From: Promethearchaeota archaeon
GTDB lineage: Archaea > Asgardarchaeota > Lokiarchaeia > Sigyniarchaeales > SOKP01
Direction of reading: 5' to 3'
NCBI GenBank assembly: GCA_048938005.1
Contig: JBHLMQ010000010.1
Coordinates: forward strand, 32,001-96,000
DNA: 64,000 bases
In this document: positions 1 through 64,000 of the stretch, piece by piece
Layout: each line of letters opens with the position of its first letter
Position numbering within the stretch: position 1 is the first letter of the stretch
Notes under the pieces: model-generated
The model's input: the letters and a program-made list of their open reading frames with translations, nothing else
Told to the model about the DNA's origin: nothing
The model's database searches: none
Translations under genes and position numbers: made by a program

Positions 1-897
1 CATCCATATTGATTGAAGTGCTTCCATAAAAGTTCTAGGTGGGAGGGCTGGTACTCGTCTTACTCGTTCAGCAATTTCTAGAAGTTCGGCTTTTCTTGTT
101 TCTGGTGCATTTTCCGTCATTTCCATTGCGAGATCAGCATAGCGATTGGAATAATCGCAGACCGCTCTTGCTGCCACCACAACTGATTCATAAAAATCCT
201 TGTGTTGGTCATAATTTTCATCTGTCTCCTTGAGTTTCGAAAGTCCTTCTTCCGCCATCTTTTCAATTCCTCTAAATCCCATTTTAAGAACTCGTCTATA
301 TCCCGGAATGACATGTCCTTGACCACTAGCAATTGCAAACAAATTAGTACCGCCCATAGAACCAGCAAAAGGAAAAGTCGTAAAGCCCTTTGGCTCCTCA
401 TATAAACCTGCCTCTTTCCAATATTCTAACTTTCGATCTGCTACTGTTCTTCCTTTCCAGAAGGGGATAATTTCGTTTTTCAACTCATCAATTTCTTGTT
501 CTGTTAAGGGAACATAACGATTTATTAAAGAAAAATTTGCAATGAAATTATCTCTTATTTTTTTATCTATTGAATCATCATAGATAAACCCAAAAAGTCT
601 ATTACGCATTCCACGTTCTATTTCGATTGGATCGGCTCTTACTTTACTAGATTTTACACCTACAAGTAGCTCGTCTTCCTCAATCCTTATTGGTAGGCAT
701 CGTAAAAATTCCTCTAATGCTTTAACATTCTTCATACATGGAGGAGCATCTTCCATTTGTTTATATATTCTTGTATAACAACGAGCACGCTCAAGATCAA
801 GTTCTCTAGGCATAGAGAGCATTCTATCTCTAATCTTTCGAACCCTTTCTGAAGGTATCCCTTGAAGAGGTATCATTTTAATATCTTGAATTACCAT
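1..897 (-). CDS. Glycyl-radical enzyme (PFL/GRE family), N-terminal part; runs off window edge
   Basis: Not in ORF track. Manual translation from ATG at 897: MVIQDIKMIPLQGIPSERVRKIRDRML...DLERARCYT...LPIRIEEDELLVG...GHVIPGYRRVLKMGFRGI...VPALPPRTFMEALQSIWM, all typical GRE N-terminal motifs. Confidence 0.88.
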   Translation of the reverse strand, partial: MVIQDIKMIPLQGIPSERVRKIRDRMLSMPRELDLERARCYTRIYKQMEDAPPCMKNVKALEEFLRCLPIRIEEDELLVGVKSSKVRADPIEIERGMRNRLFGFIYDDSIDKKIRDNFIANFSLINRYVPLTEQEIDELKNEIIPFWKGRTVADRKLEYWKEAGLYEEPKGFTTFPFAGSMGGTNLFAIASGQGHVIPGYRRVLKMGFRGIEKMAEEGLSKLKETDENYDQHKDFYESVVVAARAVCDYSNRYADLAMEMTENAPETRKAELLEIAERVRRVPALPPRTFMEALQSIWM

Positions 898-1147
898 AAT
901 TCATATATAGTATTTTTTATTAATTAAATTTACGACGTAAATTTATTTAAAATTAAGTATAATAAAATATTTAATAATTTCTATAATTCATTAATTTTAG
1001 TTAGAATTCTATTTATCTATGCAATCAAAATGAAGAAAGAGATGAATATCCAAAAGGAATAGATATAAATCTTTTTGGTTAACTTAAGATTGTTTAATAC
1101 AAAAAATTGTAAGAGAATTTAATAAAAAATAAGCATCAATTCGTATG

Positions 1148-1909
1148 TTAGCGCCCTTTAAATATTGGCTTCCTCTTTTCCTTAAGCGCTGCCTTACCTT
1201 CCTTGAAGTCTTCACTAATTAATTGAGGTTGAATAAAAGCCTCAAATTCCTCCCGTGCTAAACGCATCGCTCTTCTTCCTTCATTCTCCATGATCTTATA
1301 GTGTCCATATTTAATCGCCCTTAATGATAATGGTGCATTGTCACGCAGTATTTCAGCCATTTTAATAGCTTCCTTCATGAGCTCTTCTTTATTTTTTGTT
1401 ACACCGTTTATTAACCCTAATTCATAAGCTCGTTGAGCCCCCAATGGCTTCCCTGACATGTAAAATTCCATAGATGCCTTAAAAGGCATATAAGGTCTAT
1501 AATCTACAATTGTACCAACAATTCCAACATAGACCTCGCCAAAGATAAACTTGGTATCTTCTGTAGCATAGGTTATATCTGTGCCTATAACTCCAAGTCC
1601 ATATCCACTACCAATTACATTTCCATGGACCGCTCCAACGATGGGTTTCAGGATTTTAGTACCATTGGGTGGAAATGCTTTAAGAAGATCATTTAACAAT
1701 CCTTCGACATAAATATCTGCCCCTCGACTAAAGTCTGGACCTTTTGCACTGAGAATTGCTACTCTGCTTTCTTTATCGTTGGCAAAGCGCGCCCATGCTG
1801 CTCCTAAAGCTCTACATAAAGGGGGATCCAATCGATTATTTTCTGGATTGTCTATTGTAAGGTATGCAATCTGATCTTTAACTTCATAAATTAAAACTTC
1901 ACTTGCCAT
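1148..1909 (-). CDS. Enoyl-CoA hydratase/isomerase (crotonase) family
   Basis: FSRGAD oxyanion loop, KPIVGAVHG, AQRAYELGLIN, C-terminal EDFKEG..KRKPIFKGR. Confidence 0.92.
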   Translation of the reverse strand: MASEVLIYEVKDQIAYLTIDNPENNRLDPPLCRALGAAWARFANDKESRVAILSAKGPDFSRGADIYVEGLLNDLLKAFPPNGTKILKPIVGAVHGNVIGSGYGLGVIGTDITYATEDTKFIFGEVYVGIVGTIVDYRPYMPFKASMEFYMSGKPLGAQRAYELGLINGVTKNKEELMKEAIKMAEILRDNAPLSLRAIKYGHYKIMENEGRRAMRLAREEFEAFIQPQLISEDFKEGKAALKEKRKPIFKGR

Positions 1910-1980
1910 TTTTTCACCTTTTCTAACTTTAAATAGATTATTTAATAGATATTACTCTAATATTTTATCTAAACTTTTAT

Positions 1981-3711
1981 TTATTCAAGAGATAACCTCT
2001 CTTCAGACTCTTGAATATGTGTCTGCATTGAGGTAGGGGGATTATTACACCATATAAAGTGGCCTTCTTCGATTTTAATCTTATGAGGAATATTTAATTC
2101 ACAATCTTTTGTACGAGCATCAGAAGAACAACGTGGATTATAAGTACAACCAGGTGGTGGCGCTATAGGGCTTGGGACTTCACCTTTGATAGTAAAGTTG
2201 ATCTCTTGATTATAAGGATCGATTTCAGAACGCGAGGCGAGGAGATCTTGAGTATAGGGATGAGTTGGATTTGAAAAAATTTGTTCCTTACTTCCAACCT
2301 CTACAAATTTACCAAGATACATAACAGCTATGCGATCAGCAATATGGGAAACAACAGCTAAATTGTGGGTAATAAACAAAAATCCGTAGCCATATTTTAC
2401 TTGCAAATCTTTAAGAAGGTTAAGAATTTGTGCTTGAACTGATACATCAAGAGCAGAAGTAGGTTCATCTAAAATTATCAACTCTGGATTGCTAGCTAAT
2501 GCTCTTGCTATAATAATTCTTTGCTTTTGTCCACCTGAAAACTCGTGAGGATAACGATCCATGTGTTCCCGTTTTAACGAAACCTGATTTAACAACTTCA
2601 ATACATGTCTTCTAATTTGCATTTTATTAGTGATACCAAGCAAATTCTTTAAGGGCTCTGCTATAACATCAACCACTTTCATCCGTGGATTTAACGACGC
2701 ATCAGGATCTTGAAAAACAATCTGAATTTTTTGCCTTAACCAACTTGTATATTCGGGAGGAATTGGAGTATTATGAAACAATATTTCTCCACTTGTTTTG
2801 TCTACTAAACCCAGAATCGCATTTGCGATAGTTGTTTTTCCACATCCACTTTCTCCAACTAATCCTAGTGTTTCACCTGTTTTAACTCCAAAAGAGACAC
2901 CCGTGACCGCTTTAACAGAACCAACTTGTCTTTTAAGCGTTCCTTTTAAAAGAGGGTAATACACATGGAGATCTTTAACCTTTAATAATTCCTTACCTTT
3001 TTCAAGAACAAATAGTTCTTTTAGTGTTTGATACGGAATTGCACTATAAGCAATTTGTTTTACTATAATTGTGATTATAATTGAAATTGTAAGAGAGATT
3101 ATGAAATTTAGAAATGCATAAACAATAAATACTATTTGCTGTGAGACAAAAGTGAACATTAAATACGAAATTCCCGACGTAATACCGATTATTGCGACTA
3201 AATTTCTATGTTTTATTAATTGAATTTTATCTCCCCAATACGCAACCAATACCGAAATACCAAGAAGGCCGAAGAAAGAAAGAATAAACGTGAATTTAGA
3301 TTCATTAAATACATTATTAATTACCTCGATTGGGATATATTTCATAAAAACGTTTACTACCTTTAAAGTCAAATTTATTATAAGGATTATAATAAATAGA
3401 ATGATTTGGATAATAATTACAAAAAACATAGAATGTGTAAGTTTTTTCCTATAAATTATCATAACAATAGGAATTCCTATAATAGTATTTACACATGTTA
3501 TGAGAATAGCAATTAAAAAATTCACATATACAAGATCATAGAATAAAAACTCAATTAGGAAAATTGGCAAGTACCATACAGCGGATACAAATAAAGCTGG
3601 CATAAATGTTCCATCCCATTTTTTGACTGTGGCATACCATTGCGTAATAAAAGTTCCAAAAAAGGATATCAAGATTGCATCTATGATTTGAAGGGTTATT
3701 ATTATGCTCAT
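1981..3711 (-). CDS. oppF: Oligopeptide ABC ATPase (OppF/DppF-like) fused to an N-terminal multi-TM domain
   Basis: GESGCGKTT, FSGGQKQR, LDEPTSALD, C-terminal PPPGC..NPRC Cys domain; first ~220 aa hydrophobic. Confidence 0.88.
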   Translation of the reverse strand: MSIIITLQIIDAILISFFGTFITQWYATVKKWDGTFMPALFVSAVWYLPIFLIEFLFYDLVYVNFLIAILITCVNTIIGIPIVMIIYRKKLTHSMFFVIIIQIILFIIILIINLTLKVVNVFMKYIPIEVINNVFNESKFTFILSFFGLLGISVLVAYWGDKIQLIKHRNLVAIIGITSGISYLMFTFVSQQIVFIVYAFLNFIISLTISIIITIIVKQIAYSAIPYQTLKELFVLEKGKELLKVKDLHVYYPLLKGTLKRQVGSVKAVTGVSFGVKTGETLGLVGESGCGKTTIANAILGLVDKTSGEILFHNTPIPPEYTSWLRQKIQIVFQDPDASLNPRMKVVDVIAEPLKNLLGITNKMQIRRHVLKLLNQVSLKREHMDRYPHEFSGGQKQRIIIARALASNPELIILDEPTSALDVSVQAQILNLLKDLQVKYGYGFLFITHNLAVVSHIADRIAVMYLGKFVEVGSKEQIFSNPTHPYTQDLLASRSEIDPYNQEINFTIKGEVPSPIAPPPGCTYNPRCSSDARTKDCELNIPHKIKIEEGHFIWCNNPPTSMQTHIQESEERLSLE

Positions 3712-3761
3712 AATAATCTCCTATTCTTCCTTTATCTTATTTTATTATTTGTAATAATTAT

Positions 3762-5669
3762 TTAATTTACTATTTTATTATTAGCATCTTCCACTTTCTT
3801 TATAGAAATCTCTGCAAGACTTTTATACTCAGGATCATAAAGATGACATGCTACAAAATATTCTGGAGCAACCTCCTTTTGCTTTGGAACTTTTGAATAA
3901 CAAGGCTCGAAACAATATTGACATCTAGGATGAAATCTGCAGCCTGAAGGGGGATAAATTAAATTTGGTACCCTTCCAGGTATAATTTCAAGCCTATCTT
4001 GGTTTTTCCCTATGACAGGAACAGAAGTTATAAGCCCTCTTGTGTATGGATGATAGGGGTGAATAAATAATTTCTTTATATCTCCATATTCAACAATAGA
4101 ACCACTGTACATCACAGCAACACGTTCACACATTTTGGAGATAATACCTAGATCATGAGTAATATATAATATTGTTGTATTGTATTTCTTACGAAGTTCT
4201 TTCATAAGTTTAAGAATTTGGTTTTGTATCGTCACATCTAACGCAGTAGTAGGTTCGTCAGCAATTAATAATTTAGGTCTACATGCGAGAGCCATAGCAA
4301 TCTGAACTCTTTGTCGCATACCACCACTTAATTCATGAGGGTATCGATCTATAATAATTTCAGGAAAGGGTATATTTAAATCTCTTAAAAGGGCTATACT
4401 CCATTCTCGAGCAACACTATATAAACTTTTATCGGGAAATTTGGAAGCTTCAACAAGTAATTCATTTTCCATATGCAATAGATATACTTCAGAGATTTGA
4501 GCCCCTATTTTAAAAACTGGGTTTAGAGAATTGAGTGGATCTTGAAAAATCATAGTAAGGTCTTTCCCACGATATTTTAACATTTCTGATTCAGTTTTTA
4601 ATAACAGATTTTCTCCTCCAAAAATAACTTTCCCTTTCTCTATCTTTCCTGGAGGTCGAATTACCTGAAGAATAGACAATGCGGTTACAGTTTTCCCACA
4701 GCCAGTTTCGCCTACAAGACCAAGAACTTCTCCTTCATATATTTTAAAAGAGACACCTTCTACAGCACGAACAATACCCTCTTCTGTATGAAAATACGTA
4801 GTGAGATCTTCCACATTAAGAACAACATGATTGTGGTCTAATGTAAAGTCTTTTACAGGTTGCTCTTCAAATAATTCTAATGCGGTTTGGAATTTTAATT
4901 TACTTTTTTCCATTTGCTTCGGCATAAATTTCTTTTTCAAGGATATGTAAAATACGAAACCATAAATGCCACTAACAACACCAATTAATATACGAATGTC
5001 TTGATTAAATGTTATTACTCCAAATAGTCTATTCAAATACAATTCAAAGATTATTAATTGTATTGACCAAATTCCAAATGAGATAAGACCACCAGAAAAC
5101 ATAGAATATTTAAAAGGTTTTTTTGGAATGCGCTTCTCAATTGGGAGGAGTTTATTAATTAAAATAGTGATGCTCATATCAATCCCAACAGTTAAACCCG
5201 CCCATAAAAATCCGAGGTAAAAGGTTTCAATTTTAAATGATCCTAATTCTTGAATATCTTCAATTCCTAGGAGAGGAATTGAAATAAAAATTATCGAAAT
5301 TATCCAATTTACTCCAATAAATATTTTGAATATTCTAATAAATGGACTACTAATAAGTTCCTCTCTTAAAGCGCCAAATCTTTCATATTTATACACAAAT
5401 TCTTTATACAAAAAATAAAAGATTGTCGTCATTATTGCAAATGATAAAGCATCAGTATTGAAAATTAAAAACGCATTATTAAAAGCCCATAGAGTTTCAA
5501 AAAGAGATCTAATAAGAAAGATAATACCTAATACTATGATGCTAATTACGGCTGAGCACTTTTTATGTATTTTTTTTGAGAGTTGTTTATCTTCAGGAAT
5601 TTGATTATTGATTAGATTTGAAATTAAGTATAAAATGAATGCTGCAATAATAGATTCCATTAAAGCCAT
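3762..5669 (-). CDS. oppD: Oligopeptide ABC ATPase (OppD/DppD-like) fused to an N-terminal multi-TM domain
   Basis: [33 protein letters not shown]; first ~245 aa hydrophobic. Confidence 0.88.
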
Positions 5670-5730
5670 TCCATAATTTAATCCATACTTAGTTTGATAT
5701 AATGAATTTAAAACTTTTTATCCCTCTTTT

Positions 5731-6729
5731 TTATAATTTTAGTCGTGGATCTAATGCGTCTCGCAATCCATCTCCAACTAGTATATATCCTATGGCTGCA
5801 ATTCCAATAAATAATCCAGGCCAAAAAGCCGCATTGATATTGGTTATTGAACCTTGTGCCCAAAAAATGTCAATTCCCCAACTAGCAACAGTTGGGTCTG
5901 AAAATCCTATAAAAGCTAGACCTGCTAGGCCTATTATTGCAATCGCAGCACCACCAAAAAAAGCTACTAACATAGGAGATATTGCGTTCGGTACAATATG
6001 TTTAAACATTACCTTAAATTTTAACGCACCACCCACTTTTGCGGCTTTAACATACTCTAGTTGCTTTACTTGTAAAACAAGTGATCGCATGAACCTGATA
6101 TTATATGGTATAAAAAGGATTCCATAAATTACAAGAGTGGTTAATAAATCTTGACTTATCATGGGAGCGAGTATAACGACAAGTATCAATGTGGGAAAGG
6201 CGTACATTAAATCTACAAAACGCATCATTATATAATCAATAGCTCCACCAAAATATGCAGATATCGTTCCTAAAATAAGACCTCCTCCAATAGAAATTGT
6301 TACAGGGATTAATGATGTTAATATTGTAGTTCTAGCTCCCCAAAGAATTCTTGCTAAAACATCATATCCATTTTCTGTTGTCCCCAAGGGATGTTCTGCC
6401 GATGGAGGAGCAAACTCAATTGGGTTAGGAGGAACATATGGTATTCTTAACTCTTGTAGTGGATAATTAGTTAACCAAGGAGTATATACCGCTAACACAA
6501 ATATAAATAAAATCATTAAAATACCAAATATTGTAAGAGGTTTAAGAAGGTGTCGAAATAATCTTCTTTTAGACTTTATTTTTTCTATATGATATTCTTG
6601 AGCAGAGAATTCAGGATCTCGCCAACCAGGAATTAAATAAAACTTTAAGAATCGAAAAAATTTCTTTTTTCTTAGTGATTCAGATTGCTCGTGATCTGTT
6701 GGACGTTCTTCTATTGCTTGTTCTGTCAT
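5731..6729 (-). CDS. oppC: Oligopeptide ABC permease OppC/DppC
   Basis: PPSAEHPLGT..GYDVLARILWGAR, EAA-like loop YVKAAKVGGA, GDGLRDALDPR. Confidence 0.93.
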   Translation of the reverse strand: MTEQAIEERPTDHEQSESLRKKKFFRFLKFYLIPGWRDPEFSAQEYHIEKIKSKRRLFRHLLKPLTIFGILMILFIFVLAVYTPWLTNYPLQELRIPYVPPNPIEFAPPSAEHPLGTTENGYDVLARILWGARTTILTSLIPVTISIGGGLILGTISAYFGGAIDYIMMRFVDLMYAFPTLILVVILAPMISQDLLTTLVIYGILFIPYNIRFMRSLVLQVKQLEYVKAAKVGGALKFKVMFKHIVPNAISPMLVAFFGGAAIAIIGLAGLAFIGFSDPTVASWGIDIFWAQGSITNINAAFWPGLFIGIAAIGYILVGDGLRDALDPRLKL

Positions 6730-6757
6730 CTTAAATAACCTCTCAATTTTTTATATG

Positions 6758-7813
6758 TCATGTGTATGTTATTCTCGGATCAATAATTGTATACATAACA
6801 TCTGTAACTAAATTTCCTATAAGAATTATTATAGTTGCAAATACTAAGAGACCATTTATAACCAAGTAATCTCCTACTAAGATAGAATACACCATATAAT
6901 ATCCATAACCTTTATAGTTAAAAGTTACTTCGATAAAAAAAGATCCTAATAGTGCTGTTGCGGTCCCCCCGATAATAAGATTGCTAACAGGTATCAATGC
7001 GTTACGAATGGCATGTTTATTTATAACCTCTTTTTCTAAAACACCTTTAGCTCGGGCAGTTCTAATATAATCTTGATCTAAAACATCTAACATACTTGAT
7101 CGGGTTTGTCTGGTAATACTAGCCAATGAAACAAAAGTTAAACATATGGCTGGGAGAATTAAATGTAATAATGTATCGAATAAGTATATTTGATCATTAT
7201 AAAGTATGCTGTCAATAATACGAAATCCTGTTATGCGTCCAGGACTAGGCAGACCAGGTGTATTTGCGAACACGGCGGGTAAATCTAAACCACCCCTAGT
7301 AAATATACCTAAATAAAAACCAAAAAAGAGTTGGAGCATGATAGCAATCCAAAACACTGGAAATCCAGCTCCTATAATTGCTAGAGTTCTAATGGCTACA
7401 TCTTTTTTTTTATCCTTATGGGTTGCAGATGCTATTCCAAGTTTAACTGCTAAAATAGGGCTTAATACTATTGGGATTATCATCAATTCTATTGTCTTTG
7501 GAAATATTTCCCAAATAAAATCTATTACTGGTCTATCCTTTGCAACTATATAAGAAGTACCCCAATCTCCTGTAAAAAAATTTTTGTAATAAATAGCAAG
7601 TTGAACATACCAGGGGTCATAATATCCAATTCTCCTTAATTCTGCTTCAATGACTTCAGGATCGAGTATATCACCCAACTTATTGGTAACTGGGTTAACA
7701 GCCATCAAGCGCGATAAGAACCAGGCAAGAGTTAGAACCAAAAACAACATAGGAATCATCATTAATATCCGTTTGATGATATATTTTATCATATTTTTTG
7801 GTTGTTTAGCCAT
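6758..7813 (-). CDS. oppB: Oligopeptide ABC permease OppB/DppB
   Basis: YIIKRIL, GDWGTS, QDYIRTARAKG, D.MYTIIDPRI. Confidence 0.93.
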   Translation of the reverse strand: MAKQPKNMIKYIIKRILMMIPMLFLVLTLAWFLSRLMAVNPVTNKLGDILDPEVIEAELRRIGYYDPWYVQLAIYYKNFFTGDWGTSYIVAKDRPVIDFIWEIFPKTIELMIIPIVLSPILAVKLGIASATHKDKKKDVAIRTLAIIGAGFPVFWIAIMLQLFFGFYLGIFTRGGLDLPAVFANTPGLPSPGRITGFRIIDSILYNDQIYLFDTLLHLILPAICLTFVSLASITRQTRSSMLDVLDQDYIRTARAKGVLEKEVINKHAIRNALIPVSNLIIGGTATALLGSFFIEVTFNYKGYGYYMVYSILVGDYLVINGLLVFATIIILIGNLVTDVMYTIIDPRITYT

Positions 7814-7863
7814 TCTTTTCTCCTCTTCTCTACAAATAATAATTGAATTATTCTTTTAGTTTT

Positions 7864-8400
7864 TTAAATTTTTTTTTTTGATTTATTGAATTGTTTAACT
7901 TTCATACCGCTTATAGCACCAGAAAGCGTGCATGCGAATAATATAATAATATTCAAATAACCCCTCCAATCCCCAAATTGCCAGATAATAGGCTCTATTC
8001 TAAAACCAAACATGATCCAATAAAAAATAAAAGCTTCAACAATTATACAAGGAACAAGCCAGATTGATGCTTTTATTCCATAATGTGGAATGTCCTCCTT
8101 ATAAGTTAGTAAAAAGCAAACAAAAAACACCAAAAGTAAAGGTAAAAAAAATGTTTCCCCATATATTTCAAATGTCCAAAATAACACCGTTCTGTTCATT
8201 TCAGTAAAAGGTATCCACGTTTGTACATTAAGAGATATCCACTCATCAACCATAACGATGTTAGCAACAATACCATAATATCCTATTAATACAATTATAT
8301 ACGCTAAGATAACTCCTCCTTGTCGTCCCCAATCGATTTTTATTTTCCCTTTTTTTACATTATTGTTAATTATCAATTGGTTATTCTTATCTTCCGACAT
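7864..8400 (-). CDS. Uncharacterised ~4-TM membrane protein heading the opp operon
   Basis: 178 aa with four hydrophobic segments, co-oriented 50 bp upstream of oppB. Confidence 0.75.
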   Translation of the reverse strand: MSEDKNNQLIINNNVKKGKIKIDWGRQGGVILAYIIVLIGYYGIVANIVMVDEWISLNVQTWIPFTEMNRTVLFWTFEIYGETFFLPLLLVFFVCFLLTYKEDIPHYGIKASIWLVPCIIVEAFIFYWIMFGFRIEPIIWQFGDWRGYLNIIILFACTLSGAISGMKVKQFNKSKKKI

Positions 8401-8625
8401 TATCTTGAATCTTTAATTTTAATGCTAAAAACATTTAGAAAAATCAAAATTCCTTATATCTTTCTTATAATCAGCACAATCTCTTTACGAGAAGTAATAA
8501 TTTTTAGATATATTTAAATATATTATTATCATAACCTTTAATTAAATTTATTATATAAATTTAAATTTTGACAAAAAAATAAGTAAGAAATTCAATCAAA
8601 AAAATATGTAAAGTGAATTATAAAA

Positions 8626-10914
8626 ATGAGAAATTGTTCAAAAAGATTAATATTTTCTCTATTATTTATTTCTATATTATTCCCAATTCTACCTGGAGTA
8701 GTAAAAGCTCAAGAAACGATACCTGTTTTTACTGTGGGAGCTTGTGGACCACGTTCCATATATCACTGGGATCCAACTGCTTATGTGGCGAGTACTGGTG
8801 ACTATTACTTGTATAATGCTCTTGAAAACTTATATGTTTGGCCATACAGTGCGGAAAATGGAAGCCTTGATAATTTAGTAGGAATACTTGCAACCAACTG
8901 GTCAATACATGAGAGACTAGATGAAATGAATGATGCGGGTTTTATGAATTATGACGGAATTGATTATATGGATATTACCCTTCGTGAAAATGTTACATTC
9001 CACGATGGATCAGATTGGAACGCAACAGTATGTAAATGGAATATTGATAGACTCATGGTTATCCTAGGAAATATCAATTTCTGCCTTGGTTCTACATATG
9101 ATTCAAATGTGCGTAATACGAGGCCGATTTATTGGATGAGTATAGCTGATTGGGCTCCTTATGCAACATCATCTTGGAATGTAACAAAATTACGTGGGCC
9201 TCTAGCTCCTGATATTCCCTATGTTGGTAATTTTTCCAAATACGGATATCTTAGTACTTACCCCGGATTCGGAGATTCATACTTCCCTGATATCCCATTG
9301 GGCTATAATCGCTTTCCTCGATTTACAAATGTAACTATTCTTGATGATAAGCAATCAGGAGGAACACTTAGAGTATATTTTAATGATTGGGGTACTGGTC
9401 CACAATATCTCGCTAATATCGAGTTTATCTCCATGGCATCTTATGAAAATTATTTTTATGTTCCAATCTTAGGGTATGGAGATAATCCACTCTTTCCACA
9501 GGACGATCCGGCAACTTTCCCTGGACATTTAATCGGTACGGGTCCTTATATCTTTGAAAGCCATGTAGGTGATGCCGGAACAATGAGAAGATTCGATAAT
9601 TGGTGGAATTCTTCAGCTCAACAAGCTGAAGGTTGGCATACCGTTCCGAATATTGCTTTAACTACTTTTGCTCATTCCGCTACAGGATATACAACAAGGA
9701 CTCTTGCCATGGTGACTGGAGATATTGACTGGGCTTTCGATCGTTCCTGGGAACCTCTTGGTTATAGTGACATAGTTGCAACTCCTGGCTTAAGGTACGT
9801 GGATATGGGTACGGAGGATTACGGAGAAATTATCGTTTTAAATTGTCTCGAAGAAACATATTTACGATACTGGTCTGATACTGAATTTAACTTAACTGAT
9901 GTTGGAATTCTAACTGTTTCTGCTTTTAAGAATCCAGATGGAACTATAACAGCACATGGAGTAAACCGTACCCTTAGGAAAGCGATTTCTTATGCTTTTG
10001 ATTACAATAAATACTTAAGTTTATTTGGAGGGCGTGTAGAGCGTTCTGGAGGATTTCTTGCACCAACCCATGAATATTATGATGGGTCCATACCCCTCGC
10101 CTATACAAATCTCACCATAGCGCGACAAGCCCTTCTAGATGATCCATTCTATGAAGCAAAGTGTACTGCTCGAGGCCTAGATATTTACAATACGACGGAT
10201 GAATGGATCGATGTAGCAAATAGTGATCCGATCTACACCTTTGAATATCACTATGATGATGCCCATTTAGAATCTTATTCTGTGCTAACAACATCACTAG
10301 CAGATATTGGATGTGCTATAGATGCTACCCAAGATTGGCCCGATACATATTCAGTAATAACTGATTATGACTTTCCTTTATTCACGAATGATGGATTTGC
10401 AATTAAACCTTATCATGCCCGTTTTAACGATCTCGGATACATTGAAGCTTATTATGAAAGTACTGGCGTTATTGAGCAAGATCCCGGTGGTTATCGCGTG
10501 ATATCAGATTACAATTCATATCCTTATATGTATCCCTATAAAGGATATAGCAACATGGGCTTTAATTACAATGCAACGTGCGATAGTTGGATAACAAAAT
10601 TGTGGTTCCAAAATTCTACTGGAGACCAGATGTATTACAGTGCACTGAGTGATTGGACTCAAAACTTTCAATATCCGATCATCTATTTAGGAAATGATAG
10701 GATCGGGCACGCTGTTAGTGATGATTGGGATTATGCCTGGTGGTGGAATTTCATGTTGCATTTTAATTTAGTGAAATATACACCTTATGTAGCTATTCCA
10801 GTATTAGATCCTTTTATCCTTGGACTTATTAGTGGACTTATAATCGGAGTAGGTGGTTCTGCAATAGTAATAGTAGCCAATTCGCTAATTAGAAAAAGGG
10901 GGAAAAAAACATAA
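8626..10914 (+). CDS. oppA: Family 5 (OppA/DppA) substrate-binding protein with signal peptide and C-terminal TM anchor
   Basis: LRENVTFHDGSDWNA, IGTGPY, LRKAISYAFD; hydrophobic N-terminus; C-terminal TM plus RKRGKK. Confidence 0.88.
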   Translation: MRNCSKRLIFSLLFISILFPILPGVVKAQETIPVFTVGACGPRSIYHWDPTAYVASTGDYYLYNALENLYVWPYSAENGSLDNLVGILATNWSIHERLDEMNDAGFMNYDGIDYMDITLRENVTFHDGSDWNATVCKWNIDRLMVILGNINFCLGSTYDSNVRNTRPIYWMSIADWAPYATSSWNVTKLRGPLAPDIPYVGNFSKYGYLSTYPGFGDSYFPDIPLGYNRFPRFTNVTILDDKQSGGTLRVYFNDWGTGPQYLANIEFISMASYENYFYVPILGYGDNPLFPQDDPATFPGHLIGTGPYIFESHVGDAGTMRRFDNWWNSSAQQAEGWHTVPNIALTTFAHSATGYTTRTLAMVTGDIDWAFDRSWEPLGYSDIVATPGLRYVDMGTEDYGEIIVLNCLEETYLRYWSDTEFNLTDVGILTVSAFKNPDGTITAHGVNRTLRKAISYAFDYNKYLSLFGGRVERSGGFLAPTHEYYDGSIPLAYTNLTIARQALLDDPFYEAKCTARGLDIYNTTDEWIDVANSDPIYTFEYHYDDAHLESYSVLTTSLADIGCAIDATQDWPDTYSVITDYDFPLFTNDGFAIKPYHARFNDLGYIEAYYESTGVIEQDPGGYRVISDYNSYPYMYPYKGYSNMGFNYNATCDSWITKLWFQNSTGDQMYYSALSDWTQNFQYPIIYLGNDRIGHAVSDDWDYAWWWNFMLHFNLVKYTPYVAIPVLDPFILGLISGLIIGVGGSAIVIVANSLIRKRGKKT

Positions 10915-10949
10915 AAGAAAAAAACATTTAAAATTAATTTTAAAAATAA

Positions 10950-10978
10950 TTTTTTCTTTTTTTTTTAGTATTTTTTTT
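10950..10978 (+). terminator. Oligo-T archaeal terminator after oppA
   Basis: Long T tracts ~35-65 bp after the stop codon. Confidence 0.45.
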
Positions 10979-11094
10979 AATATGTTATTATAAGTTTAAT
11001 GCCAGTTAACCAGAATAATATTAAAGTACTTCTTAAGTAAAAATGCAAGAATACTAGCGGAGTTATATATTAATAATGCATTCTAATATGCTTT

Positions 11095-11154
11095 ATGAAA
11101 GCGATTTTATGCACTAAATATGGACCACTAGAAGTTCTCCAGCTTAAAGAATAG
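11095..11154 (+). pseudogene. Relic 5' end of an MDR-family (Zn-ADH/NADPH:quinone reductase) gene
   Basis: Translates MKAILCTKYGPLEVLQLKE*, matching the MDR N-terminal pattern MKAI...YG.PEVLQLKEV; no continuation downstream. Confidence 0.7.
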
Positions 11155-11228
11155 AAAAAGAAAAATAAATTAGGAGATTCCCTATGACTAATTGATTTCT
11201 TATTAAAAACAGAAAAAGTAAGAAATAA

Positions 11229-13226
11229 TTATTGAAGCTTATCCTTCATTTCCATATAGAAGTCAAGGGATTCCGGATTTCTTAGAGCACCCCGATTTGC
11301 TACTCCCATTCCATGGATAATTTTAGTTACAGCGATTTCAACTTTTTTGTTGCTAAATGTATATGGAATGCCATCTTTAGGAGCTTGGAATATGAGCTTA
11401 GGAACATGCCTTGGTGAGGTCTTTTCACGTAAAGTCTGTCGGATTTTTGCTTGTAACTCGTCGGTTAATTCATATCCTTCATTAATTAATACGAACATAA
11501 TAATTCGGATATCTCCAGCGAACTTTTGCCCAATGACTAAGGAATCTGCAATTTCAGGAAGTTGTTCTACTACGTTATAGATTTCAGCAGTGCCAATCCT
11601 AACACCCGAAGGTTTTAAAACTGCATCAGATCGACCCCAGAAAGTAATTCCACCAGTATCGCTATGAATAACGATATAATCACCGTGTCTCCAAACATTT
11701 TTACCGGTATCTTTAAAATGATCAAAATAGGCAGCTTTATATTTTGTCATATTATCATCATCACCCCAGAAATATACTGGCATGGAAGGTGCAGGTGCTT
11801 CACAAACGAGCTCAGCTTGTTCATCTTCTACTGGTTCTGCGTTATCATTATAAGATTCAACTTTCATTGCGAGCGCTCTCCCTTGTAATTCACCAGAAAA
11901 TACAGGTAAGATTGGAATGGCACTTGCAAAACAACCATTAATATCAGTACCACCACTTATTGAGTTAAAGTATAAATCCTTTTTGATTTCCTGGTATACA
12001 TATTCAAATCCTTCTGGAGATAAAGTAGATGCCGTTTGTGAGATTTCTCTTAGGGTATTTAAATTGTATTTTTCGGCAGGCTTAAGTTCAAGACCCATAA
12101 GATAATGAATATAAGCTGCACTTGTACCAAAAATCGAAATTTTATGTTTTTCTATTAATTCAAAAAATCTTAAAGGATCAGGATAAAGAGGATTACCATC
12201 ATAAATAAAGATGGTTGCACCAACTGCTAAGGCACTAATCAACCAATTCCACATCATCCAACTTGGAGCGGTGATGTAATTAATTACATCACTCCTTTTA
12301 CAATCAGTAGAAAGTATTAGCTCCTTTAAATGATTAATAAGAACGCCACCACCACTTTGTACCATACACTTTGGTTTTCCTGTCGTTCCAGAAGAGAACA
12401 TAACGTATACAGGATGGTCAAAAGGTAATTGCTCAAATTCAAATCCAGGATCTTCTTCCTTGGAAATGAAATCTTCCCAATTTACTGCCTTAGGAATACC
12501 ATTGACATCTGCTTTACCGTCAGAAATATATGAAACAACGATAACTTTTTCAATTGAAGGAATGGCATTAACTACAGATTTAACATTCTCCCTGATGTCG
12601 AATTCTTTACCTCTGTAATAATACCCATCGACAGTAAAGAGTATTTTAGGTTCAATTTGACTAAATCTATCAATGACTGCACTAGATTGAAGTTCGGCCC
12701 CGCAAGATGCCCAAATTGCTCCAATAGCGGTTGCTGCGAGCATTGCGGTTGGGGTTTCAATCAGATTTGGAATATAAGATACAACTCTATCACCAACCTT
12801 TATTCCAATTTCTTTTAGAGATTTTGCTAAGCGAGCTACAGTTTTATTTAACTCGGCATATGTAATTTGTTTTGATATCTTAGTTTCGCCCTGAAATATA
12901 AAAGCTAATTGGTCGTCTTTATACTTCAGAAGGTTTTCTGCAAAATTGAGAAGACTTCCTTCAAACCATATTGCGCCTGGAAAATGATTGAGATCATCAA
13001 TTACTCTGTCATATTTCTTGGAATAGATTATACCCGTAAATTCCCACATTGCTTCCCAGAAATTTGGGATCTCTTCAACCGACCAATTATATAACTCTTT
13101 CCCGCCTTGGATATTTTTCCCATATTTTTCATTAACAAATTTAATAAACCGTGTACTTTCCGCATTCTTTATCCACTCTTCTGAGGGTTCCCAGAGTTTT
13201 TTTCTTACATCACTCATTATTTTCAC
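11229..13226 (-). CDS. Acetoacetate-CoA ligase (acetoacetyl-CoA synthetase)
   Basis: WFEGSLLNFAENLL, FSSGTTGKPKC, SISGGTD, GRSDAVLKPSGVRIGTAEIY, SPRHVP, NKKVE. Confidence 0.9.
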   Translation of the reverse strand: MKIMSDVRKKLWEPSEEWIKNAESTRFIKFVNEKYGKNIQGGKELYNWSVEEIPNFWEAMWEFTGIIYSKKYDRVIDDLNHFPGAIWFEGSLLNFAENLLKYKDDQLAFIFQGETKISKQITYAELNKTVARLAKSLKEIGIKVGDRVVSYIPNLIETPTAMLAATAIGAIWASCGAELQSSAVIDRFSQIEPKILFTVDGYYYRGKEFDIRENVKSVVNAIPSIEKVIVVSYISDGKADVNGIPKAVNWEDFISKEEDPGFEFEQLPFDHPVYVMFSSGTTGKPKCMVQSGGGVLINHLKELILSTDCKRSDVINYITAPSWMMWNWLISALAVGATIFIYDGNPLYPDPLRFFELIEKHKISIFGTSAAYIHYLMGLELKPAEKYNLNTLREISQTASTLSPEGFEYVYQEIKKDLYFNSISGGTDINGCFASAIPILPVFSGELQGRALAMKVESYNDNAEPVEDEQAELVCEAPAPSMPVYFWGDDDNMTKYKAAYFDHFKDTGKNVWRHGDYIVIHSDTGGITFWGRSDAVLKPSGVRIGTAEIYNVVEQLPEIADSLVIGQKFAGDIRIIMFVLINEGYELTDELQAKIRQTLREKTSPRHVPKLIFQAPKDGIPYTFSNKKVEIAVTKIIHGMGVANRGALRNPESLDFYMEMKDKLQ

Positions 13227-13379
13227 AAATTATACTTATTAAATCATTCTCGAAAACTGAATTAAAAAATATTTGAATATAGTATATATTAATAGTATCA
13301 CATAATAGTCGATATAATAAGAATTAAACGTTTAGAATAAAAATAATATTTTGACCTTTTCCAATCTATAACCTTTAAT

Positions 13380-14861
13380 TCAAGAAACCTTTTTTCTATA
13401 TTCTACATATTCACATATTTTTGCTAGAGCATTTACAGGTCTATCCCATAATTTGAACAGCAAAGCTCTATTTTTTCTTAGTCGTTTTGACCAAGGACTG
13501 TTAAAATTCATGGGATTTACATATAATATTGGTATTGAAAATTTTTGAGAGTTGTTCATTGTTGGTTGGAGTAATTTCTGAGCTAATCTATCTATAATTT
13601 CATCAGGCTGATGTTGGAATTCAGCATGTTTTGCTATTTGATCGTATTTAAGATATTCATCCAAAACTTCTTGGAAGCCCACTACTCCATATTGAATAAT
13701 TGCGTCAATTTCTCCTGATTTCATCAATATTTCAGGCAATGTAATATAAAAGTAAGGTAAATTCATATCAAATGTACAATCTATAGGATTTTCGAAAGTC
13801 GCAGTTGGAGGCAAAACGCTTTTTAATTCTTTTTGGAGAGATCCTGAGAATTCTGGAACAATTAGACCATGATTTTCAGCATTATTGGCCACCATTGCTC
13901 CTGGACCCCCCGAATTTGTTATAATTCCAAGTCGATTTCCTTTAGGTATTATCCCTTTTGAAAAAATAAGAGCAATATCTAAAAATTCTTGAACGTAATC
14001 CGTTTTAATAATACCAGTCTCTTTAAAAAGACCTTCATATATCTTAGAATGTCCTGCTATAGATCCTGTATGACTTTGTAATGCACGATTACCTGCCTTT
14101 GAACCGCCTACATAAATTGCGATTATTGGTTTTTTCGGAGTAATACTTTTCACTAATTCTAAGAATTTTTTCCCCCTTTTTATTTCCTCAATATATAATC
14201 CGATTATTTCAGTATATTCATCGTTCTTATAATACTCTAAACAATCTACAATATCAACATTTGCCTCATTTCCAACAGATAAAGATCTACTCAGCCCTAA
14301 ATCTAAATTCTCAGGATCATACCATATATGACATGAAAGCGTACCAGATTGAGATGCTATTGAGAATTTACTCCTTTTAAGATTTTCCCAGATATAGATA
14401 TTAAAGGATTTATTTTCTTCTTCTGGTCCAAACCAATTATTATAAATTCCCAAACAATTAGGACCAATAAATCTAATCCCATATTCTTCAGCAATATTAT
14501 TGATTTCTTCAGTTAGGGTATTTTTACGGTCTCCAATTAATTCACGAAAGCCTCCAGAAATTAAAACTATCCTTTTAACTCCTTTTTTTCCACACTCCTT
14601 AAAAATTTGGGGTACAATATTAGCAGGGAGGACAATAACTACAAGATCGGGAACCTCGGGTACATCTGCGATATATTTATAAGCCTGGAATCCCATTACT
14701 GCTTCTAATTTTAAATGTATTGGATATACATTCCCATCATATCCAGATTTAATTAAATTCATAATCTGAAGACCTGCTAATGAATTACCCTTGTTATTAG
14801 CTCCATAAATAGCGACGCTTTTCGGATGTAAAAATCCATGTAAGAAGTGAGATTCATTCAT
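13380..14861 (-). CDS. ADP-forming acyl-CoA synthetase, alpha subunit (CoA-binding)
   Basis: PKSVAIYGA, IGPNCLG, SQSG, SVGNEA, phospho-His motif SHTGSIAG, TNSGG, NPID. Confidence 0.9.
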   Translation of the reverse strand: MNESHFLHGFLHPKSVAIYGANNKGNSLAGLQIMNLIKSGYDGNVYPIHLKLEAVMGFQAYKYIADVPEVPDLVVIVLPANIVPQIFKECGKKGVKRIVLISGGFRELIGDRKNTLTEEINNIAEEYGIRFIGPNCLGIYNNWFGPEEENKSFNIYIWENLKRSKFSIASQSGTLSCHIWYDPENLDLGLSRSLSVGNEANVDIVDCLEYYKNDEYTEIIGLYIEEIKRGKKFLELVKSITPKKPIIAIYVGGSKAGNRALQSHTGSIAGHSKIYEGLFKETGIIKTDYVQEFLDIALIFSKGIIPKGNRLGIITNSGGPGAMVANNAENHGLIVPEFSGSLQKELKSVLPPTATFENPIDCTFDMNLPYFYITLPEILMKSGEIDAIIQYGVVGFQEVLDEYLKYDQIAKHAEFQHQPDEIIDRLAQKLLQPTMNNSQKFSIPILYVNPMNFNSPWSKRLRKNRALLFKLWDRPVNALAKICEYVEYRKKVS

Positions 14862-14982
14862 AAATATTCCCTTATATCAAAAAATATTGCATGATTTTAA
14901 AACCTAAATTTTTAAATAAATAAAAAGAAATATAAAAATCTAAGATTTTCAAAAAAAGTCATATTAATGAATCCTAAATGAA

Positions 14983-16332
14983 CTACTTAACTTTTCCCTT
15001 AAAACATAAGATCAATAACTCCTTCATCTTTCTTTTTATAAGAGAAAATAAATGAATTATATTACGCAAAAATATACCTGTTTCTCCCAAAGCTAATAAA
15101 GAATAAAAAAACGCTCCTGAAAATAAATATTTTACAGTATCTAAAAATGATTTTTGCTTTTTATAATTCTTCTTTGTATAAACCTTCTCAAATTGAGCTA
15201 CTATATTATCAATATGTGTATAATCTTTTATTTCACTTGAGATATTCTTAAAATCATTCTTTTTTAATAATAATTCAATTTGTGAAGCATATCCTTTTGG
15301 ATTACTACTATTGACAATTATTCCATTTAATCCATGCTTAACAAAATCAGTAGCGCCTGATTTCTTGTCAATTATTACAGGAGTATCGTGGCTTAATGCT
15401 TCTGCAACACAATTATTAAAAGTATCATATATTGCAGGACTAACGAATATATCAGCTTTATGATAATACTTAGTTAGTTTCTCTTTACTAACTATTCCTG
15501 TAAATTTAATTTTATTAGAAACTCCTTCTTTTATTGCTAGTTCTTGAAGAAGACTTCTGTTGGATCCATCACTTGTGATAATGCATTTAAAATCAGTTTT
15601 AACACATTTTAAAGCTTTGATTAAAACATCAACTCTTTTTTCAGGGCTTAATCTGCCAACATGTAATATTAAAGGAATTTCATTCTTCTTCTTAGTCTTT
15701 TTATATATACCTAAGTCTATAGGATTAGGAACTACAAAAATTTTTTCTCGATGAATACCATTATTAATTAAAATCTTTTTGGAAAAATTACTAGGAGTAG
15801 TTATCCAAGTACCAATATTATGATATGAAAGCCACCACCAGACTAACTTTTTACTAATTTTGCTTAATAAATCTAGAAATTTGGATTTATGAGCTAATCT
15901 CAAAGCTCTTGATTTTTCATAATATGTTGACTTCAACTGATCTGTATGTATTTCTAAATATTGAGGGAGTAATGTATGAAATGTAGAGATTAATGGAATT
16001 TTCTTTAATCTGCTTAATATTAATGCACTTAATCCCATTGATAAATGTGAATTTGAGTGTATTACATCAAAATCTACTTTCTTAGCAATCTTAAATACTC
16101 TTCTAATAGGTACTGTATATCTCATCATATAATCTTCATAAAACCTAAAAATTCGCCCTTGGAATTTATGAATTATAACACCCTCAATTATTTCATCAGA
16201 GTTTTTATCTGATAATGCAAAAATATGAACAGTATTGCCTGCTTTTTTAAGTCCCTTTGATATTCTCCATACAGCATCTACAATACCATTTGTACAGGGC
16301 ATAAATGTGTCTGTGAATATTGCAACTTTCAT
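14983..16332 (-). CDS. GT4 (GT-B) glycosyltransferase
   Basis: MKVAIFTDTFMP..NG, TFHT, VGRLSPEK, DTFNNCVAEAL. Confidence 0.9.
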   Translation of the reverse strand: MKVAIFTDTFMPCTNGIVDAVWRISKGLKKAGNTVHIFALSDKNSDEIIEGVIIHKFQGRIFRFYEDYMMRYTVPIRRVFKIAKKVDFDVIHSNSHLSMGLSALILSRLKKIPLISTFHTLLPQYLEIHTDQLKSTYYEKSRALRLAHKSKFLDLLSKISKKLVWWWLSYHNIGTWITTPSNFSKKILINNGIHREKIFVVPNPIDLGIYKKTKKKNEIPLILHVGRLSPEKRVDVLIKALKCVKTDFKCIITSDGSNRSLLQELAIKEGVSNKIKFTGIVSKEKLTKYYHKADIFVSPAIYDTFNNCVAEALSHDTPVIIDKKSGATDFVKHGLNGIIVNSSNPKGYASQIELLLKKNDFKNISSEIKDYTHIDNIVAQFEKVYTKKNYKKQKSFLDTVKYLFSGAFFYSLLALGETGIFLRNIIHLFSLIKRKMKELLILCFKGKVK

Positions 16333-16415
16333 TATAATCTTATATTATAAGTTTTTTATAAAGATATCTTTTGTGTAGAATGTATATATTTATATAATCT
16401 AATTTTTAATTTAGT

Positions 16416-17603
16416 ATGGTAAAAATATTTGAAGGATTAAGAATCCTTGATTGTTCACAATTTATCTCTGGCCCTTGGACTAGTACCTTTTTCGCAGATC
16501 AAGGCGCAGAAGTAATAAAAGTTGAACCTCCGCCTTTTGGTGAGGCATTCCGTTTATTTAATCTTTATGATAAAACAATATTTCCCTTATTTTGCATTTT
16601 AAATCGAGGAAAAAAATCTATATCACTCGATTTAAGAAGGGAGGAAGCAAAAGAGATTTTCAAGAAATTAATAGAAAAATCAGATGTTCTTGTAGAAAAC
16701 TTTGTAAAAGGTACAATGGAAAAATGGGGATTAGGGTATGAAATATTAAAGGAAATTAACCCGAAGTTAATATACGCAAAGATCTCTGGTTTCGGTAATG
16801 AGGGATTAGACAAATATACTAAAAAAACGGCTTTCGATATAATTATCCAAGCGCAAGCAGGAATTCTTGATGCATTAAACATAAAGGAGGGACCCCCTAG
16901 ATTACCTATAGCAGATTACACAGCAGGTCATATATGTGCCATTGGAATAAGTCAGGCATTATACCATAGAGAAAGAACGGGTAACGGTCAATTTATTGAT
17001 ATATCTATGCATGATGTCATGTTTTCTATAAACATTAGGGCTCAAGTCAAGGAGTTTATGCCACTTGCTAAAATGGAAATAGGTTCTAAATTTTTGCCTG
17101 TATATAACCAGTACCATTGTAAAGATGGATTAATTGCCATGACCACTCTTACAGAAAATCAATGGAAGAGATTATGTGAAAATGTTTTAAGAAAACCAGA
17201 ACTAATAAAGGATCCTCGTTTTGATAACCCAATTAAACGCTTTGATTATGTAGAATTACTTGATAAAATAATAGAAGAATGGAGTAATCCATTAAGTCGA
17301 GCAGAAGCTATAGAGCAATTAGAAGCGGTAAGAATACCTTGTGGGGAAACTTATACTATGGAGGAAGTACATTCACATCCAAATCTTAAAGAAAGAAGTA
17401 TGCTGTGTGATCAATTTGATTTCTCTAAATGGGGAGTTAAAAAAGCTACGATCCCTAATCGCTTGATAAATTTTTCAGATACGATAGGTTCCGTTGAGGC
17501 TTCAGGGCCTGAATTTGGAGCTCATAATGAAGAAATTTATTGTGATCTACTTGGGTATCATAAAGAAGAACTTAAACGTTGGAGACAAAAAAAGTTAATA
17601 TAA
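16416..17603 (+). CDS. CoA-transferase family III (CaiB/BaiF)
   Basis: GLRILD, ADQGAEVIKVEPP, NRGKKSISLDL, DVLVENF, catalytic Asp region PIADY. Confidence 0.92.
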   Translation: MVKIFEGLRILDCSQFISGPWTSTFFADQGAEVIKVEPPPFGEAFRLFNLYDKTIFPLFCILNRGKKSISLDLRREEAKEIFKKLIEKSDVLVENFVKGTMEKWGLGYEILKEINPKLIYAKISGFGNEGLDKYTKKTAFDIIIQAQAGILDALNIKEGPPRLPIADYTAGHICAIGISQALYHRERTGNGQFIDISMHDVMFSINIRAQVKEFMPLAKMEIGSKFLPVYNQYHCKDGLIAMTTLTENQWKRLCENVLRKPELIKDPRFDNPIKRFDYVELLDKIIEEWSNPLSRAEAIEQLEAVRIPCGETYTMEEVHSHPNLKERSMLCDQFDFSKWGVKKATIPNRLINFSDTIGSVEASGPEFGAHNEEIYCDLLGYHKEELKRWRQKKLI

Positions 17604-17666
17604 TATAGTATATGGATTTTAATATTTAAAAGAATTATTTTACTAAAAAAAAAAAGGTAAATAAAA

Positions 17667-17963
17667 ATGAGTGATGAAGGAGAAGAAAAAGAAAATTTCA
17701 TAGAAAAACTGAATAAATCTTTTACTGACTTCTTTGGAAATATTTTCGGTGAAAGTGGAAAAGATTTTTTTGAAGAAACTTCCGAAAAAATCAAAGATTT
17801 CTCTTCTGAGGCTATAAAGAAAATAATGGAATTTAGCGATGATGCTCTTGAAAAACTTAATTTAAATGAAAATGAACAAGTAATAAAAGCTCGTGACAGC
17901 ATAGAAGATATGTTAAAACAAGCAGGTCTCTTGAAAGAAGACGAAGAAGAAGAGGAATTTTAA
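17667..17963 (+). CDS. Small acidic helical hypothetical protein
   Basis: 98 aa ORF with ATG and a Glu-rich tail; family not recognised. Confidence 0.65.
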   Translation: MSDEGEEKENFIEKLNKSFTDFFGNIFGESGKDFFEETSEKIKDFSSEAIKKIMEFSDDALEKLNLNENEQVIKARDSIEDMLKQAGLLKEDEEEEEF

Positions 17964-18046
17964 TTAGAAATTTAACATTTAGAATTCAAATTTTATTCTA
18001 TACTCTATTTATTTTAATTTTAAGAATTTATTCTTAGAAAAGGAAG

Positions 18047-18289
18047 TTATAGGACATCCGCATTTTTTAAAAAAGATTTAATTTCTTCTTGAGTTGCATT
18101 GAAAAGTTCTGATAAAACCATTAAAGATGTTTGTTCATCCATTCCGGCGCCCGTATAATCTTGATATAATTGAATCCACGTTTCTTTCTGGATATATTTA
18201 TCTAGATGTTCTTTTTGAATATGTTGCCAATAAGGATGTTGCAACTCAACACCGCAGTATGGGCAAAAACGAGATTCTTCTTCACTCAT
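18047..18289 (-). CDS. Small C2H2-type zinc-finger protein
   Basis: CPYC..x..HIQKEH followed by a helical domain. Confidence 0.7.
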   Translation of the reverse strand: MSEEESRFCPYCGVELQHPYWQHIQKEHLDKYIQKETWIQLYQDYTGAGMDEQTSLMVLSELFNATQEEIKSFLKNADVL

Positions 18290-18421
18290 ATAATTATTCC
18301 CTTACCTTTTTTATCACTTAATTTTTTTTCTGAATAATTTTAATAAACCAATATTAGTATAAAAAATTTTTAATTTCAAAAAGTTAAAAAATGAGTATTT
18401 AGAGATTTTTTTTAGAATATT

Positions 18422-18949
18422 TTATGCCCATTTTTTTTTCAATTCGGAAGCTGTCAGTTTTCTTATTTGATCTATAGCAAAAATTACATATTTATAGCAT
18501 TGTCTTTCCCAAACCTTATTACTAAGATACTCATTCACTGAATTTAAATCATTAAAATCTGTACCGCATAATTCTTGACATGATACAGACCCGAATTCTT
18601 TTTCAAAATAATGAGTAAAAATTGCTGCTTTTTGATAGGTTTTCAAATGGTCCTTAGGTTTAAGTCTTTTATGACCACCTAATATCACCCCTATTGCTGC
18701 ACACCCTCCACATACAGCACCACACGGCCCTTTCCAATTTTTTATTGATTTAAATCCTCCAAATCCTCCAGCAAGAGGAATTGCAAGATTGTTGAAGTAA
18801 AAACTATTTAAATCCGAAATTCCAAGTATATCTATAATATTTGTAAGCGTAAGAGCAGCACAATTTCTTCCTCCTTCTAACTTTGGTAATGTTTCTTCAA
18901 GTTTTTTAATTTTCTCTTCAAACTTGGAATCCAAATCTTTTTTTGCCAT
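18422..18949 (-). CDS. C-GCAxxG-C-C family putative redox protein
   Basis: NCA, GFGG, CGAVCG, FGSVSCQEL, terminal Cys; probable start MAKK at 18949. Confidence 0.85.
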   Translation of the reverse strand: MAKKDLDSKFEEKIKKLEETLPKLEGGRNCAALTLTNIIDILGISDLNSFYFNNLAIPLAGGFGGFKSIKNWKGPCGAVCGGCAAIGVILGGHKRLKPKDHLKTYQKAAIFTHYFEKEFGSVSCQELCGTDFNDLNSVNEYLSNKVWERQCYKYVIFAIDQIRKLTASELKKKWA

Positions 18950-19206
18950 TTTTATATTCAACTTTTTACTAATCTTGATTGAATAAAAAATGATATTAAA
19001 TAAAAATTTAGAGATCAACTATTTTTTTGAGCAAGAGATCTTTACCAATTCAATTTTTTTTGCAATAAGGGGATTTTAATCCTACTTCTCTTACTTATTT
19101 TTAGTGTAAATTACACTTTGTTTAAAATTAAATATGAAAACCTTTTTTATTTTCTTAATAGAATTTTCTTACATAATAAAAATTTAAATTCAATTCTGAC
19201 CTTAAA

Positions 19207-19653
19207 TTGAAAGAACTTTACGAGATTGGTTTTGTATTTCGTGGATTTGTCCTTGTGAACCATATCTTCAAACAATTACCAGTTCAAAAAGAACAAGGAA
19301 TAAATAAGGATCTTAGAGGTGCATTTATTTCTGCTATTAACACATTTGCCGATACGGCCTTCAATAAAAGTTCTTTAGAATATTTAGAGTCAGGAAATAT
19401 TCTATTTATCTTTAAAATATCTGAAATTCAATCAGAAGATAATCGTGATAAAGAACCAATAATTCTATATGGATTAGTTGATAAATCAAAAAAAAAATCC
19501 GATAAACTTGTTAGAAAATTTTTTGAAAAGGTTACCCCCATATTAGAATTGTTTGTTCAAAGATTCGATCAGGCAAATTTTACAGAATTAAATCAATTTG
19601 AACCTTTTAAGGATGTAATGCGGGAGTTTTTTATAAAAAAAATTCAAGAATAA
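19207..19653 (+). CDS. Stand-alone longin-domain protein
   Basis: beta-beta (EIGFVFRGFVLV), helix DLRGAFISAINTF, three strands, helix ending LELFVQRF, then QFEPFK: longin topology (sigma-adaptin/TRAPP-like). Confidence 0.65.
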   Translation: MKELYEIGFVFRGFVLVNHIFKQLPVQKEQGINKDLRGAFISAINTFADTAFNKSSLEYLESGNILFIFKISEIQSEDNRDKEPIILYGLVDKSKKKSDKLVRKFFEKVTPILELFVQRFDQANFTELNQFEPFKDVMREFFIKKIQE

Positions 19654-21324
19654 TTATTCAACTAAACTCCAACCCTTTGGTTTTGCACGAGAATATTGGA
19701 TTTTACCTTGTTCCTTTAATGAATTGATTTCTTTTTCAATCTCACTATTAGAAAAACCTTTTTCTTTGATATGATTAATAAATTGATCTTTAGTTGGGAC
19801 TATTTTCTGTTCCTTTAAATATTCAATTATTACATCAGTTAATGAGCCACCAGCGCTAACTTTTTCTTTTGAAACAATCTTTTTAGGCTTCTTCTCAAGA
19901 GCGGCTACCAATTTCTCTTTTACAGGTTCGACTGGTTTTTCAATAACTAATGGTTGTACTTTAGGTTTTGGTTGTTCCTCTACAATAACTTCGGCTTTAA
20001 CTTCTTTAGGCATTTCTTTCTGTATTTCTTCTTCTGGTAAGCTCCAAACGGGGTAACTAATCTTTTCATAAATAACTGATTTTTGCGTCTTTAAAAGTGT
20101 GAATTCTTCTAAGATTTCATCTTCAGAATACCCTAAGTCACTCAAATCTTTCATTAAATCTTTTAGATGCCCCTTTTCTTGTAAAATATTGAAAATGTGT
20201 TCTCTAATGTTTGTTGGAACATCTTTCACTTTCGCTAATTCTTTAATTAAATCCTCTTTTTTGGTAATCTTTGTTTCAGGGATTTTCATTTTTTGAGGAA
20301 TGTCAAGGGTTTGTTTTTGACCCCATTCAAAGTCAGTGATGTTATGGATTTTACGGTCATAGCCACCAAATACAATGTGTTTTATATTTTGCTCTTTCCC
20401 GAATATATAACACACATTTTTAATTGAAGTAGATACTTTAGTCTTCCATTTTAATTCAAATTCTTTAGAATCAAGGGATGGATTGTGAAAGACTTTTAAA
20501 GAACCATCAGCACAGCCAGCAACAATTTCATTAGCATTATCTCCATCTATATCTTCAATTAGCAACGAAAGTGGTCGTCCTTCTTCAGTATTAATCTCTT
20601 TTATAAGATCCCCTTCACTATTAAGGATCTTAATCGTTGAATCATCAGTACTCAGTAGAATTTCATGAAATCCATTATTAATTACATCTCCAATTTTTAT
20701 ATCATTAATCTGAAATTTAAAATCTCTCTGCCAAATAATATCTGGCATTTTATCCTCAAATTGAACTAATTGAACTACACCATTTTTAGTACCAACTAAT
20801 AACCCATAAATTGGTTCATCATTATCTGGTAATTGTAAGAAACCTAATGTGCAGGCTGTGACCCAAGAATCGTAATAAAGAACATAACTTGGCTTATTAG
20901 CCTTAATATCATCGAAAATTTTTAGAGTTTTATCATCACTCCCAAAAATAAGTTCAATATTTCCATCTCGAGTAAAATCTCCAGCAATACAACAATTTAT
21001 TCTTTTAGAGGATTTATATCGCATTAATCCTACAAGTTTTTTCTTTTCAACATTTAATTTTAAAACCATGAAATTACCATCACCAGCTCCAACTAGTACT
21101 TCATCGCAGCCATCTCCATCAATATCAATTGGATAACTACAACGACACCATCCATCAAAAGATCTATCATCAATAATGTCCTTCTTTTCATCCATTAGAT
21201 AAAGAGTCTTATCGTGTCCACCAAAAACTAGAAAAATCTTATCTTTACATTTCAATATGGAACACGTTAGCACCGCATCTGGACATTCAAACATCCAATT
21301 TAGTTGATAACGTTTTCTTATCAT
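19654..21324 (-). CDS. FG-GAP/VCBS-type beta-propeller with C-terminal winged-helix-like domain(s)
   Basis: Repeats DIDGDGCDEVLVG, GDFTRDGNIELIFGSDD, GDVINNGFHEILLSTDD, DIDGDNANEIVAG; no signal peptide; C-terminus EINSLKEQGKIQYSRAKPKGW. Confidence 0.75.
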   Translation of the reverse strand: MIRKRYQLNWMFECPDAVLTCSILKCKDKIFLVFGGHDKTLYLMDEKKDIIDDRSFDGWCRCSYPIDIDGDGCDEVLVGAGDGNFMVLKLNVEKKKLVGLMRYKSSKRINCCIAGDFTRDGNIELIFGSDDKTLKIFDDIKANKPSYVLYYDSWVTACTLGFLQLPDNDEPIYGLLVGTKNGVVQLVQFEDKMPDIIWQRDFKFQINDIKIGDVINNGFHEILLSTDDSTIKILNSEGDLIKEINTEEGRPLSLLIEDIDGDNANEIVAGCADGSLKVFHNPSLDSKEFELKWKTKVSTSIKNVCYIFGKEQNIKHIVFGGYDRKIHNITDFEWGQKQTLDIPQKMKIPETKITKKEDLIKELAKVKDVPTNIREHIFNILQEKGHLKDLMKDLSDLGYSEDEILEEFTLLKTQKSVIYEKISYPVWSLPEEEIQKEMPKEVKAEVIVEEQPKPKVQPLVIEKPVEPVKEKLVAALEKKPKKIVSKEKVSAGGSLTDVIIEYLKEQKIVPTKDQFINHIKEKGFSNSEIEKEINSLKEQGKIQYSRAKPKGWSLVE

Positions 21325-21478
21325 GGTTTTCGTAAAAATGTTATTTAAAGTATAAAAATTAATGAAAATAATTAAGTAAAATTTCTTTGTTTATTCTATT
21401 AATACTTATCACTGCATTTATTAAACTGTTACTGTAAATATAAAAAATAAAAAAAAAATAAAAAATACTTTTTAGATT

Positions 21479-23647
21479 TTAAAGCGCTAATTGGGCATCA
21501 GATGGACTGTATTTTCCTGTACCCTTTATTTCATATGTAATTTCTAATTTATCCCCAATTTCTAGAACATCTACATCCCATTTTAGTGTGTCTTGACCTA
21601 CTTCATCGGTTATTTCTGGAGTCATAGAATAATCACCATATTCGAATTTATCAGGTACCTTATCGAGAAGAACTAAATTGTGTAATTTAGATTCGCCAAT
21701 GTTTTCAAGCGTTAATATAATTCTGTAATTTCCGAGATCTCCAATAGGTACAACTTCCTTTCCAATTCTGAATTTTCTTCTGATATGCATTGCCTCAATT
21801 ACGGGAACTTCTGGTTTGAACTCTAACTCTTGACTTACGGGATATGTGTTTGCGAGATAGATAATTTCAGATTCGAAGGTGGATTCACGTGCTGGATTTG
21901 TACAATGAATAGGATATTCAAACTCTAAAGTTGAATCTGGTTTAAACATACCAGTACTACTGTCTTTTAAATCTGTAAGATCGATTTTAAATGCATTTTC
22001 CTTGAAACTTACAGCAGCAGCTGATACTTCAACTTCTTCTCCATCCCACACTAGTTTTATTTCCTCTGCCTTTGGGGGTTGATATTCATCCGAGAAGTAT
22101 TGTTGTACAACAGTCACCTCATTAAGTGGTGCTGAACCATTATTAACCATTTTAAGTGAAGCAATAACATCTTTAGTTCGATAAGTTGGAACTTCTGTTA
22201 AGTTATATGACATTACTCCAGTAATACTACCAATCTCTAATATGACGTCTGAAAGAGAAGCTGACCCTTTTACGATTGTTTGAAAATCAGGCATCACTCT
22301 AAATTCTAATTTCTTCCTAAAAGTAGGATATTCTTCGCTTTCATACTCCCATTTCGTCGAGTGCCATTGAGCACCACTTGGTAATAATGGTACATCATTT
22401 GGATCAATATCTACAAATTTTTTTGATTTATCTTCTGGAGAATAAACATCTGCATTGAAAAGTTGAATGATAAACTCTGAAGAATTATCAAATACTAATT
22501 TACAATCAAAGATCCCAGGTTCTTCATCCCGTTCAACAGTATCAACATAGAACTTATTTCTTGTATAAGCATCAAATTTGTCTATATCTAAACCTTCGGC
22601 AAATGAAGATGCTCCTTGATATGTGACTTCTACAGTCCCTGTTCTTCTTTTAGTAATATCTGTGACCATAATATTACATGTAAATTTCATCATAACTGTA
22701 TATTCAGGGGCCAATTTATCAATTGTCCAAATGATTTGGTTTCCTGAAATCTCAGCTCTTCCTTCGGTTGTGTCTCGGATTACAGGATTAGTAAAATCAT
22801 CAGGGATATTTTTTACAACTTTTATATTAGAAACTGGTTTATCAAACATGCTTCTAAGAGCTATTGCGAAATAAACAACGTTGTCCCTATCAATTGAGAT
22901 TCCAAACGATTCTAAGCCGGTTTCAACAAGATCTCCACCATCTCCCCAAGTTTCTCCTTCGTCTTCTTCTTCCTCTTCTTCTTCCTCCTCTTCCTCCTCT
23001 TCTACTTCTGGTTCTTTTGGAGGGGCTTTTGGTTTGGCAGAGACCTCACTTTTTGTATCCTTTAATTTTAATAACTCTTTTTCAATATCATTTATATTTA
23101 AAACATCATCAGCATTTGGTAGAGTGCAAATGAATTCTTTCACAAGTAATAAATTTTTTATATCTTTCGTTATTTTAAAGTCTCTTGAGTCAACGTTATC
23201 AGGTTCTTCAGTCCCTAATTCTTGTATCGAAATATCTTTTGATTTTAAATTTGTACTTCCTATGTTTTTAAGTGAAACATCAATATCCCATAATCTATCA
23301 ACGGAACTTGGATTTTCAATATTTAATTTTCCAGTATGAGTAAATGAATCAACAACAGCATCATGATCTTGTACTACATCCACTTCTTCAATTATTTTTA
23401 CTAAAGCTAGTAATCCCTCTCTATTCCTATCTTTCAGAACGATGCTACCCTCTAGTTTTCCCGTATCCTCATCATAAGTCTCAATAACCGGTGTTGCGGT
23501 ATCTCTATCGAGCAATTCAACTCTCCCTGTATCCATATCCTTTCTTTTTAATGCATCAGCTATAATTTCTTCTTCAGCTTCTGCTTTATCCCAGCCCATT
23601 CGCGCTGTTGGTCTTGTTTCTCTCTTTTTCTTATCTTTTCGAGCCAT
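21479..23647 (-). CDS. Cytoplasmic beta-sandwich repeat protein (mu-homology/DUF11-like) with poly-Glu tract
   Basis: No signal peptide or TM; repeated N.g...l.n..v...P and i.W.i..L..g Ig-like motifs; Glu run at ~aa 217-230. Confidence 0.6.
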   Translation of the reverse strand: MARKDKKKRETRPTARMGWDKAEAEEEIIADALKRKDMDTGRVELLDRDTATPVIETYDEDTGKLEGSIVLKDRNREGLLALVKIIEEVDVVQDHDAVVDSFTHTGKLNIENPSSVDRLWDIDVSLKNIGSTNLKSKDISIQELGTEEPDNVDSRDFKITKDIKNLLLVKEFICTLPNADDVLNINDIEKELLKLKDTKSEVSAKPKAPPKEPEVEEEEEEEEEEEEEDEGETWGDGGDLVETGLESFGISIDRDNVVYFAIALRSMFDKPVSNIKVVKNIPDDFTNPVIRDTTEGRAEISGNQIIWTIDKLAPEYTVMMKFTCNIMVTDITKRRTGTVEVTYQGASSFAEGLDIDKFDAYTRNKFYVDTVERDEEPGIFDCKLVFDNSSEFIIQLFNADVYSPEDKSKKFVDIDPNDVPLLPSGAQWHSTKWEYESEEYPTFRKKLEFRVMPDFQTIVKGSASLSDVILEIGSITGVMSYNLTEVPTYRTKDVIASLKMVNNGSAPLNEVTVVQQYFSDEYQPPKAEEIKLVWDGEEVEVSAAAVSFKENAFKIDLTDLKDSSTGMFKPDSTLEFEYPIHCTNPARESTFESEIIYLANTYPVSQELEFKPEVPVIEAMHIRRKFRIGKEVVPIGDLGNYRIILTLENIGESKLHNLVLLDKVPDKFEYGDYSMTPEITDEVGQDTLKWDVDVLEIGDKLEITYEIKGTGKYSPSDAQLAL

Positions 23648-23802
23648 TATTTTTTACCAAGAATATATTTTTTATTAAATTGAAAATTATTTACCAATTA
23701 ATAAAAATTAATCGATAATCTAAATTCATCGACAAACTTTAAAAAATTTATCAATATAAAGTAAGAGAGTTGTGTGTAAAGGAAATAAAGTTGTATTCAA
23801 TT

Positions 23803-23964
23803 TTATAAGCATTTATTATCAAACTCTCTTGGAATAAAGGAAAAAAATTTAGGATCCTTAAATTCATGACCACACATTGGACAAACTATCTTAGCTTTTT
23901 CTGGTTTAATGTCAGAATATCTGAAACTAAAACCGCAAGCAGGACAAATTATTATTTCACTCAT
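23803..23964 (-). CDS. Small zinc-ribbon protein (53 aa, not in ORF track)
   Basis: MSEIIICPACGFSFRYSDIKPEKAKIVCPMCGHEFKDP...; two CxxCG knuckles. Confidence 0.75.
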   Translation of the reverse strand: MSEIIICPACGFSFRYSDIKPEKAKIVCPMCGHEFKDPKFFSFIPREFDNKCL

Positions 23965-24000
23965 CTTCTATATTTCTATTTTAAAGTTTATTAATTTAAA

Positions 24001-25422
24001 TTAACTTGAAACCAGAATCAAGATTAAATCATTAACATTGCATCCTGTAGGACCAGTAATAATCTCGGTTCTAATTTTTCTAAAAAAACTATTAGAGTCA
24101 TTGTTATCCAAAAATCGTTTAATATCAATATCTTCTTCCTTAATATTGTCTACGACTGCATTATCAACTAGAGCTCCACATGCTGTGCTATTCCCCTCAA
24201 TTCCATCTAAGTTCGCTCCAATTATTAAAAAATTATATTCAAATTCTTTATCCTTTATAAAATCTAAAAAGCTTAACAACATCTCTTGGTTCCTTCCTCC
24301 TATACCATCACCTCTAATTGTTACAGTTAATTCACCAGTTCCAATTAAAGCTATTTTTTCACCGTTATTTTGACTTCGACTATCTTCTACTTGTTGTGAA
24401 ATTGTTCTAAAGAGTGATTTTCCAAACTCCTTAGCTTCACCAATTACGTTATTAGAAAAATATTTAACTTTAAATCCTTTATTCTTTAAGAAAGATTTAA
24501 TTTCATGGACAGCAGAAGTCACACTTCCAATTAGATAATTATAAACATTAGTAAAACACGGATCATTGGATTTTGGGTTTTCTAATTTTTGATTTGAGGA
24601 TCCTTTTTCTAGGTGATCTTTTACGGAGCTAGGAATAATGTCTAAAAGATGATATTTCTTTACAATTTCAAGAGCATCCTTAAATGTAGTTTTATCAGGA
24701 ACAGTTGGTCCAGAAGCGATTGAATCTAAATTATCTCCAACAACATCTGAAATAATTAAAGAAATTAATGTGGCACCGCTCTTATTGTATAATTTCTTTG
24801 CTAGATTACCTCCTTTAAATTCTGATAAATGTTTACGAATAGTATTAATTTCATGAATTGATGCCCCGGATGATAAAAGTAAGGAGTTGACACTCTTTAA
24901 ATCTTGAAGGGTTATACCCTGTTTTGGGAATGGAAGTAAAGAGGAACCTCCTCCAGAAATCAAACAGAGAAATAGATCATTTTTATTTGATTTTTCGATG
25001 ATTCTCATCATGGATTTAGTTCCTTTAAGGCCATCTTCATTAGGAATGGGATGAGAAGCAAAATTGATAGAAATTTTACTTTTTTCAAAGAACTTCTGGG
25101 TTTTTTCATCTTTTGGTATGTTAATATTCCCTTCGTATTCAATATCTTTCAATTCTATTAAAAATCTTTCAAGCGAGAATGCCATTTCAGCAGTTGCCTT
25201 ACCACCACCAATTATATAAATCTTTTTGAACTTATTCAAATCATACTCATCGTTTTCAATAAATAATTTCTTTTTATGGATTTTTACTGCTTTTTCCATT
25301 AAATTTTCAGGTTTTACAGCAGATATTGAAATTTCAAGAGCATTTATTCCAATTTCTCTTAAAACGAGTTGATTGTTATCTAAGTCTTTCAAGAGTAATT
25401 GTGAAGTATTTTTAATGTACAA
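24001..25422 (-). CDS. Glycerate 2-kinase (MOFRL family)
   Basis: GGGKAT, ASHPIP, LISGGGSSL, SDVVGD..IASGPT, GGRNQE, TGPTGCNVND; likely TTG start at 25422 after GAAGGGG. Confidence 0.92.
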   Translation of the reverse strand: MYIKNTSQLLLKDLDNNQLVLREIGINALEISISAVKPENLMEKAVKIHKKKLFIENDEYDLNKFKKIYIIGGGKATAEMAFSLERFLIELKDIEYEGNINIPKDEKTQKFFEKSKISINFASHPIPNEDGLKGTKSMMRIIEKSNKNDLFLCLISGGGSSLLPFPKQGITLQDLKSVNSLLLSSGASIHEINTIRKHLSEFKGGNLAKKLYNKSGATLISLIISDVVGDNLDSIASGPTVPDKTTFKDALEIVKKYHLLDIIPSSVKDHLEKGSSNQKLENPKSNDPCFTNVYNYLIGSVTSAVHEIKSFLKNKGFKVKYFSNNVIGEAKEFGKSLFRTISQQVEDSRSQNNGEKIALIGTGELTVTIRGDGIGGRNQEMLLSFLDFIKDKEFEYNFLIIGANLDGIEGNSTACGALVDNAVVDNIKEEDIDIKRFLDNNDSNSFFRKIRTEIITGPTGCNVNDLILILVSS

Positions 25423-25587
25423 ATATACCCCTTCAATAAGAAAATAATTATAAGTGTTAAATTTCTGATATATAATCCTTTTCAATTTAATAAATTATTT
25501 GTATAAAATTTATTACTTATTGATCTATTAACAATTTTAACACCAAATTATATTTAAATTCAATAAAATCACTTTTTTGAAGTTCTT

Positions 25588-27069
25588 ATGTCAGATATTC
25601 TTTATGATATTGCAATTATAGGTGCTGGACCTGGGGGATACCATGCTGCAATAAGAGCGGCTCAATATGGCGCCAAAATCGCATTGATTGAGAAAAATAA
25701 ATTAGGAGGGACTTGCTTAAATCTTGGATGCATACCTACTAAAGCTTTATACGCTTCAGCGCAATTAATTGAAAAAATCCAGAATTTTGATGAATTTGGA
25801 TTAGAGATTAAAGATTATAAACTTAATTTTAAAAAAGCAGTAGAACGGAAAAACAGAGTTGTTCAAGCGTTGGTTGAAGGAATTGGTGCGTTAGAGAAGG
25901 CTTGGAAAAATGATTTATTTTATGGACATGGAAAAATTTTGGGAGGTAATATTTCTTCTGGGTTTGAAATCTCGATAGAAGGCGAAGATGATAAAATAAT
26001 TAAAGCAAAAAGAGTAATAATAGCTACAGGATCTTCACCTGCTTTAATTCCTGCGTTTAATATTGACCATGAAAAAATATTGACGAGTGATGATATTCTT
26101 GATCCTAAATTTACAACTGTTCCAAAGAGATTACTAATAATTGGCGCGGGTATAGTCGGATGTGAGTTTGCAAATATATTTGCAGCTTTTGGAAGCAAAG
26201 TAACAATGCTAGAGTACCTATCTTCGCCTATAGCGACAGAAGAACCTATGATTGTAAAAGAGCTATTAAAAAAATTTGAAAACTTAGGAATTGAAGTAAA
26301 AACGTCCCAGAACGTATTGTCTGTTGAAAATATAGGAACTGGTGTGAAAGTTATGACTTGTTCTGCCTCTATTCCAAGAGATCAAATTGAGGCTACTGAA
26401 AAATTTATATTTGAAGCCGATTTATGTTTAGTCTCAATTGGTAGAGTAAAAGAATCACAAAATTTAGGATTAGAGGATTTAGATATTAAAACTCATAGGG
26501 GCACAATTAAGTGTGACACTGAAACTTTAGAAACGTCTGTTAAAGGGATTTATGCAATTGGAGATGTTACTGGAGGATTGATGTTAGCTCATGTTGCATA
26601 TTATGAAGCAGATGTAGCTGTAGCGAATGCTTTAGCTAGTATAGGAGGCTTCCCAGTCAATAAAATGAAAACAGATTATAAGGTTGTTCCTGCAACAATA
26701 TTTACAACTCCTAATATTAGTTCTGTAGGATTTAGAAGAAAAGCAGCTAAAGATCGTGGAATTAATGTTATTATGGGTCAATTTCCATATCAATCGCTTG
26801 GAAAAGCAAAATGTATGGGAGAAGAGAAGGGTTTTATTATGACATTAGCTGATAAAGAAGATCTACGAATAATAGGGGCTTCATGTATCGGCATCGAGTC
26901 TTCTGAACTTATCGCAGAACTTGCTTTAGCAATAAAACATAACCTTAAAGTGCGTGATATCGCAGAAACTATTCATTGCCATCCTACAATATCTGAAATG
27001 GTACTTGAAGGAACCGAAGCTATTATTGGAAAGGCAATACATAAAAAAGGACGACCTTTATACCAATAG
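25588..27069 (+). CDS. lpdA: Dihydrolipoamide dehydrogenase (E3)
   Basis: GAGPGG, GGTCLNLGCIPTK, GAGIVGCE, MLAHVA, HCHPTISE. Confidence 0.92.
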   Translation: MSDILYDIAIIGAGPGGYHAAIRAAQYGAKIALIEKNKLGGTCLNLGCIPTKALYASAQLIEKIQNFDEFGLEIKDYKLNFKKAVERKNRVVQALVEGIGALEKAWKNDLFYGHGKILGGNISSGFEISIEGEDDKIIKAKRVIIATGSSPALIPAFNIDHEKILTSDDILDPKFTTVPKRLLIIGAGIVGCEFANIFAAFGSKVTMLEYLSSPIATEEPMIVKELLKKFENLGIEVKTSQNVLSVENIGTGVKVMTCSASIPRDQIEATEKFIFEADLCLVSIGRVKESQNLGLEDLDIKTHRGTIKCDTETLETSVKGIYAIGDVTGGLMLAHVAYYEADVAVANALASIGGFPVNKMKTDYKVVPATIFTTPNISSVGFRRKAAKDRGINVIMGQFPYQSLGKAKCMGEEKGFIMTLADKEDLRIIGASCIGIESSELIAELALAIKHNLKVRDIAETIHCHPTISEMVLEGTEAIIGKAIHKKGRPLYQ

Positions 27070-27079
27070 ATAAATTTAT

Positions 27080-29131
27080 TTATCTATTAATATCCTTAAT
27101 CTTAAAAGAAATTAACTTTCCATCTTTAATGATTATTTCTCTATATGATCCAGCAGTTTTAGGGTTCTTATAGCTACCTAATCCTAGAGCCGGAGTTTGA
27201 ACGACAAAAGGTCCATTATCTCGTATTACTTTTGCATTAGTATATATCTCAGAATAATTATCATAAAATATTGCTGCTGGATTTTCAATTTTTTTCAATC
27301 TGAATGGAGGGGCATCATAAACACTTGATTTTTTCTCAGTATCTTCCAATCTAAATTCTTGATTACTATGTGTGTGACCACATAAAGTGAGTTTTGCATA
27401 ATTTTTGCAAAATTCAATAAGTCTTTCCCAATTTGATGATATACATCCGAATTTTACGTTAAATACACCATCAATACGTGCTGAAGATATAGGTTTTCCT
27501 AATTTTTTGATAAATGATTCTTTGAACTCACTTATCTTCTTTCTAATAATACGATGCCCTTTTTTTTCAAATATATTAATAGTTAACTTTTTTGATTCTG
27601 AGTTTAATGGAGGTCCATGCAAAAAAAGAAATGTATTTGTACTTTTATTTATTTGACTATTGATTAGATTTTCTAAATATTGTATTTGTTTATGTGAAAT
27701 TCCTGTAACAGATGGATGTCCGGTAATTAAATCTCTGATATTTCTATATGAGTCTGACCCAGTGTTCAAAATAATAAATAGATTATTCCCAAGTATTAAA
27801 GAAAAATCAATTGATGAGCTTATTTCTGATAAATACCCTTTTAAAGCTAACGAGGTCTTAGTTAAAGCTGTTATAGGTGAAGCGGAAAACATTTCATTCA
27901 ATGCAATTGCTTCAGAAGCATTTAGTCCAATTTTTTTATACATCTCTGCCCATGTTAAATCATAATGGAAAGGGCGATAATCATGATTCCCTATAGTGGT
28001 GAATATTGGACAATTTAATTCTTCACCCCTTATTACTCCTTTATGTTTTTCTTTTAGTGGAAGATTCAGGATTATATTTTTAAAAATCTGCCAATTGCTA
28101 TCTTTATACTTAAACTCATTTAATTTACGCAATTTTTTTGAAAATCTACTCAAAATTGTATAATCAACAAGATCTCCTGTCAATACAATGAAGTCAAGCT
28201 CATTTCTTAATACTTTCTTATTCATCAATTTTATAAATTTCCTAAATTGATTATTTGGATTAATCAAACGCTTCCTCAATGGGATTTTAATGTCAGATAA
28301 TAATCGTTCTGATGTCTTTTTCTTCTTTTTGATTTTCAATTTTTTTTTTACTGTCCTAAAAAAATCTTCAACACTCTCTCTGATGGAAGATTCAGTCCAT
28401 TTTTTTATGATTTCATACAACCTATCGTTACGTTCTGCTAAGTGCAAATCCGTTGCATGAACAAATGTGAAATCTTTCCATTTCTGTTTGGAAACTACAA
28501 GTGAATGATAATTTATACGGCTATTTGGGGAATGGATATCGAACATAACAAAATTTCGTTCCTTCAAAAATTTAAGGACTTCCTTACTTAAAGTAAATTC
28601 AACATATACTTTATAAAATCTATTTAATTCACCAAACACTTTATTCTTTATTAATAATTCTTGAGGACTAAAATCTTTTATATAAGAGATATCATGAATA
28701 GGTGTTATAGAAGAATTTTCAACATTTATTACTTTAGTAAAAATAGGTTCCCCTCTATGGAGTCGAGATTTTAATTTTTTTAGCTGTTCTAAATTTAGAT
28801 CTGTTTCTGATATAATTTTTGCTTTGTCTTTTATTAATTTCTTTTTTTTTTTTTTAGCTCTTCTCTCTCTCCATTTTGAAAACAAACCTTTAGGTTTTTT
28901 AGTAAAAATTAATTTATATGACAATTTATAATCGAATAAAGGAATTAAAGATATTTCTTTTTGAAGAGATCTACTAAAACTCTCTACATCTGAATCATTA
29001 CTAATAAAAAATAAATGAGTTCGAAAATTTTTATTTTTCAATTTACGATCTATTTTTAAAATTAACGGACGCCCCAAATTTGGACTAACAAGGACTGATT
29101 TTTCTGTTTTTCCTATTTCTGTCATATTCAA
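27080..29131 (-). CDS. Large calcineurin-like metallophosphoesterase
   Basis: TDLH, TGDLVD, GNHD, FLHGP, CGHTH motifs; Lys-rich insertions. Confidence 0.85.
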   Translation of the reverse strand: MNMTEIGKTEKSVLVSPNLGRPLILKIDRKLKNKNFRTHLFFISNDSDVESFSRSLQKEISLIPLFDYKLSYKLIFTKKPKGLFSKWRERRAKKKKKKLIKDKAKIISETDLNLEQLKKLKSRLHRGEPIFTKVINVENSSITPIHDISYIKDFSPQELLIKNKVFGELNRFYKVYVEFTLSKEVLKFLKERNFVMFDIHSPNSRINYHSLVVSKQKWKDFTFVHATDLHLAERNDRLYEIIKKWTESSIRESVEDFFRTVKKKLKIKKKKKTSERLLSDIKIPLRKRLINPNNQFRKFIKLMNKKVLRNELDFIVLTGDLVDYTILSRFSKKLRKLNEFKYKDSNWQIFKNIILNLPLKEKHKGVIRGEELNCPIFTTIGNHDYRPFHYDLTWAEMYKKIGLNASEAIALNEMFSASPITALTKTSLALKGYLSEISSSIDFSLILGNNLFIILNTGSDSYRNIRDLITGHPSVTGISHKQIQYLENLINSQINKSTNTFLFLHGPPLNSESKKLTINIFEKKGHRIIRKKISEFKESFIKKLGKPISSARIDGVFNVKFGCISSNWERLIEFCKNYAKLTLCGHTHSNQEFRLEDTEKKSSVYDAPPFRLKKIENPAAIFYDNYSEIYTNAKVIRDNGPFVVQTPALGLGSYKNPKTAGSYREIIIKDGKLISFKIKDINR

Positions 29132-29304
29132 TTATTAAGGGGGTATTCTATTAATGAAGCTAATTATTAGATATATTTCAAAATTTTATACTTTTTCTTA
29201 TAAAATAATTGCGATTTAAAAATATAATTAAGTCTCTATTTTATAACTTCAATTATAAGCATATTATTTTAACTAAATATCGTAAAATATACTTATATTC
29301 TACT

Positions 29305-29586
29305 TTAAACACCTTCTAAATGAGCTAAATTGACAAATATTACGTTATCACCACGAACAACAATAGAACCTAAATTCTCATGCTCCTCCCGAATATTACC
29401 CTCATCATCTTGGTATTCAAAAATCTGACTGGTCTCTTCAAGATATAAATTTAAATGCTCATCAAATCCACCAAGTCGCCCTCTAAACAAACGATTGCGT
29501 TTAACTTTAATAAGGATTATTTTATTAACAGATGATTTTAAATAATCTATAGGGCGATTTGACCTCGTATAACTTTCACGTGACAT
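29305..29586 (-). CDS. Sm/Lsm RNA-binding protein (SmAP)
   Basis: Sm1 FRGRLGGFDEHLNLYL, Sm2 LGSIVVRGDNVIFV. Confidence 0.95.
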   Translation of the reverse strand: MSRESYTRSNRPIDYLKSSVNKIILIKVKRNRLFRGRLGGFDEHLNLYLEETSQIFEYQDDEGNIREEHENLGSIVVRGDNVIFVNLAHLEGV

Positions 29587-29713
29587 TATTAATAAGACTC
29601 AAAAAAAACAATTATTCATAAAAAAATATTTATAATTACAATTAAATACACTATAAATTAAAACCTTTTGATTATTTTTATAGTTAAATACATAAAAACT
29701 CACATAAAAATCA

Positions 29714-29878
29714 ATGATAAAATTGTCTAAAGAAGAACAAGAGGATAAACGAACAGTAACATGTTGCGTTATGAATTGTCAGATAGAAGTGCCTATTGAT
29801 AAGGCAATAGTTATCGAGGGTAAATACTTTTGTCCTATTTGTGGTGTGGCTTATTATCGAAGTTTTCTCAATTTATAA
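29714..29878 (+). CDS. Small Cys4 zinc-binding protein (54 aa, not in ORF track)
   Basis: MIKLSKEEQEDKRTVTCCVMNCQIEVPIDKAIVIEGKYFCPICGVAYYRSFLNL; LIM/TRASH-like spacing. Confidence 0.7.
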   Translation: MIKLSKEEQEDKRTVTCCVMNCQIEVPIDKAIVIEGKYFCPICGVAYYRSFLNL

Positions 29879-29960
29879 TTTAATAATATGTTTGGTTATA
29901 ATCGTTTAAATTTTTATTATAAAATGTTTTTATATGATTATAAAAGAGCTGATTAATATT

Positions 29961-30053
29961 AGGCCCGTGGCGAAGCATGGATATCGCGGCAGCCTCCTAA
30001 CTTAAAGGAAAGGAGTAAGCTGACGATCGGGGGTTCAAATCCCCCCGGGCCTG
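29961..30053 (+). tRNA. tRNA-Arg(CCT) with ~18-nt intron at 37/38 (about 30000-30017)
   Basis: Acceptor stem AGGCCCG/CGGGCCT, D stem GCGA/TCGC, anticodon loop CT-CCT-A, T arm GGGGG-TTCAAAT-CCCCC; intron AGGAG pairs with CTCCT (BHB). Confidence 0.93.
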
Positions 30054-30104
30054 CTATTTTTCATCTTTGAAACTTTTTATATTATAGTTTTTTTTTCAAG
30101 TATA

Positions 30105-32051
30105 ATGAAAAAAAAATATGTTACTACATTATCCTATTTAAAAGTAGTAGTTAGACCCAGATTTCCAAAATTCGTTAGAATTTTTAATTCATATATAATG
30201 AAACATGGGGCTGTGCCTATTGTTAAGATTTTAGCTAAATTTTTGGGTCTTAATTTTCCTAAAAATGGAGTTAAAAAATATCCTGAATATATGGTAAATT
30301 TAGAGGATGGTACTAAATTAGCGACCGATGTATATGTTCCTAAAAAGATTTTCGAGAATCATGGTAAATGTGCTACTATATTAGTAAGATTACCATATTG
30401 GAAAGACAATTTAAGTATTATAGGTTATACATACGCCGCCTATGGATTTGTAGCAGTAATTCAAGATATTAGAGGAACAGGTCATTCAAGTGGCTTCAAT
30501 TATTATCTATTTACAGAGAGAGAAGATGGGTTAGAAACTTTAGAATGGATATCTAAACAATATTGGTATAACGGAAAAATAGGAATGGCAGGAGCAAGCT
30601 ATTTTGGCATCACTCAACTCACACTTTCATGGGATAATGAATATTTGACTTGTATTTCCCCGGCTATCACATCAACATTGAATTTATGGAAAAATAATGG
30701 AGGACTTGAGATTCATGCCTTAACTACTTCTATTTATAGGATAATGCTGAATATCGCCTCACATCAAGAGGCACCCAATGTTGATACATTAACAGAATTA
30801 ATGCAAGAACGATATTTGAATCCAAATTATGCTATATTTAATGATCCTATTAAAAAGAAAAGTGGAATTAGGTTATCTCAGTTAAAAGGTAAATCTATTA
30901 AAGAAGTTCAAGATCTTTTGGTAGCTTTTTATAATATTAAAAATTTTGATCCCTCTAAGCGTAGTCTCAAAATTTATTTTGAATTTTTAAATGATTTCTT
31001 AATTACAAGAGGTTTGGATAAGGACTCATACAAAATGTCTGGATTCTTGGAAATGGATGCGGAAAAAATTTCTCAACCTGTTTTTATGCTAGCTGGTTGG
31101 CAGGATATGTTTTTAGAGAAACAATTAGCAGATTTTATTGAAATCAAGGAGAAGGCAGTCGGAGATCCAAGAAAATATTCGAAATTGTTAATAGGTTCAT
31201 GGGCACATGGAGCGAGTGGACACCCTGAAAGCAAGATTCGAAATGCTGGAATGCTACGATTTTTCAAAGAATTCCTAAGTCTCGATTGGAACCGTTATTG
31301 GTTAATGGATGAAAAAAATGCATTTCCCGATATAAACAAACCTTCGATTAAATATTGGGTTATGGGAAGAAATATTTGGAGATATGCAGAGGATTGGCCA
31401 CCAAGAAATATTGACTATAAAAAATTGTACATTCATTCTGGTGGAAATGCAAATAGTATTAAAGGAGATGGCATACTAAATACTGAACAACCGACCAATG
31501 AAGCAGAAGATAAGTATATTTTTGATCCTATGAATCCAATTATAACTAAAGGTGGTAGAAATTTAGGTATTTTAAAGGGGGCTCAAGATCAAAAAGATGC
31601 TGAAAAAAGAACAGATGTGCTGATATACACTACTAAATCATTAGAGAAAGGAATAGAGATAACTGGTCCAGTGAAGATGATCCTATATGCCTCATCATCA
31701 GCAATAGATACAGATTTTATGGTCAAATTAGTTGATGTATTTCCTAGGGGGAAAGCGATTAATATTCTTGATGCTGGAATTCGTGCCCGGTTCAGAAATG
31801 ATGATGCTAATCCCTCGCTTATCGAGCCGGGAAAAGTGTATAAATATGAGATAGAATTAGGAAATACTTCAAATTACTTTAGGAAAGGACATCAAATACG
31901 AATTGAAATAACATCAAGTAATTTTCCAAGATTCGATATCAACTCAAACTTAGGAGGAGAAGGGAAACCAGGAAACTATTTTATTGCAGAACAAAAAGTT
32001 TATCACACACAGGAATTCCCTAGTCATCTTATAATTCCTGTTCTAAAATAA
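30105..32051 (+). CDS. CocE/NonD family serine hydrolase (S15-like)
   Basis: DGTKLATDVY, RLPY, QDIRGTGHSSG, GASYFG nucleophile, GWQD, GSWAH, SSNFPRFDIN. Confidence 0.92.
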   Translation: MKKKYVTTLSYLKVVVRPRFPKFVRIFNSYIMKHGAVPIVKILAKFLGLNFPKNGVKKYPEYMVNLEDGTKLATDVYVPKKIFENHGKCATILVRLPYWKDNLSIIGYTYAAYGFVAVIQDIRGTGHSSGFNYYLFTEREDGLETLEWISKQYWYNGKIGMAGASYFGITQLTLSWDNEYLTCISPAITSTLNLWKNNGGLEIHALTTSIYRIMLNIASHQEAPNVDTLTELMQERYLNPNYAIFNDPIKKKSGIRLSQLKGKSIKEVQDLLVAFYNIKNFDPSKRSLKIYFEFLNDFLITRGLDKDSYKMSGFLEMDAEKISQPVFMLAGWQDMFLEKQLADFIEIKEKAVGDPRKYSKLLIGSWAHGASGHPESKIRNAGMLRFFKEFLSLDWNRYWLMDEKNAFPDINKPSIKYWVMGRNIWRYAEDWPPRNIDYKKLYIHSGGNANSIKGDGILNTEQPTNEAEDKYIFDPMNPIITKGGRNLGILKGAQDQKDAEKRTDVLIYTTKSLEKGIEITGPVKMILYASSSAIDTDFMVKLVDVFPRGKAINILDAGIRARFRNDDANPSLIEPGKVYKYEIELGNTSNYFRKGHQIRIEITSSNFPRFDINSNLGGEGKPGNYFIAEQKVYHTQEFPSHLIIPVLK

Positions 32052-32071
32052 AAAATTATTTTACCTTGTTA

Positions 32072-32350
32072 TTAAAATATTTTTTCATAATATAATTTTA
32101 ACATTGATCCAAACTTTTTTATAATATCTTGTAAAGATAAGCCTAAATCAGAATTTGCTACCATCATTCCCTTTTTATTGCTAAGGTAAACATCATTTTG
32201 TTTTAATCTTAATTTTTTTAAGAGTTTATGATAAATTTCTTTAAATTGGCTTTTTAGATTTTTATCTGTTAAAGGTATTACAATGTTTTCGCCACTTTGT
32301 ACAATTCTAAAAAGAAAAACATTTTTTTCTTGATGTTGAGCATTATTCAT
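32072..32350 (-). CDS. Small hypothetical protein, possibly beta-grasp (ubiquitin-like) fold
   Basis: Pattern strand-strand-helix-strand(YLSNKKG)-short helix-strand(LKLYYE); no GG terminus. Confidence 0.55.
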   Translation of the reverse strand: MNNAQHQEKNVFLFRIVQSGENIVIPLTDKNLKSQFKEIYHKLLKKLRLKQNDVYLSNKKGMMVANSDLGLSLQDIIKKFGSMLKLYYEKIF

Positions 32351-32511
32351 TTCTATTTAATTAGAATTTTCCTATAACAAAAAGATTTTCTTTTATTCCT
32401 TAGATTTATAATTTAAAAATAGAGTTTATCTTAACGATTGGATTCTCTGTACATATCGAACTTAAGTACAATAGGGATAAGCTATAAATAAGAAGCTAAC
32501 ACTTTCATATA

Positions 32512-34269
32512 ATGCCAATAAAATTAGAGGTGAAAAATTTGCCAAAAAGAATGTTAAGAGTCAATATGACTAATCTTGAGGCTAAATTCGAAGATTTACC
32601 ACAAGAATTTGCTGAATTAGGTGGACGTGGTATGACATCAACCATCGTAGCTAAAGAAGTCCCCCCAACATGTAATCCACTAGGATCTCATAATAAAATA
32701 GTGTTTGCCCCTGGGATTGTTACAGGTACGGCTGCTCCTACATCAGGTCGTATTTCCGTCGGTGGAAAATCTCCATTAACAGGAGGAATAAAAGAAGCAA
32801 ATGCGGGAACAAATTTTGCCCAAAAACTTGGTAGAATGCGTATTGGAGCTATAATTGTTGAAGGTAAACATGAAGGAGATGATTATTATCTCTTAAAAAT
32901 TACTAATGATGGTGCAGAATTCATGAACGCAAACAAGTGGTCAGGTAAAGGATTATATGGTGTTTATAAGGATCTCTATAAAGAATTTGGAAAAAATGTT
33001 GGGATTTGTGGCGTAGGAATAGTTGCTGAAATGCTTGGAGCAATGTCAGGGGTATGTTTTAATGATCCTGAAGGTTTACCTAGTAGATATGCTGGACGAG
33101 GAGGACTTGGTGCTGTTATGGCATCTAAAGGTTTGAAATTTATTGTTGCGGATGAAACTGGTGCACCTGGTGTAGAAATTGTAAATGAAGAACTCTTCAA
33201 ACAAGGCACCAAAAAACTTAGAGATGCACTTTTAGAACATGATGTAACTAAAGTGGAGGGTGCACTTAATTCTTATGGTACAAGTGTTTTAGTCAATATT
33301 ATAAATGAAGCTGGTGGATTACCACAGAGAAATTTCTCTGCGGGACAAGATGATAGATCTGAGAAAGTATCTGGAGAAGCTAAAGCAGAGGAAATTAAAA
33401 AACGTGGAGGCGTTCGTCCTCACTTCTGTAGTCCTGGATGTGTTATTCAATGTTCTGAAGTTTGGTGTAAGCCTGGTGGAAAAGATCCAGTTGGAGTTCT
33501 CGAATATGAAAGTGTTTGGGCGCTTGGACCCAATTGTTCAATATATAATTTAGATGACATTGGTGAGTTAAACAGAGCTTGCAATGATTTAGGATTAGAT
33601 ACAATTGAAGCAGGAGATACACTCGCTGTAGCAATGGAAGGAGGATTAATTAAATTTGGAGATGGAAAAGGAGCATTAAAACTTATGGATGAAATTCGAA
33701 AGAAGACTCTAACAGGGAAAATACTTGCTAATGGAACAGAAATTACAGGCAAAGTTTTAGGAGTAACAAGAATTCCGACGGTAAAAGGTCAATCATTACC
33801 TGCTTATGATCCTCGTGCAATAAAAGGAATTGGGGTGACCTATGCAACCACACCCATGGGAGCAGATCATACCGCAGGGTATGCGATTGCTCCAGAGATA
33901 TTAGGTGTTGGAGGAGAATTAGATCCGTTGAGTCCTGAAAAAGCAGAAGTCTCTCGTAATTTACAAGTAGCTACTGCGTTCTTAGATTATTCAGGACATT
34001 GCTTATTCGTAGCCTTTGCAATTCTCGATATTGCTTCAGGATTAGAAGGTATAGTAGAATCCCTTAATGGAGTTATGGGTACAAATTATACAACTGACGA
34101 TGTTGGAAGGATTGGAAGGGAAATAATCGATAAAGAATTAGAGTTTAATAAAAAAGCGGGTTTCACTCCTGTACATGATAGACTTCCAGAATTTTTTATG
34201 GAAGAGAAGCTTCCACCCCATAATACAGTTTTCGATGTATCAAATGATGATTTGGACAGTGTTTTTTAA
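32512..34269 (+). CDS. aor: Tungsten aldehyde:ferredoxin oxidoreductase family
   Basis: GGRG, KSPLTGGIKE, AGRGGLGAVMASKGLK, C..GCVIQC, EYES, GLDTI, AYDPR; probable TTG start at 32539 after GAGGTGA. Confidence 0.93.
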   Translation: MPIKLEVKNLPKRMLRVNMTNLEAKFEDLPQEFAELGGRGMTSTIVAKEVPPTCNPLGSHNKIVFAPGIVTGTAAPTSGRISVGGKSPLTGGIKEANAGTNFAQKLGRMRIGAIIVEGKHEGDDYYLLKITNDGAEFMNANKWSGKGLYGVYKDLYKEFGKNVGICGVGIVAEMLGAMSGVCFNDPEGLPSRYAGRGGLGAVMASKGLKFIVADETGAPGVEIVNEELFKQGTKKLRDALLEHDVTKVEGALNSYGTSVLVNIINEAGGLPQRNFSAGQDDRSEKVSGEAKAEEIKKRGGVRPHFCSPGCVIQCSEVWCKPGGKDPVGVLEYESVWALGPNCSIYNLDDIGELNRACNDLGLDTIEAGDTLAVAMEGGLIKFGDGKGALKLMDEIRKKTLTGKILANGTEITGKVLGVTRIPTVKGQSLPAYDPRAIKGIGVTYATTPMGADHTAGYAIAPEILGVGGELDPLSPEKAEVSRNLQVATAFLDYSGHCLFVAFAILDIASGLEGIVESLNGVMGTNYTTDDVGRIGREIIDKELEFNKKAGFTPVHDRLPEFFMEEKLPPHNTVFDVSNDDLDSVF

Positions 34270-34293
34270 CATATAAATGTTTATTAAATTAAA

Positions 34294-34578
34294 ATGCCAA
34301 TAAAAGTAAAACTATTTGGAGACTTAAGGAAAAAATTAGAGCCCCAGATTTCAGGAACAATGCCATTAAGGTTAGATTTTGATGATTCGGGGATTAACAG
34401 GGTATCTGATATTATTACAAAGTTTAGGATTGAGGAAAATGAGGTTAGCCATATTTTCGTAAATGGACGATTTTCAGGATTTAGAAAAAAAGTGGAAAGT
34501 GGAGATATTGTAGCATTATTCCCTAGAAATATGGGTTTATTATACAAATGGTATTTTAAACGAGAAGATGATGAATAA
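34294..34578 (+). CDS. MoaD/ThiS/SAMP-like beta-grasp protein lacking C-terminal GG
   Basis: IKVKLFGDLR, IFVNG, GDIVALFP followed by RNMGLLYKWYFKREDDE. Confidence 0.8.
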   Translation: MPIKVKLFGDLRKKLEPQISGTMPLRLDFDDSGINRVSDIITKFRIEENEVSHIFVNGRFSGFRKKVESGDIVALFPRNMGLLYKWYFKREDDE

Positions 34579-34816
34579 CAATAAAATTACAGTGACAGTC
34601 AAATTTTTTGCTACATTGAGGGAATACGGTCCAGATAAAGAAGTCTTAACAATTGACAAAACAAGTAAGGTTAAATTATTATTCGATAAATATAATATCC
34701 CAAAGGATGAAAGAAGAGCAATAATTTTAGTTAATGGTCGTCCTCATAAAGATCTCAATACTGTTCTGAAAGATGGAGATTTAATTTCAATTTTCCCTCC
34801 AATAGGTGGCGGTTAA
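34568..34816 (+). CDS. moaD: MoaD/SAMP sulfur carrier
   Basis: VKFFATLRE, ILVNGR, LKDGDLISIFPPIGGG. Confidence 0.9.
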   Translation: MMNNNKITVTVKFFATLREYGPDKEVLTIDKTSKVKLLFDKYNIPKDERRAIILVNGRPHKDLNTVLKDGDLISIFPPIGGG

Positions 34817-34883
34817 GTCATCCTAAAAATATAAATTTCTTTTTTTTCTTTTTTTGTAAAACATAAATATTTCTCAATTGAAT

Positions 34884-35453
34884 TTATTCATTTCTTTTCA
34901 TCCAATCTTCTTTTAATAAGCTATATATCTTAACATCGAGATAGTTTCCATCAACGTAGAACTCATCTTTCTGGATTCCTTCGAGTATAAATCCTATTTT
35001 CTCAGCAACAGTCCAGGAGCCAATATTTTCAACACAAACTCTGCCAATTAATTTATTTAGATTCAACTCATTGAAAGCATACTCAAGAAGTAATTCCGTC
35101 GCTTCTGTAGCGATATTTTGTCCCCAATAATCCAGTTCTCCAATTTTAATGAAGGCATATGCCCATCTATTAATCCAATCAATACCACCTAATCCTATTA
35201 GACCTATCGGTTTTTTATTTAATTTATCCCATATTTCAAAAGCTATTAATCTCCGCACTCCTTTCTCATGGGGTTCAAACCATTTTTTAAGATCTTCAAC
35301 TATGCTAGGTAGAATTTCTCGAGCATATTTGCGAACTTTTGGATCGTTCTCCCATTTCACATACAAATTGATATGTTCTGAATTTTGAGGTAAAAAGCAA
35401 ACATTTTTCCCTTCAATGAAGACAGGAATTTTTTCCTCCATATAATATGTCAC
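34884..35453 (-). CDS. RimJ/RimL-type GNAT acetyltransferase
   Basis: YWGQNIATEA, AFNELNLNKL, N..S..VAEKIGF..EG. Confidence 0.9.
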   Translation of the reverse strand: MTYYMEEKIPVFIEGKNVCFLPQNSEHINLYVKWENDPKVRKYAREILPSIVEDLKKWFEPHEKGVRRLIAFEIWDKLNKKPIGLIGLGGIDWINRWAYAFIKIGELDYWGQNIATEATELLLEYAFNELNLNKLIGRVCVENIGSWTVAEKIGFILEGIQKDEFYVDGNYLDVKIYSLLKEDWMKRNE

Positions 35454-35491
35454 TCCCCAATTCTTTTTAATTATTAATCCATTATATTATT

Positions 35492-36061
35492 CTATTTTTC
35501 CGGTTTTAACCATTCATCCTTAAAAATAACAAAGTTAAGGAGATCTACGTATTCTCCATCAATATAGGCTTCCTTTTTAAGTGTAATTTCATGTTTAAAA
35601 CCAATTTTTTCAGCTACTCGTGAAGCGGCTTTATTTGGGAAAAAGGTTCGAGCAGTGATTTTATGTAAATTCAATTCATTAAAACCATAATTAACAACTA
35701 ATTTTCCTGCTTCTGTTGCAATGTCTTGACCCCAATAATCAGTGTCTCCAATAAGATAAAATATATGTGCATTACGAGTAAACCAGTTAATTCTAATAAA
35801 TCCCACCAATCCGATTGGTTTATTATCCTTTTTATGCCAAATTTCAAAGAAAATATCTCCTTTTACTTCTCCTTTTTTTGGTTCAAACAATTTTTTTACT
35901 TCTTCAACAGTTTGAGGAATGTTGTATCTCATATATTTACGAACGTGTGGATTATTCATCCATTTGTTATATAGGTTAATATGATCAACGTTTGAAGGGC
36001 AGAGATTAACGTTTTCTCCTTCTATAAAAGAAATAGCAATAGATTCTTTGCTTTCACTCAT
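35492..36061 (-). CDS. RimJ/RimL-type GNAT acetyltransferase (tandem paralog)
   Basis: YWGQDIATEA, GFNELNLHKI, NKAASRVAEKIGF; clearly homologous to its neighbour. Confidence 0.9.
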   Translation of the reverse strand: MSESKESIAISFIEGENVNLCPSNVDHINLYNKWMNNPHVRKYMRYNIPQTVEEVKKLFEPKKGEVKGDIFFEIWHKKDNKPIGLVGFIRINWFTRNAHIFYLIGDTDYWGQDIATEAGKLVVNYGFNELNLHKITARTFFPNKAASRVAEKIGFKHEITLKKEAYIDGEYVDLLNFVIFKDEWLKPEK

Positions 36062-36227
36062 TTCAATTGAAAATATTATTATATTTTATAAGTAACAGTA
36101 AAAATGAGCCATACAATATTAATTCTGATATAGGTTGAGAAATTTTTTTGTTATTATAGTTTTAATAATTAATGTTATTAAAAAATGAAAAAAAAAATAG
36201 ATTTGAAAATTAATTTATTGAATTTTT

Positions 36228-36440
36228 CTATACAATTTTCATTGCCAAGTTCATGTCCTCAAGTGTGAGTTTCTTTCTCCCAGCGTGGCGGGTCATCTCA
36301 AGAGCTTTATTTGTCATACCTTTTGCTAATTTTTCTAAATAATCAATTAAAGCATCTACTGCATCTCGAGCTACCATTTCAGCGCCATTATCTTTCATTA
36401 ACTTTCGAACAGGTGACCAGGCAAATACTTTCTTAGCCAT
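36228..36440 (-). CDS. Archaeal histone (HMf-type fold, tailless)
   Basis: MAKKVFAWSPVRKLMKDNGAEMVARDA...ALEMTRHAGRKKLTLEDMNLA; probable start 36440. Confidence 0.93.
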   Translation of the reverse strand: MAKKVFAWSPVRKLMKDNGAEMVARDAVDALIDYLEKLAKGMTNKALEMTRHAGRKKLTLEDMNLAMKIV

Positions 36441-36746
36441 TTTTTTACATTCCTCCACTTTTTAATTTTTTTTAATAAGTTCGTAAAGTCCATATTTTTT
36501 AACATGAACTTTATTAATTAATAATATTTTATTCAAATATTTAAAACTTGCGTAAAATTATCGATAGAGTATGTTTCGGTTAATAATTTCATCCTATCGA
36601 CAAAATTGCGATGTCTGAAAAGAAAAGCGGCAGATATGGTTCTGAGCTTTTAGATCTGAGATTTTTTTTAATTTTAAATATGTTAACTAAAGAAAATCAA
36701 ATTGTTGATCTATTTAACTCATTTTATAAATTGAACAAATTTCTCT

Positions 36747-37313
36747 TTATGTTTTTAGTTTTTTTCGCATTACATAATAATCTTTAAATTCTTTATAAAT
36801 AATAAAACCTTCGGAGGTATACAATGAAATTGGTCCTCGGTAACTATGGGCATCTGATAAACTTTCTCCCGTTCGTGGGTATGCTTCAATTAGATTAAAA
36901 CCTTTATCTTTAGAACTAGAACAAGCATATCTTAAAAGTTGTCTCGCTATTCCTTGTTTTCTATATGAAGGGGCAATAATAAAACAAATAATTGAAGCAA
37001 TTTTATCATTTGTTCTTTCTTCATATGGGATTTTGGCAAAATTTTCTTTTGAATTAATATTACACCATCCAACTGGTTCTTCATCTAAATATGCAATTAG
37101 TCCATTCATCTTGCCAGCAAGAATTAAATCTTTTGACTGGTCTCTATTTTCTTCTGCACTTCTTTTAAAAAATTGCTTATTTGTTCCAGCAAAATGATAA
37201 AATTGGCAATAACAAGTAGCCCAATCAGGATTATCTGAAAAAGCAATATTATCGAAATAGTAGAGAAAATCATCAATAAGATCTGGTGATAAAGGCTTTA
37301 TAACTATATCCAT
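36747..37313 (-). CDS. GNAT acetyltransferase
   Basis: CYC, PVGWC, ICFIIAPSYRKQGIARQLL, EAYP, G..SLY..EGF. Confidence 0.88.
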   Translation of the reverse strand: MDIVIKPLSPDLIDDFLYYFDNIAFSDNPDWATCYCQFYHFAGTNKQFFKRSAEENRDQSKDLILAGKMNGLIAYLDEEPVGWCNINSKENFAKIPYEERTNDKIASIICFIIAPSYRKQGIARQLLRYACSSSKDKGFNLIEAYPRTGESLSDAHSYRGPISLYTSEGFIIYKEFKDYYVMRKKLKT

Positions 37314-37388
37314 TTTTTTCCCTTTTGTAGCTTATTTTAAAAATTTTTGAAAATCATTACTAAATGAGTAATAAAAATTAATATCCCT

Positions 37389-38318
37389 TTATTTAAAAGT
37401 AGATCTAATTAAGTTTGCGAATTCTCTCAAACTAGTTAGATTTGGAAAATCTAAGAATCCAGTAACAATATGTTTTACTCCAACTTTTTTATATTGCTGA
37501 ATTCTTTCTTTAATGAAAGAAGAATTTCCTATCATACAATTTAACTTATCAATCGGTATGTTCCGATAGCGAGAGATTTTTTTCAACTCTTTTTTTGCTA
37601 ATTTTTCATCATCGGTTACAAGGGTATATGCTGCCCCTCCAAATGCAACTTGTAGCTGATTGAAATCTCGATTAATTTTTTCCATTTTTTTTTTTATTTC
37701 TTCGAGATCTTTTGCAAATTGCTTTGGTGATGGTAAAACAGGAATCCAACCATTCCCTTCTTCTGCCACTAATTGTTTGATTTCGGGAGATTTGCCACCA
37801 ATCCAAATAGGTGGATAAGGTTTTTGTATTGGTTTTGGTTCAAGAGTAGCATTTTTAATCCTATAATATTCTCCATTAAAAGATACATTATCTTCTGTCC
37901 ACAATTTTTTCATAAGTAAAATAGATTCTTTAAGATGACTTACTCTAATAGGAAGCTTATCCCAATTAAGTCCAAAAGAAATATGTTCAGCCTTATACCA
38001 GCCAGCGCCAATACCTAGATTTATACGACCTTTAGAAATGTGATCTATTGTAGAAATCATTTTTGCCAGAAGTGAAGGATGTCGAAATTGGTTGCAAAGT
38101 ACGTATGTACCTAAACGAATTTTTTCTGTTGCTGTTGCCAATGCTGAAAGAATAGTCAATGCTTCTAGACCATGTGATCGTCCTTTTGGAGAGATTAAAT
38201 GATCAGTTATCCAGAGAGAATCATAGCCTACCCGTTCGGCTTCTTTCGCAATTTTTAAAAATATCTCCCAATCAGCATAAGGGGCTGTTGAATGAAGAAT
38301 TACTCCAAATTGAATTAT
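37389..38318 (-). CDS. LLM-class (probably F420-dependent) oxidoreductase
   Basis: Frame extends upstream of the track start: IIQFGVILH...AERVGYDSLWITDHL...; IRLGTYV, GRINLGIGAGW, PPIWIGG; no in-frame ATG/GTG/TTG at the true N-terminus. Confidence 0.88.
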   Translation of the reverse strand: MIQFGVILHSTAPYADWEIFLKIAKEAERVGYDSLWITDHLISPKGRSHGLEALTILSALATATEKIRLGTYVLCNQFRHPSLLAKMISTIDHISKGRINLGIGAGWYKAEHISFGLNWDKLPIRVSHLKESILLMKKLWTEDNVSFNGEYYRIKNATLEPKPIQKPYPPIWIGGKSPEIKQLVAEEGNGWIPVLPSPKQFAKDLEEIKKKMEKINRDFNQLQVAFGGAAYTLVTDDEKLAKKELKKISRYRNIPIDKLNCMIGNSSFIKERIQQYKKVGVKHIVTGFLDFPNLTSLREFANLIRSTFK

Positions 38319-38438
38319 TAATCATCTTTAGAGTTTGAATTATTAGTTCTAGTGTTTATTAATTTAAAAATTATTAAAATTTATTCTAAATTTAGTACTT
38401 TAATAATTATAGAGAGATTTATATTAGTTTATAGAAAA

Positions 38439-39998
38439 CTAATATTTATGATCAATAGCAGAGAGCAATACTTTCAATTGATCGAATATATCTGGACGAT
38501 AATCAAGCCCAATTCTGAAAAATAAGAGATCTACTAATTTATTATCGATATGTTCATCAACATTTAATTTTTCAATTATGTCTGACCAATCAATGGTCTC
38601 AGAGGCTCTTACTCCGATTAAAATCACTCCATTTTCTTTTGTATTTTCTACAATTTTAATAATTATCTCTCTCCAGGCAGGAGTAATGTGTTCTAAATTT
38701 CGAGCGTCAAAAATACAAAATATCCCGTCAGAACTGGAAATATCATCAACAGCCGAATATTGATGTTGTTTTAATATCAAACCATTTGTAAATTGATAAA
38801 CTTTTTCATCATCATAATCTCTTATCAATGATTTCTCTCCTAATTTTGTGATATTAGTTATGATTTGCAATCCAGGATTCCAATGTAAACTCTCAGTAAT
38901 AAGAGATAAAGTGAAAACAATTTTTTTTGCCAGAATAGAATTGATTATATCTAATAGAATTTCACCGCGTCTTTCTTCTTCAATTTCTTTGCTTTTCATT
39001 ACATAATGATATGAAATTAAGTTAAACGCATCCTCAACATTGCTTCCTGTTAACGCACTAGTTTCAATATAAGACAATTTAATTTTTTCTCTTTGAGATA
39101 AATTATTTGCTAATTTTGCCCCTTCCTGATAAAAGACTTTTCTATTTTCAACTAAATCAGATTTATTTCCAACTATTACGATTGGTATATCTTCTTCCGG
39201 CGTAAAAAGCTTTAATTCCTCAAACCAACTTAATACATTATCAAAAGTTTTACGATCAGTTAAATCAAAAACTAGAAATGCCGCTTGAGCGCCTGAATAA
39301 TAGACTTTTCGGAATCTTTTAAAGAATTTTTGCGCTCCCAAGTCATACAAGGTAACTCCAATCTCATTTCCAAAAAATTCAAATGTGTGAGATAAAACAT
39401 TCAATCCAATAGTTGCTCTATAATCTTCTGTATATTTATTTTCGACAAATCTTCTTATTATCGATGTTTTACCTACTTCATGATCACCTATAATAACGAA
39501 TTTAAACCGATATTCACCATGAGTACCAATATCCATCTGATATAATTGATTTTTTAACCTTTGTACGTTTCCTGCTTCATATTCAAAATTAGGGACCGAA
39601 ATTTGAATCATGTCATCTTCATCAGCAGTAAGAATTTGAGCTGTCTTCTCTGCTAAAAAAAGACCATATGGCGAAAGATTTTCAATTGAAGCCATACTTT
39701 CTAAGACCAAGCTCAGAATTCTTTCTTCATCAACAGAGATGAATAAAAGACGATGATCCTCAGTATCAAAATTAGCAGTACCAAATTTCTGAAAATCAAA
39801 TTCACTACGCATCCGTTCTAATACAGGATTTATTATTGATGTTAAAACAGAAACTAATTCTATGTCAATATCTTTCCTTTTTTCACCAGCAATAATTAAT
39901 CCTTCAGAATCAGAAATTATTACAGCTTCTACTTCCTTATTTATCTCTAAAAATTTATCAAATAATTCTCTGAAGAGTTTATTTTTCTGAATTGGCAA
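38439..39998 (-). CDS. Roadblock/LC7 - Rab-like small GTPase - degenerate GTPase fusion
   Basis: N-terminal VEAVIISDSEGLII roadblock; GDHEVGKTS, YRATIG, YDLGAQ, NKSD, ETSALTG; C-terminal DGIFCIFDAR..VILIG. Confidence 0.88.
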   Translation of the reverse strand: MPIQKNKLFRELFDKFLEINKEVEAVIISDSEGLIIAGEKRKDIDIELVSVLTSIINPVLERMRSEFDFQKFGTANFDTEDHRLLFISVDEERILSLVLESMASIENLSPYGLFLAEKTAQILTADEDDMIQISVPNFEYEAGNVQRLKNQLYQMDIGTHGEYRFKFVIIGDHEVGKTSIIRRFVENKYTEDYRATIGLNVLSHTFEFFGNEIGVTLYDLGAQKFFKRFRKVYYSGAQAAFLVFDLTDRKTFDNVLSWFEELKLFTPEEDIPIVIVGNKSDLVENRKVFYQEGAKLANNLSQREKIKLSYIETSALTGSNVEDAFNLISYHYVMKSKEIEEERRGEILLDIINSILAKKIVFTLSLITESLHWNPGLQIITNITKLGEKSLIRDYDDEKVYQFTNGLILKQHQYSAVDDISSSDGIFCIFDARNLEHITPAWREIIIKIVENTKENGVILIGVRASETIDWSDIIEKLNVDEHIDNKLVDLLFFRIGLDYRPDIFDQLKVLLSAIDHKY

Positions 39999-40110
39999 GA
40001 CTTTTTCTACCTATGAAAAAAATTATGAATTGATCTTTTTCTTATCAATATTATATTTATTATAGAGATTTTTATTATTATTGATTATTAATCTTTGTGT
40101 AAAGTCAAAA

Positions 40111-41697
40111 TTAAAGGTACTTAATTGTATTTAACATTACTTTAAGTTGATCATAAATTTCTAATCGATATTCAAGTCCTAATTTAAAGAACAATAGGGA
40201 CACCATTTTTTGCTCTAACAATTCATTTACATTGAATTCTTCCATGATTGTCGACCAGTCGCTCTTATCTGAAACTCGTATGCCAATTAACACGACTTTG
40301 TTCTCTTCAATATCATTGATGATCTTAACGACAACATCTTTCCACATTGATTCAATATGATCTTTATCTCTAGCATCAAAAATGCAAAATACTCCATCAG
40401 AGCCACTAACTTCAAAATTATGGTAAAGATAATTTTTTAATGTTGTACCATTTGAAAATTTATATAATTTTTCTTCTCTATCATCTTTAATCTTTTCGCA
40501 CTCATTTAAGTCATTAATCTCCGACAAGATTTGCAATCCAGGGCTCCAAAATTCATTTTCAGAAATGATTGTTAATGTTAATAAAGAATCCAAACTCTCT
40601 CCAATTACTTTTCTTTCTTTTAAAATAGAATTGAGTTCCTCCATTAAATCTTGTTTGACCCGCTCCTCTTCTTCCTCTTTACTCTTTGCTATGTAATGAT
40701 ATGCTATCAAAGTAAACGCGTCTTCAACGTTTTCACCGGTTAATGCGCTGGTCTCTAAAAAAGATATCTTTATATTTGGTTTATTGGATAATTCATTAAC
40801 TAATTGTACGCCATCATCATATTCTACAGTTCTTTGATCTTTTAAATCAGTCTTATTTCCAATTATAATAATGGGGATTTCTCTTCCTCCAATAAAATCT
40901 TCTAATTCTTTATACCATTCTTTAACACTTTCAAAAGATTTTCTATTGGTAAGATCAAAAACTATAAATGCTGCCTGTGTGCCTAAATAGTAGGTTTGGC
41001 GAAATCGTTTGAAGTACATTTGAGCACCCACGTCCCAGAGCGAATAGATAATATTATTTCCAAAGAATTCAATGGAATGCGATAAAATATTCAATCCAAT
41101 TGTCGCTCGATAATCATGTGAAAATTTATTTTCTACAAATCGTCTGACAAGACTCGTTTTTCCTACCTCGTGATCTCCAATTATAACAAATTTAAACCGG
41201 TACATTCCTCCTTGATCTAATCTCATTTGATAAATCTGATTTTTTACTCTTTCTATATAAGAAGTTTCATCTGTTTCATATTCGAAATTAGGAATTGTTA
41301 ACTGTATATTGTCACCTTCTTCCAAATTAAGAATTTGGACAGATTTTTCGGCAAGAAGATAGGCATATGGAGAGGCTTTGTCTACAGACGCTAAATTGTT
41401 TAATACAACACTAAGAGTTCTGTTTTCATCTAAAGAAATAAACAATAGTCTATAAAATTCTGTATCGAAACTTGCAGTACCAAATTTTTTAAACATAAAT
41501 TCATCACGAATTCTTTCGACAATCGGATGAATAATTGAGGTTAAAACGCTAACTATTTCCATATCCACATCACTCCTTTTTTCACCAGCGATAACTAAAC
41601 CTTGTTGATCGCTTACGATTACTGCTTCTACTTCTTTATTTATTTCCAAGAATTGATTGAATAATTCCGTAAAGAGTTGTTTTCTATTTATTGACAT
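40111..41697 (-). CDS. Roadblock/LC7 - Rab-like small GTPase - degenerate GTPase fusion (paralog)
   Basis: VEAVIVSDQQGLVI; GDHEVGKTS, YRATIG, WDVGAQ, NKTD, ETSALTG; DGVFCIFDAR. Confidence 0.88.
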   Translation of the reverse strand: MSINRKQLFTELFNQFLEINKEVEAVIVSDQQGLVIAGEKRSDVDMEIVSVLTSIIHPIVERIRDEFMFKKFGTASFDTEFYRLLFISLDENRTLSVVLNNLASVDKASPYAYLLAEKSVQILNLEEGDNIQLTIPNFEYETDETSYIERVKNQIYQMRLDQGGMYRFKFVIIGDHEVGKTSLVRRFVENKFSHDYRATIGLNILSHSIEFFGNNIIYSLWDVGAQMYFKRFRQTYYLGTQAAFIVFDLTNRKSFESVKEWYKELEDFIGGREIPIIIIGNKTDLKDQRTVEYDDGVQLVNELSNKPNIKISFLETSALTGENVEDAFTLIAYHYIAKSKEEEEERVKQDLMEELNSILKERKVIGESLDSLLTLTIISENEFWSPGLQILSEINDLNECEKIKDDREEKLYKFSNGTTLKNYLYHNFEVSGSDGVFCIFDARDKDHIESMWKDVVVKIINDIEENKVVLIGIRVSDKSDWSTIMEEFNVNELLEQKMVSLLFFKLGLEYRLEIYDQLKVMLNTIKYL

Positions 41698-41852
41698 GAG
41701 TTTTTCTACCCTTATTGAGTTTTAATAGCATTAAAAGTGTTCTTATCCTTATAATAAAATTAGTATTTTTAATATTTATTAATTCGATGTATTAAAAAAC
41801 ATATTCTTAAATTAGTTTAATCTCATTAATTTATTATATTACATGATGAGTA

Positions 41853-42470
41853 ATGGAAATTGTCAAAAAAACAAGATATAACATAATGCCCTCTTGTATA
41901 GTTTGCCATTTGAATATAGATAAAAGCACTGATTCAATTTATAAATGTGAAAATGGACATCCTGTTCATAAATATTGTCTAGCAGAATGGTTAATGCATT
42001 CACAAAACTGTCCATTATGCAATAACCCATATTCTCAAAGTTTAATTGATCAGTTTCAAGATTATATCGAGAAAAAGGAAAAAGAGAAACAATCAGCCTT
42101 AGAAAAGGAATTACAAAAAGAATCAATAAAGAAGATGGAGCAGGTCGCAGAAAAAATAGTTTTTCTCAAGCTTGTTGAATCTATTGAAGAATTGATTGAC
42201 AAAAAAAAATATAATGAAGCAATTGATAAGCTCTTAGCTGAATACAATGAGAGTGCTATAGATGACAAAAATTTAAATGTTCTCTTTTTACTTGGAAAAG
42301 CTAACTATCTAAAAGGGCGATATGATTTAACTATTAACTTTTTATTTAAATTGGTTAAAATAAGATATGATTACCCTGATGGATTTTTATATTTAGGGAA
42401 ATCATATGAAAAACTTGGACTTCATGATAAAGCCAAGTGGGCTTTTGAAAGGGTTTCAGAAAGCAAATAA
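41853..42470 (+). CDS. RING-H2 finger + coiled coil + TPR protein (putative E3 ubiquitin ligase)
   Basis: CIVC...C.NGHPVHKYCLAEW...CPLC; C-terminal TPR helices LLGKANYLKG, YLGKSYEKLG; start may be ATG 41886. Confidence 0.82.
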   Translation: MEIVKKTRYNIMPSCIVCHLNIDKSTDSIYKCENGHPVHKYCLAEWLMHSQNCPLCNNPYSQSLIDQFQDYIEKKEKEKQSALEKELQKESIKKMEQVAEKIVFLKLVESIEELIDKKKYNEAIDKLLAEYNESAIDDKNLNVLFLLGKANYLKGRYDLTINFLFKLVKIRYDYPDGFLYLGKSYEKLGLHDKAKWAFERVSESK

Positions 42471-42516
42471 TTTTATTGTCCTTTGACCTACAATTATTAT
42501 AATCTTAAGAAATATA

Positions 42517-43101
42517 ATGACGCAACTTTCACAAGAAAAACAAAATATCATCAATCAAATTAGGGAAGTATACAGTATAATATCTAAAGATAAAGATTTT
42601 ACCAGATTAATACCAGAAGTAAGAATGAATATTTCTGGTTCCCTCTCTAATGCAAAAAATAAAAGTGAAATCGCTGGAATTGAAGGTCGCATTACAATAA
42701 TCAATGGTTTCCCGAAGGCTTCAGGAGAAATAAAATTTGGAGTATCTGATCATACTGCTAGACTAATTCTTACCGCTAAAAAATTTGATAATTCAATTAA
42801 TTTTGTTATTAATTTAAAATATATACCCGAATTAATTGAATCAATTAAAAAAAATTCAAATCTAGAGTTACAGGAAATTATTAGAGAAGAACAACCAGAA
42901 TACGTAAAAAAAAAAGAGTATTCAACAATGCAATGGTTGATAAATGAGAGTATAAAAAAAAAGGGGAAAATACCCGATATAATCTGGGATAAAGGCGCAA
43001 TCGGGAAAGAACCAATGATGCGATTATTCGGTAAAAATTCTAATGATATAATAAGAAAACTCGAACAAATTATTAAATTGATTAAGAAGGAAAAAATCTA
43101 A
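42517..43101 (+). CDS. thiN: ThiN-type thiamine-phosphate synthase domain protein
   Basis: LIPEVRMNI, AGIEGRIT, FGVSDHTAR, PDIIWDKG..GKEPM. Confidence 0.85.
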   Translation: MTQLSQEKQNIINQIREVYSIISKDKDFTRLIPEVRMNISGSLSNAKNKSEIAGIEGRITIINGFPKASGEIKFGVSDHTARLILTAKKFDNSINFVINLKYIPELIESIKKNSNLELQEIIREEQPEYVKKKEYSTMQWLINESIKKKGKIPDIIWDKGAIGKEPMMRLFGKNSNDIIRKLEQIIKLIKKEKI

Positions 43102-43931
43102 ATTTCTCTTACACTAACCATATCAAGATTCACTTTTACTTTAGTCCCCTGTGAATGATCTGTTGGACCATGACCTTTGCCTATATGAAGATCATCTGCT
43201 CTTTGAATAGCATTTGTTAAATATGCTTTAGCGATATGTACTGCATTTTTTATATCATTTCCCTTAGCTAACTCAGCTGCGATAGCTGAGGCAAAGGTAC
43301 ATCCTGTTCCATGGGTATTATTTGTATAAATACGAGGAGAGCGGAATTCTATAAATTTTTTCCCATCATAAAGAATATCTATTGATTCATTAATATCTTG
43401 TAAATGTCCTCCTTTTACAACCACGTTTTTAGCACCCATCTCAAAGATTTTAATCGCGGATTGTTGAACCTCATTTATATTACTTATTTCAATCCCTGTT
43501 AAAACATAAGCTTCGTGAAGATTTGGTGTTATTATATGAGCTAGCGGGACGAGTTTTGAGATAAGAGTAGAGTTTGCCTTAGCCTTTAGTAATGGATCAC
43601 CACTTTTTGCAACCATTACAGGATCAACTATTAGAAGTTCAACATTATAATAAGATGCTCGATCAGCTACTACTTGTATAATCTCTGAATTTGAAAGCAT
43701 TCCTGTTTTCCAGGCATCGGCACCTATATCGGTCATTACTGAATCGATTTGTTTTGCTACAAATTCTGGATTGATTTCAAAAATACCTTGAACCCCTACG
43801 GTATTCTGAGCTGTCAATGCTGTAATTGCACTCATTCCAAAAACTCCGCGCGCAGAAAAGGTTTTCAAATCCGCCTGAATCCCCGCACCCCCACCTGAAT
43901 CTGAACCTGCTATTGTTAAAACTTTTTTCAT
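43098..43931 (-). CDS. thiD: HMP/HMP-P kinase
   Basis: LTIAGSDSGGGAGIQADLKT, KTGML, DPVMVA, TPNLHEA, THGTGCT. Confidence 0.95.
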   Translation of the reverse strand: MKKVLTIAGSDSGGGAGIQADLKTFSARGVFGMSAITALTAQNTVGVQGIFEINPEFVAKQIDSVMTDIGADAWKTGMLSNSEIIQVVADRASYYNVELLIVDPVMVAKSGDPLLKAKANSTLISKLVPLAHIITPNLHEAYVLTGIEISNINEVQQSAIKIFEMGAKNVVVKGGHLQDINESIDILYDGKKFIEFRSPRIYTNNTHGTGCTFASAIAAELAKGNDIKNAVHIAKAYLTNAIQRADDLHIGKGHGPTDHSQGTKVKVNLDMVSVREI

Positions 43932-44028
43932 GATTATTACTATTAAAAAATTGAATTTTTAAATTAAAATAGATAAAATTAATATTATTAATCTAACATA
44001 TTGTTTTTTTTTTTCCTTTCTACTACCA

Positions 44029-44223
44029 ATGAATATCAAAATTAAAGAATTCTTTATAATGGAATGGTTACTCAAAGAAGCTTTAGAAAAAAAGAGTAAA
44101 ATTCCAGATATAATTTGGGATAAAGTAACTATGGGTAAAGAACCCATGGTCAGATTATTTAGGAGAAATTCAAAAGAGATTATAGAGAAACTTAAGAAGA
44201 TTCATGTTTTAATCTACATATAA
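44029..44223 (+). pseudogene. Fragment duplicating the C-terminus of ThiN
   Basis: MEWLLKEALEKKSKIPDIIWDKVTMGKEPMVRLF vs ThiN MQWLINESIKKKGKIPDIIWDKGAIGKEPMMRLF. Confidence 0.8.
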
Positions 44224-44299
44224 TTTCTTATTATTAAAACACTACTATTTACATCTTTTTTACTATATATAAGTTGGTTAATTTTTTAGCCAATTGAGA

Positions 44300-44320
44300 T
44301 AGTTTAAATTCTCTACTTGG
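44300..44320 (+). repeat. 21-bp direct repeat, copy 1 (TAGTTTAAATTCTCTACTTGG)
   Basis: Identical copy at 45799-45819. Confidence 0.8.
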
Positions 44321-44367
44321 AAATGTGAATGAGTTTTGATATGAAACATATTTGTATGTTATTGAGG

Positions 44368-44400
44368 TGTACAAACTTTTGAACGGATTGTACGAAAAAT
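44368..44400 (+). promoter_or_regulatory. Putative operator copy 1 (TGTAC-N7-TGAAC-N4-TGTWC)
   Basis: TGTACAAACTTTTGAACGGATTGTACGAAAAAT; homologous elements at 46628 and 48935. Confidence 0.7.
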
Positions 44401-44489
44401 AGTTTTAAGAAATAGAAAATAAAACTGTTATTTAACAATTTTTTAATAAAAAAAAGCAGTTTTGCAAAATTAAAAAAGGTTAAAAAAAA

Positions 44490-45686
44490 ATGAAACGAGA
44501 AAAAAATAACAAAAAGAACAAGCAAAAACTATATGGCGTCATAGCTGGCACTCTTTTAATCGTGTTAACAATTATTATACCAGGAGTTGTAGCCGACACA
44601 CCATCACTTCCAACTCGCGGTAATCCCGGGATGGCATACGACAGCGAATCAGATGTAATTGTCATATTTGGAGGATGGAACACGTCGACAACTCCCGGGG
44701 ATGGCCCCCGTGACACATGGATATATGATTTCAACGCGGATACATACACTAAAAAAACACCTGCACCTGCACCGCGCCGAAGAGCAGAATCTTGTATGGT
44801 CTATGATTCACTAAGGGATCGAATAGTTCTTTTTGGGGGTTTAGAAAATTGGACTGTCTCAGGGGAGCGTAATGATACCTGGATTTATGATTACAATTCA
44901 GATACTTGGACTGAACTTTTTCCAGTTAGTGCTCCCTCAGAAAGAAGAGCCGCTCAGATGGCATATGATTCAGAGAGTGATAGAATAATCCTATTTGGAG
45001 GAATGGATGGGTTCCCTTATCCATCGGCAACGTTTTATAATGAAACTTGGGCATATAATCCAGGGAGCAACACATGGCAAAAAATGAGCCCTGTTTTATC
45101 TCCCCGGGCTCGAACTAACCATTTCATGTCTTATGACAGCGAGAGTGACCGGATAATCCTTTTCGGAGGATGTCCAGGTTTAGCATATGGCTCCCTTTAT
45201 GAGACTTGGGCTTATGATTATAACAGTGATATTTGGGTAAACCTAACTAGTAATATTCATCCATCAAAACGATCAGAACATAAAATGGCGTACGACAGTG
45301 AATCAGATAGGATTGTGCTTTTTGGAGGTGGTACAGAGACCGTAACATACGGTGACACCTGGTTATACAATTACAACAATAATTCTTGGGAACAGATGAA
45401 TCCCGCTACTAGTCCAACACCAAGAGTTCGTCACGCAGCAGCATATGACTCGGAGTCAGATAGAGTTATAATCTATGGTGGGACTTATGATCCATGGCCT
45501 GCTGGTACTTCTATGGTTTCAACAGATAAGACGTGGGCATACGACGTAAATACTGACAGTTGGACTGAGGTTGACGTAGGTGACACGGGAGGAGACAATG
45601 GAATTCCAGGATATAACATATTGTTTTTAATTGGCACTCTATCTATTATAGTGATAATGATAACTAAAAAAAATAAGAAATCATAA
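44490..45686 (+). CDS. Secreted kelch-repeat beta-propeller with Loki-CTERM anchor
   Basis: Six MAYDSESDRIILFGG...TW.YDY repeats; signal peptide; C-terminal IPGYNILFLIG..KKNKKS. Confidence 0.9.
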   Translation: MKREKNNKKNKQKLYGVIAGTLLIVLTIIIPGVVADTPSLPTRGNPGMAYDSESDVIVIFGGWNTSTTPGDGPRDTWIYDFNADTYTKKTPAPAPRRRAESCMVYDSLRDRIVLFGGLENWTVSGERNDTWIYDYNSDTWTELFPVSAPSERRAAQMAYDSESDRIILFGGMDGFPYPSATFYNETWAYNPGSNTWQKMSPVLSPRARTNHFMSYDSESDRIILFGGCPGLAYGSLYETWAYDYNSDIWVNLTSNIHPSKRSEHKMAYDSESDRIVLFGGGTETVTYGDTWLYNYNNNSWEQMNPATSPTPRVRHAAAYDSESDRVIIYGGTYDPWPAGTSMVSTDKTWAYDVNTDSWTEVDVGDTGGDNGIPGYNILFLIGTLSIIVIMITKKNKKS

Positions 45687-45798
45687 ACAATTAATTAAAT
45701 AGATTTGAGTTATTTCTCAAATAACTACATCTAAACCAATTTATTATCTTTTTTTTCTATTTTTAAGATTTTTATAAAAAAGATATTTCTAAAAGAAT

Positions 45799-45819
45799 TA
45801 GTTTAAATTCTCTACTTGG
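45799..45819 (+). repeat. 21-bp direct repeat, copy 2
   Basis: Identical to 44300-44320. Confidence 0.8.
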
Positions 45820-45989
45820 TAGTATCGAAAAGTTCAAAAATGAAACCCATTAATAACCTTTATTATACTTAAAAACTTAATAAAACTTTAAAAAACAGAG
45901 AAGCACCAAAAGGATGAAATATCACCATCTTATTACAATCTGCTAAATAGCATTATTCACTGTTAACATTAAGTAGAATATGAATTATC

Positions 45990-46562
45990 ATGATACCAGA
46001 TAAAATAGACAATAAGAAAGAAGGAGAGACAGAGACACAATCAAAACCTTCATATCGAAGTAAAACAATTCATGTAAAATCAAAACTTGATATAAAAGTA
46101 AAGTCTCTTAGGTATAATCAGGAAAAAGTATTACACGGCAAAACCCTTCAAATTTATTGGTATATTCTCACTCACCATAATGCAGGAATAAGAAAAATCC
46201 AGAAATCATTGAAGATTTCGTCTCCTGGAACCGTGTCTTATCAAATAAATAAATTATTGAAAGCAGGAATAATAGCAAAAAACGAGAAAAATGGAAAATA
46301 TTATGTAAATAAAGAATTAAAAAAGGGAGTATTAGGATTTTATACCCGCATCGGATTTTTGATGATACCCCGATTTTCACTATACTTAATAGTCAATATT
46401 CTGGGTTTTATAGGATATATTTTTTTTGCAAGTGTTTATGGCGATGCTTTTATTACCAATCCTGGCAGTTTACTTCTATTATTTTTTTTGATTTTTGGGA
46501 CTACAGTATTTATTTTTGAGTCTATTAAAATCTGGAAAAGAAGACCGACGAAATTAAAATAA
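45990..46562 (+). CDS. Membrane-tethered winged-HTH transcription regulator (2 C-terminal TMs)
   Basis: GKTLQIYWYIL..GIRKIQKSL.ISSPGTVSYQINKLLKAGII.K..GKYY, then IPRF and two hydrophobic helices. Confidence 0.85.
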   Translation: MIPDKIDNKKEGETETQSKPSYRSKTIHVKSKLDIKVKSLRYNQEKVLHGKTLQIYWYILTHHNAGIRKIQKSLKISSPGTVSYQINKLLKAGIIAKNEKNGKYYVNKELKKGVLGFYTRIGFLMIPRFSLYLIVNILGFIGYIFFASVYGDAFITNPGSLLLLFFLIFGTTVFIFESIKIWKRRPTKLK

Positions 46563-46627
46563 GAATTAATTATGACAATTAAAATTGTGAATTTTTAAAA
46601 TAGAACATAATGCTATAAAAATGACAT

Positions 46628-46660
46628 TGTACGAATATTTGAACAGAGTGTACGAAAAAT
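46628..46660 (+). promoter_or_regulatory. Putative operator copy 2
   Basis: TGTACGAATATTTGAACAGAGTGTACGAAAAAT. Confidence 0.7.
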
Positions 46661-46729
46661 AGTATTTTAAGAGATAAAAATAATGAATTATCTAACAATT
46701 TTCTAACCTACATTTTTGGTGAAATCAAA

Positions 46730-48850
46730 ATAAAATCACATCTAAAAATAAAAACAAAAATTTTGATAACTTCTGGTATAATTTTCGCGATCTCAATTAA
46801 TATACACAACAGCTTTATGTTTAATACTGACTTTAGCGAAATAAGTACAGAATCTAGCGATTATATTAGTTTAATTGAAAAAAATTTGAAAATCTCAAAG
46901 ATATCAGGAATAATTCATATTAAAAATAATTGGTCTGATGCGAAGAATGCGGGATTAGTTACAGGCTCTGGTAATTATTCAGATCCTTATGTCATTGAGG
47001 ATTTGGTGATCGATGGTAATTTTTCAGGCTTTTGCATTTGGATTGAAAATTCAAGTTATTTTCTAAGGATTGAGAATTGCACTATATATAATTCTGCTTC
47101 TATTTCTGACAATTATTGGAAATGGAGGGAGGGAATCGAAAGTTGGTGGTTAGGGGGAGGAGGAATCGTATTATCTAATGTTAGCAATTCTTTAGTAATT
47201 AATAATAATGTTTTAAATAATTACAGAGGGATTCTTTTAGAATCTAGTAATAATAATACGCTTTCAGGTAATTTGGTAAATAATAACGATAATTTTGGAA
47301 TAGATTTAATAGATAGTTATAATAATACCCTTTCAGGAAATATCATGGATAAGCACGGTTTATTAATTTCTGGTCCAGTTGTACCAATGACTTCAGAACA
47401 ATGGAATTCACCTAAGATAGATACTACTAATCTAGTAAATGGAAAACCAATATATTATTATACTAATGAAATAAATTTAGAGGCAAACAATTTTTCGAAT
47501 GCTGGACAGGTTTTTTTAATTAATTGTAGTAAATCAAATATATCGAACTTGAACATATCTTCCAACTCAATGACAATTACATTAGGTTTTTCTAATAATA
47601 ACACTATCTCAGGAAATGTGTTAAATAACAATACTATTGGGATAATTTTATTCGAAAGTGATAATAACAACATTTCAGGAAACATTGTAAATTACAATCT
47701 TATAGGGATACATTTAATTCAAAGTGACAATAACACCATTACAGCCAATTCTGTAGATAATAATATATTGCATGGTATTGGTCTAGAAATGAGTAGTAAT
47801 AGCTCAATTTCTAGAAATAACGTAAGATATAATCGGGGTCTTGGAATAGCATTATTCTTAATTAATGATAATAATATTATTTCCAGAAATAATGTGAGCT
47901 ATAATTCCGATAGTGGGATTCATGTCTTCGATAGTGATAATAACATTATTTCAAGTAACAATATAAGCTCTAATCAGGGAAATGGGATTCAGGTTATTTT
48001 TAATTGTAATAATAACAATATTTCGGGGAATACTGCGAATAATAATTTAGTTGGAATATACTTTTTTGATAGTTATCTCAACTACATTTCGGGAAACACG
48101 GCCGACAATAACCTGGAGGGAATTAGATTAGAACTTAGTAATAATAACTCAATTTTTAATAATGCCGTAAGATCTAATGATTTTTCCGGGATAAACTTAG
48201 AAAATTGTATATATAATAATATCTCAGAAAATATGGTAAAATATAGTGGTATTGCGGGGATTAACATAAATAATAGTGATAATAACAGTATTTCGAAGAA
48301 TACGGCAAATAATAACGTGAAGTTCGGTATTGGCTTAAATATGAGTAATCATAACTTAATTTTTGAAAATATTGCTAATGATAATGAGATTGGGATTTAC
48401 TTAGAACGTTCCTGTTATAACAATGTATTTGGAAACACCTTTATTAATAACACAGTTATAGATTACTATAATGATCCTGGTACTAGCTGTGACTTAATCC
48501 CAGAGGCATTTTTTACTGCAAATACAACTATGATTACTTTGTCCAATAATGCTGTTCAATTCCAGTTTAGAGGCTATGCAGGAGATGAACCTACAATTTT
48601 TAAATGGAATTTCGGAGATGATTCAGCAAATTCTTCAGCGAGAAATCCAGTTCATCATTATACATTACCCGGAGTTTACACCGTGATCTTAACCGTTATA
48701 GATATGGATGGAGATTCAGATGTTTTGGTAAGAAGTGACTACATTAGAGTTCAACAAGAATCTGTAATTCCGGGATATAATCTCTTCTTTTTACTTGGCT
48801 TATTATCTTTTGCAACAATCATTATGAGTAAGAATAAAGGAAAAAAGTGA
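46730..48850 (+). CDS. NosD/CASH parallel beta-helix + PKD surface protein with Loki-CTERM
   Basis: GSGNYSDPYVIEDL, many GI.L..S.NN.IS.N repeats, WNFGD..NPVHHY..PGVYTV, IPGYNLFFLLG; frame extends to ATA 46730 (track start 46763). Confidence 0.9.
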   Translation: MKSHLKIKTKILITSGIIFAISINIHNSFMFNTDFSEISTESSDYISLIEKNLKISKISGIIHIKNNWSDAKNAGLVTGSGNYSDPYVIEDLVIDGNFSGFCIWIENSSYFLRIENCTIYNSASISDNYWKWREGIESWWLGGGGIVLSNVSNSLVINNNVLNNYRGILLESSNNNTLSGNLVNNNDNFGIDLIDSYNNTLSGNIMDKHGLLISGPVVPMTSEQWNSPKIDTTNLVNGKPIYYYTNEINLEANNFSNAGQVFLINCSKSNISNLNISSNSMTITLGFSNNNTISGNVLNNNTIGIILFESDNNNISGNIVNYNLIGIHLIQSDNNTITANSVDNNILHGIGLEMSSNSSISRNNVRYNRGLGIALFLINDNNIISRNNVSYNSDSGIHVFDSDNNIISSNNISSNQGNGIQVIFNCNNNNISGNTANNNLVGIYFFDSYLNYISGNTADNNLEGIRLELSNNNSIFNNAVRSNDFSGINLENCIYNNISENMVKYSGIAGININNSDNNSISKNTANNNVKFGIGLNMSNHNLIFENIANDNEIGIYLERSCYNNVFGNTFINNTVIDYYNDPGTSCDLIPEAFFTANTTMITLSNNAVQFQFRGYAGDEPTIFKWNFGDDSANSSARNPVHHYTLPGVYTVILTVIDMDGDSDVLVRSDYIRVQQESVIPGYNLFFLLGLLSFATIIMSKNKGKK

Positions 48851-48934
48851 AAAATGTATTATGCTATTGTGGGTGAAAATCAAACGAGAATTATGAATTT
48901 TTTAAAAACTGATAATTTAATGAAATAATGGCGG

Positions 48935-48967
48935 TGTATAACAATTTGAACAGGGTGTTCAAAACAT
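48935..48967 (+). promoter_or_regulatory. Putative operator copy 3, containing the palindrome TTTGAAC-N5-GTTCAAA
   Basis: TGTATAACAATTTGAACAGGGTGTTCAAAACAT. Confidence 0.65.
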
Positions 48968-49040
48968 AATTATATAAAATGGCAAAAGAATCAACTAATT
49001 AACAATTAAAAGCAATTTACAAAAAAAAATTAAAAAAAAA

Positions 49041-51146
49041 GTGCATAATAGTATGAAATATCGCCGTCTTCTCGTAATTTGTTTTATTATGTTGTTTTCT
49101 ATTCAAAAAGTGCCAATAAATCAAGCGACACAAAATTTTTTTGAAAGAGATTCTGAACAAGTTATTTCTCAGGAGATAAGATCTTCAGCTAATCTCGTCC
49201 CACCTAAAGTATTGAAGTATATTTCACCATATCCATCAATTGAATATGATATGATTGGACATTATTCATATATCGCTACACTAATTTTCGATCCTTTGGT
49301 TGAATATTCATTTGATACTGGAGAACTTGTTCCAGCTTTAGCTAGACAGTGGGTTGTGACAAACGATAGCAAGCACTGGATTTTTACACTCAGAGACGAT
49401 GTAAAATTCCATGATGGAACAACATTTAATGCATCAGCGGTTAAGTTCACTTACGATCGATTTATCGATCCAGCTCATCCTGCTTATGTAACTAATCCAA
49501 TTTCCGAGCTAGGTGAAATGCCATTAGAGTCTGTTGAAATTCTAGATGAATATAGAGTATCTATTAATTTTAACCAATCATATGCACCTTTTATATATCA
49601 GGAAGCCGCTTATTGTGGGATCTATTCGCCTAACAGTTTTGAAGGAGGTCCGAATGTTATTAATCCAATTGGAACAGGTCCTTATTATTTAGATAAGATT
49701 GCGAGTAATTCAACCTTTCAAAAATTTATCCGAAATGATCAACATTTTCGAGGAGTTCCACCTTTTGAAGAAATCCAATTTTTCACTTATAGTTCTTGGG
49801 GGGATTTTCAAGCGGCAGTGGAAGCACATAACGGAGATTTCACCACTAGAGGTGTGAATTCGTTACTGGAAAACGATACTTACTGGCAAGAGTCCTTGGG
49901 TCCTGATGGGATACAATATGGATATTTCAATCATCTTCATCCCATTGTAGATGACCCAAATGTAAGAATAGCCATTAATTATGCTATTAATAATCAATTA
50001 TATGTCGATCAAAATTTATCACGTGTTAATAAGGGGATTAAACCGCTTCGTAGCGTTATTTATTCCGGAGATCCAAATCATAATGAATTAATTCAAGGTT
50101 ATCCATATAATGTTAATTTAGCAAATAGCATATTAGACAGTGCAGGATATTCCCCACTTGTCGATGGGTATCGATTTGATATTGAACTCGTAGGATTGAA
50201 CTCTGAATTATTAGAAGCAATTAAAACAGATCTTGATCAGATTGGTATTCGTTGTAATATTGTTTCTGGTTGGCTTCCTGAGCTTTATGCGGGAAATTTT
50301 GATATTTTTATTTTTGAATGGGCTGTAATAATGGATCCTAGCCTAACCAGAAAGTTACTTCATACGTCCGGTGATATTAATTATGGAGGTTATTCAAACT
50401 CTGAAATGGATCTTTATACAACTTTGGGTCAACAAACACCTGTTCGACAAGAGCGTGAATATTATTATTTTCAGGTGCAGCAAGTTGCTCAAGAAGAAGC
50501 TCCTCTTCTTTTAATCCAGGAAACAAAAAAGATTTATTTAAGATCAAATCATGTAATCTCTTTTATTCAAATGAGTAAGGATGGACGAATTATTTTTAAT
50601 TATTCGACTCAAAAGCAAGACACAGATATCTATAAAATGGAAGAAATCGAAGTATCTTCTGATTCAGTTTACTTTCCCTTTACGGATGGTGTTGTCACTT
50701 TAAAAAACAACCAGATTGAAGGTAACATGACAATGACACATAAATTAACGAATCTTATTCCTGATCAACAAGAAACAGGTAAATTTTATGAGTTGCAAGT
50801 TAATAACTCTGATTTGGATTATAAAGTACGGTGTTATTATGATTTAGATGAAATTTTCTATACGGATCCTCTTAAAGAACAAGAAGTCTTTGAATGGAAT
50901 TATACTACCCAGTCCTGGAACAGATTGGAAATTATCACTTCAAATACTAATCTTCGTTTTTCCGAAATTCAATTAAAAGGAAGTGCAATTCTTCGTCTCG
51001 GTTATATAGACTTAATTTTACTGACCTATAAATATCTTCCAATTATTCTAATCATTATCGGGCCAATTATCGCTTTAACAAGTATAATTATAGTTAAAAA
51101 TCGGAAATTAATGAAGAAAATCAAAGAAGAGTATGATTTATTATGA
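49041..51146 (+). CDS. Orphan family 5 substrate-binding protein with extra C-terminal beta domain and TM anchor
   Basis: LVPALARQW, LRDDVKFHDGTTFNASAV, IGTGPY, VRIAINYAIN; C-terminal TM. Confidence 0.88.
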   Translation: MHNSMKYRRLLVICFIMLFSIQKVPINQATQNFFERDSEQVISQEIRSSANLVPPKVLKYISPYPSIEYDMIGHYSYIATLIFDPLVEYSFDTGELVPALARQWVVTNDSKHWIFTLRDDVKFHDGTTFNASAVKFTYDRFIDPAHPAYVTNPISELGEMPLESVEILDEYRVSINFNQSYAPFIYQEAAYCGIYSPNSFEGGPNVINPIGTGPYYLDKIASNSTFQKFIRNDQHFRGVPPFEEIQFFTYSSWGDFQAAVEAHNGDFTTRGVNSLLENDTYWQESLGPDGIQYGYFNHLHPIVDDPNVRIAINYAINNQLYVDQNLSRVNKGIKPLRSVIYSGDPNHNELIQGYPYNVNLANSILDSAGYSPLVDGYRFDIELVGLNSELLEAIKTDLDQIGIRCNIVSGWLPELYAGNFDIFIFEWAVIMDPSLTRKLLHTSGDINYGGYSNSEMDLYTTLGQQTPVRQEREYYYFQVQQVAQEEAPLLLIQETKKIYLRSNHVISFIQMSKDGRIIFNYSTQKQDTDIYKMEEIEVSSDSVYFPFTDGVVTLKNNQIEGNMTMTHKLTNLIPDQQETGKFYELQVNNSDLDYKVRCYYDLDEIFYTDPLKEQEVFEWNYTTQSWNRLEIITSNTNLRFSEIQLKGSAILRLGYIDLILLTYKYLPIILIIIGPIIALTSIIIVKNRKLMKKIKEEYDLL

Positions 51147-51712
51147 CATCTGAGAAAGTAGAGCAAAAATCTGAAGATTTTGAGTTAGAATCAGAATCTA
51201 CATACCAAAATGAAACCAAGCATATACTATTAAAATCTGGGATTAAAATAAAGCCTGTTTATCTTAGCAAGGATAAAGTATTACAAGGTAAAGCTCTTCA
51301 AATCTATTGGTACATTTTAACCCATAAAAGCGCAGGAGTAAGGGAAATTCAGAAATCATTGGATTTTGCCTCTCCCGGAACCGTATCGTATCAATTAAAA
51401 AAATTATTGCAAGCAGGAATTATATTAAAAAAGGAGAAAGATGGAAAATATTATCTGAAGAAAGAATCAAAAAAAGGATTGTTAGGATTTTATATTCGCG
51501 TTGGTTATTTTCTAATACCCCGATTTACATTATACTTAATTTTTTATATTCTGGGTTTTATAGTATATATTTTTTTTGCATGTATTTATGGTGACACTTT
51601 TATTTTAAATCCAGGTGGTTTACTTCTATTATTTTTCTTGATTTTTGGAACGGCTATATTTATGTTTGAATCTATCAAAATTTGGAAAACTAGACCAGTA
51701 AAATTAAAATAA
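51143..51712 (+). CDS. Membrane-tethered winged-HTH regulator (paralog of 45990..46562)
   Basis: GKALQIYWYIL..GVREIQKSL..SPGTVSYQLKKL; two TMs; ATGA overlap with the upstream gene. Confidence 0.85.
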   Translation: MTSEKVEQKSEDFELESESTYQNETKHILLKSGIKIKPVYLSKDKVLQGKALQIYWYILTHKSAGVREIQKSLDFASPGTVSYQLKKLLQAGIILKKEKDGKYYLKKESKKGLLGFYIRVGYFLIPRFTLYLIFYILGFIVYIFFACIYGDTFILNPGGLLLLFFLIFGTAIFMFESIKIWKTRPVKLK

Positions 51713-51793
51713 GAATTAGTTTTATTTCATTCAACAGTTATAGGGTTTATTAAATCTAGAAATGAAATATTTGAATGAATTAAAACAAAATAT

Positions 51794-53113
51794 TCATTTA
51801 TTTTTTGTTTTTTTCTTGCTTTCTAATGCATCTTTTAAAAGCTTGATGGCACAAAATTCGCCACACATGCTACAAACTTCATTATCGATAGAATTTCCAT
51901 TTCTATAATGAACCTCCCTTGCTAAATCCGGATCTATGGAATGTTTAATCATTCCCTCCCAATCCAAATTTTTCCGAGCAATATCCATCTGATAATCCCA
52001 TTTTGAAGCTCTTCTGCCATATTTAGCAACATTAACAGCATGAGCAGCAATTTTAGAAGCAATTACTCCTCTTTTTACTTCTTCCTTTTTAGGAAGACCT
52101 AAATGTTCTGAAGGAGTTACATAACATAAATAATCAGCTCCCGCTAAACCCGCAATAGTTCCACCAATAGCACTAACGATATCATCGTATCCGGGGGCAA
52201 TATCTGTAACTAATGGTCCTAGTACATAAAATGGAGCTTCATCACATAAAGATTTTTGAATTTTAACATTTTGTTCGATTTCATGTGCAGGAATATGACC
52301 TGGACCTTCAACCATAACTTGGACATTACTTTTCCATGCTCTTTTAACTAATTTTGAGATTTCAATTAATTCTTGTATTTGAACATAATCAGTAGAGTCA
52401 AAAATACAACCAGGTCTAAATCCATCTCCTAAAGATAAAGTGAAATCAAATTCTTGAGCCATTTCAAGTAAATAATCATATCTACGATTAAAAGGATTCT
52501 CCATCTCATTTTCTAAAATCCATGAAGCTAAGAAAGTTCCACCCCTTGAAACGACCCCCATTGTACGTGGATGTTTAACCAAATAATCTACAATTTCTTT
52601 TGTGACTCCAACATGGATGGTAAAAAAGTCAACACCTTCATTTGCTTGCTCTTCTACAACATTGAACATGTCATCTTCATCCATATGAATAATGGCTCCT
52701 TTGGTTTCTATAGCTCTCAAAGCAGTCTGATAAATAGGAACAGTACCAATAGGAACTTTAAGCTCATTAAGTATTTGTTTTCTAATTGTTTGGACATCCG
52801 ATTCGGTTATACCAGTACTTAAATCCATCACAGTATCAGCGCCATATTTAACTGCGATTTTAGCTTTTTCTAATTCTTCTTCAATATTACAAACAGTTTT
52901 AGAAGAACCTACATTTGCGTTGATTTTTACTAATAATCCTTTACCAATACCAATAGGCGGATCTAATTCTCTTCTATTGGATTTAGGGATTATAATTCTT
53001 CCTTTTTCAATACCTCGCTTTATGAAATCAACATCAACTTGCTCATTTTTAGCAACTATTTCTATTTCTTTGGTAATGTTTCCGTTCCTAACAGTTTTTA
53101 TTAATGTTGACAA
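51794..53113 (-). CDS. thiC: Phosphomethylpyrimidine synthase
   Basis: KINANVG, GADTVMDLSTG, SRGG, EGPGH, PGYD, CYVTPSEHL, CSMCGEFC. Confidence 0.96.
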   Translation of the reverse strand: MSTLIKTVRNGNITKEIEIVAKNEQVDVDFIKRGIEKGRIIIPKSNRRELDPPIGIGKGLLVKINANVGSSKTVCNIEEELEKAKIAVKYGADTVMDLSTGITESDVQTIRKQILNELKVPIGTVPIYQTALRAIETKGAIIHMDEDDMFNVVEEQANEGVDFFTIHVGVTKEIVDYLVKHPRTMGVVSRGGTFLASWILENEMENPFNRRYDYLLEMAQEFDFTLSLGDGFRPGCIFDSTDYVQIQELIEISKLVKRAWKSNVQVMVEGPGHIPAHEIEQNVKIQKSLCDEAPFYVLGPLVTDIAPGYDDIVSAIGGTIAGLAGADYLCYVTPSEHLGLPKKEEVKRGVIASKIAAHAVNVAKYGRRASKWDYQMDIARKNLDWEGMIKHSIDPDLAREVHYRNGNSIDNEVCSMCGEFCAIKLLKDALESKKKTKNK

Positions 53114-53237
53114 TACTTAGACCTGTCTACTAATAATATTTCATAAATCATTAAAATATATACTCTATGACAAAATAATAATGATAAAATTATATTCTTT
53201 TGTCTTATTATTTAAAATTTCTAAAGTAATAAAAAAA

Positions 53238-53708
53238 TTAATCATATCCAATCTTTAATTGCTTTAGAAGTTCAATTAAAGATTCAGTTAATTTATAATT
53301 TTTAAGTTGATTAAAAGGAACAAATCTGGCATCAATTGCGTCATCCGCTGCCTTAGGTGGTTGATTTAGATCTCCTTCTATTTGTTCAACAAAATAATTG
53401 ATTAAAACATAATGATATTCAATTTTTCCAGAATTATCATACATAATTTTATTAATAACACCCGCTAATTTTGAAACCTTTACTATAAATCCTGTCTCTT
53501 CAAAAGCTTCTCTCTCTGCTGCTGCTTCCACCTTTTCTCCAAGGTCTAAATGGCCTCCAGGAATGCTCCAATACCCAGCATCAGGATTATATTTTCTCTT
53601 AACTAATAATAAATGATTATCTCGAACTAATAGAACACCCACACCTATATGTGGACGCACTGGGTATTTTCTTGTATCAAAAGCACTTAGTTCTTCTCTA
53701 TCAACCAT
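53238..53708 (-). CDS. Nudix hydrolase
   Basis: PGGHLDLGEKVEAAAEREAFEETG Nudix box. Confidence 0.92.
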   Translation of the reverse strand: MVDREELSAFDTRKYPVRPHIGVGVLLVRDNHLLLVKRKYNPDAGYWSIPGGHLDLGEKVEAAAEREAFEETGFIVKVSKLAGVINKIMYDNSGKIEYHYVLINYFVEQIEGDLNQPPKAADDAIDARFVPFNQLKNYKLTESLIELLKQLKIGYD

Positions 53709-53747
53709 AACTTTACATTTTATAACATTTTTTAATTATTAATACGA

Positions 53748-54278
53748 TTGGAAAATTTTAAAGATTCATTATTTGATGACTTTCTTATGGTGCGCCCATG
53801 GTATTGGCCTGAGGGAGGACAGCCTCATCGCACAGAACCTTTTACTTGGATTATTAAGAAAAAGATAGCTGCTTCTTGGTGGCCGGATATGTCATTAATC
53901 AAGAGATATAAAGAAGAAAAAATTAAAGTAGTTATAAATTGCTCTGAATTTGATAATAGAAACGATATCCAAAATGATTTTAAGTATTATCATATCAATA
54001 TATCTGATTTTGGGACTCCAACAGATTCTCAACTAGAAAAATTCTTAGATATTACGAGTAAATATGGAGCTAATGGAGATCCAATAGTAGTCCACTGCGT
54101 AGCAGGTTGTGGAAGAACTGGTATAATGATCGTAGCTTGGGCTACCTTTAATGGCTATATTCCAAAAGGGTTGGATCCAGTAAAATGGATTCGAAAATTT
54201 AGACCGTGTTGCTTAGAAACGAAAGAACAAATGGAATTAGCACGAAAAATAGCTAAAAAGTATAGAAAACAACTTTAA
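53748..54278 (+). CDS. Dual-specificity/Cys-based protein phosphatase
   Basis: DFGTP acid loop, VHCVAGCGRTG CX5R motif, IRKFRP..LET.EQ. Confidence 0.9.
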   Translation: MENFKDSLFDDFLMVRPWYWPEGGQPHRTEPFTWIIKKKIAASWWPDMSLIKRYKEEKIKVVINCSEFDNRNDIQNDFKYYHINISDFGTPTDSQLEKFLDITSKYGANGDPIVVHCVAGCGRTGIMIVAWATFNGYIPKGLDPVKWIRKFRPCCLETKEQMELARKIAKKYRKQL

Positions 54279-54356
54279 TGTAAAGTATTTAAGACTGGAA
54301 TTTATTTTATTATTAAGAATATAATATTTTTAATGCAAAATTATCCTTAATATTGG

Positions 54357-55526
54357 ATGCTTATGCAAAAATCAGACTATATTTATATGATAACTGATAA
54401 TATCATGGTATTTCGAATTAATCTGCCAACAGATCTTCGAGGAAATCAATTGCGCGAGCATCTAAATAAATATGATGAAAAATATCTAAAAATTATTGCT
54501 GGTTTTGATAAAAATTTTTTAGAACACTTCCTAATAATATCGAAGGGAAGAACTCAAGATGATCTTGCTGAAGTTCTTAAGAAAATGGAAAAAATTTCTT
54601 TTATGATTGGCCCTAAAGGAAATTTAAACTACGTAACGTCCAATCAAATACAACATATTCTTACTAAGTTAAGTTCTTTAAATTTAAATGAAATCAAAGA
54701 AGCGAAAATTAGTAAAATCGCTGATGAGCAAATAGAAAAAGAGTTTAGTACATCATACAGTACAACATCTGCATTAGAACAACAACTTGCTAGTGCTGCA
54801 TTTTACCTGGAGTCAATTGGATATTCAAATCAAGAAATAAAGGAAAAATTTGATGAAGTAAGACAAGATCCTTCAAAATTAGATATCTTATTTACGTTAC
54901 AACCTAAAGAAATTTATAGTATGCCCCAAGAAATCCAACCAAGGCGCACCCCCCCATCAAGACCTCAAAACGCTTCATCCGCTCAATCTACCTCTATTGA
55001 AAGTAGTCAGGAAACTCAAAATGCTATTGAGCAACATGTCAGCTCAATTGAACATGAAATAACAGGGGAAAGAGCAAAGAAAGTTGAAGAGATTATGGAA
55101 CTTATAAAAACTCATGTTAAAGATAACATGAATCAGAGTTATGAAAGAGTCTTTAGACAGATCCACCCCGATAGGTTAAATCGAGCTTTCAAAATGTTAC
55201 GGGATACAAAAAGAAAATCTAAAAGAATGACACTTTACTTAGAATGGTTCTTTTGTTCACATCTTTTATCTAATATTGAAGTGAAGGTGGAACATTGGCA
55301 GACTAGTAGTGCAGCAGGTCATGGAAGTACAGGAGTATATACAGCAGGAATTAATTTTGGACGTTATGATCAAATTATAAGAGAGTTTCCAGATAATAAA
55401 TTAGCCAAAGTTATTAAAATTGCAAGAAGAATTTTACAAAATCCCACTAAGAAAGCAATTCAAAAGCTTGGACAAGATCTCATTGCAGAAACAGGTTTTG
55501 ATGAGCACCTCTACTTCACAGATTAA
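54357..55526 (+). CDS. Hypothetical soluble protein with Ser/Pro/Gln-rich linker
   Basis: 389 aa ORF; family not recognised. Confidence 0.7.
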   Translation: MLMQKSDYIYMITDNIMVFRINLPTDLRGNQLREHLNKYDEKYLKIIAGFDKNFLEHFLIISKGRTQDDLAEVLKKMEKISFMIGPKGNLNYVTSNQIQHILTKLSSLNLNEIKEAKISKIADEQIEKEFSTSYSTTSALEQQLASAAFYLESIGYSNQEIKEKFDEVRQDPSKLDILFTLQPKEIYSMPQEIQPRRTPPSRPQNASSAQSTSIESSQETQNAIEQHVSSIEHEITGERAKKVEEIMELIKTHVKDNMNQSYERVFRQIHPDRLNRAFKMLRDTKRKSKRMTLYLEWFFCSHLLSNIEVKVEHWQTSSAAGHGSTGVYTAGINFGRYDQIIREFPDNKLAKVIKIARRILQNPTKKAIQKLGQDLIAETGFDEHLYFTD

Positions 55527-55564
55527 TAAAAATTGAGAAAAAAAAAGATTATATTGTATTATAG

Positions 55565-56110
55565 TTACATATGTTTTGTTTTTAGAGTTATCTCTTTACC
55601 TTTCATTCGAGCATTCTGTTTCAACAGGTTTAAAACTTCTCTTGCTTTCACTGTTTTGTAAAAGCGGAACTTCCATGATTGAACAATCTTATTGCTTTCC
55701 CGATCAATAAATCCCAGTCGAAAGAGTGTATATTCTCTGGAAATAGCTGATGTAGAGGGGAAATCTATAGAAAATTCTCCTTTTGCACTAATACGTAGGA
55801 TGTCAAAATCATCCCATCTAATTTTAATTTCTGAATGAGTTTTTTGGAGTCTTATTTCCTCTGCAGAAATAATGAATTTTTTTCGTAAGTTATTGAAATA
55901 TCCTTGATATGATAAAAAGGTGAGAGGGCAAAGAATGAGTACACCTATTCCTATAAACATTCCAATCATATCTATTAAAAGAACACCTAAAGTAATGATA
56001 AAGATATAGAAAAAAACAGTTACCGCAAGCAGGGAAATAACACGGAAATAATTTGTTTCAGCTATTTCAATTTCATCTTTTTCTTGATCATTTCGTTTAA
56101 TGATTATCAT
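55565..56110 (-). CDS. 2-TM membrane protein with a possible bacterial-PH-like C-terminal domain
   Basis: Two TMs, then FIISAEEIRL..IRWDDF. Confidence 0.65.
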   Translation of the reverse strand: MIIIKRNDQEKDEIEIAETNYFRVISLLAVTVFFYIFIITLGVLLIDMIGMFIGIGVLILCPLTFLSYQGYFNNLRKKFIISAEEIRLQKTHSEIKIRWDDFDILRISAKGEFSIDFPSTSAISREYTLFRLGFIDRESNKIVQSWKFRFYKTVKAREVLNLLKQNARMKGKEITLKTKHM

Positions 56111-56156
56111 TTCTTTTAATGATTAAATTTAATCTTATAAATAGTTAACTAATCAT

Positions 56157-57785
56157 TTAATAATAAGATTTATGAAGTCTTTTATAAACAGTTTTCCCTC
56201 TTATTATTGTTTCAAGAACTTGAATATTTCTAATCTCATTAATGCTTATTTCAAGTGGATTTTTATCCAATATTATCAAATCTGCAAGTTTTCCGACTTT
56301 TATACTCCCCTTAATCTTTTCTTCAAATGCAGCATAAGCAGCATTAATTGTATAGGACTTAAGCGCTTCTTTCATACTTATACACTCCTTAGGAATGAAA
56401 CCGTTTCTATTAACAAGAGCATGAAGCCCTAAAATAGGATTAGGATCTTCAACGGGACAATCTGATCCTGATGCAAGAACAACTCCACCATCAATGATGG
56501 ATTTCATGGGATAAGTATATTTACAACGCTCTTTACCTAATCTCTTTTCTAACCAAGTGTATTCTGAATTAATAAATGGTGGTTGACATGAGGCAATTAT
56601 TCCATTATTTTTCATATCTTTTATAACATCCTTAGTCAACATCGAAGCATGTTCCACTCGGTGTCGATGATTTTCTCTTGGATATTCTTTTAAAAGTTTT
56701 TTATACAAATCTATGCAAATTCTATTGCCTCTATCTCCAATAGCATGAATAGCGATTTGAAATCCATTATTGTGAGCTACTTTCATTTTTTCATAAATTT
56801 TATCTTCATCAATCACACAAAATCCGCATGAATCGGGAGCATCAGAAAAAGGTTCATACATACATGCAGTTTTTGCTCCAAACGTACCATCAAGGAATAA
56901 CTTTAAGCTACCAATTTTAAATTTACTATCTTCTTTACCACCATCTAGAGGGGGTTTCTTTAATTTCATAAGTTTCTCTGGTTTGTCAGTAGAAATAAGT
57001 GCGTACCAATTTTGCAGTATTTTATCTTGAATTGATTTATAAATTGGTATCTCAATTACTCCTAAATCCCCTCCTTTTCCTCCTTTACCAAATTGAAGAT
57101 TTCCATGAATAGATGTAATTCCATTTTTCGCGAACATTTTAAAAGCTTTAATAGCAGTTTCTTGAATTACTTCGGATTTGGGAATTAAAAATTTATAGAT
57201 CTTTGGAAGTAATTGGTCTAAAGCATTTTCAGATATTACTCCAGTTAATTTCCCTTCCTTATCTTTTCTGATTTCAGCCCCTTCAGGAACGATTGTTTCA
57301 GAGTTGATGCCTAATAATTCTAATGCTTTCGAGTTAGCAATACCTATATGACCGTCGTATCTTATGATAAATACTGGATTATCAGGGCAGGCTTTATCTA
57401 ATTCCCAACGATTAGGCAATATTGGAACATCAAATTCTTCTTCTTTTAACTTTAATCCAAATATAAATTCTCCCATATCTTTTTTTTTCGCAGCTTCTCT
57501 CAAAATATCTTGAAGTTCTATTAAGCTTTTGACAGAAGAAAGATTAAGATTCAATAATAAGAACATAAATGTAATTGGATGCATATGGCAATCTATGAAA
57601 CCAGGAAGAATTGTGTTATCTTTCAAATCTATCAGTTTGAAATCATTACCCATTTCGTTTTTAATATCTTCGAAATTTCCTACGGCAATAATTTTTTCAC
57701 CCTGAATTCCGATAGCTTCAACAAGCGGCTGTTCCTCATCCATAGTGATAATAGGACCATTAAAATAAATTTTTCTTTCAACCAT
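56157..57785 (-). CDS. Amidohydrolase family 3 (YtcJ-like)
   Basis: PGFIDCHMH, KLFLDG, HAIGD, RVEHAS, GSDCP, GKLAD. Confidence 0.92.
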   Translation of the reverse strand: MVERKIYFNGPIITMDEEQPLVEAIGIQGEKIIAVGNFEDIKNEMGNDFKLIDLKDNTILPGFIDCHMHPITFMFLLLNLNLSSVKSLIELQDILREAAKKKDMGEFIFGLKLKEEEFDVPILPNRWELDKACPDNPVFIIRYDGHIGIANSKALELLGINSETIVPEGAEIRKDKEGKLTGVISENALDQLLPKIYKFLIPKSEVIQETAIKAFKMFAKNGITSIHGNLQFGKGGKGGDLGVIEIPIYKSIQDKILQNWYALISTDKPEKLMKLKKPPLDGGKEDSKFKIGSLKLFLDGTFGAKTACMYEPFSDAPDSCGFCVIDEDKIYEKMKVAHNNGFQIAIHAIGDRGNRICIDLYKKLLKEYPRENHRHRVEHASMLTKDVIKDMKNNGIIASCQPPFINSEYTWLEKRLGKERCKYTYPMKSIIDGGVVLASGSDCPVEDPNPILGLHALVNRNGFIPKECISMKEALKSYTINAAYAAFEEKIKGSIKVGKLADLIILDKNPLEISINEIRNIQVLETIIRGKTVYKRLHKSYY

Positions 57786-57790
57786 TTTTG

Positions 57791-58369
57791 CTATTTTCTC
57801 CTTAGTTTTAATTGTATTTCTCGTGTATCAGCATACTGATTAAGAAATGTTTTAAGAATCTTTGATTTTGATTTAAAATCTTTTCGATCAATTCCCTCTT
57901 CTTTAATTTGTTCCTTACTTTTAATTAAAGATTCTTCTAAACCCTCAATTGGAAGTAAAGCAGTAGCAATGCAAAAGAAACTCTTAGATCTGCCCTCATT
58001 AAAGTTTTCTAACATATTCTCAAGAATTTCCATCCTTTCATTTTGCTGAGTTTTAAAATTTTCAATACCTACTTCTTTTATTAATCTCAAGTTCAAAAGT
58101 GATACTTGATGAGATATAAAGGAGTCATATTTATCCCATTTATCTATTTTAGAACATGGAAATTCTGTGCACTCAGCACATGTCTCAAAGCTATGTGTTT
58201 TTACGCAACATGTAATTATTGAACATGATGGATGCTTATTATAAAAGTTAGGACCACAACAACCAGGACATCTTGAAGGTCCTTTAGTATAATAAACTGG
58301 ACATAACCCACAATCTAATCCACAGCAAGCGATGGTGGGATTCTTCTTTTCTGGATATTCTCGAGTCAT
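57791..58369 (-). CDS. DUF3795 Cys-rich protein
   Basis: CCGLDCGLC, CPGC, C.I..CC, CAEC.EFPC, NEGRSKSFFC. Confidence 0.8.
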   Translation of the reverse strand: MTREYPEKKNPTIACCGLDCGLCPVYYTKGPSRCPGCCGPNFYNKHPSCSIITCCVKTHSFETCAECTEFPCSKIDKWDKYDSFISHQVSLLNLRLIKEVGIENFKTQQNERMEILENMLENFNEGRSKSFFCIATALLPIEGLEESLIKSKEQIKEEGIDRKDFKSKSKILKTFLNQYADTREIQLKLRRK

Positions 58370-58502
58370 TATTAACTGTTATAATTGTAGAATTTGATAC
58401 TTATTACATAGATTTTAAGAAATAAAAAGGTTATAAGAAAAGTATTAAAAATATGAAATAATTCTTAGGATTAATCAATAGGGAAAAATGTGAAATTTTA
58501 AA

Positions 58503-60845
58503 ATGAAAGCATCGATTTTAAAAAAATTAAATCTAATAATTGAAGAAGCTAACGCTTTTAAAGATAAAAATAATTTTCAAAAAGCAATTAGAAAGTTTCA
58601 AGAAGCATTAGATTTTATTAATTTAAAGGTTAAAGAAGAAGAAGATAAAAATATTGAAATTGAAAACATAAAAAATGCAATTAATCAAACTTATTCAGTT
58701 CAGGCTGATAACGTAATTCAAGGAGCGATACATTTAACAGCCCAAAAAAAATTTAAGAAAGCTACAGAGCAATTTATGGAAGCACTTAAGTTAGTTGAAA
58801 ATATTGATGAGCCTGGTCTCAAACTTGCTGAAAGTGATGAAATTAATAAATTAATTAGCGAGAATGAAATAGAACAATTAATAACAAATGCCATTGAGTT
58901 GAAGTCTAAAAATCAATTAGATGAAGCTGTAGAAATGTTTAAAACAGGATTACGTATCGCAAAGGAAATTTATGAGTCAGAATTTAGAAATGAAGCTTTA
59001 TTAAGAATTAAAAACGAAATTGATGAAATATATGATTGCCAAATTGATGAAATGGTAGAAAAAGGTAAAAATTATAAAAAAAATGGACAGGATGATGAAG
59101 CTATTAAAACCTTTGAAAAAGCATTGCAATCTATTGAAAAATTCTTTGATCCCGAAGCTAAGAAAACACAAATTAATATTATTAAAAACTTAAACAATGA
59201 AATCTATTCTAATCAAATCAAACCTTTAGTTGAGAAAGGAAAAGATTTAATCAAACAAAATTTAACAGATCAAGCGATTTCTGAGCTCAATAATGCAGTA
59301 ACTTTAATAAATAAGATGTTTGATTCTGAACTCAAAGATCTTGAGATAAGCCTTATTGCTGAAACGTTAAACCCAATTTATATTGAAAGAATTAAACCAT
59401 TAGTAGTTGAGGGAAAACAGATAACTACCCTAGAAAAATTTGAAGAGTCAATAAATTCAATTAATAAAGCAGTTGATTTCTTCCAACAAGCTTTGGATAT
59501 TGCCAATAAAATGGTAAGATCAGAAAGAAAAGAAATACAAATCAAAGAAATTAGTGAATTAATTAATAATTCTTGTATTTCAGGAATAAATGTGATAAAA
59601 GACAAATCAATTCAGAATATAGTCCAAAAAAAATATGATGATGCTGTGAGCGATTTGTATATTGCTTTAAGTTTAGCTAAAAGAATGGTATATCCAGAAG
59701 AAGAAAATCCAGAATTAGAAAATCTCAAAAATCTAGTTAACAAGGTTTATTCTGCTGAAGTTACTGAAGTTATTAATAAGGGAAATAAATTGGTCGAAGA
59801 AAAAGATTATGATAAAGCAATAGAAACTTACAATGAAGCATTAACGATGACAAATAAAATGTACTTAACTGATGAAATGGAAAAAGAAGTTAACATGATT
59901 AAAGGTTTAATTTATGAAACGGAAGTGAAACAATTAGTAGTAAAAGGAGAATTACTTGAACAGCAAAAACTAAAAGAAAAAGAAATTGAAAAACTCAAAA
60001 AAAGATTAGATTATGCTCAATCAATAGATGATCCAGAACGACGAGCTGCTGAAATGGCAAAAATCAAGAAATTAATTGATGATGTTCATTCAGATGAGAT
60101 AAAGTTATTAATTGAACAAGGAAACCAACTTGCTGATTTAAAGAAGTATGATGATGCGTTCAAATTTTATGAAAGAGCTTTAAAAGTTAATAATATGATG
60201 GAAGAACCAGATGTAAAAAATAAAGATTTAATAAAGAGCTCCTATAAGAAAGAACTTATTAATCGGGCAAAACTAGAGATTGAAAATAAAAATTATGATA
60301 ATGCCATTGAAAACTGTAGAAGGGCTTTAGATTTAGATGAAATATTTGTTGATGGATATTACCATATTGGGTTAGCATATAATTACAAAAAGAAATATGA
60401 CGCAGCAATAGAAAACTTTCAAAAAGCTGTTAATTTTGACGAAAAACATATTAAATCATGGAATTCTATGGGCTTAGCATATGAAGCAAAAGAGGATTAT
60501 GATAATGCTCTTCGATATTTAAATAAAGCAATAGAGATTGACCCTGAATTTCTCGATAGTTGGTATAATATTGGAAATTTATATAAACTAAGAAAAGAAT
60601 ACGATAAAGCGATTGAGAGCTATAAAAAAGCAACTGAAGTAAACCCTGAATTCGCAGTAGCCTGGTTCTTTATGGGAAATGCATATTTTGATAAAAAAGA
60701 TTATAATAACGCAGTTCAAAGTATTGAAAAAGCTATTAAAATTGATCCTAATCTAGGCCAAGATGTAAATCCTCTTATAAAAGATTTCAAAAAATCGATC
60801 GAAAAACTCTATGAAACACTTTCAATGCATTTTATTAATAGATAA
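58503..60845 (+). CDS. Large TPR/alpha-solenoid protein
   Basis: Canonical C-terminal TPRs (WNSMGLAY, WYNIGNLY, WFFMGNAY); N-terminal ~500 aa of longer helical repeats. Confidence 0.88.
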   Translation: MKASILKKLNLIIEEANAFKDKNNFQKAIRKFQEALDFINLKVKEEEDKNIEIENIKNAINQTYSVQADNVIQGAIHLTAQKKFKKATEQFMEALKLVENIDEPGLKLAESDEINKLISENEIEQLITNAIELKSKNQLDEAVEMFKTGLRIAKEIYESEFRNEALLRIKNEIDEIYDCQIDEMVEKGKNYKKNGQDDEAIKTFEKALQSIEKFFDPEAKKTQINIIKNLNNEIYSNQIKPLVEKGKDLIKQNLTDQAISELNNAVTLINKMFDSELKDLEISLIAETLNPIYIERIKPLVVEGKQITTLEKFEESINSINKAVDFFQQALDIANKMVRSERKEIQIKEISELINNSCISGINVIKDKSIQNIVQKKYDDAVSDLYIALSLAKRMVYPEEENPELENLKNLVNKVYSAEVTEVINKGNKLVEEKDYDKAIETYNEALTMTNKMYLTDEMEKEVNMIKGLIYETEVKQLVVKGELLEQQKLKEKEIEKLKKRLDYAQSIDDPERRAAEMAKIKKLIDDVHSDEIKLLIEQGNQLADLKKYDDAFKFYERALKVNNMMEEPDVKNKDLIKSSYKKELINRAKLEIENKNYDNAIENCRRALDLDEIFVDGYYHIGLAYNYKKKYDAAIENFQKAVNFDEKHIKSWNSMGLAYEAKEDYDNALRYLNKAIEIDPEFLDSWYNIGNLYKLRKEYDKAIESYKKATEVNPEFAVAWFFMGNAYFDKKDYNNAVQSIEKAIKIDPNLGQDVNPLIKDFKKSIEKLYETLSMHFINR

Positions 60846-60904
60846 TCCTTCTCTTACTGTGTTTACAAAAAAAAATTAGTAAAAATTAGAAAAAGAAAAA
60901 AACG

Positions 60905-62518
60905 TTATTCGATTTTATTTAAGTGTTTTAAACCCATAAAGAATAAAGGAAGAGATATCACAAGATGTATGGAGATGAATATTAGCGTAGGGCTCAATTC
61001 CCAAGCAACTAGGTCAGGAAAAATATCCCCCATCCATACCATCAAGAAGATAAAGCCCATAAACACGCCCATTTGGATACTCACTAGCTTAAATATATTC
61101 ATTCCCATATGTTTTCCCTTTTCTTCAAATGCCGGGCTAAATCCTTGTAATCCAATCGCTTCAATCAGTACAATTATTCCATATGCTAAATAAGCGATGA
61201 AGAACACCACCATATAAACCATATCAAACTCAAATAGGATTGTAAAGAATATGGTCACTCCCAGAGCTAATATTATATTAATAATAAACATCGCAAGAAT
61301 ATAGGAATAGACCAAACCATTCACGTTTCTTGGACTCCTTTTATATACCCATAGCAAGTCTTTACTACCTACAAAGATGAAACTACCAATCATTATGCCA
61401 TAAATCATGCCTCCTATGAAAACTACCATTAACCTTGTAAATCCAATCGATAGAAACTCACCTGGAGCTTCACTCATAGAAAATGAGAAGATTAAGCCAT
61501 AAACACAAGTCATACCAGCCAAAAAAACTAACTTAGCGAGATTTTGCTTTTTTCGGAAAAACTCTTTGAACTGAGTAATTACTAATCCCTCCCATTTTAC
61601 ACCAATAATCCGTCTATTGAATTTATAAAAAGCATTCTCTTTCTCTATAATTGAACTGACCTTTTCAACACCCCCTTCAAGTGTATAGAAGTTTTCTGCT
61701 TTTTTATAAGAAACATATAAGATCAATAAAGGTACAAAAATTACTAGCGCTAAACTCATCCATATATTTAAGATATAGGGGTTTAATAATGTGGCATCAA
61801 AAGTATAGAGTATAACATTAGAGAACCATAGAGGTGGATACCAAATAAGATAATTTTTGAGTTCTGGATTCTCCATTATGAATTGGAACCCAAATTGTAA
61901 ACCATAAATAAGTGCAACCATTCCAATTGAAAGGAATATCAATAATGTTTTAGCAATGTCTCGTGCTTTTTCACTCTTAGCAATCTTGTGTTCCAACCAA
62001 CTCATTATTACGGTACCAATTAAGGTTGCCAGAAATACAAGACCAAATACGCATCCATAAATTACTAGGGTTTGTAAAAACGTCAAGTTAAAAATTGGAT
62101 TCAACATATTTACTAAGATCGGGGTGAGAGCAAATACATAAGAAAAAAGTATAGGTATCTTTCCTAAAAATTCTCCCAAAAAGATATCTGCTGCGGTGAT
62201 TGGGGATGCTAATAGGATTTCTTTAAATTCTACCTCACTCTGACGATATATGTTGTTTAGAGGATAAAGCATAACCATAAGAAAAAAGATCATCATCAAC
62301 TGTTCAATAATCATTGCAATAGCGGGAATTAAAAATGAAGAGATCTCCTCCATACCAGCTAAAGTTGGCATAAATTGATCAAAAATTAACGGACAAAGAA
62401 AAAACGCCCAGAAGAGTAGAAAAGAATATAAAATCAAGAAAAATGCTAACCGATTTTTGCGAAATTTGGAGGTTCTAACCCTCACTTCATTCTTAGCAAT
62501 CTTTAACCATAAAGAAAT
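60905..62518 (-). CDS. ABC-2-type exporter permease (duplicated halves)
   Basis: ~12 TMs, ILLASPI, YKRSP; open frame extends to ATT 62518 (ISLWLKIAKNEVRV). Confidence 0.8.
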   Translation of the reverse strand: MSLWLKIAKNEVRVRTSKFRKNRLAFFLILYSFLLFWAFFLCPLIFDQFMPTLAGMEEISSFLIPAIAMIIEQLMMIFFLMVMLYPLNNIYRQSEVEFKEILLASPITAADIFLGEFLGKIPILFSYVFALTPILVNMLNPIFNLTFLQTLVIYGCVFGLVFLATLIGTVIMSWLEHKIAKSEKARDIAKTLLIFLSIGMVALIYGLQFGFQFIMENPELKNYLIWYPPLWFSNVILYTFDATLLNPYILNIWMSLALVIFVPLLILYVSYKKAENFYTLEGGVEKVSSIIEKENAFYKFNRRIIGVKWEGLVITQFKEFFRKKQNLAKLVFLAGMTCVYGLIFSFSMSEAPGEFLSIGFTRLMVVFIGGMIYGIMIGSFIFVGSKDLLWVYKRSPRNVNGLVYSYILAMFIINIILALGVTIFFTILFEFDMVYMVVFFIAYLAYGIIVLIEAIGLQGFSPAFEEKGKHMGMNIFKLVSIQMGVFMGFIFLMVWMGDIFPDLVAWELSPTLIFISIHLVISLPLFFMGLKHLNKIE

Positions 62519-62524
62519 GTTACA

Positions 62525-63340
62525 TCACTTCTTTTTCTTTTTTTCTTTCTTATTGAGATTTTCACCATTTGGGCCATTTTCGCGCCAGGATAATAAGTCC
62601 TCTATATGAGTTGCACCCATAATCTTAAGATATGCGTCCTCCAAATCTCTTGCATTTTGAGATTCTATAATTTCTCTAGGGCTACCTTGTAATTCCAATA
62701 TTCCTTTATTGATAATTCCTATAATGTCACAGAGTTCTTCAGCCGCATCAAGCAGATGAGTACATATAAAAATTGTCTTATCTGCTTTCTTAGCCAAATC
62801 AGAAATAAGGTTCTTAACCATTCTTGCTGCTGCAGGATCTAAATTAGACGTAGGCTCATCCAGAAAAATGATCTTGGGATCCTGAATTAATGCTGCACAC
62901 AAACATACTTTTTGCTTCATACCACGAGAATATCCTTCAAGTAAGTCGTTTTCCCGCCCCTCAAGATCGAATATATCAAGAAGCTCATCAATACGACTAG
63001 ATATGGTTGCTTTCGGTAAATAATACAGCTCGCTAATGAATTCCAAGAACTCTTTCGCAGTTAATTTTGAATATAATCCAGGAGATTCCGGTAGAAATCC
63101 ACAGATCATCTTCACATCATTAGTTTGGGTGAGAATATTATACCCCCCTACTAATGCTGTACCATTTGACGGGGAAATAATAGCATTTAACATCCTGACG
63201 GTTGTAGTTTTACCTGCTCCATTTGGCCCTAATAAACCATAGGTAGTACCATATGCGATCTCAATATTTAAGTCTCGTACGGCTACAATATCACCAAAAA
63301 TCTTTGTGAGATCTTTGGTTGCTATTGCCAATTTTTCCAT
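62525..63340 (-). CDS. ABC exporter ATP-binding protein
   Basis: GPNGAGKTT, YSRGMKQK, LDEPTSNLD; probable start MEKLAI at 63340. Confidence 0.92.
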   Translation of the reverse strand: MEKLAIATKDLTKIFGDIVAVRDLNIEIAYGTTYGLLGPNGAGKTTTVRMLNAIISPSNGTALVGGYNILTQTNDVKMICGFLPESPGLYSKLTAKEFLEFISELYYLPKATISSRIDELLDIFDLEGRENDLLEGYSRGMKQKVCLCAALIQDPKIIFLDEPTSNLDPAAARMVKNLISDLAKKADKTIFICTHLLDAAEELCDIIGIINKGILELQGSPREIIESQNARDLEDAYLKIMGATHIEDLLSWRENGPNGENLNKKEKKKKK

Positions 63341-63392
63341 TCTGTTTTTTTCACTTCCAAATTTTTTATTATGGGTTTTTTTTTTTAGATTT

Positions 63393-63812
63393 TTAATTTT
63401 CAGCTTCTTTCTCAAATAGATCCTCAAACTCCATTCCTAATCCCATTGCAATTTTAACTAATAAACTATCGTTAAAACTTGAGGTTAGCTCTTTGTCATC
63501 TATTTCGCTCAAAGAAGCTAGTTTTTCGAGGTTGATATCAGCCATTTCAGCAACCTCTCTTAAGTCTGCTAATGATTTGCCCTCTAAGATATCTTTAATT
63601 ATTGGTTCCTGATAAAAAATCTCATCTATTGGTTTTTTCAAGATTTCCGATATTTTAAAAGATATCGTCAAGGATGGATTATATGAACCCCGCTCTAAGT
63701 AGTATATTGTCTGGCGAGAAACCCCTACAAGCTTAGCTAATTCTAACTGAGGCAAGTCTAATTCCTCCCTGAATTGCTTTATCCTTGAAACAATTTTTTT
63801 CTTAAATTTCAA
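63393..63812 (-). CDS. XRE-family HTH regulator with a second degenerate HTH
   Basis: QLELAKLVGVSRQTIYYLERGSYNPSL; second half ends IAMGLGMEFEDLF. Confidence 0.88.
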   Translation of the reverse strand: MKFKKKIVSRIKQFREELDLPQLELAKLVGVSRQTIYYLERGSYNPSLTISFKISEILKKPIDEIFYQEPIIKDILEGKSLADLREVAEMADINLEKLASLSEIDDKELTSSFNDSLLVKIAMGLGMEFEDLFEKEAEN

Positions 63813-63883
63813 CCATTCTCACCATTCTTTTACTCTTTTTGGAGTCGAAATAATCTTAATAATAATAAAAAAAATGTTGAATT

Positions 63884-64000
63884 TTATACCAATTTAAATA
63901 AATCTTCTATTTTACACTCTAGTACTTCCGCAATTCTATACGCCAACGCTAAACTTGGGTTATATCGGCCTTCTTCTAAATAATTTATGGTTTGAATTGG
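63884..64000 (-). CDS. XRE-family HTH regulator, 3' end (truncated by window edge)
   Basis: Manual translation: [38 protein letters not shown]. Confidence 0.8.

Follow-up and report, generated by a model that had tools for sequence, protein, structure and literature searches.

A propeller gene and a mu-homology gene kept together in two families of Asgard archaea, with a longin gene alongside

The stretch of DNA analysed here (the window: 64,000 nucleotides of a Promethearchaeota archaeon, an Asgard of Loki type) carries adjacent genes for a longin protein (P148), a beta-propeller protein (PROP556) and a protein with a mu-homology domain (MHD; P722). The propeller and MHD genes lie close together in six genera of two families and are jointly absent from three genera, which argues for a functional pair. 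Our best explanation, to which we give an even chance of being right, is that P722 and PROP556, probably together with a small zinc-ribbon protein, are the functional unit and form a scaffold, with P148 independent of them.

Reading the sequence confirmed the three open reading frames, the coordinates, the abutting stop codons (19653/19654) and the shared orientation of the propeller and 722-aa genes as described in an earlier sequence-only reading. P148 (19207-19653, + strand, 148 aa, TTG start) ends with a TAA (19651-19653) that abuts, with a gap of 0, the TTA at 19654-19656, which is the TAA of the convergent PROP556 gene (19654-21324, - strand, 556 aa). P722 (21479-23647, - strand, 722 aa) has the same orientation as PROP556, with 154 nt between them. 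As read from the sequence, this spacer (21325..21478, - strand) contains oligo-T runs right after the P722 stop, a putative terminator, and a TTTATA/TTTAAATA stretch before the PROP556 ATG, a putative TATA-box; these suggest separate transcripts for P722 and PROP556 in the window, in a genome of ~31% GC where oligo-T and TATA-like strings are common. Directly upstream of P722, in the same orientation and overlooked by the earlier reading, is a conserved 53-aa zinc-ribbon ORF with a CPxCG ... CPxCG pattern (zn53; 23803-23964, - strand), found in the same position at 55 of the 80 P722-orthologue loci and at none of the sister-family loci (tblastn E<=1e-3, of limited sensitivity for so short an ORF).

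P148, PROP556 and P722 are real genes and not chance ORFs, since homologues are many: 656 for P148 at E<=0.01 among 664 candidates, 345 for P722 at E<=0.001 among the 8000 candidates scored, and a propeller in 39 of 41 related genomes. The proteins had been called signal-less, and a hydropathy check agrees, detecting no hydrophobic N-terminus or TM-like segment in any of them (maximum Kyte-Doolittle mean over 19 residues of 1.06, 1.27 and 1.11 for P148, PROP556 and P722, respectively). All three are probably soluble, cytoplasmic proteins of eukaryote-like trafficking types.

P722 begins with a polybasic tip (MARKDKKKRETRP) followed, as judged by alignment and model, by a conserved helix and beta-hairpin (aa 1-75; 23423..23647, - strand), where G18, E23, E26, K34, T57, D59, G63, E66 and G67 are invariant across 11 sequences from two families. 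The next segment (aa 76-467; 22247..23422, - strand) is a complete mu-homology fold as predicted by an AF2 model built on 11 sequences (four of the five AF2 models have pLDDT 54-65) and by family-level sequence matches. VIA-align superposes the MHD on AP-2 mu2 residues 169-435 with Z 19.2 and an rmsd of 3.5 Å over 224 aligned residues, 49 of the 50 best rows belong to MHDs of AP-1/2/3/4 mu, delta-COP or SGIP1, and Foldseek TM values, normalised to mu MHD-only chains, are 0.58-0.76. PF00928 matches nine of the ten family members scanned, five of them above the gathering score, and has no match to the window's own P722 even at E<=10; all 17 matches of the P722 family profile among PDB sequences are AP-2 mu (E ~0.07). 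The mu-homology call of the sequence-only reading is thus borne out by fold and family. Because an MHD subdomain also matches DUF11 repeats in giant proteins, part of the MHD signal is, at the level of profile matches, generic Ig-like similarity. Inserted in the MHD is a disordered (pLDDT <50) poly-acidic loop (aa 205-245; 22913..23035, - strand), which in the 11-sequence alignment is present in seven of seven sequences of the window's family and in none of the four sister-family orthologues. Two further domains follow: an Ig-like beta-sandwich (aa 475-619; 21791..22225, - strand), best matched in VIA-align by the pilin SpaD (Z 14.8, rmsd 2.5 Å, 135 residues aligned), and a C-terminal DUF11-type Ig-like domain (aa 640-710; 21518..21730, - strand), all-beta in the model. 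DUF11 (PF01345) matches aa 635-709 in P722 orthologues and is the sole Pfam match above gathering score in the window's P722; TIGR01451 weakly matches aa 635-676.

PROP556 was likewise correctly recognised from its sequence. Pfam and the family profile place aa 1-345 (20290..21324, - strand) among FG-GAP-type beta-propellers of the ITFG2/BBS2/BBS7 kind, with Beta-prop_BBS7 scoring 72.5 bits (cut-off 27), BBS2_Mid 43, FG-GAP_3 36.7 and Itfg2 27.1 bits. Against PDB sequences the profile retrieves ITFG2 (E 9e-14), BBS7 (3e-6) and BBS2 (5e-6), which by these matches are its nearest eukaryotic relatives with a solved structure. The propeller is followed by two copies of a ~68-aa tail module, the first at aa 364-431 (20032..20235, - strand; HMM of the C-terminal module, iE 9e-6) and the second at aa 487-556 (19657..19866, - strand), with a YSRxxPxGWS motif at its end; homologues have 0-4 copies. 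The module, whose Pfam matches are all sub-threshold and mostly to winged-helix families, is probably winged-helix-like.

To assess the pairing, we compared loci across related genomes, which are non-independent samples. The three genes are adjacent at all ten same-genus loci, and of the 80 loci where a P722 orthologue (50-92% identity) occurs, 78 have the propeller next, the contigs of the remaining two stopping 63 and 1220 bases past P722. Adjacency inside the window's family alone proves little, because the whole neighbourhood there is syntenic: gene order is kept over ~12 kb, including glycerate-kinase-like, dihydrolipoamide-dehydrogenase-like and phosphoesterase genes. In the sister family, where the two genes are 25-28% and 34-38% identical to those of the window, P722 and the propeller are convergent neighbours at five loci (L022, L023, L024, L030 and, with one gene between, L026), and so do not constitute an operon there; at a sixth (L028) they are 5.5 kb apart. 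The two genes are therefore adjoining or nearby in six genera of two families while the surrounding genes differ, and among the 65 ORFs that reach 100 aa at six loci from six genera, only the MHD and propeller groups are common to all six. None of 20 MHD loci of other Asgard families has such a propeller nearby (flanks of ~5-6 kb where the contig allowed), so the pairing is lineage-specific and does not hold for Asgard MHD proteins at large.

The two genes also disappear together, in three genera (g12, g13 and most of g16). In g12 and g13 the glycerate-kinase-like gene and P148 have no zn53-P722-PROP block between them, and five genomes (89-100% complete) have a distant MHD paralogue only and no full-length propeller orthologue. 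Three of the four g16 genomes searched lack the propeller orthologue, and G064 and G080, the two covered by the MHD search (G091 fell outside it), lack the MHD orthologue too. The fourth, G062, retains the propeller, with a P722 remnant of 46 aa next to it: either the propeller is able to work alone or this copy is decaying. That the three genes are independent neighbours, kept in place by inherited gene order without shared function, is an explanation we consider unlikely, although it deserves real weight. It would account for the family-wide order that takes in metabolic genes, for the apparent transcription signals of the individual genes and for the G062 propeller without an intact P722, but not for the proximity that persists in the sister family or for the joint absences. 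A conserved neighbourhood had been suggested as a check on the trio; it exists for the propeller and MHD genes in two families, and for the longin gene in one family only.

P148 (19207..19653, + strand) is a single-domain protein whose AF2 model (pLDDT 81.9, pTM 0.77) has the element order b-b-a-b-b-b-a-a. In VIA-align against 48,161 chains the best 30 rows are all longin-domain (Z 11.8-8.7, ~3 Å rmsd, residues 1-148), and P148 is by its predicted fold a genuine longin, as had been proposed. The N-terminal longins of AP-2, AP-3 and AP-1 mu are among the top matches (Z 11.0-9.7), but mu/sigma longins are tied, within ~1 Z unit, with those of SNARE, TRAPP, SRX and CPLANE proteins; longin domains of the GATOR1, Mon1-Ccz1 and FLCN-type GEF/GAP complexes are also matched. 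Foldseek ranks the C-terminal domains of Rag-like GTPases from Lokiarchaea first and chains of LAMTOR and KICSTOR-GATOR1 lower, all of them weak matches (E 1e-3 to 3e-2). None of 17 P148 family members has a significant Pfam family match, and the scan of P148 and its family gave no PF01217 signal. Two P148 paralogues are encoded elsewhere in the same genome.

The P148 gene is convergent with the propeller gene, mostly within 44 nt, at 71 of the family's 80 loci, while four loci have space after the propeller yet no P148. All 61 genomes of the family carry it, even where P722 and PROP are lacking, and in the sister family no copy was detected close to the pair. A fused longin-MHD form was found in none of 150 family representatives, 18 long forms and 444 longer candidates. 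Since its linkage is confined to one family, it persists in genera that have lost the pair and these sets contain no fused form, P148 is probably a bystander. The sequence-only reading had envisaged all three proteins in one proto-adaptor or coat complex, with P148 and P722 as the longin and MHD halves of a split mu-type subunit. Longin plus MHD is indeed the make-up of AP mu and delta-COP, both folds are encoded at this locus, and the mu longins and the frequent convergence point the same way; against this stand the tied longin matches, the distribution of P148, the missing fusions and the lack of convincing adaptin-like large subunits in this genome, where the Adaptin_N matches are HEAT-like and the search was also positive in bacterial and methanogen controls. 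We therefore regard the split subunit as improbable: of the proposed trafficking-type complex, the propeller-MHD pair is conserved and the longin/mu split is unsupported.

Still more doubtful is a KICSTOR/GATOR/Ragulator-like platform for GTPase regulation, with the propeller and the longin as scaffolds or regulators of small GTPases (Rag-, Arf- or Ras-like) and the MHD-Ig protein in an accessory role. Among proteins of solved structure the propeller is closest in sequence to ITFG2, which belongs to KICSTOR, P148 resembles Rag-like and GATOR1-type domains, and the genome is rich in small GTPases, with two 520-aa Ras/Roc proteins 15 kb away; however, the pair has no linked GTPase gene at any locus examined, KICSTOR is not known to include an MHD subunit, the Foldseek matches are weak and P148 is not tied to the pair. 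Finally, that the pair are cell-surface or adhesion proteins exported by a non-classical route is scarcely credible: extracellular proteins are where DUF11 Ig-like repeats and FG-GAP propellers typically occur, DUF11 is the one Pfam match of P722 above gathering score, giant multi-repeat proteins match parts of its profile and a pilin domain best matches aa 475-619, but none of the three proteins has a signal peptide-like or TM segment by hydropathy, P722 has a polybasic, strongly hydrophilic N-terminus and a poly-Glu loop, and the nearest relatives (ITFG2, BBS2 and BBS7 for the propeller, AP mu for aa 76-467) are cytosolic.

On our preferred reading of a P722-PROP556 unit, the two proteins would form a cytosolic scaffold. 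By analogy with eukaryotic MHDs, that of P722 may serve as a landing site for short peptide motifs and perhaps for acidic membranes, and the propeller may add another surface for docking or oligomerisation, much as propellers do in coats, the BBSome and KICSTOR. P148 would act independently, for example as a regulatory module of small-GTPase or SNARE-like type, and would be a syntenic neighbour at the family level, not the N-terminal half that a mu subunit lacks here.

Parts of this picture are already in the literature, as far as the relevant portions of one survey go (Eme et al. 2023, Nature 618:992; section 11 of the main text, a single extended-data legend and part 1/400 of Table S3). 'Adap_comp_sub' proteins are listed there as Asgard ESP candidates (Table S3), with five AP domains 'not fused to each other' plus a domain hit, and P722 belongs to the same protein family: a Lokiarchaeales Bin_204 entry has its N-terminal MGWD...TPVIETYDEDTG...LALVKIIEEV stretch, and we recovered the contig of that entry as locus L134. 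The 'isolated adaptor-like domains' mentioned by the sequence-only reading are thus P722's own family. The same table holds hundreds of Asgard longin candidates, the word occurring 423 times, and a BBS7/ITFG2 cluster is catalogued; these portions contain no structure comparison, domain architecture or gene neighbourhood of 'Adap_comp_sub', and we did not find the conserved MHD-propeller pairing or the P722 and PROP556 domain architectures in print.

Compared with known systems, P148 shares the b-b-a-b-b-b-a-a order and a full-length match with AP sigma and the mu N-terminus, Sec22/VAMP7/Ykt6, TRAPP sedlin/synbindin, SRX, CPLANE and Mon1-Ccz1, and is, like many known Asgard longins, stand-alone; since its top rows are tied and Pfam gives no match, it cannot be assigned to any of their subfamilies. 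PROP556 has the FG-GAP-like blade signature of ITFG2 (KICSTOR) and BBS2/BBS7 (BBSome), cytosolic scaffold subunits that are also its best Pfam and PDB sequence matches. In BBS2 and BBS7 the propeller is followed by coiled-coil, GAE, platform and helical domains, in PROP556 instead by the two winged-helix-like modules. P722 resembles AP mu and delta-COP in that the whole mu2 MHD is superposed (mu4, mu1, mu3 and delta-COP follow at Z 17.6-15.7) and its orthologues reach the PF00928 gathering score; it differs from them in having no N-terminal longin in the chain, an acidic loop inside the MHD, two extra C-terminal Ig-like domains and no linked adaptin-like large subunit or sigma subunit. As a stand-alone MHD module outside a tetramer it is like the muniscins (FCHo, Syp1 and SGIP1, the SGIP1 MHD matching at Z 14.9-14.7) and stonins. 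Muniscins carry an N-terminal F-BAR or membrane-phosphoinositide-binding region; P722 has none, and the protein encoded next to it, its candidate partner, is a propeller. By staying together across distant relatives, the propeller-MHD pair becomes a candidate, open to testing, for an archaeal precursor of the trafficking machinery of eukaryotes.

The three open reading frames named in the sequence-only reading are confirmed at exactly the coordinates it gave: P148, the 148-aa longin gene (19207–19653, + strand), PROP556, the 556-aa FG-GAP propeller gene (19654–21324, − strand), and P722, the 722-aa gene combining a mu-homology domain (MHD) with Ig-like domains (21479–23647, − strand). The stop codons of P148 and PROP556 abut with no gap (TAA at 19651–19653 on the forward strand, followed by a reverse-strand TAA at 19654–19656), PROP556 and P722 are co-oriented with 154 nt between them, and the products are signal-less as proposed: none has a transmembrane- or signal-like hydrophobic stretch, the maximum 19-residue hydropathy being no higher than 1.27. 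All three are conserved protein-coding genes, with nearest homologues in records titled Promethearchaeota, Promethearchaeia or 'Candidatus Lokiarchaeota' archaeon. The window has a GC content of ~31%, and the genome is 95% complete (3.72 Mb, 101 contigs). Other Asgard-typical proteins in the window are two 520-aa Ras/Roc-family GTPases, a RING finger, a Kelch propeller and an MIT-TPR protein. The GTPases, presumably the 'roadblock-GTPases' of the sequence-only reading, are tandem paralogues of ~520 aa (38439–39998 and 40111–41697, − strand), each with a central Ras/Roc/Arf-type GTPase domain (aa ~166–330) flanked by N- and C-terminal regions of ~160–190 aa without assignment; the RING-H2 finger protein (41853–42470, + strand) adjoins them. 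In the 780-aa MIT-TPR protein (58503–60845, + strand), an N-terminal MIT domain of the kind that interacts with ESCRT-III precedes many TPR repeats.

The conservation pattern marks P722 and PROP556 as a linked pair: their proximity outlasts changes of surroundings and orientation, and both are absent together. P148, the propeller gene and P722 are adjacent in all ten loci from the genus of the window; in a second set of 11 loci around P148, from seven other genera of the family, the trio is present in five, and one further locus starts at the propeller. Among 80 loci retrieved with the P722 profile at 50–92% identity (related loci that overlap the genomes of the smaller sets, their counts thus not being independent), the propeller gene is next to P722 in 78, co-oriented with it in 77 and separated from it by 132–227 nt in 76; in the other two, the contigs end 63 and 1220 bases past P722. 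P148 is present in 71 of the 80, convergent every time, and four loci have 741–5598 bases of room past the propeller yet no P148. Taken alone, adjacency in the window's family indicates only family-level synteny, because metabolic neighbours are equally conserved there.

The neighbourhood check proposed in the sequence-only reading was extended to a sister family, some of whose genomes are complete single contigs and in which the propeller is 25–28% and the MHD protein 34–38% identical to their counterparts in the window. There, too, the proximity is kept, amid changed surroundings: the two genes are neighbours, convergent, in L022, L023, L024, L026 (with one gene between) and L030, and lie 5.5 kb apart in L028; of the other four sister-family loci, three are on contigs of only 4.9–11 kb and one is a 14-kb stretch without the MHD gene. 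In a synteny control covering 65 ORFs of at least 100 aa from six loci in six genera, the propeller and MHD groups alone were common to all six, and three further groups were common to two or three loci. Other neighbours in the sister family are, in one genus, a ~100-aa ORF between the convergent genes, co-oriented with the MHD gene (L022 9242–9538 and L024 3632–3952, both − strand; the L022 copy looks helical from sequence), a TFIIB-like gene adjoining the propeller gene in two genera (L026 6579–7451 and L028 8394–9308) and a ~345-aa ORF common to three loci.

Joint absence is seen within the window's own family. Four of the 11 P148 loci, from genera g12 and g13, have P148 adjoining a glycerate-kinase-like gene with 150–700 nt left between the two, and P722 and the propeller are undetected there. 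Five g12/g13 genomes (89–100% complete) contain only a distant MHD paralogue (155–183 bits, as compared to 1218 for the window's copy) and partial, generic propeller matches of at most 95 bits. Three of the four genomes searched from a third genus, g16 (G064, G080 and G091), have no propeller orthologue at E ≤ 1e-20; the MHD profile, run on two of these three, gives no match in G064 and a paralogue-level match only in G080. Another of the 11 P148 loci, in G062 (locus L053, contig C25), has an intact propeller gene, two copies of P148 in tandem and, of P722, no more than 46 aa of the C-terminus (this remnant and the propeller at 4159–4296 and 4482–6164); upstream of the P722 remnant is an unassigned ORF of 1249 aa.

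Outside the order, none of 20 MHD-family loci (the paralogue in the window's own genome and 19 loci of other families, three of the 20 being shorter than 5 kb) carries, within the flanks retrieved, an ORF resembling the propeller, the tail module or P148, and no trafficking-type partner was found among the 30 ORFs flanking the pan-Asgard MHD subfamily in 13 loci. The shorter (~600 aa) proteins of this subfamily are adjoined by a Lactamase_B_3 (metallo-beta-lactamase-fold) gene in four of the 13 (L166, L167, L168 and L177), and two others have helix-hairpin-helix proteins as neighbours.

A fourth gene, zn53, encodes a 53-aa zinc-ribbon protein with two CPxCG motifs (23803–23964, − strand) and lies between the glycerate-kinase-like gene and P722, directly upstream of the latter and co-oriented with it. 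Of the 80 related loci, 55 have zn53 in this position, and it was undetected in the sister-family loci; it may be part of the P722–PROP556 unit in the window's family. P722 and PROP556 may be transcribed separately, since there are oligo-T runs just past the P722 stop and a TATA-like string ahead of PROP556, both noted by eye in a genome that is AT-rich. A listing of sequencing runs gave 20 DNA or metagenome entries from 7 studies and no RNA entry.

P148 shows the behaviour of an independent gene whose place beside the pair, in one family, is incidental. It is present in 61/61 genomes of that family, and in one genus a single genome can have as many as nine matches; two paralogues, 33% and 27% identical, are encoded in the window's own genome (G000:C24:22679–23086 and G000:C31:90867–91262, both − strand), and the sister-family loci examined contain no P148-like ORF. 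Three small genes on its far side (17667–19018), coding for a 98-aa acidic protein, an 80-aa zinc-ribbon protein and a C_GCAxxG_C_C redox protein, travel with P148 across the family, including in genera that lack the MHD–propeller pair.

Longins have the order b-b-a-b-b-b-a-a over about 120–140 residues, and roadblock domains begin with a helix. The AlphaFold2 (AF2) model of P148 (pLDDT 81.9, pTM 0.77) has the DSSP order b-b-a-b-b-b-a-a, in agreement with the longin assignment of the sequence-only reading. Sequence searches are silent on this point: 17 family members scanned against Pfam yielded no match below E 0.026, and the family profile gave only chance-level rows against PDB sequences (E ~1 or more). 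Foldseek of the model likewise returned nothing at E ≤ 0.001; the fold was assigned from VIA-align, run independently of Foldseek against 48,161 representative chains. Its first 30 rows (Z 11.8–8.7, residues 1–148) are all longin-containing chains, as judged in part from entry titles: CPLANE, synbindin, VAMP7, the N-termini of AP-2, AP-3 and AP-1 mu, sedlin, AP sigma and SRX, as well as Sec22, Mon1-Ccz1, a Lokiarchaeal Roadblock-Longin protein, BLOC-3, Lst4 and GATOR1. Roadblock domains rank lower (Z 8.6–7.1) and cover only residues 1 to ~120. On its predicted structure, P148 is a longin; its subfamily cannot be named because the top rows lie less than about one Z unit apart.

The proposed mu-homology of P722 is borne out by a complete MHD fold in the predicted model and by matches to PF00928 (Adap_comp_sub) in its relatives. 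For the window's protein itself, DUF11 (32.4 bits) is the sole Pfam match above the gathering score, with no PF00928 match even at E ≤ 10. Precomputed PF00928 matches are present in 28 of the 120 best homologues (counted by hand), and a direct scan of ten family members recovered PF00928 in nine, the window's protein being the exception (E 2e-12 to 8e-4); five of these nine score above the gathering score of 31.6 bits (33.4–47.4 bits) and four below (19.3–25.4 bits). All of the matches are limited to profile positions 122–241 of 259. A profile (A1) built from 11 sequences, seven of the window's family and four of the sister family, was searched against all PDB sequences at E ≤ 10; it returned AP-2 mu in 17 of 17 rows, at E about 0.07.

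The best of five AF2 models of P722 has a mean pLDDT of 76.8, with the MHD region mostly at 80–95; the remaining four are poorer (54–65). Foldseek of the best model gave compact matches to chains consisting of mu MHD only (TM 0.58–0.76, target-normalised), and VIA-align superposed model residues 76–467 on mu2 168–435 (Z 19.2–18.0, rmsd about 3.5 Å, ~225 residues aligned), the best row aligning 224 of 245 chain residues (model 77–467, mu2 169–435). MHD chains make up 49 of the best 50 rows (AP-1/2/3/4 mu, delta-COP, SGIP1); the sole exception is a pilin Ig domain matching P722 475–619 (Z 14.8). As modelled, P722 covers the whole two-subdomain, all-beta MHD fold. The predicted architecture comprises a polybasic tip and a conserved N-terminal segment (aa 1–75), a complete MHD with an inserted acidic loop at 205–245 (aa 76–467), an Ig-like domain (aa 475–619) and a DUF11-type Ig-like domain (aa 640–710), with disorder at 1–19, in the poly-Glu loop at 205–245, at 623–635 and at 714–722. 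The acidic loop is present in all seven window-family sequences of A1 and absent from all four of the sister family.

This is a widespread family, with 960 cluster representatives at E ≤ 1e-3, 219 of them at E ≤ 1e-30; in a phylum-wide sample of 201 genomes, 157 match at E ≤ 1e-10. A distant second copy is encoded on another contig of the window's genome. Some giant multi-repeat proteins match the P722 profile 15–36 times each, at positions 239–315 or 581–702, that is, in the Pfam-recognised MHD subdomain or in the last Ig domain; P0289, P0293, P0315, P0328, P0364 and P0374 (4000–6300 aa) have 24–36 such matches each. Because giant repeat proteins match there, the Pfam-recognised MHD subdomain also resembles DUF11-type repeats in sequence. 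The likeness tempers the sequence evidence for the P722 MHD and also hints at the origin of the MHD fold: MHD subdomain B may have an ancestor in common with DUF11-type repeats.

PROP556 is an FG-GAP propeller of the ITFG2/BBS2/BBS7 type, as its Pfam matches (Beta-prop_BBS7 72.5 bits, lambda-carrageenase propeller 52.2, BBS2_Mid 43.0, FG-GAP_3 36.7 and Itfg2 27.1, against cut-offs of about 27 bits) and its solved relatives indicate; Beta-prop_BBS7, BBS2_Mid and Itfg2 all exceed the gathering score. A profile of 16 PROP556-family sequences (A3) finds KICSTOR ITFG2 as the best solved relative among PDB sequences (E 9e-14), with BBS7 (3e-6) and BBS2 (5e-6) next among natural proteins of known complexes. 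In the ESM Atlas, PROP556 has its own cluster with an identical Pfam set. The tail (aa 346–556) carries two copies of a ~68-aa module (aa 364–431 and 487–556), which homologues have in 0, 1, 2, 3 or 4 copies. Pfam matches of the module are sub-threshold (E 0.002–0.08) and mostly to winged-helix families (HTH_24, MCM_WH_arc, SAMD1_WH, z-alpha, Cullin_Nedd8), suggesting winged-helix-like modules; its profile found no meaningful match among PDB sequences, the rows being designed pentatricopeptide repeats, treated as compositional (0 qualifying stretches), and otherwise at E ≥ 0.05. An Atlas feature search of the tail gave no usable match.

The sequence-only reading had proposed that the three genes encode one complex, with the longin and mu parts of an adaptor split between them. 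The propeller–MHD pairing is kept; the longin part is unsupported, P148 being independent and no fusion of longin and MHD having been found. None of the 150 best family representatives of P722 has a P148-like, propeller-like or tail-module match; the 18 long forms of the family add DUF11 or one weak TPR only, and no longer P148 relatives were found among 444 candidates (weak evidence). Nor were adaptin-type or sigma candidates found near the locus: in the window's own genome, PF01217 (Clat_adaptor_s) has one sub-threshold match on another contig (17.3 bits, cut-off 22.5), and Adaptin_N matches are HEAT-like, with a control search also positive in B. subtilis and methanogens. The single split-adaptor model is not supported for the longin, and we replace it with a narrower, better supported hypothesis, in which an MHD-Ig protein pairs with a propeller of the ITFG2/BBS type.

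Isolated adaptor-like domains in Asgard archaea are on record, as the sequence-only reading noted. Eme et al. 2023 state that all functional domains of AP/COPI subunits have Asgard homologues, 'sparsely distributed' and 'not fused to each other'; their Table S3 has at least 44 occurrences of PF00928, and its entries include P722-family proteins from Jord-, Hel-, Hermod- and Lokiarchaeales, one entry being a P722 orthologue on the same contig as locus L134. The words FG-GAP, Itfg2 and BBS2_Mid are absent from the supplement parts searched. A 2026 preprint (10.64898/2026.10.28.762692) labels one catalogued Asgard-eukaryote cluster 'BBS7/ITFG2', beyond which the literature searched, covering few subscription journals, contained nothing on Asgard archaea with ITFG2 or BBS7. 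That literature likewise contained nothing linking MHD and propeller genes or describing an MHD-Ig architecture, no paper combining Asgard with 'mu homology domain', Adap_comp_sub, or MHD and adaptor, and, in titles and abstract openings on Asgard archaea and the BBSome, no Asgard BBSome homologue. As Asgard ESPs, the components belong to known kinds; what appears to be new is their pairing, their co-loss and the architecture at the level of folds.

The origin of the eukaryotic vesicle-coat and adaptor machinery is an open question, to which Asgard archaea have so far contributed, for AP and COPI, scattered domain matches only. The locus adds fold-level evidence, from a predicted model, that a widespread Asgard family has a complete MHD, and it offers a concrete two-gene hypothesis, an MHD protein with an ITFG2/BBS-type propeller, supported because proximity is kept amid reshuffled surroundings and because the genes are lost jointly. 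A list entry is thereby turned into an experimentally testable hypothesis: should the pair prove to bind membranes or peptide motifs, it would provide the first functional handle on a module of adaptor type outside eukaryotes; should it bind neither, 'Adap_comp_sub' in ESP lists ought to be taken as denoting a fold only.

Eukaryotic MHDs (AP mu, muniscins, stonins) recognise short linear motifs of cargo or accessory proteins and also bind acidic lipids, and the propellers of clathrin, COPI, the BBSome and KICSTOR are peptide-docking or assembly platforms. Most economically, we infer, P722 and PROP556 would form a cytosolic two-protein scaffold, P722 contributing the MHD and two Ig-like surfaces and PROP556 the propeller and two small winged-helix-like modules; speculatively, the polybasic tip of P722 could be a membrane-contact element and the poly-Glu loop an autoinhibitory one. 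A far bolder reading, which we consider improbable, is that P722 and PROP556, perhaps with zn53 and recruiting P148, constitute a Lokiarchaeal cytosolic coat- or adaptor-like complex that binds peptide motifs and membranes, a prokaryotic relative of the COPI/TSET 'MHD plus beta-propeller subunit' logic whose MHD arose from DUF11-type Ig repeats.

In the AP/COPI medium subunits (mu, delta-COP), which partner with two adaptin-type large subunits and a sigma/zeta small subunit, an N-terminal longin is fused to the MHD; the P722 chain has no longin, the 75 residues ahead of its MHD being modelled as a helix and a hairpin. Unlike the AP sigma/mu-N longin subfamily, P148 has no sequence match to PF01217, at E ≤ 1 in P148 or any of 17 family members. 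In BBS2 and BBS7, the propeller is followed by coiled-coil, GAE, platform and helical domains, for which PROP556 aa 346–556 gives no Pfam or PDB-sequence signal; this stretch of PROP556 consists instead of a module present twice, whose winged-helix matches are weak.
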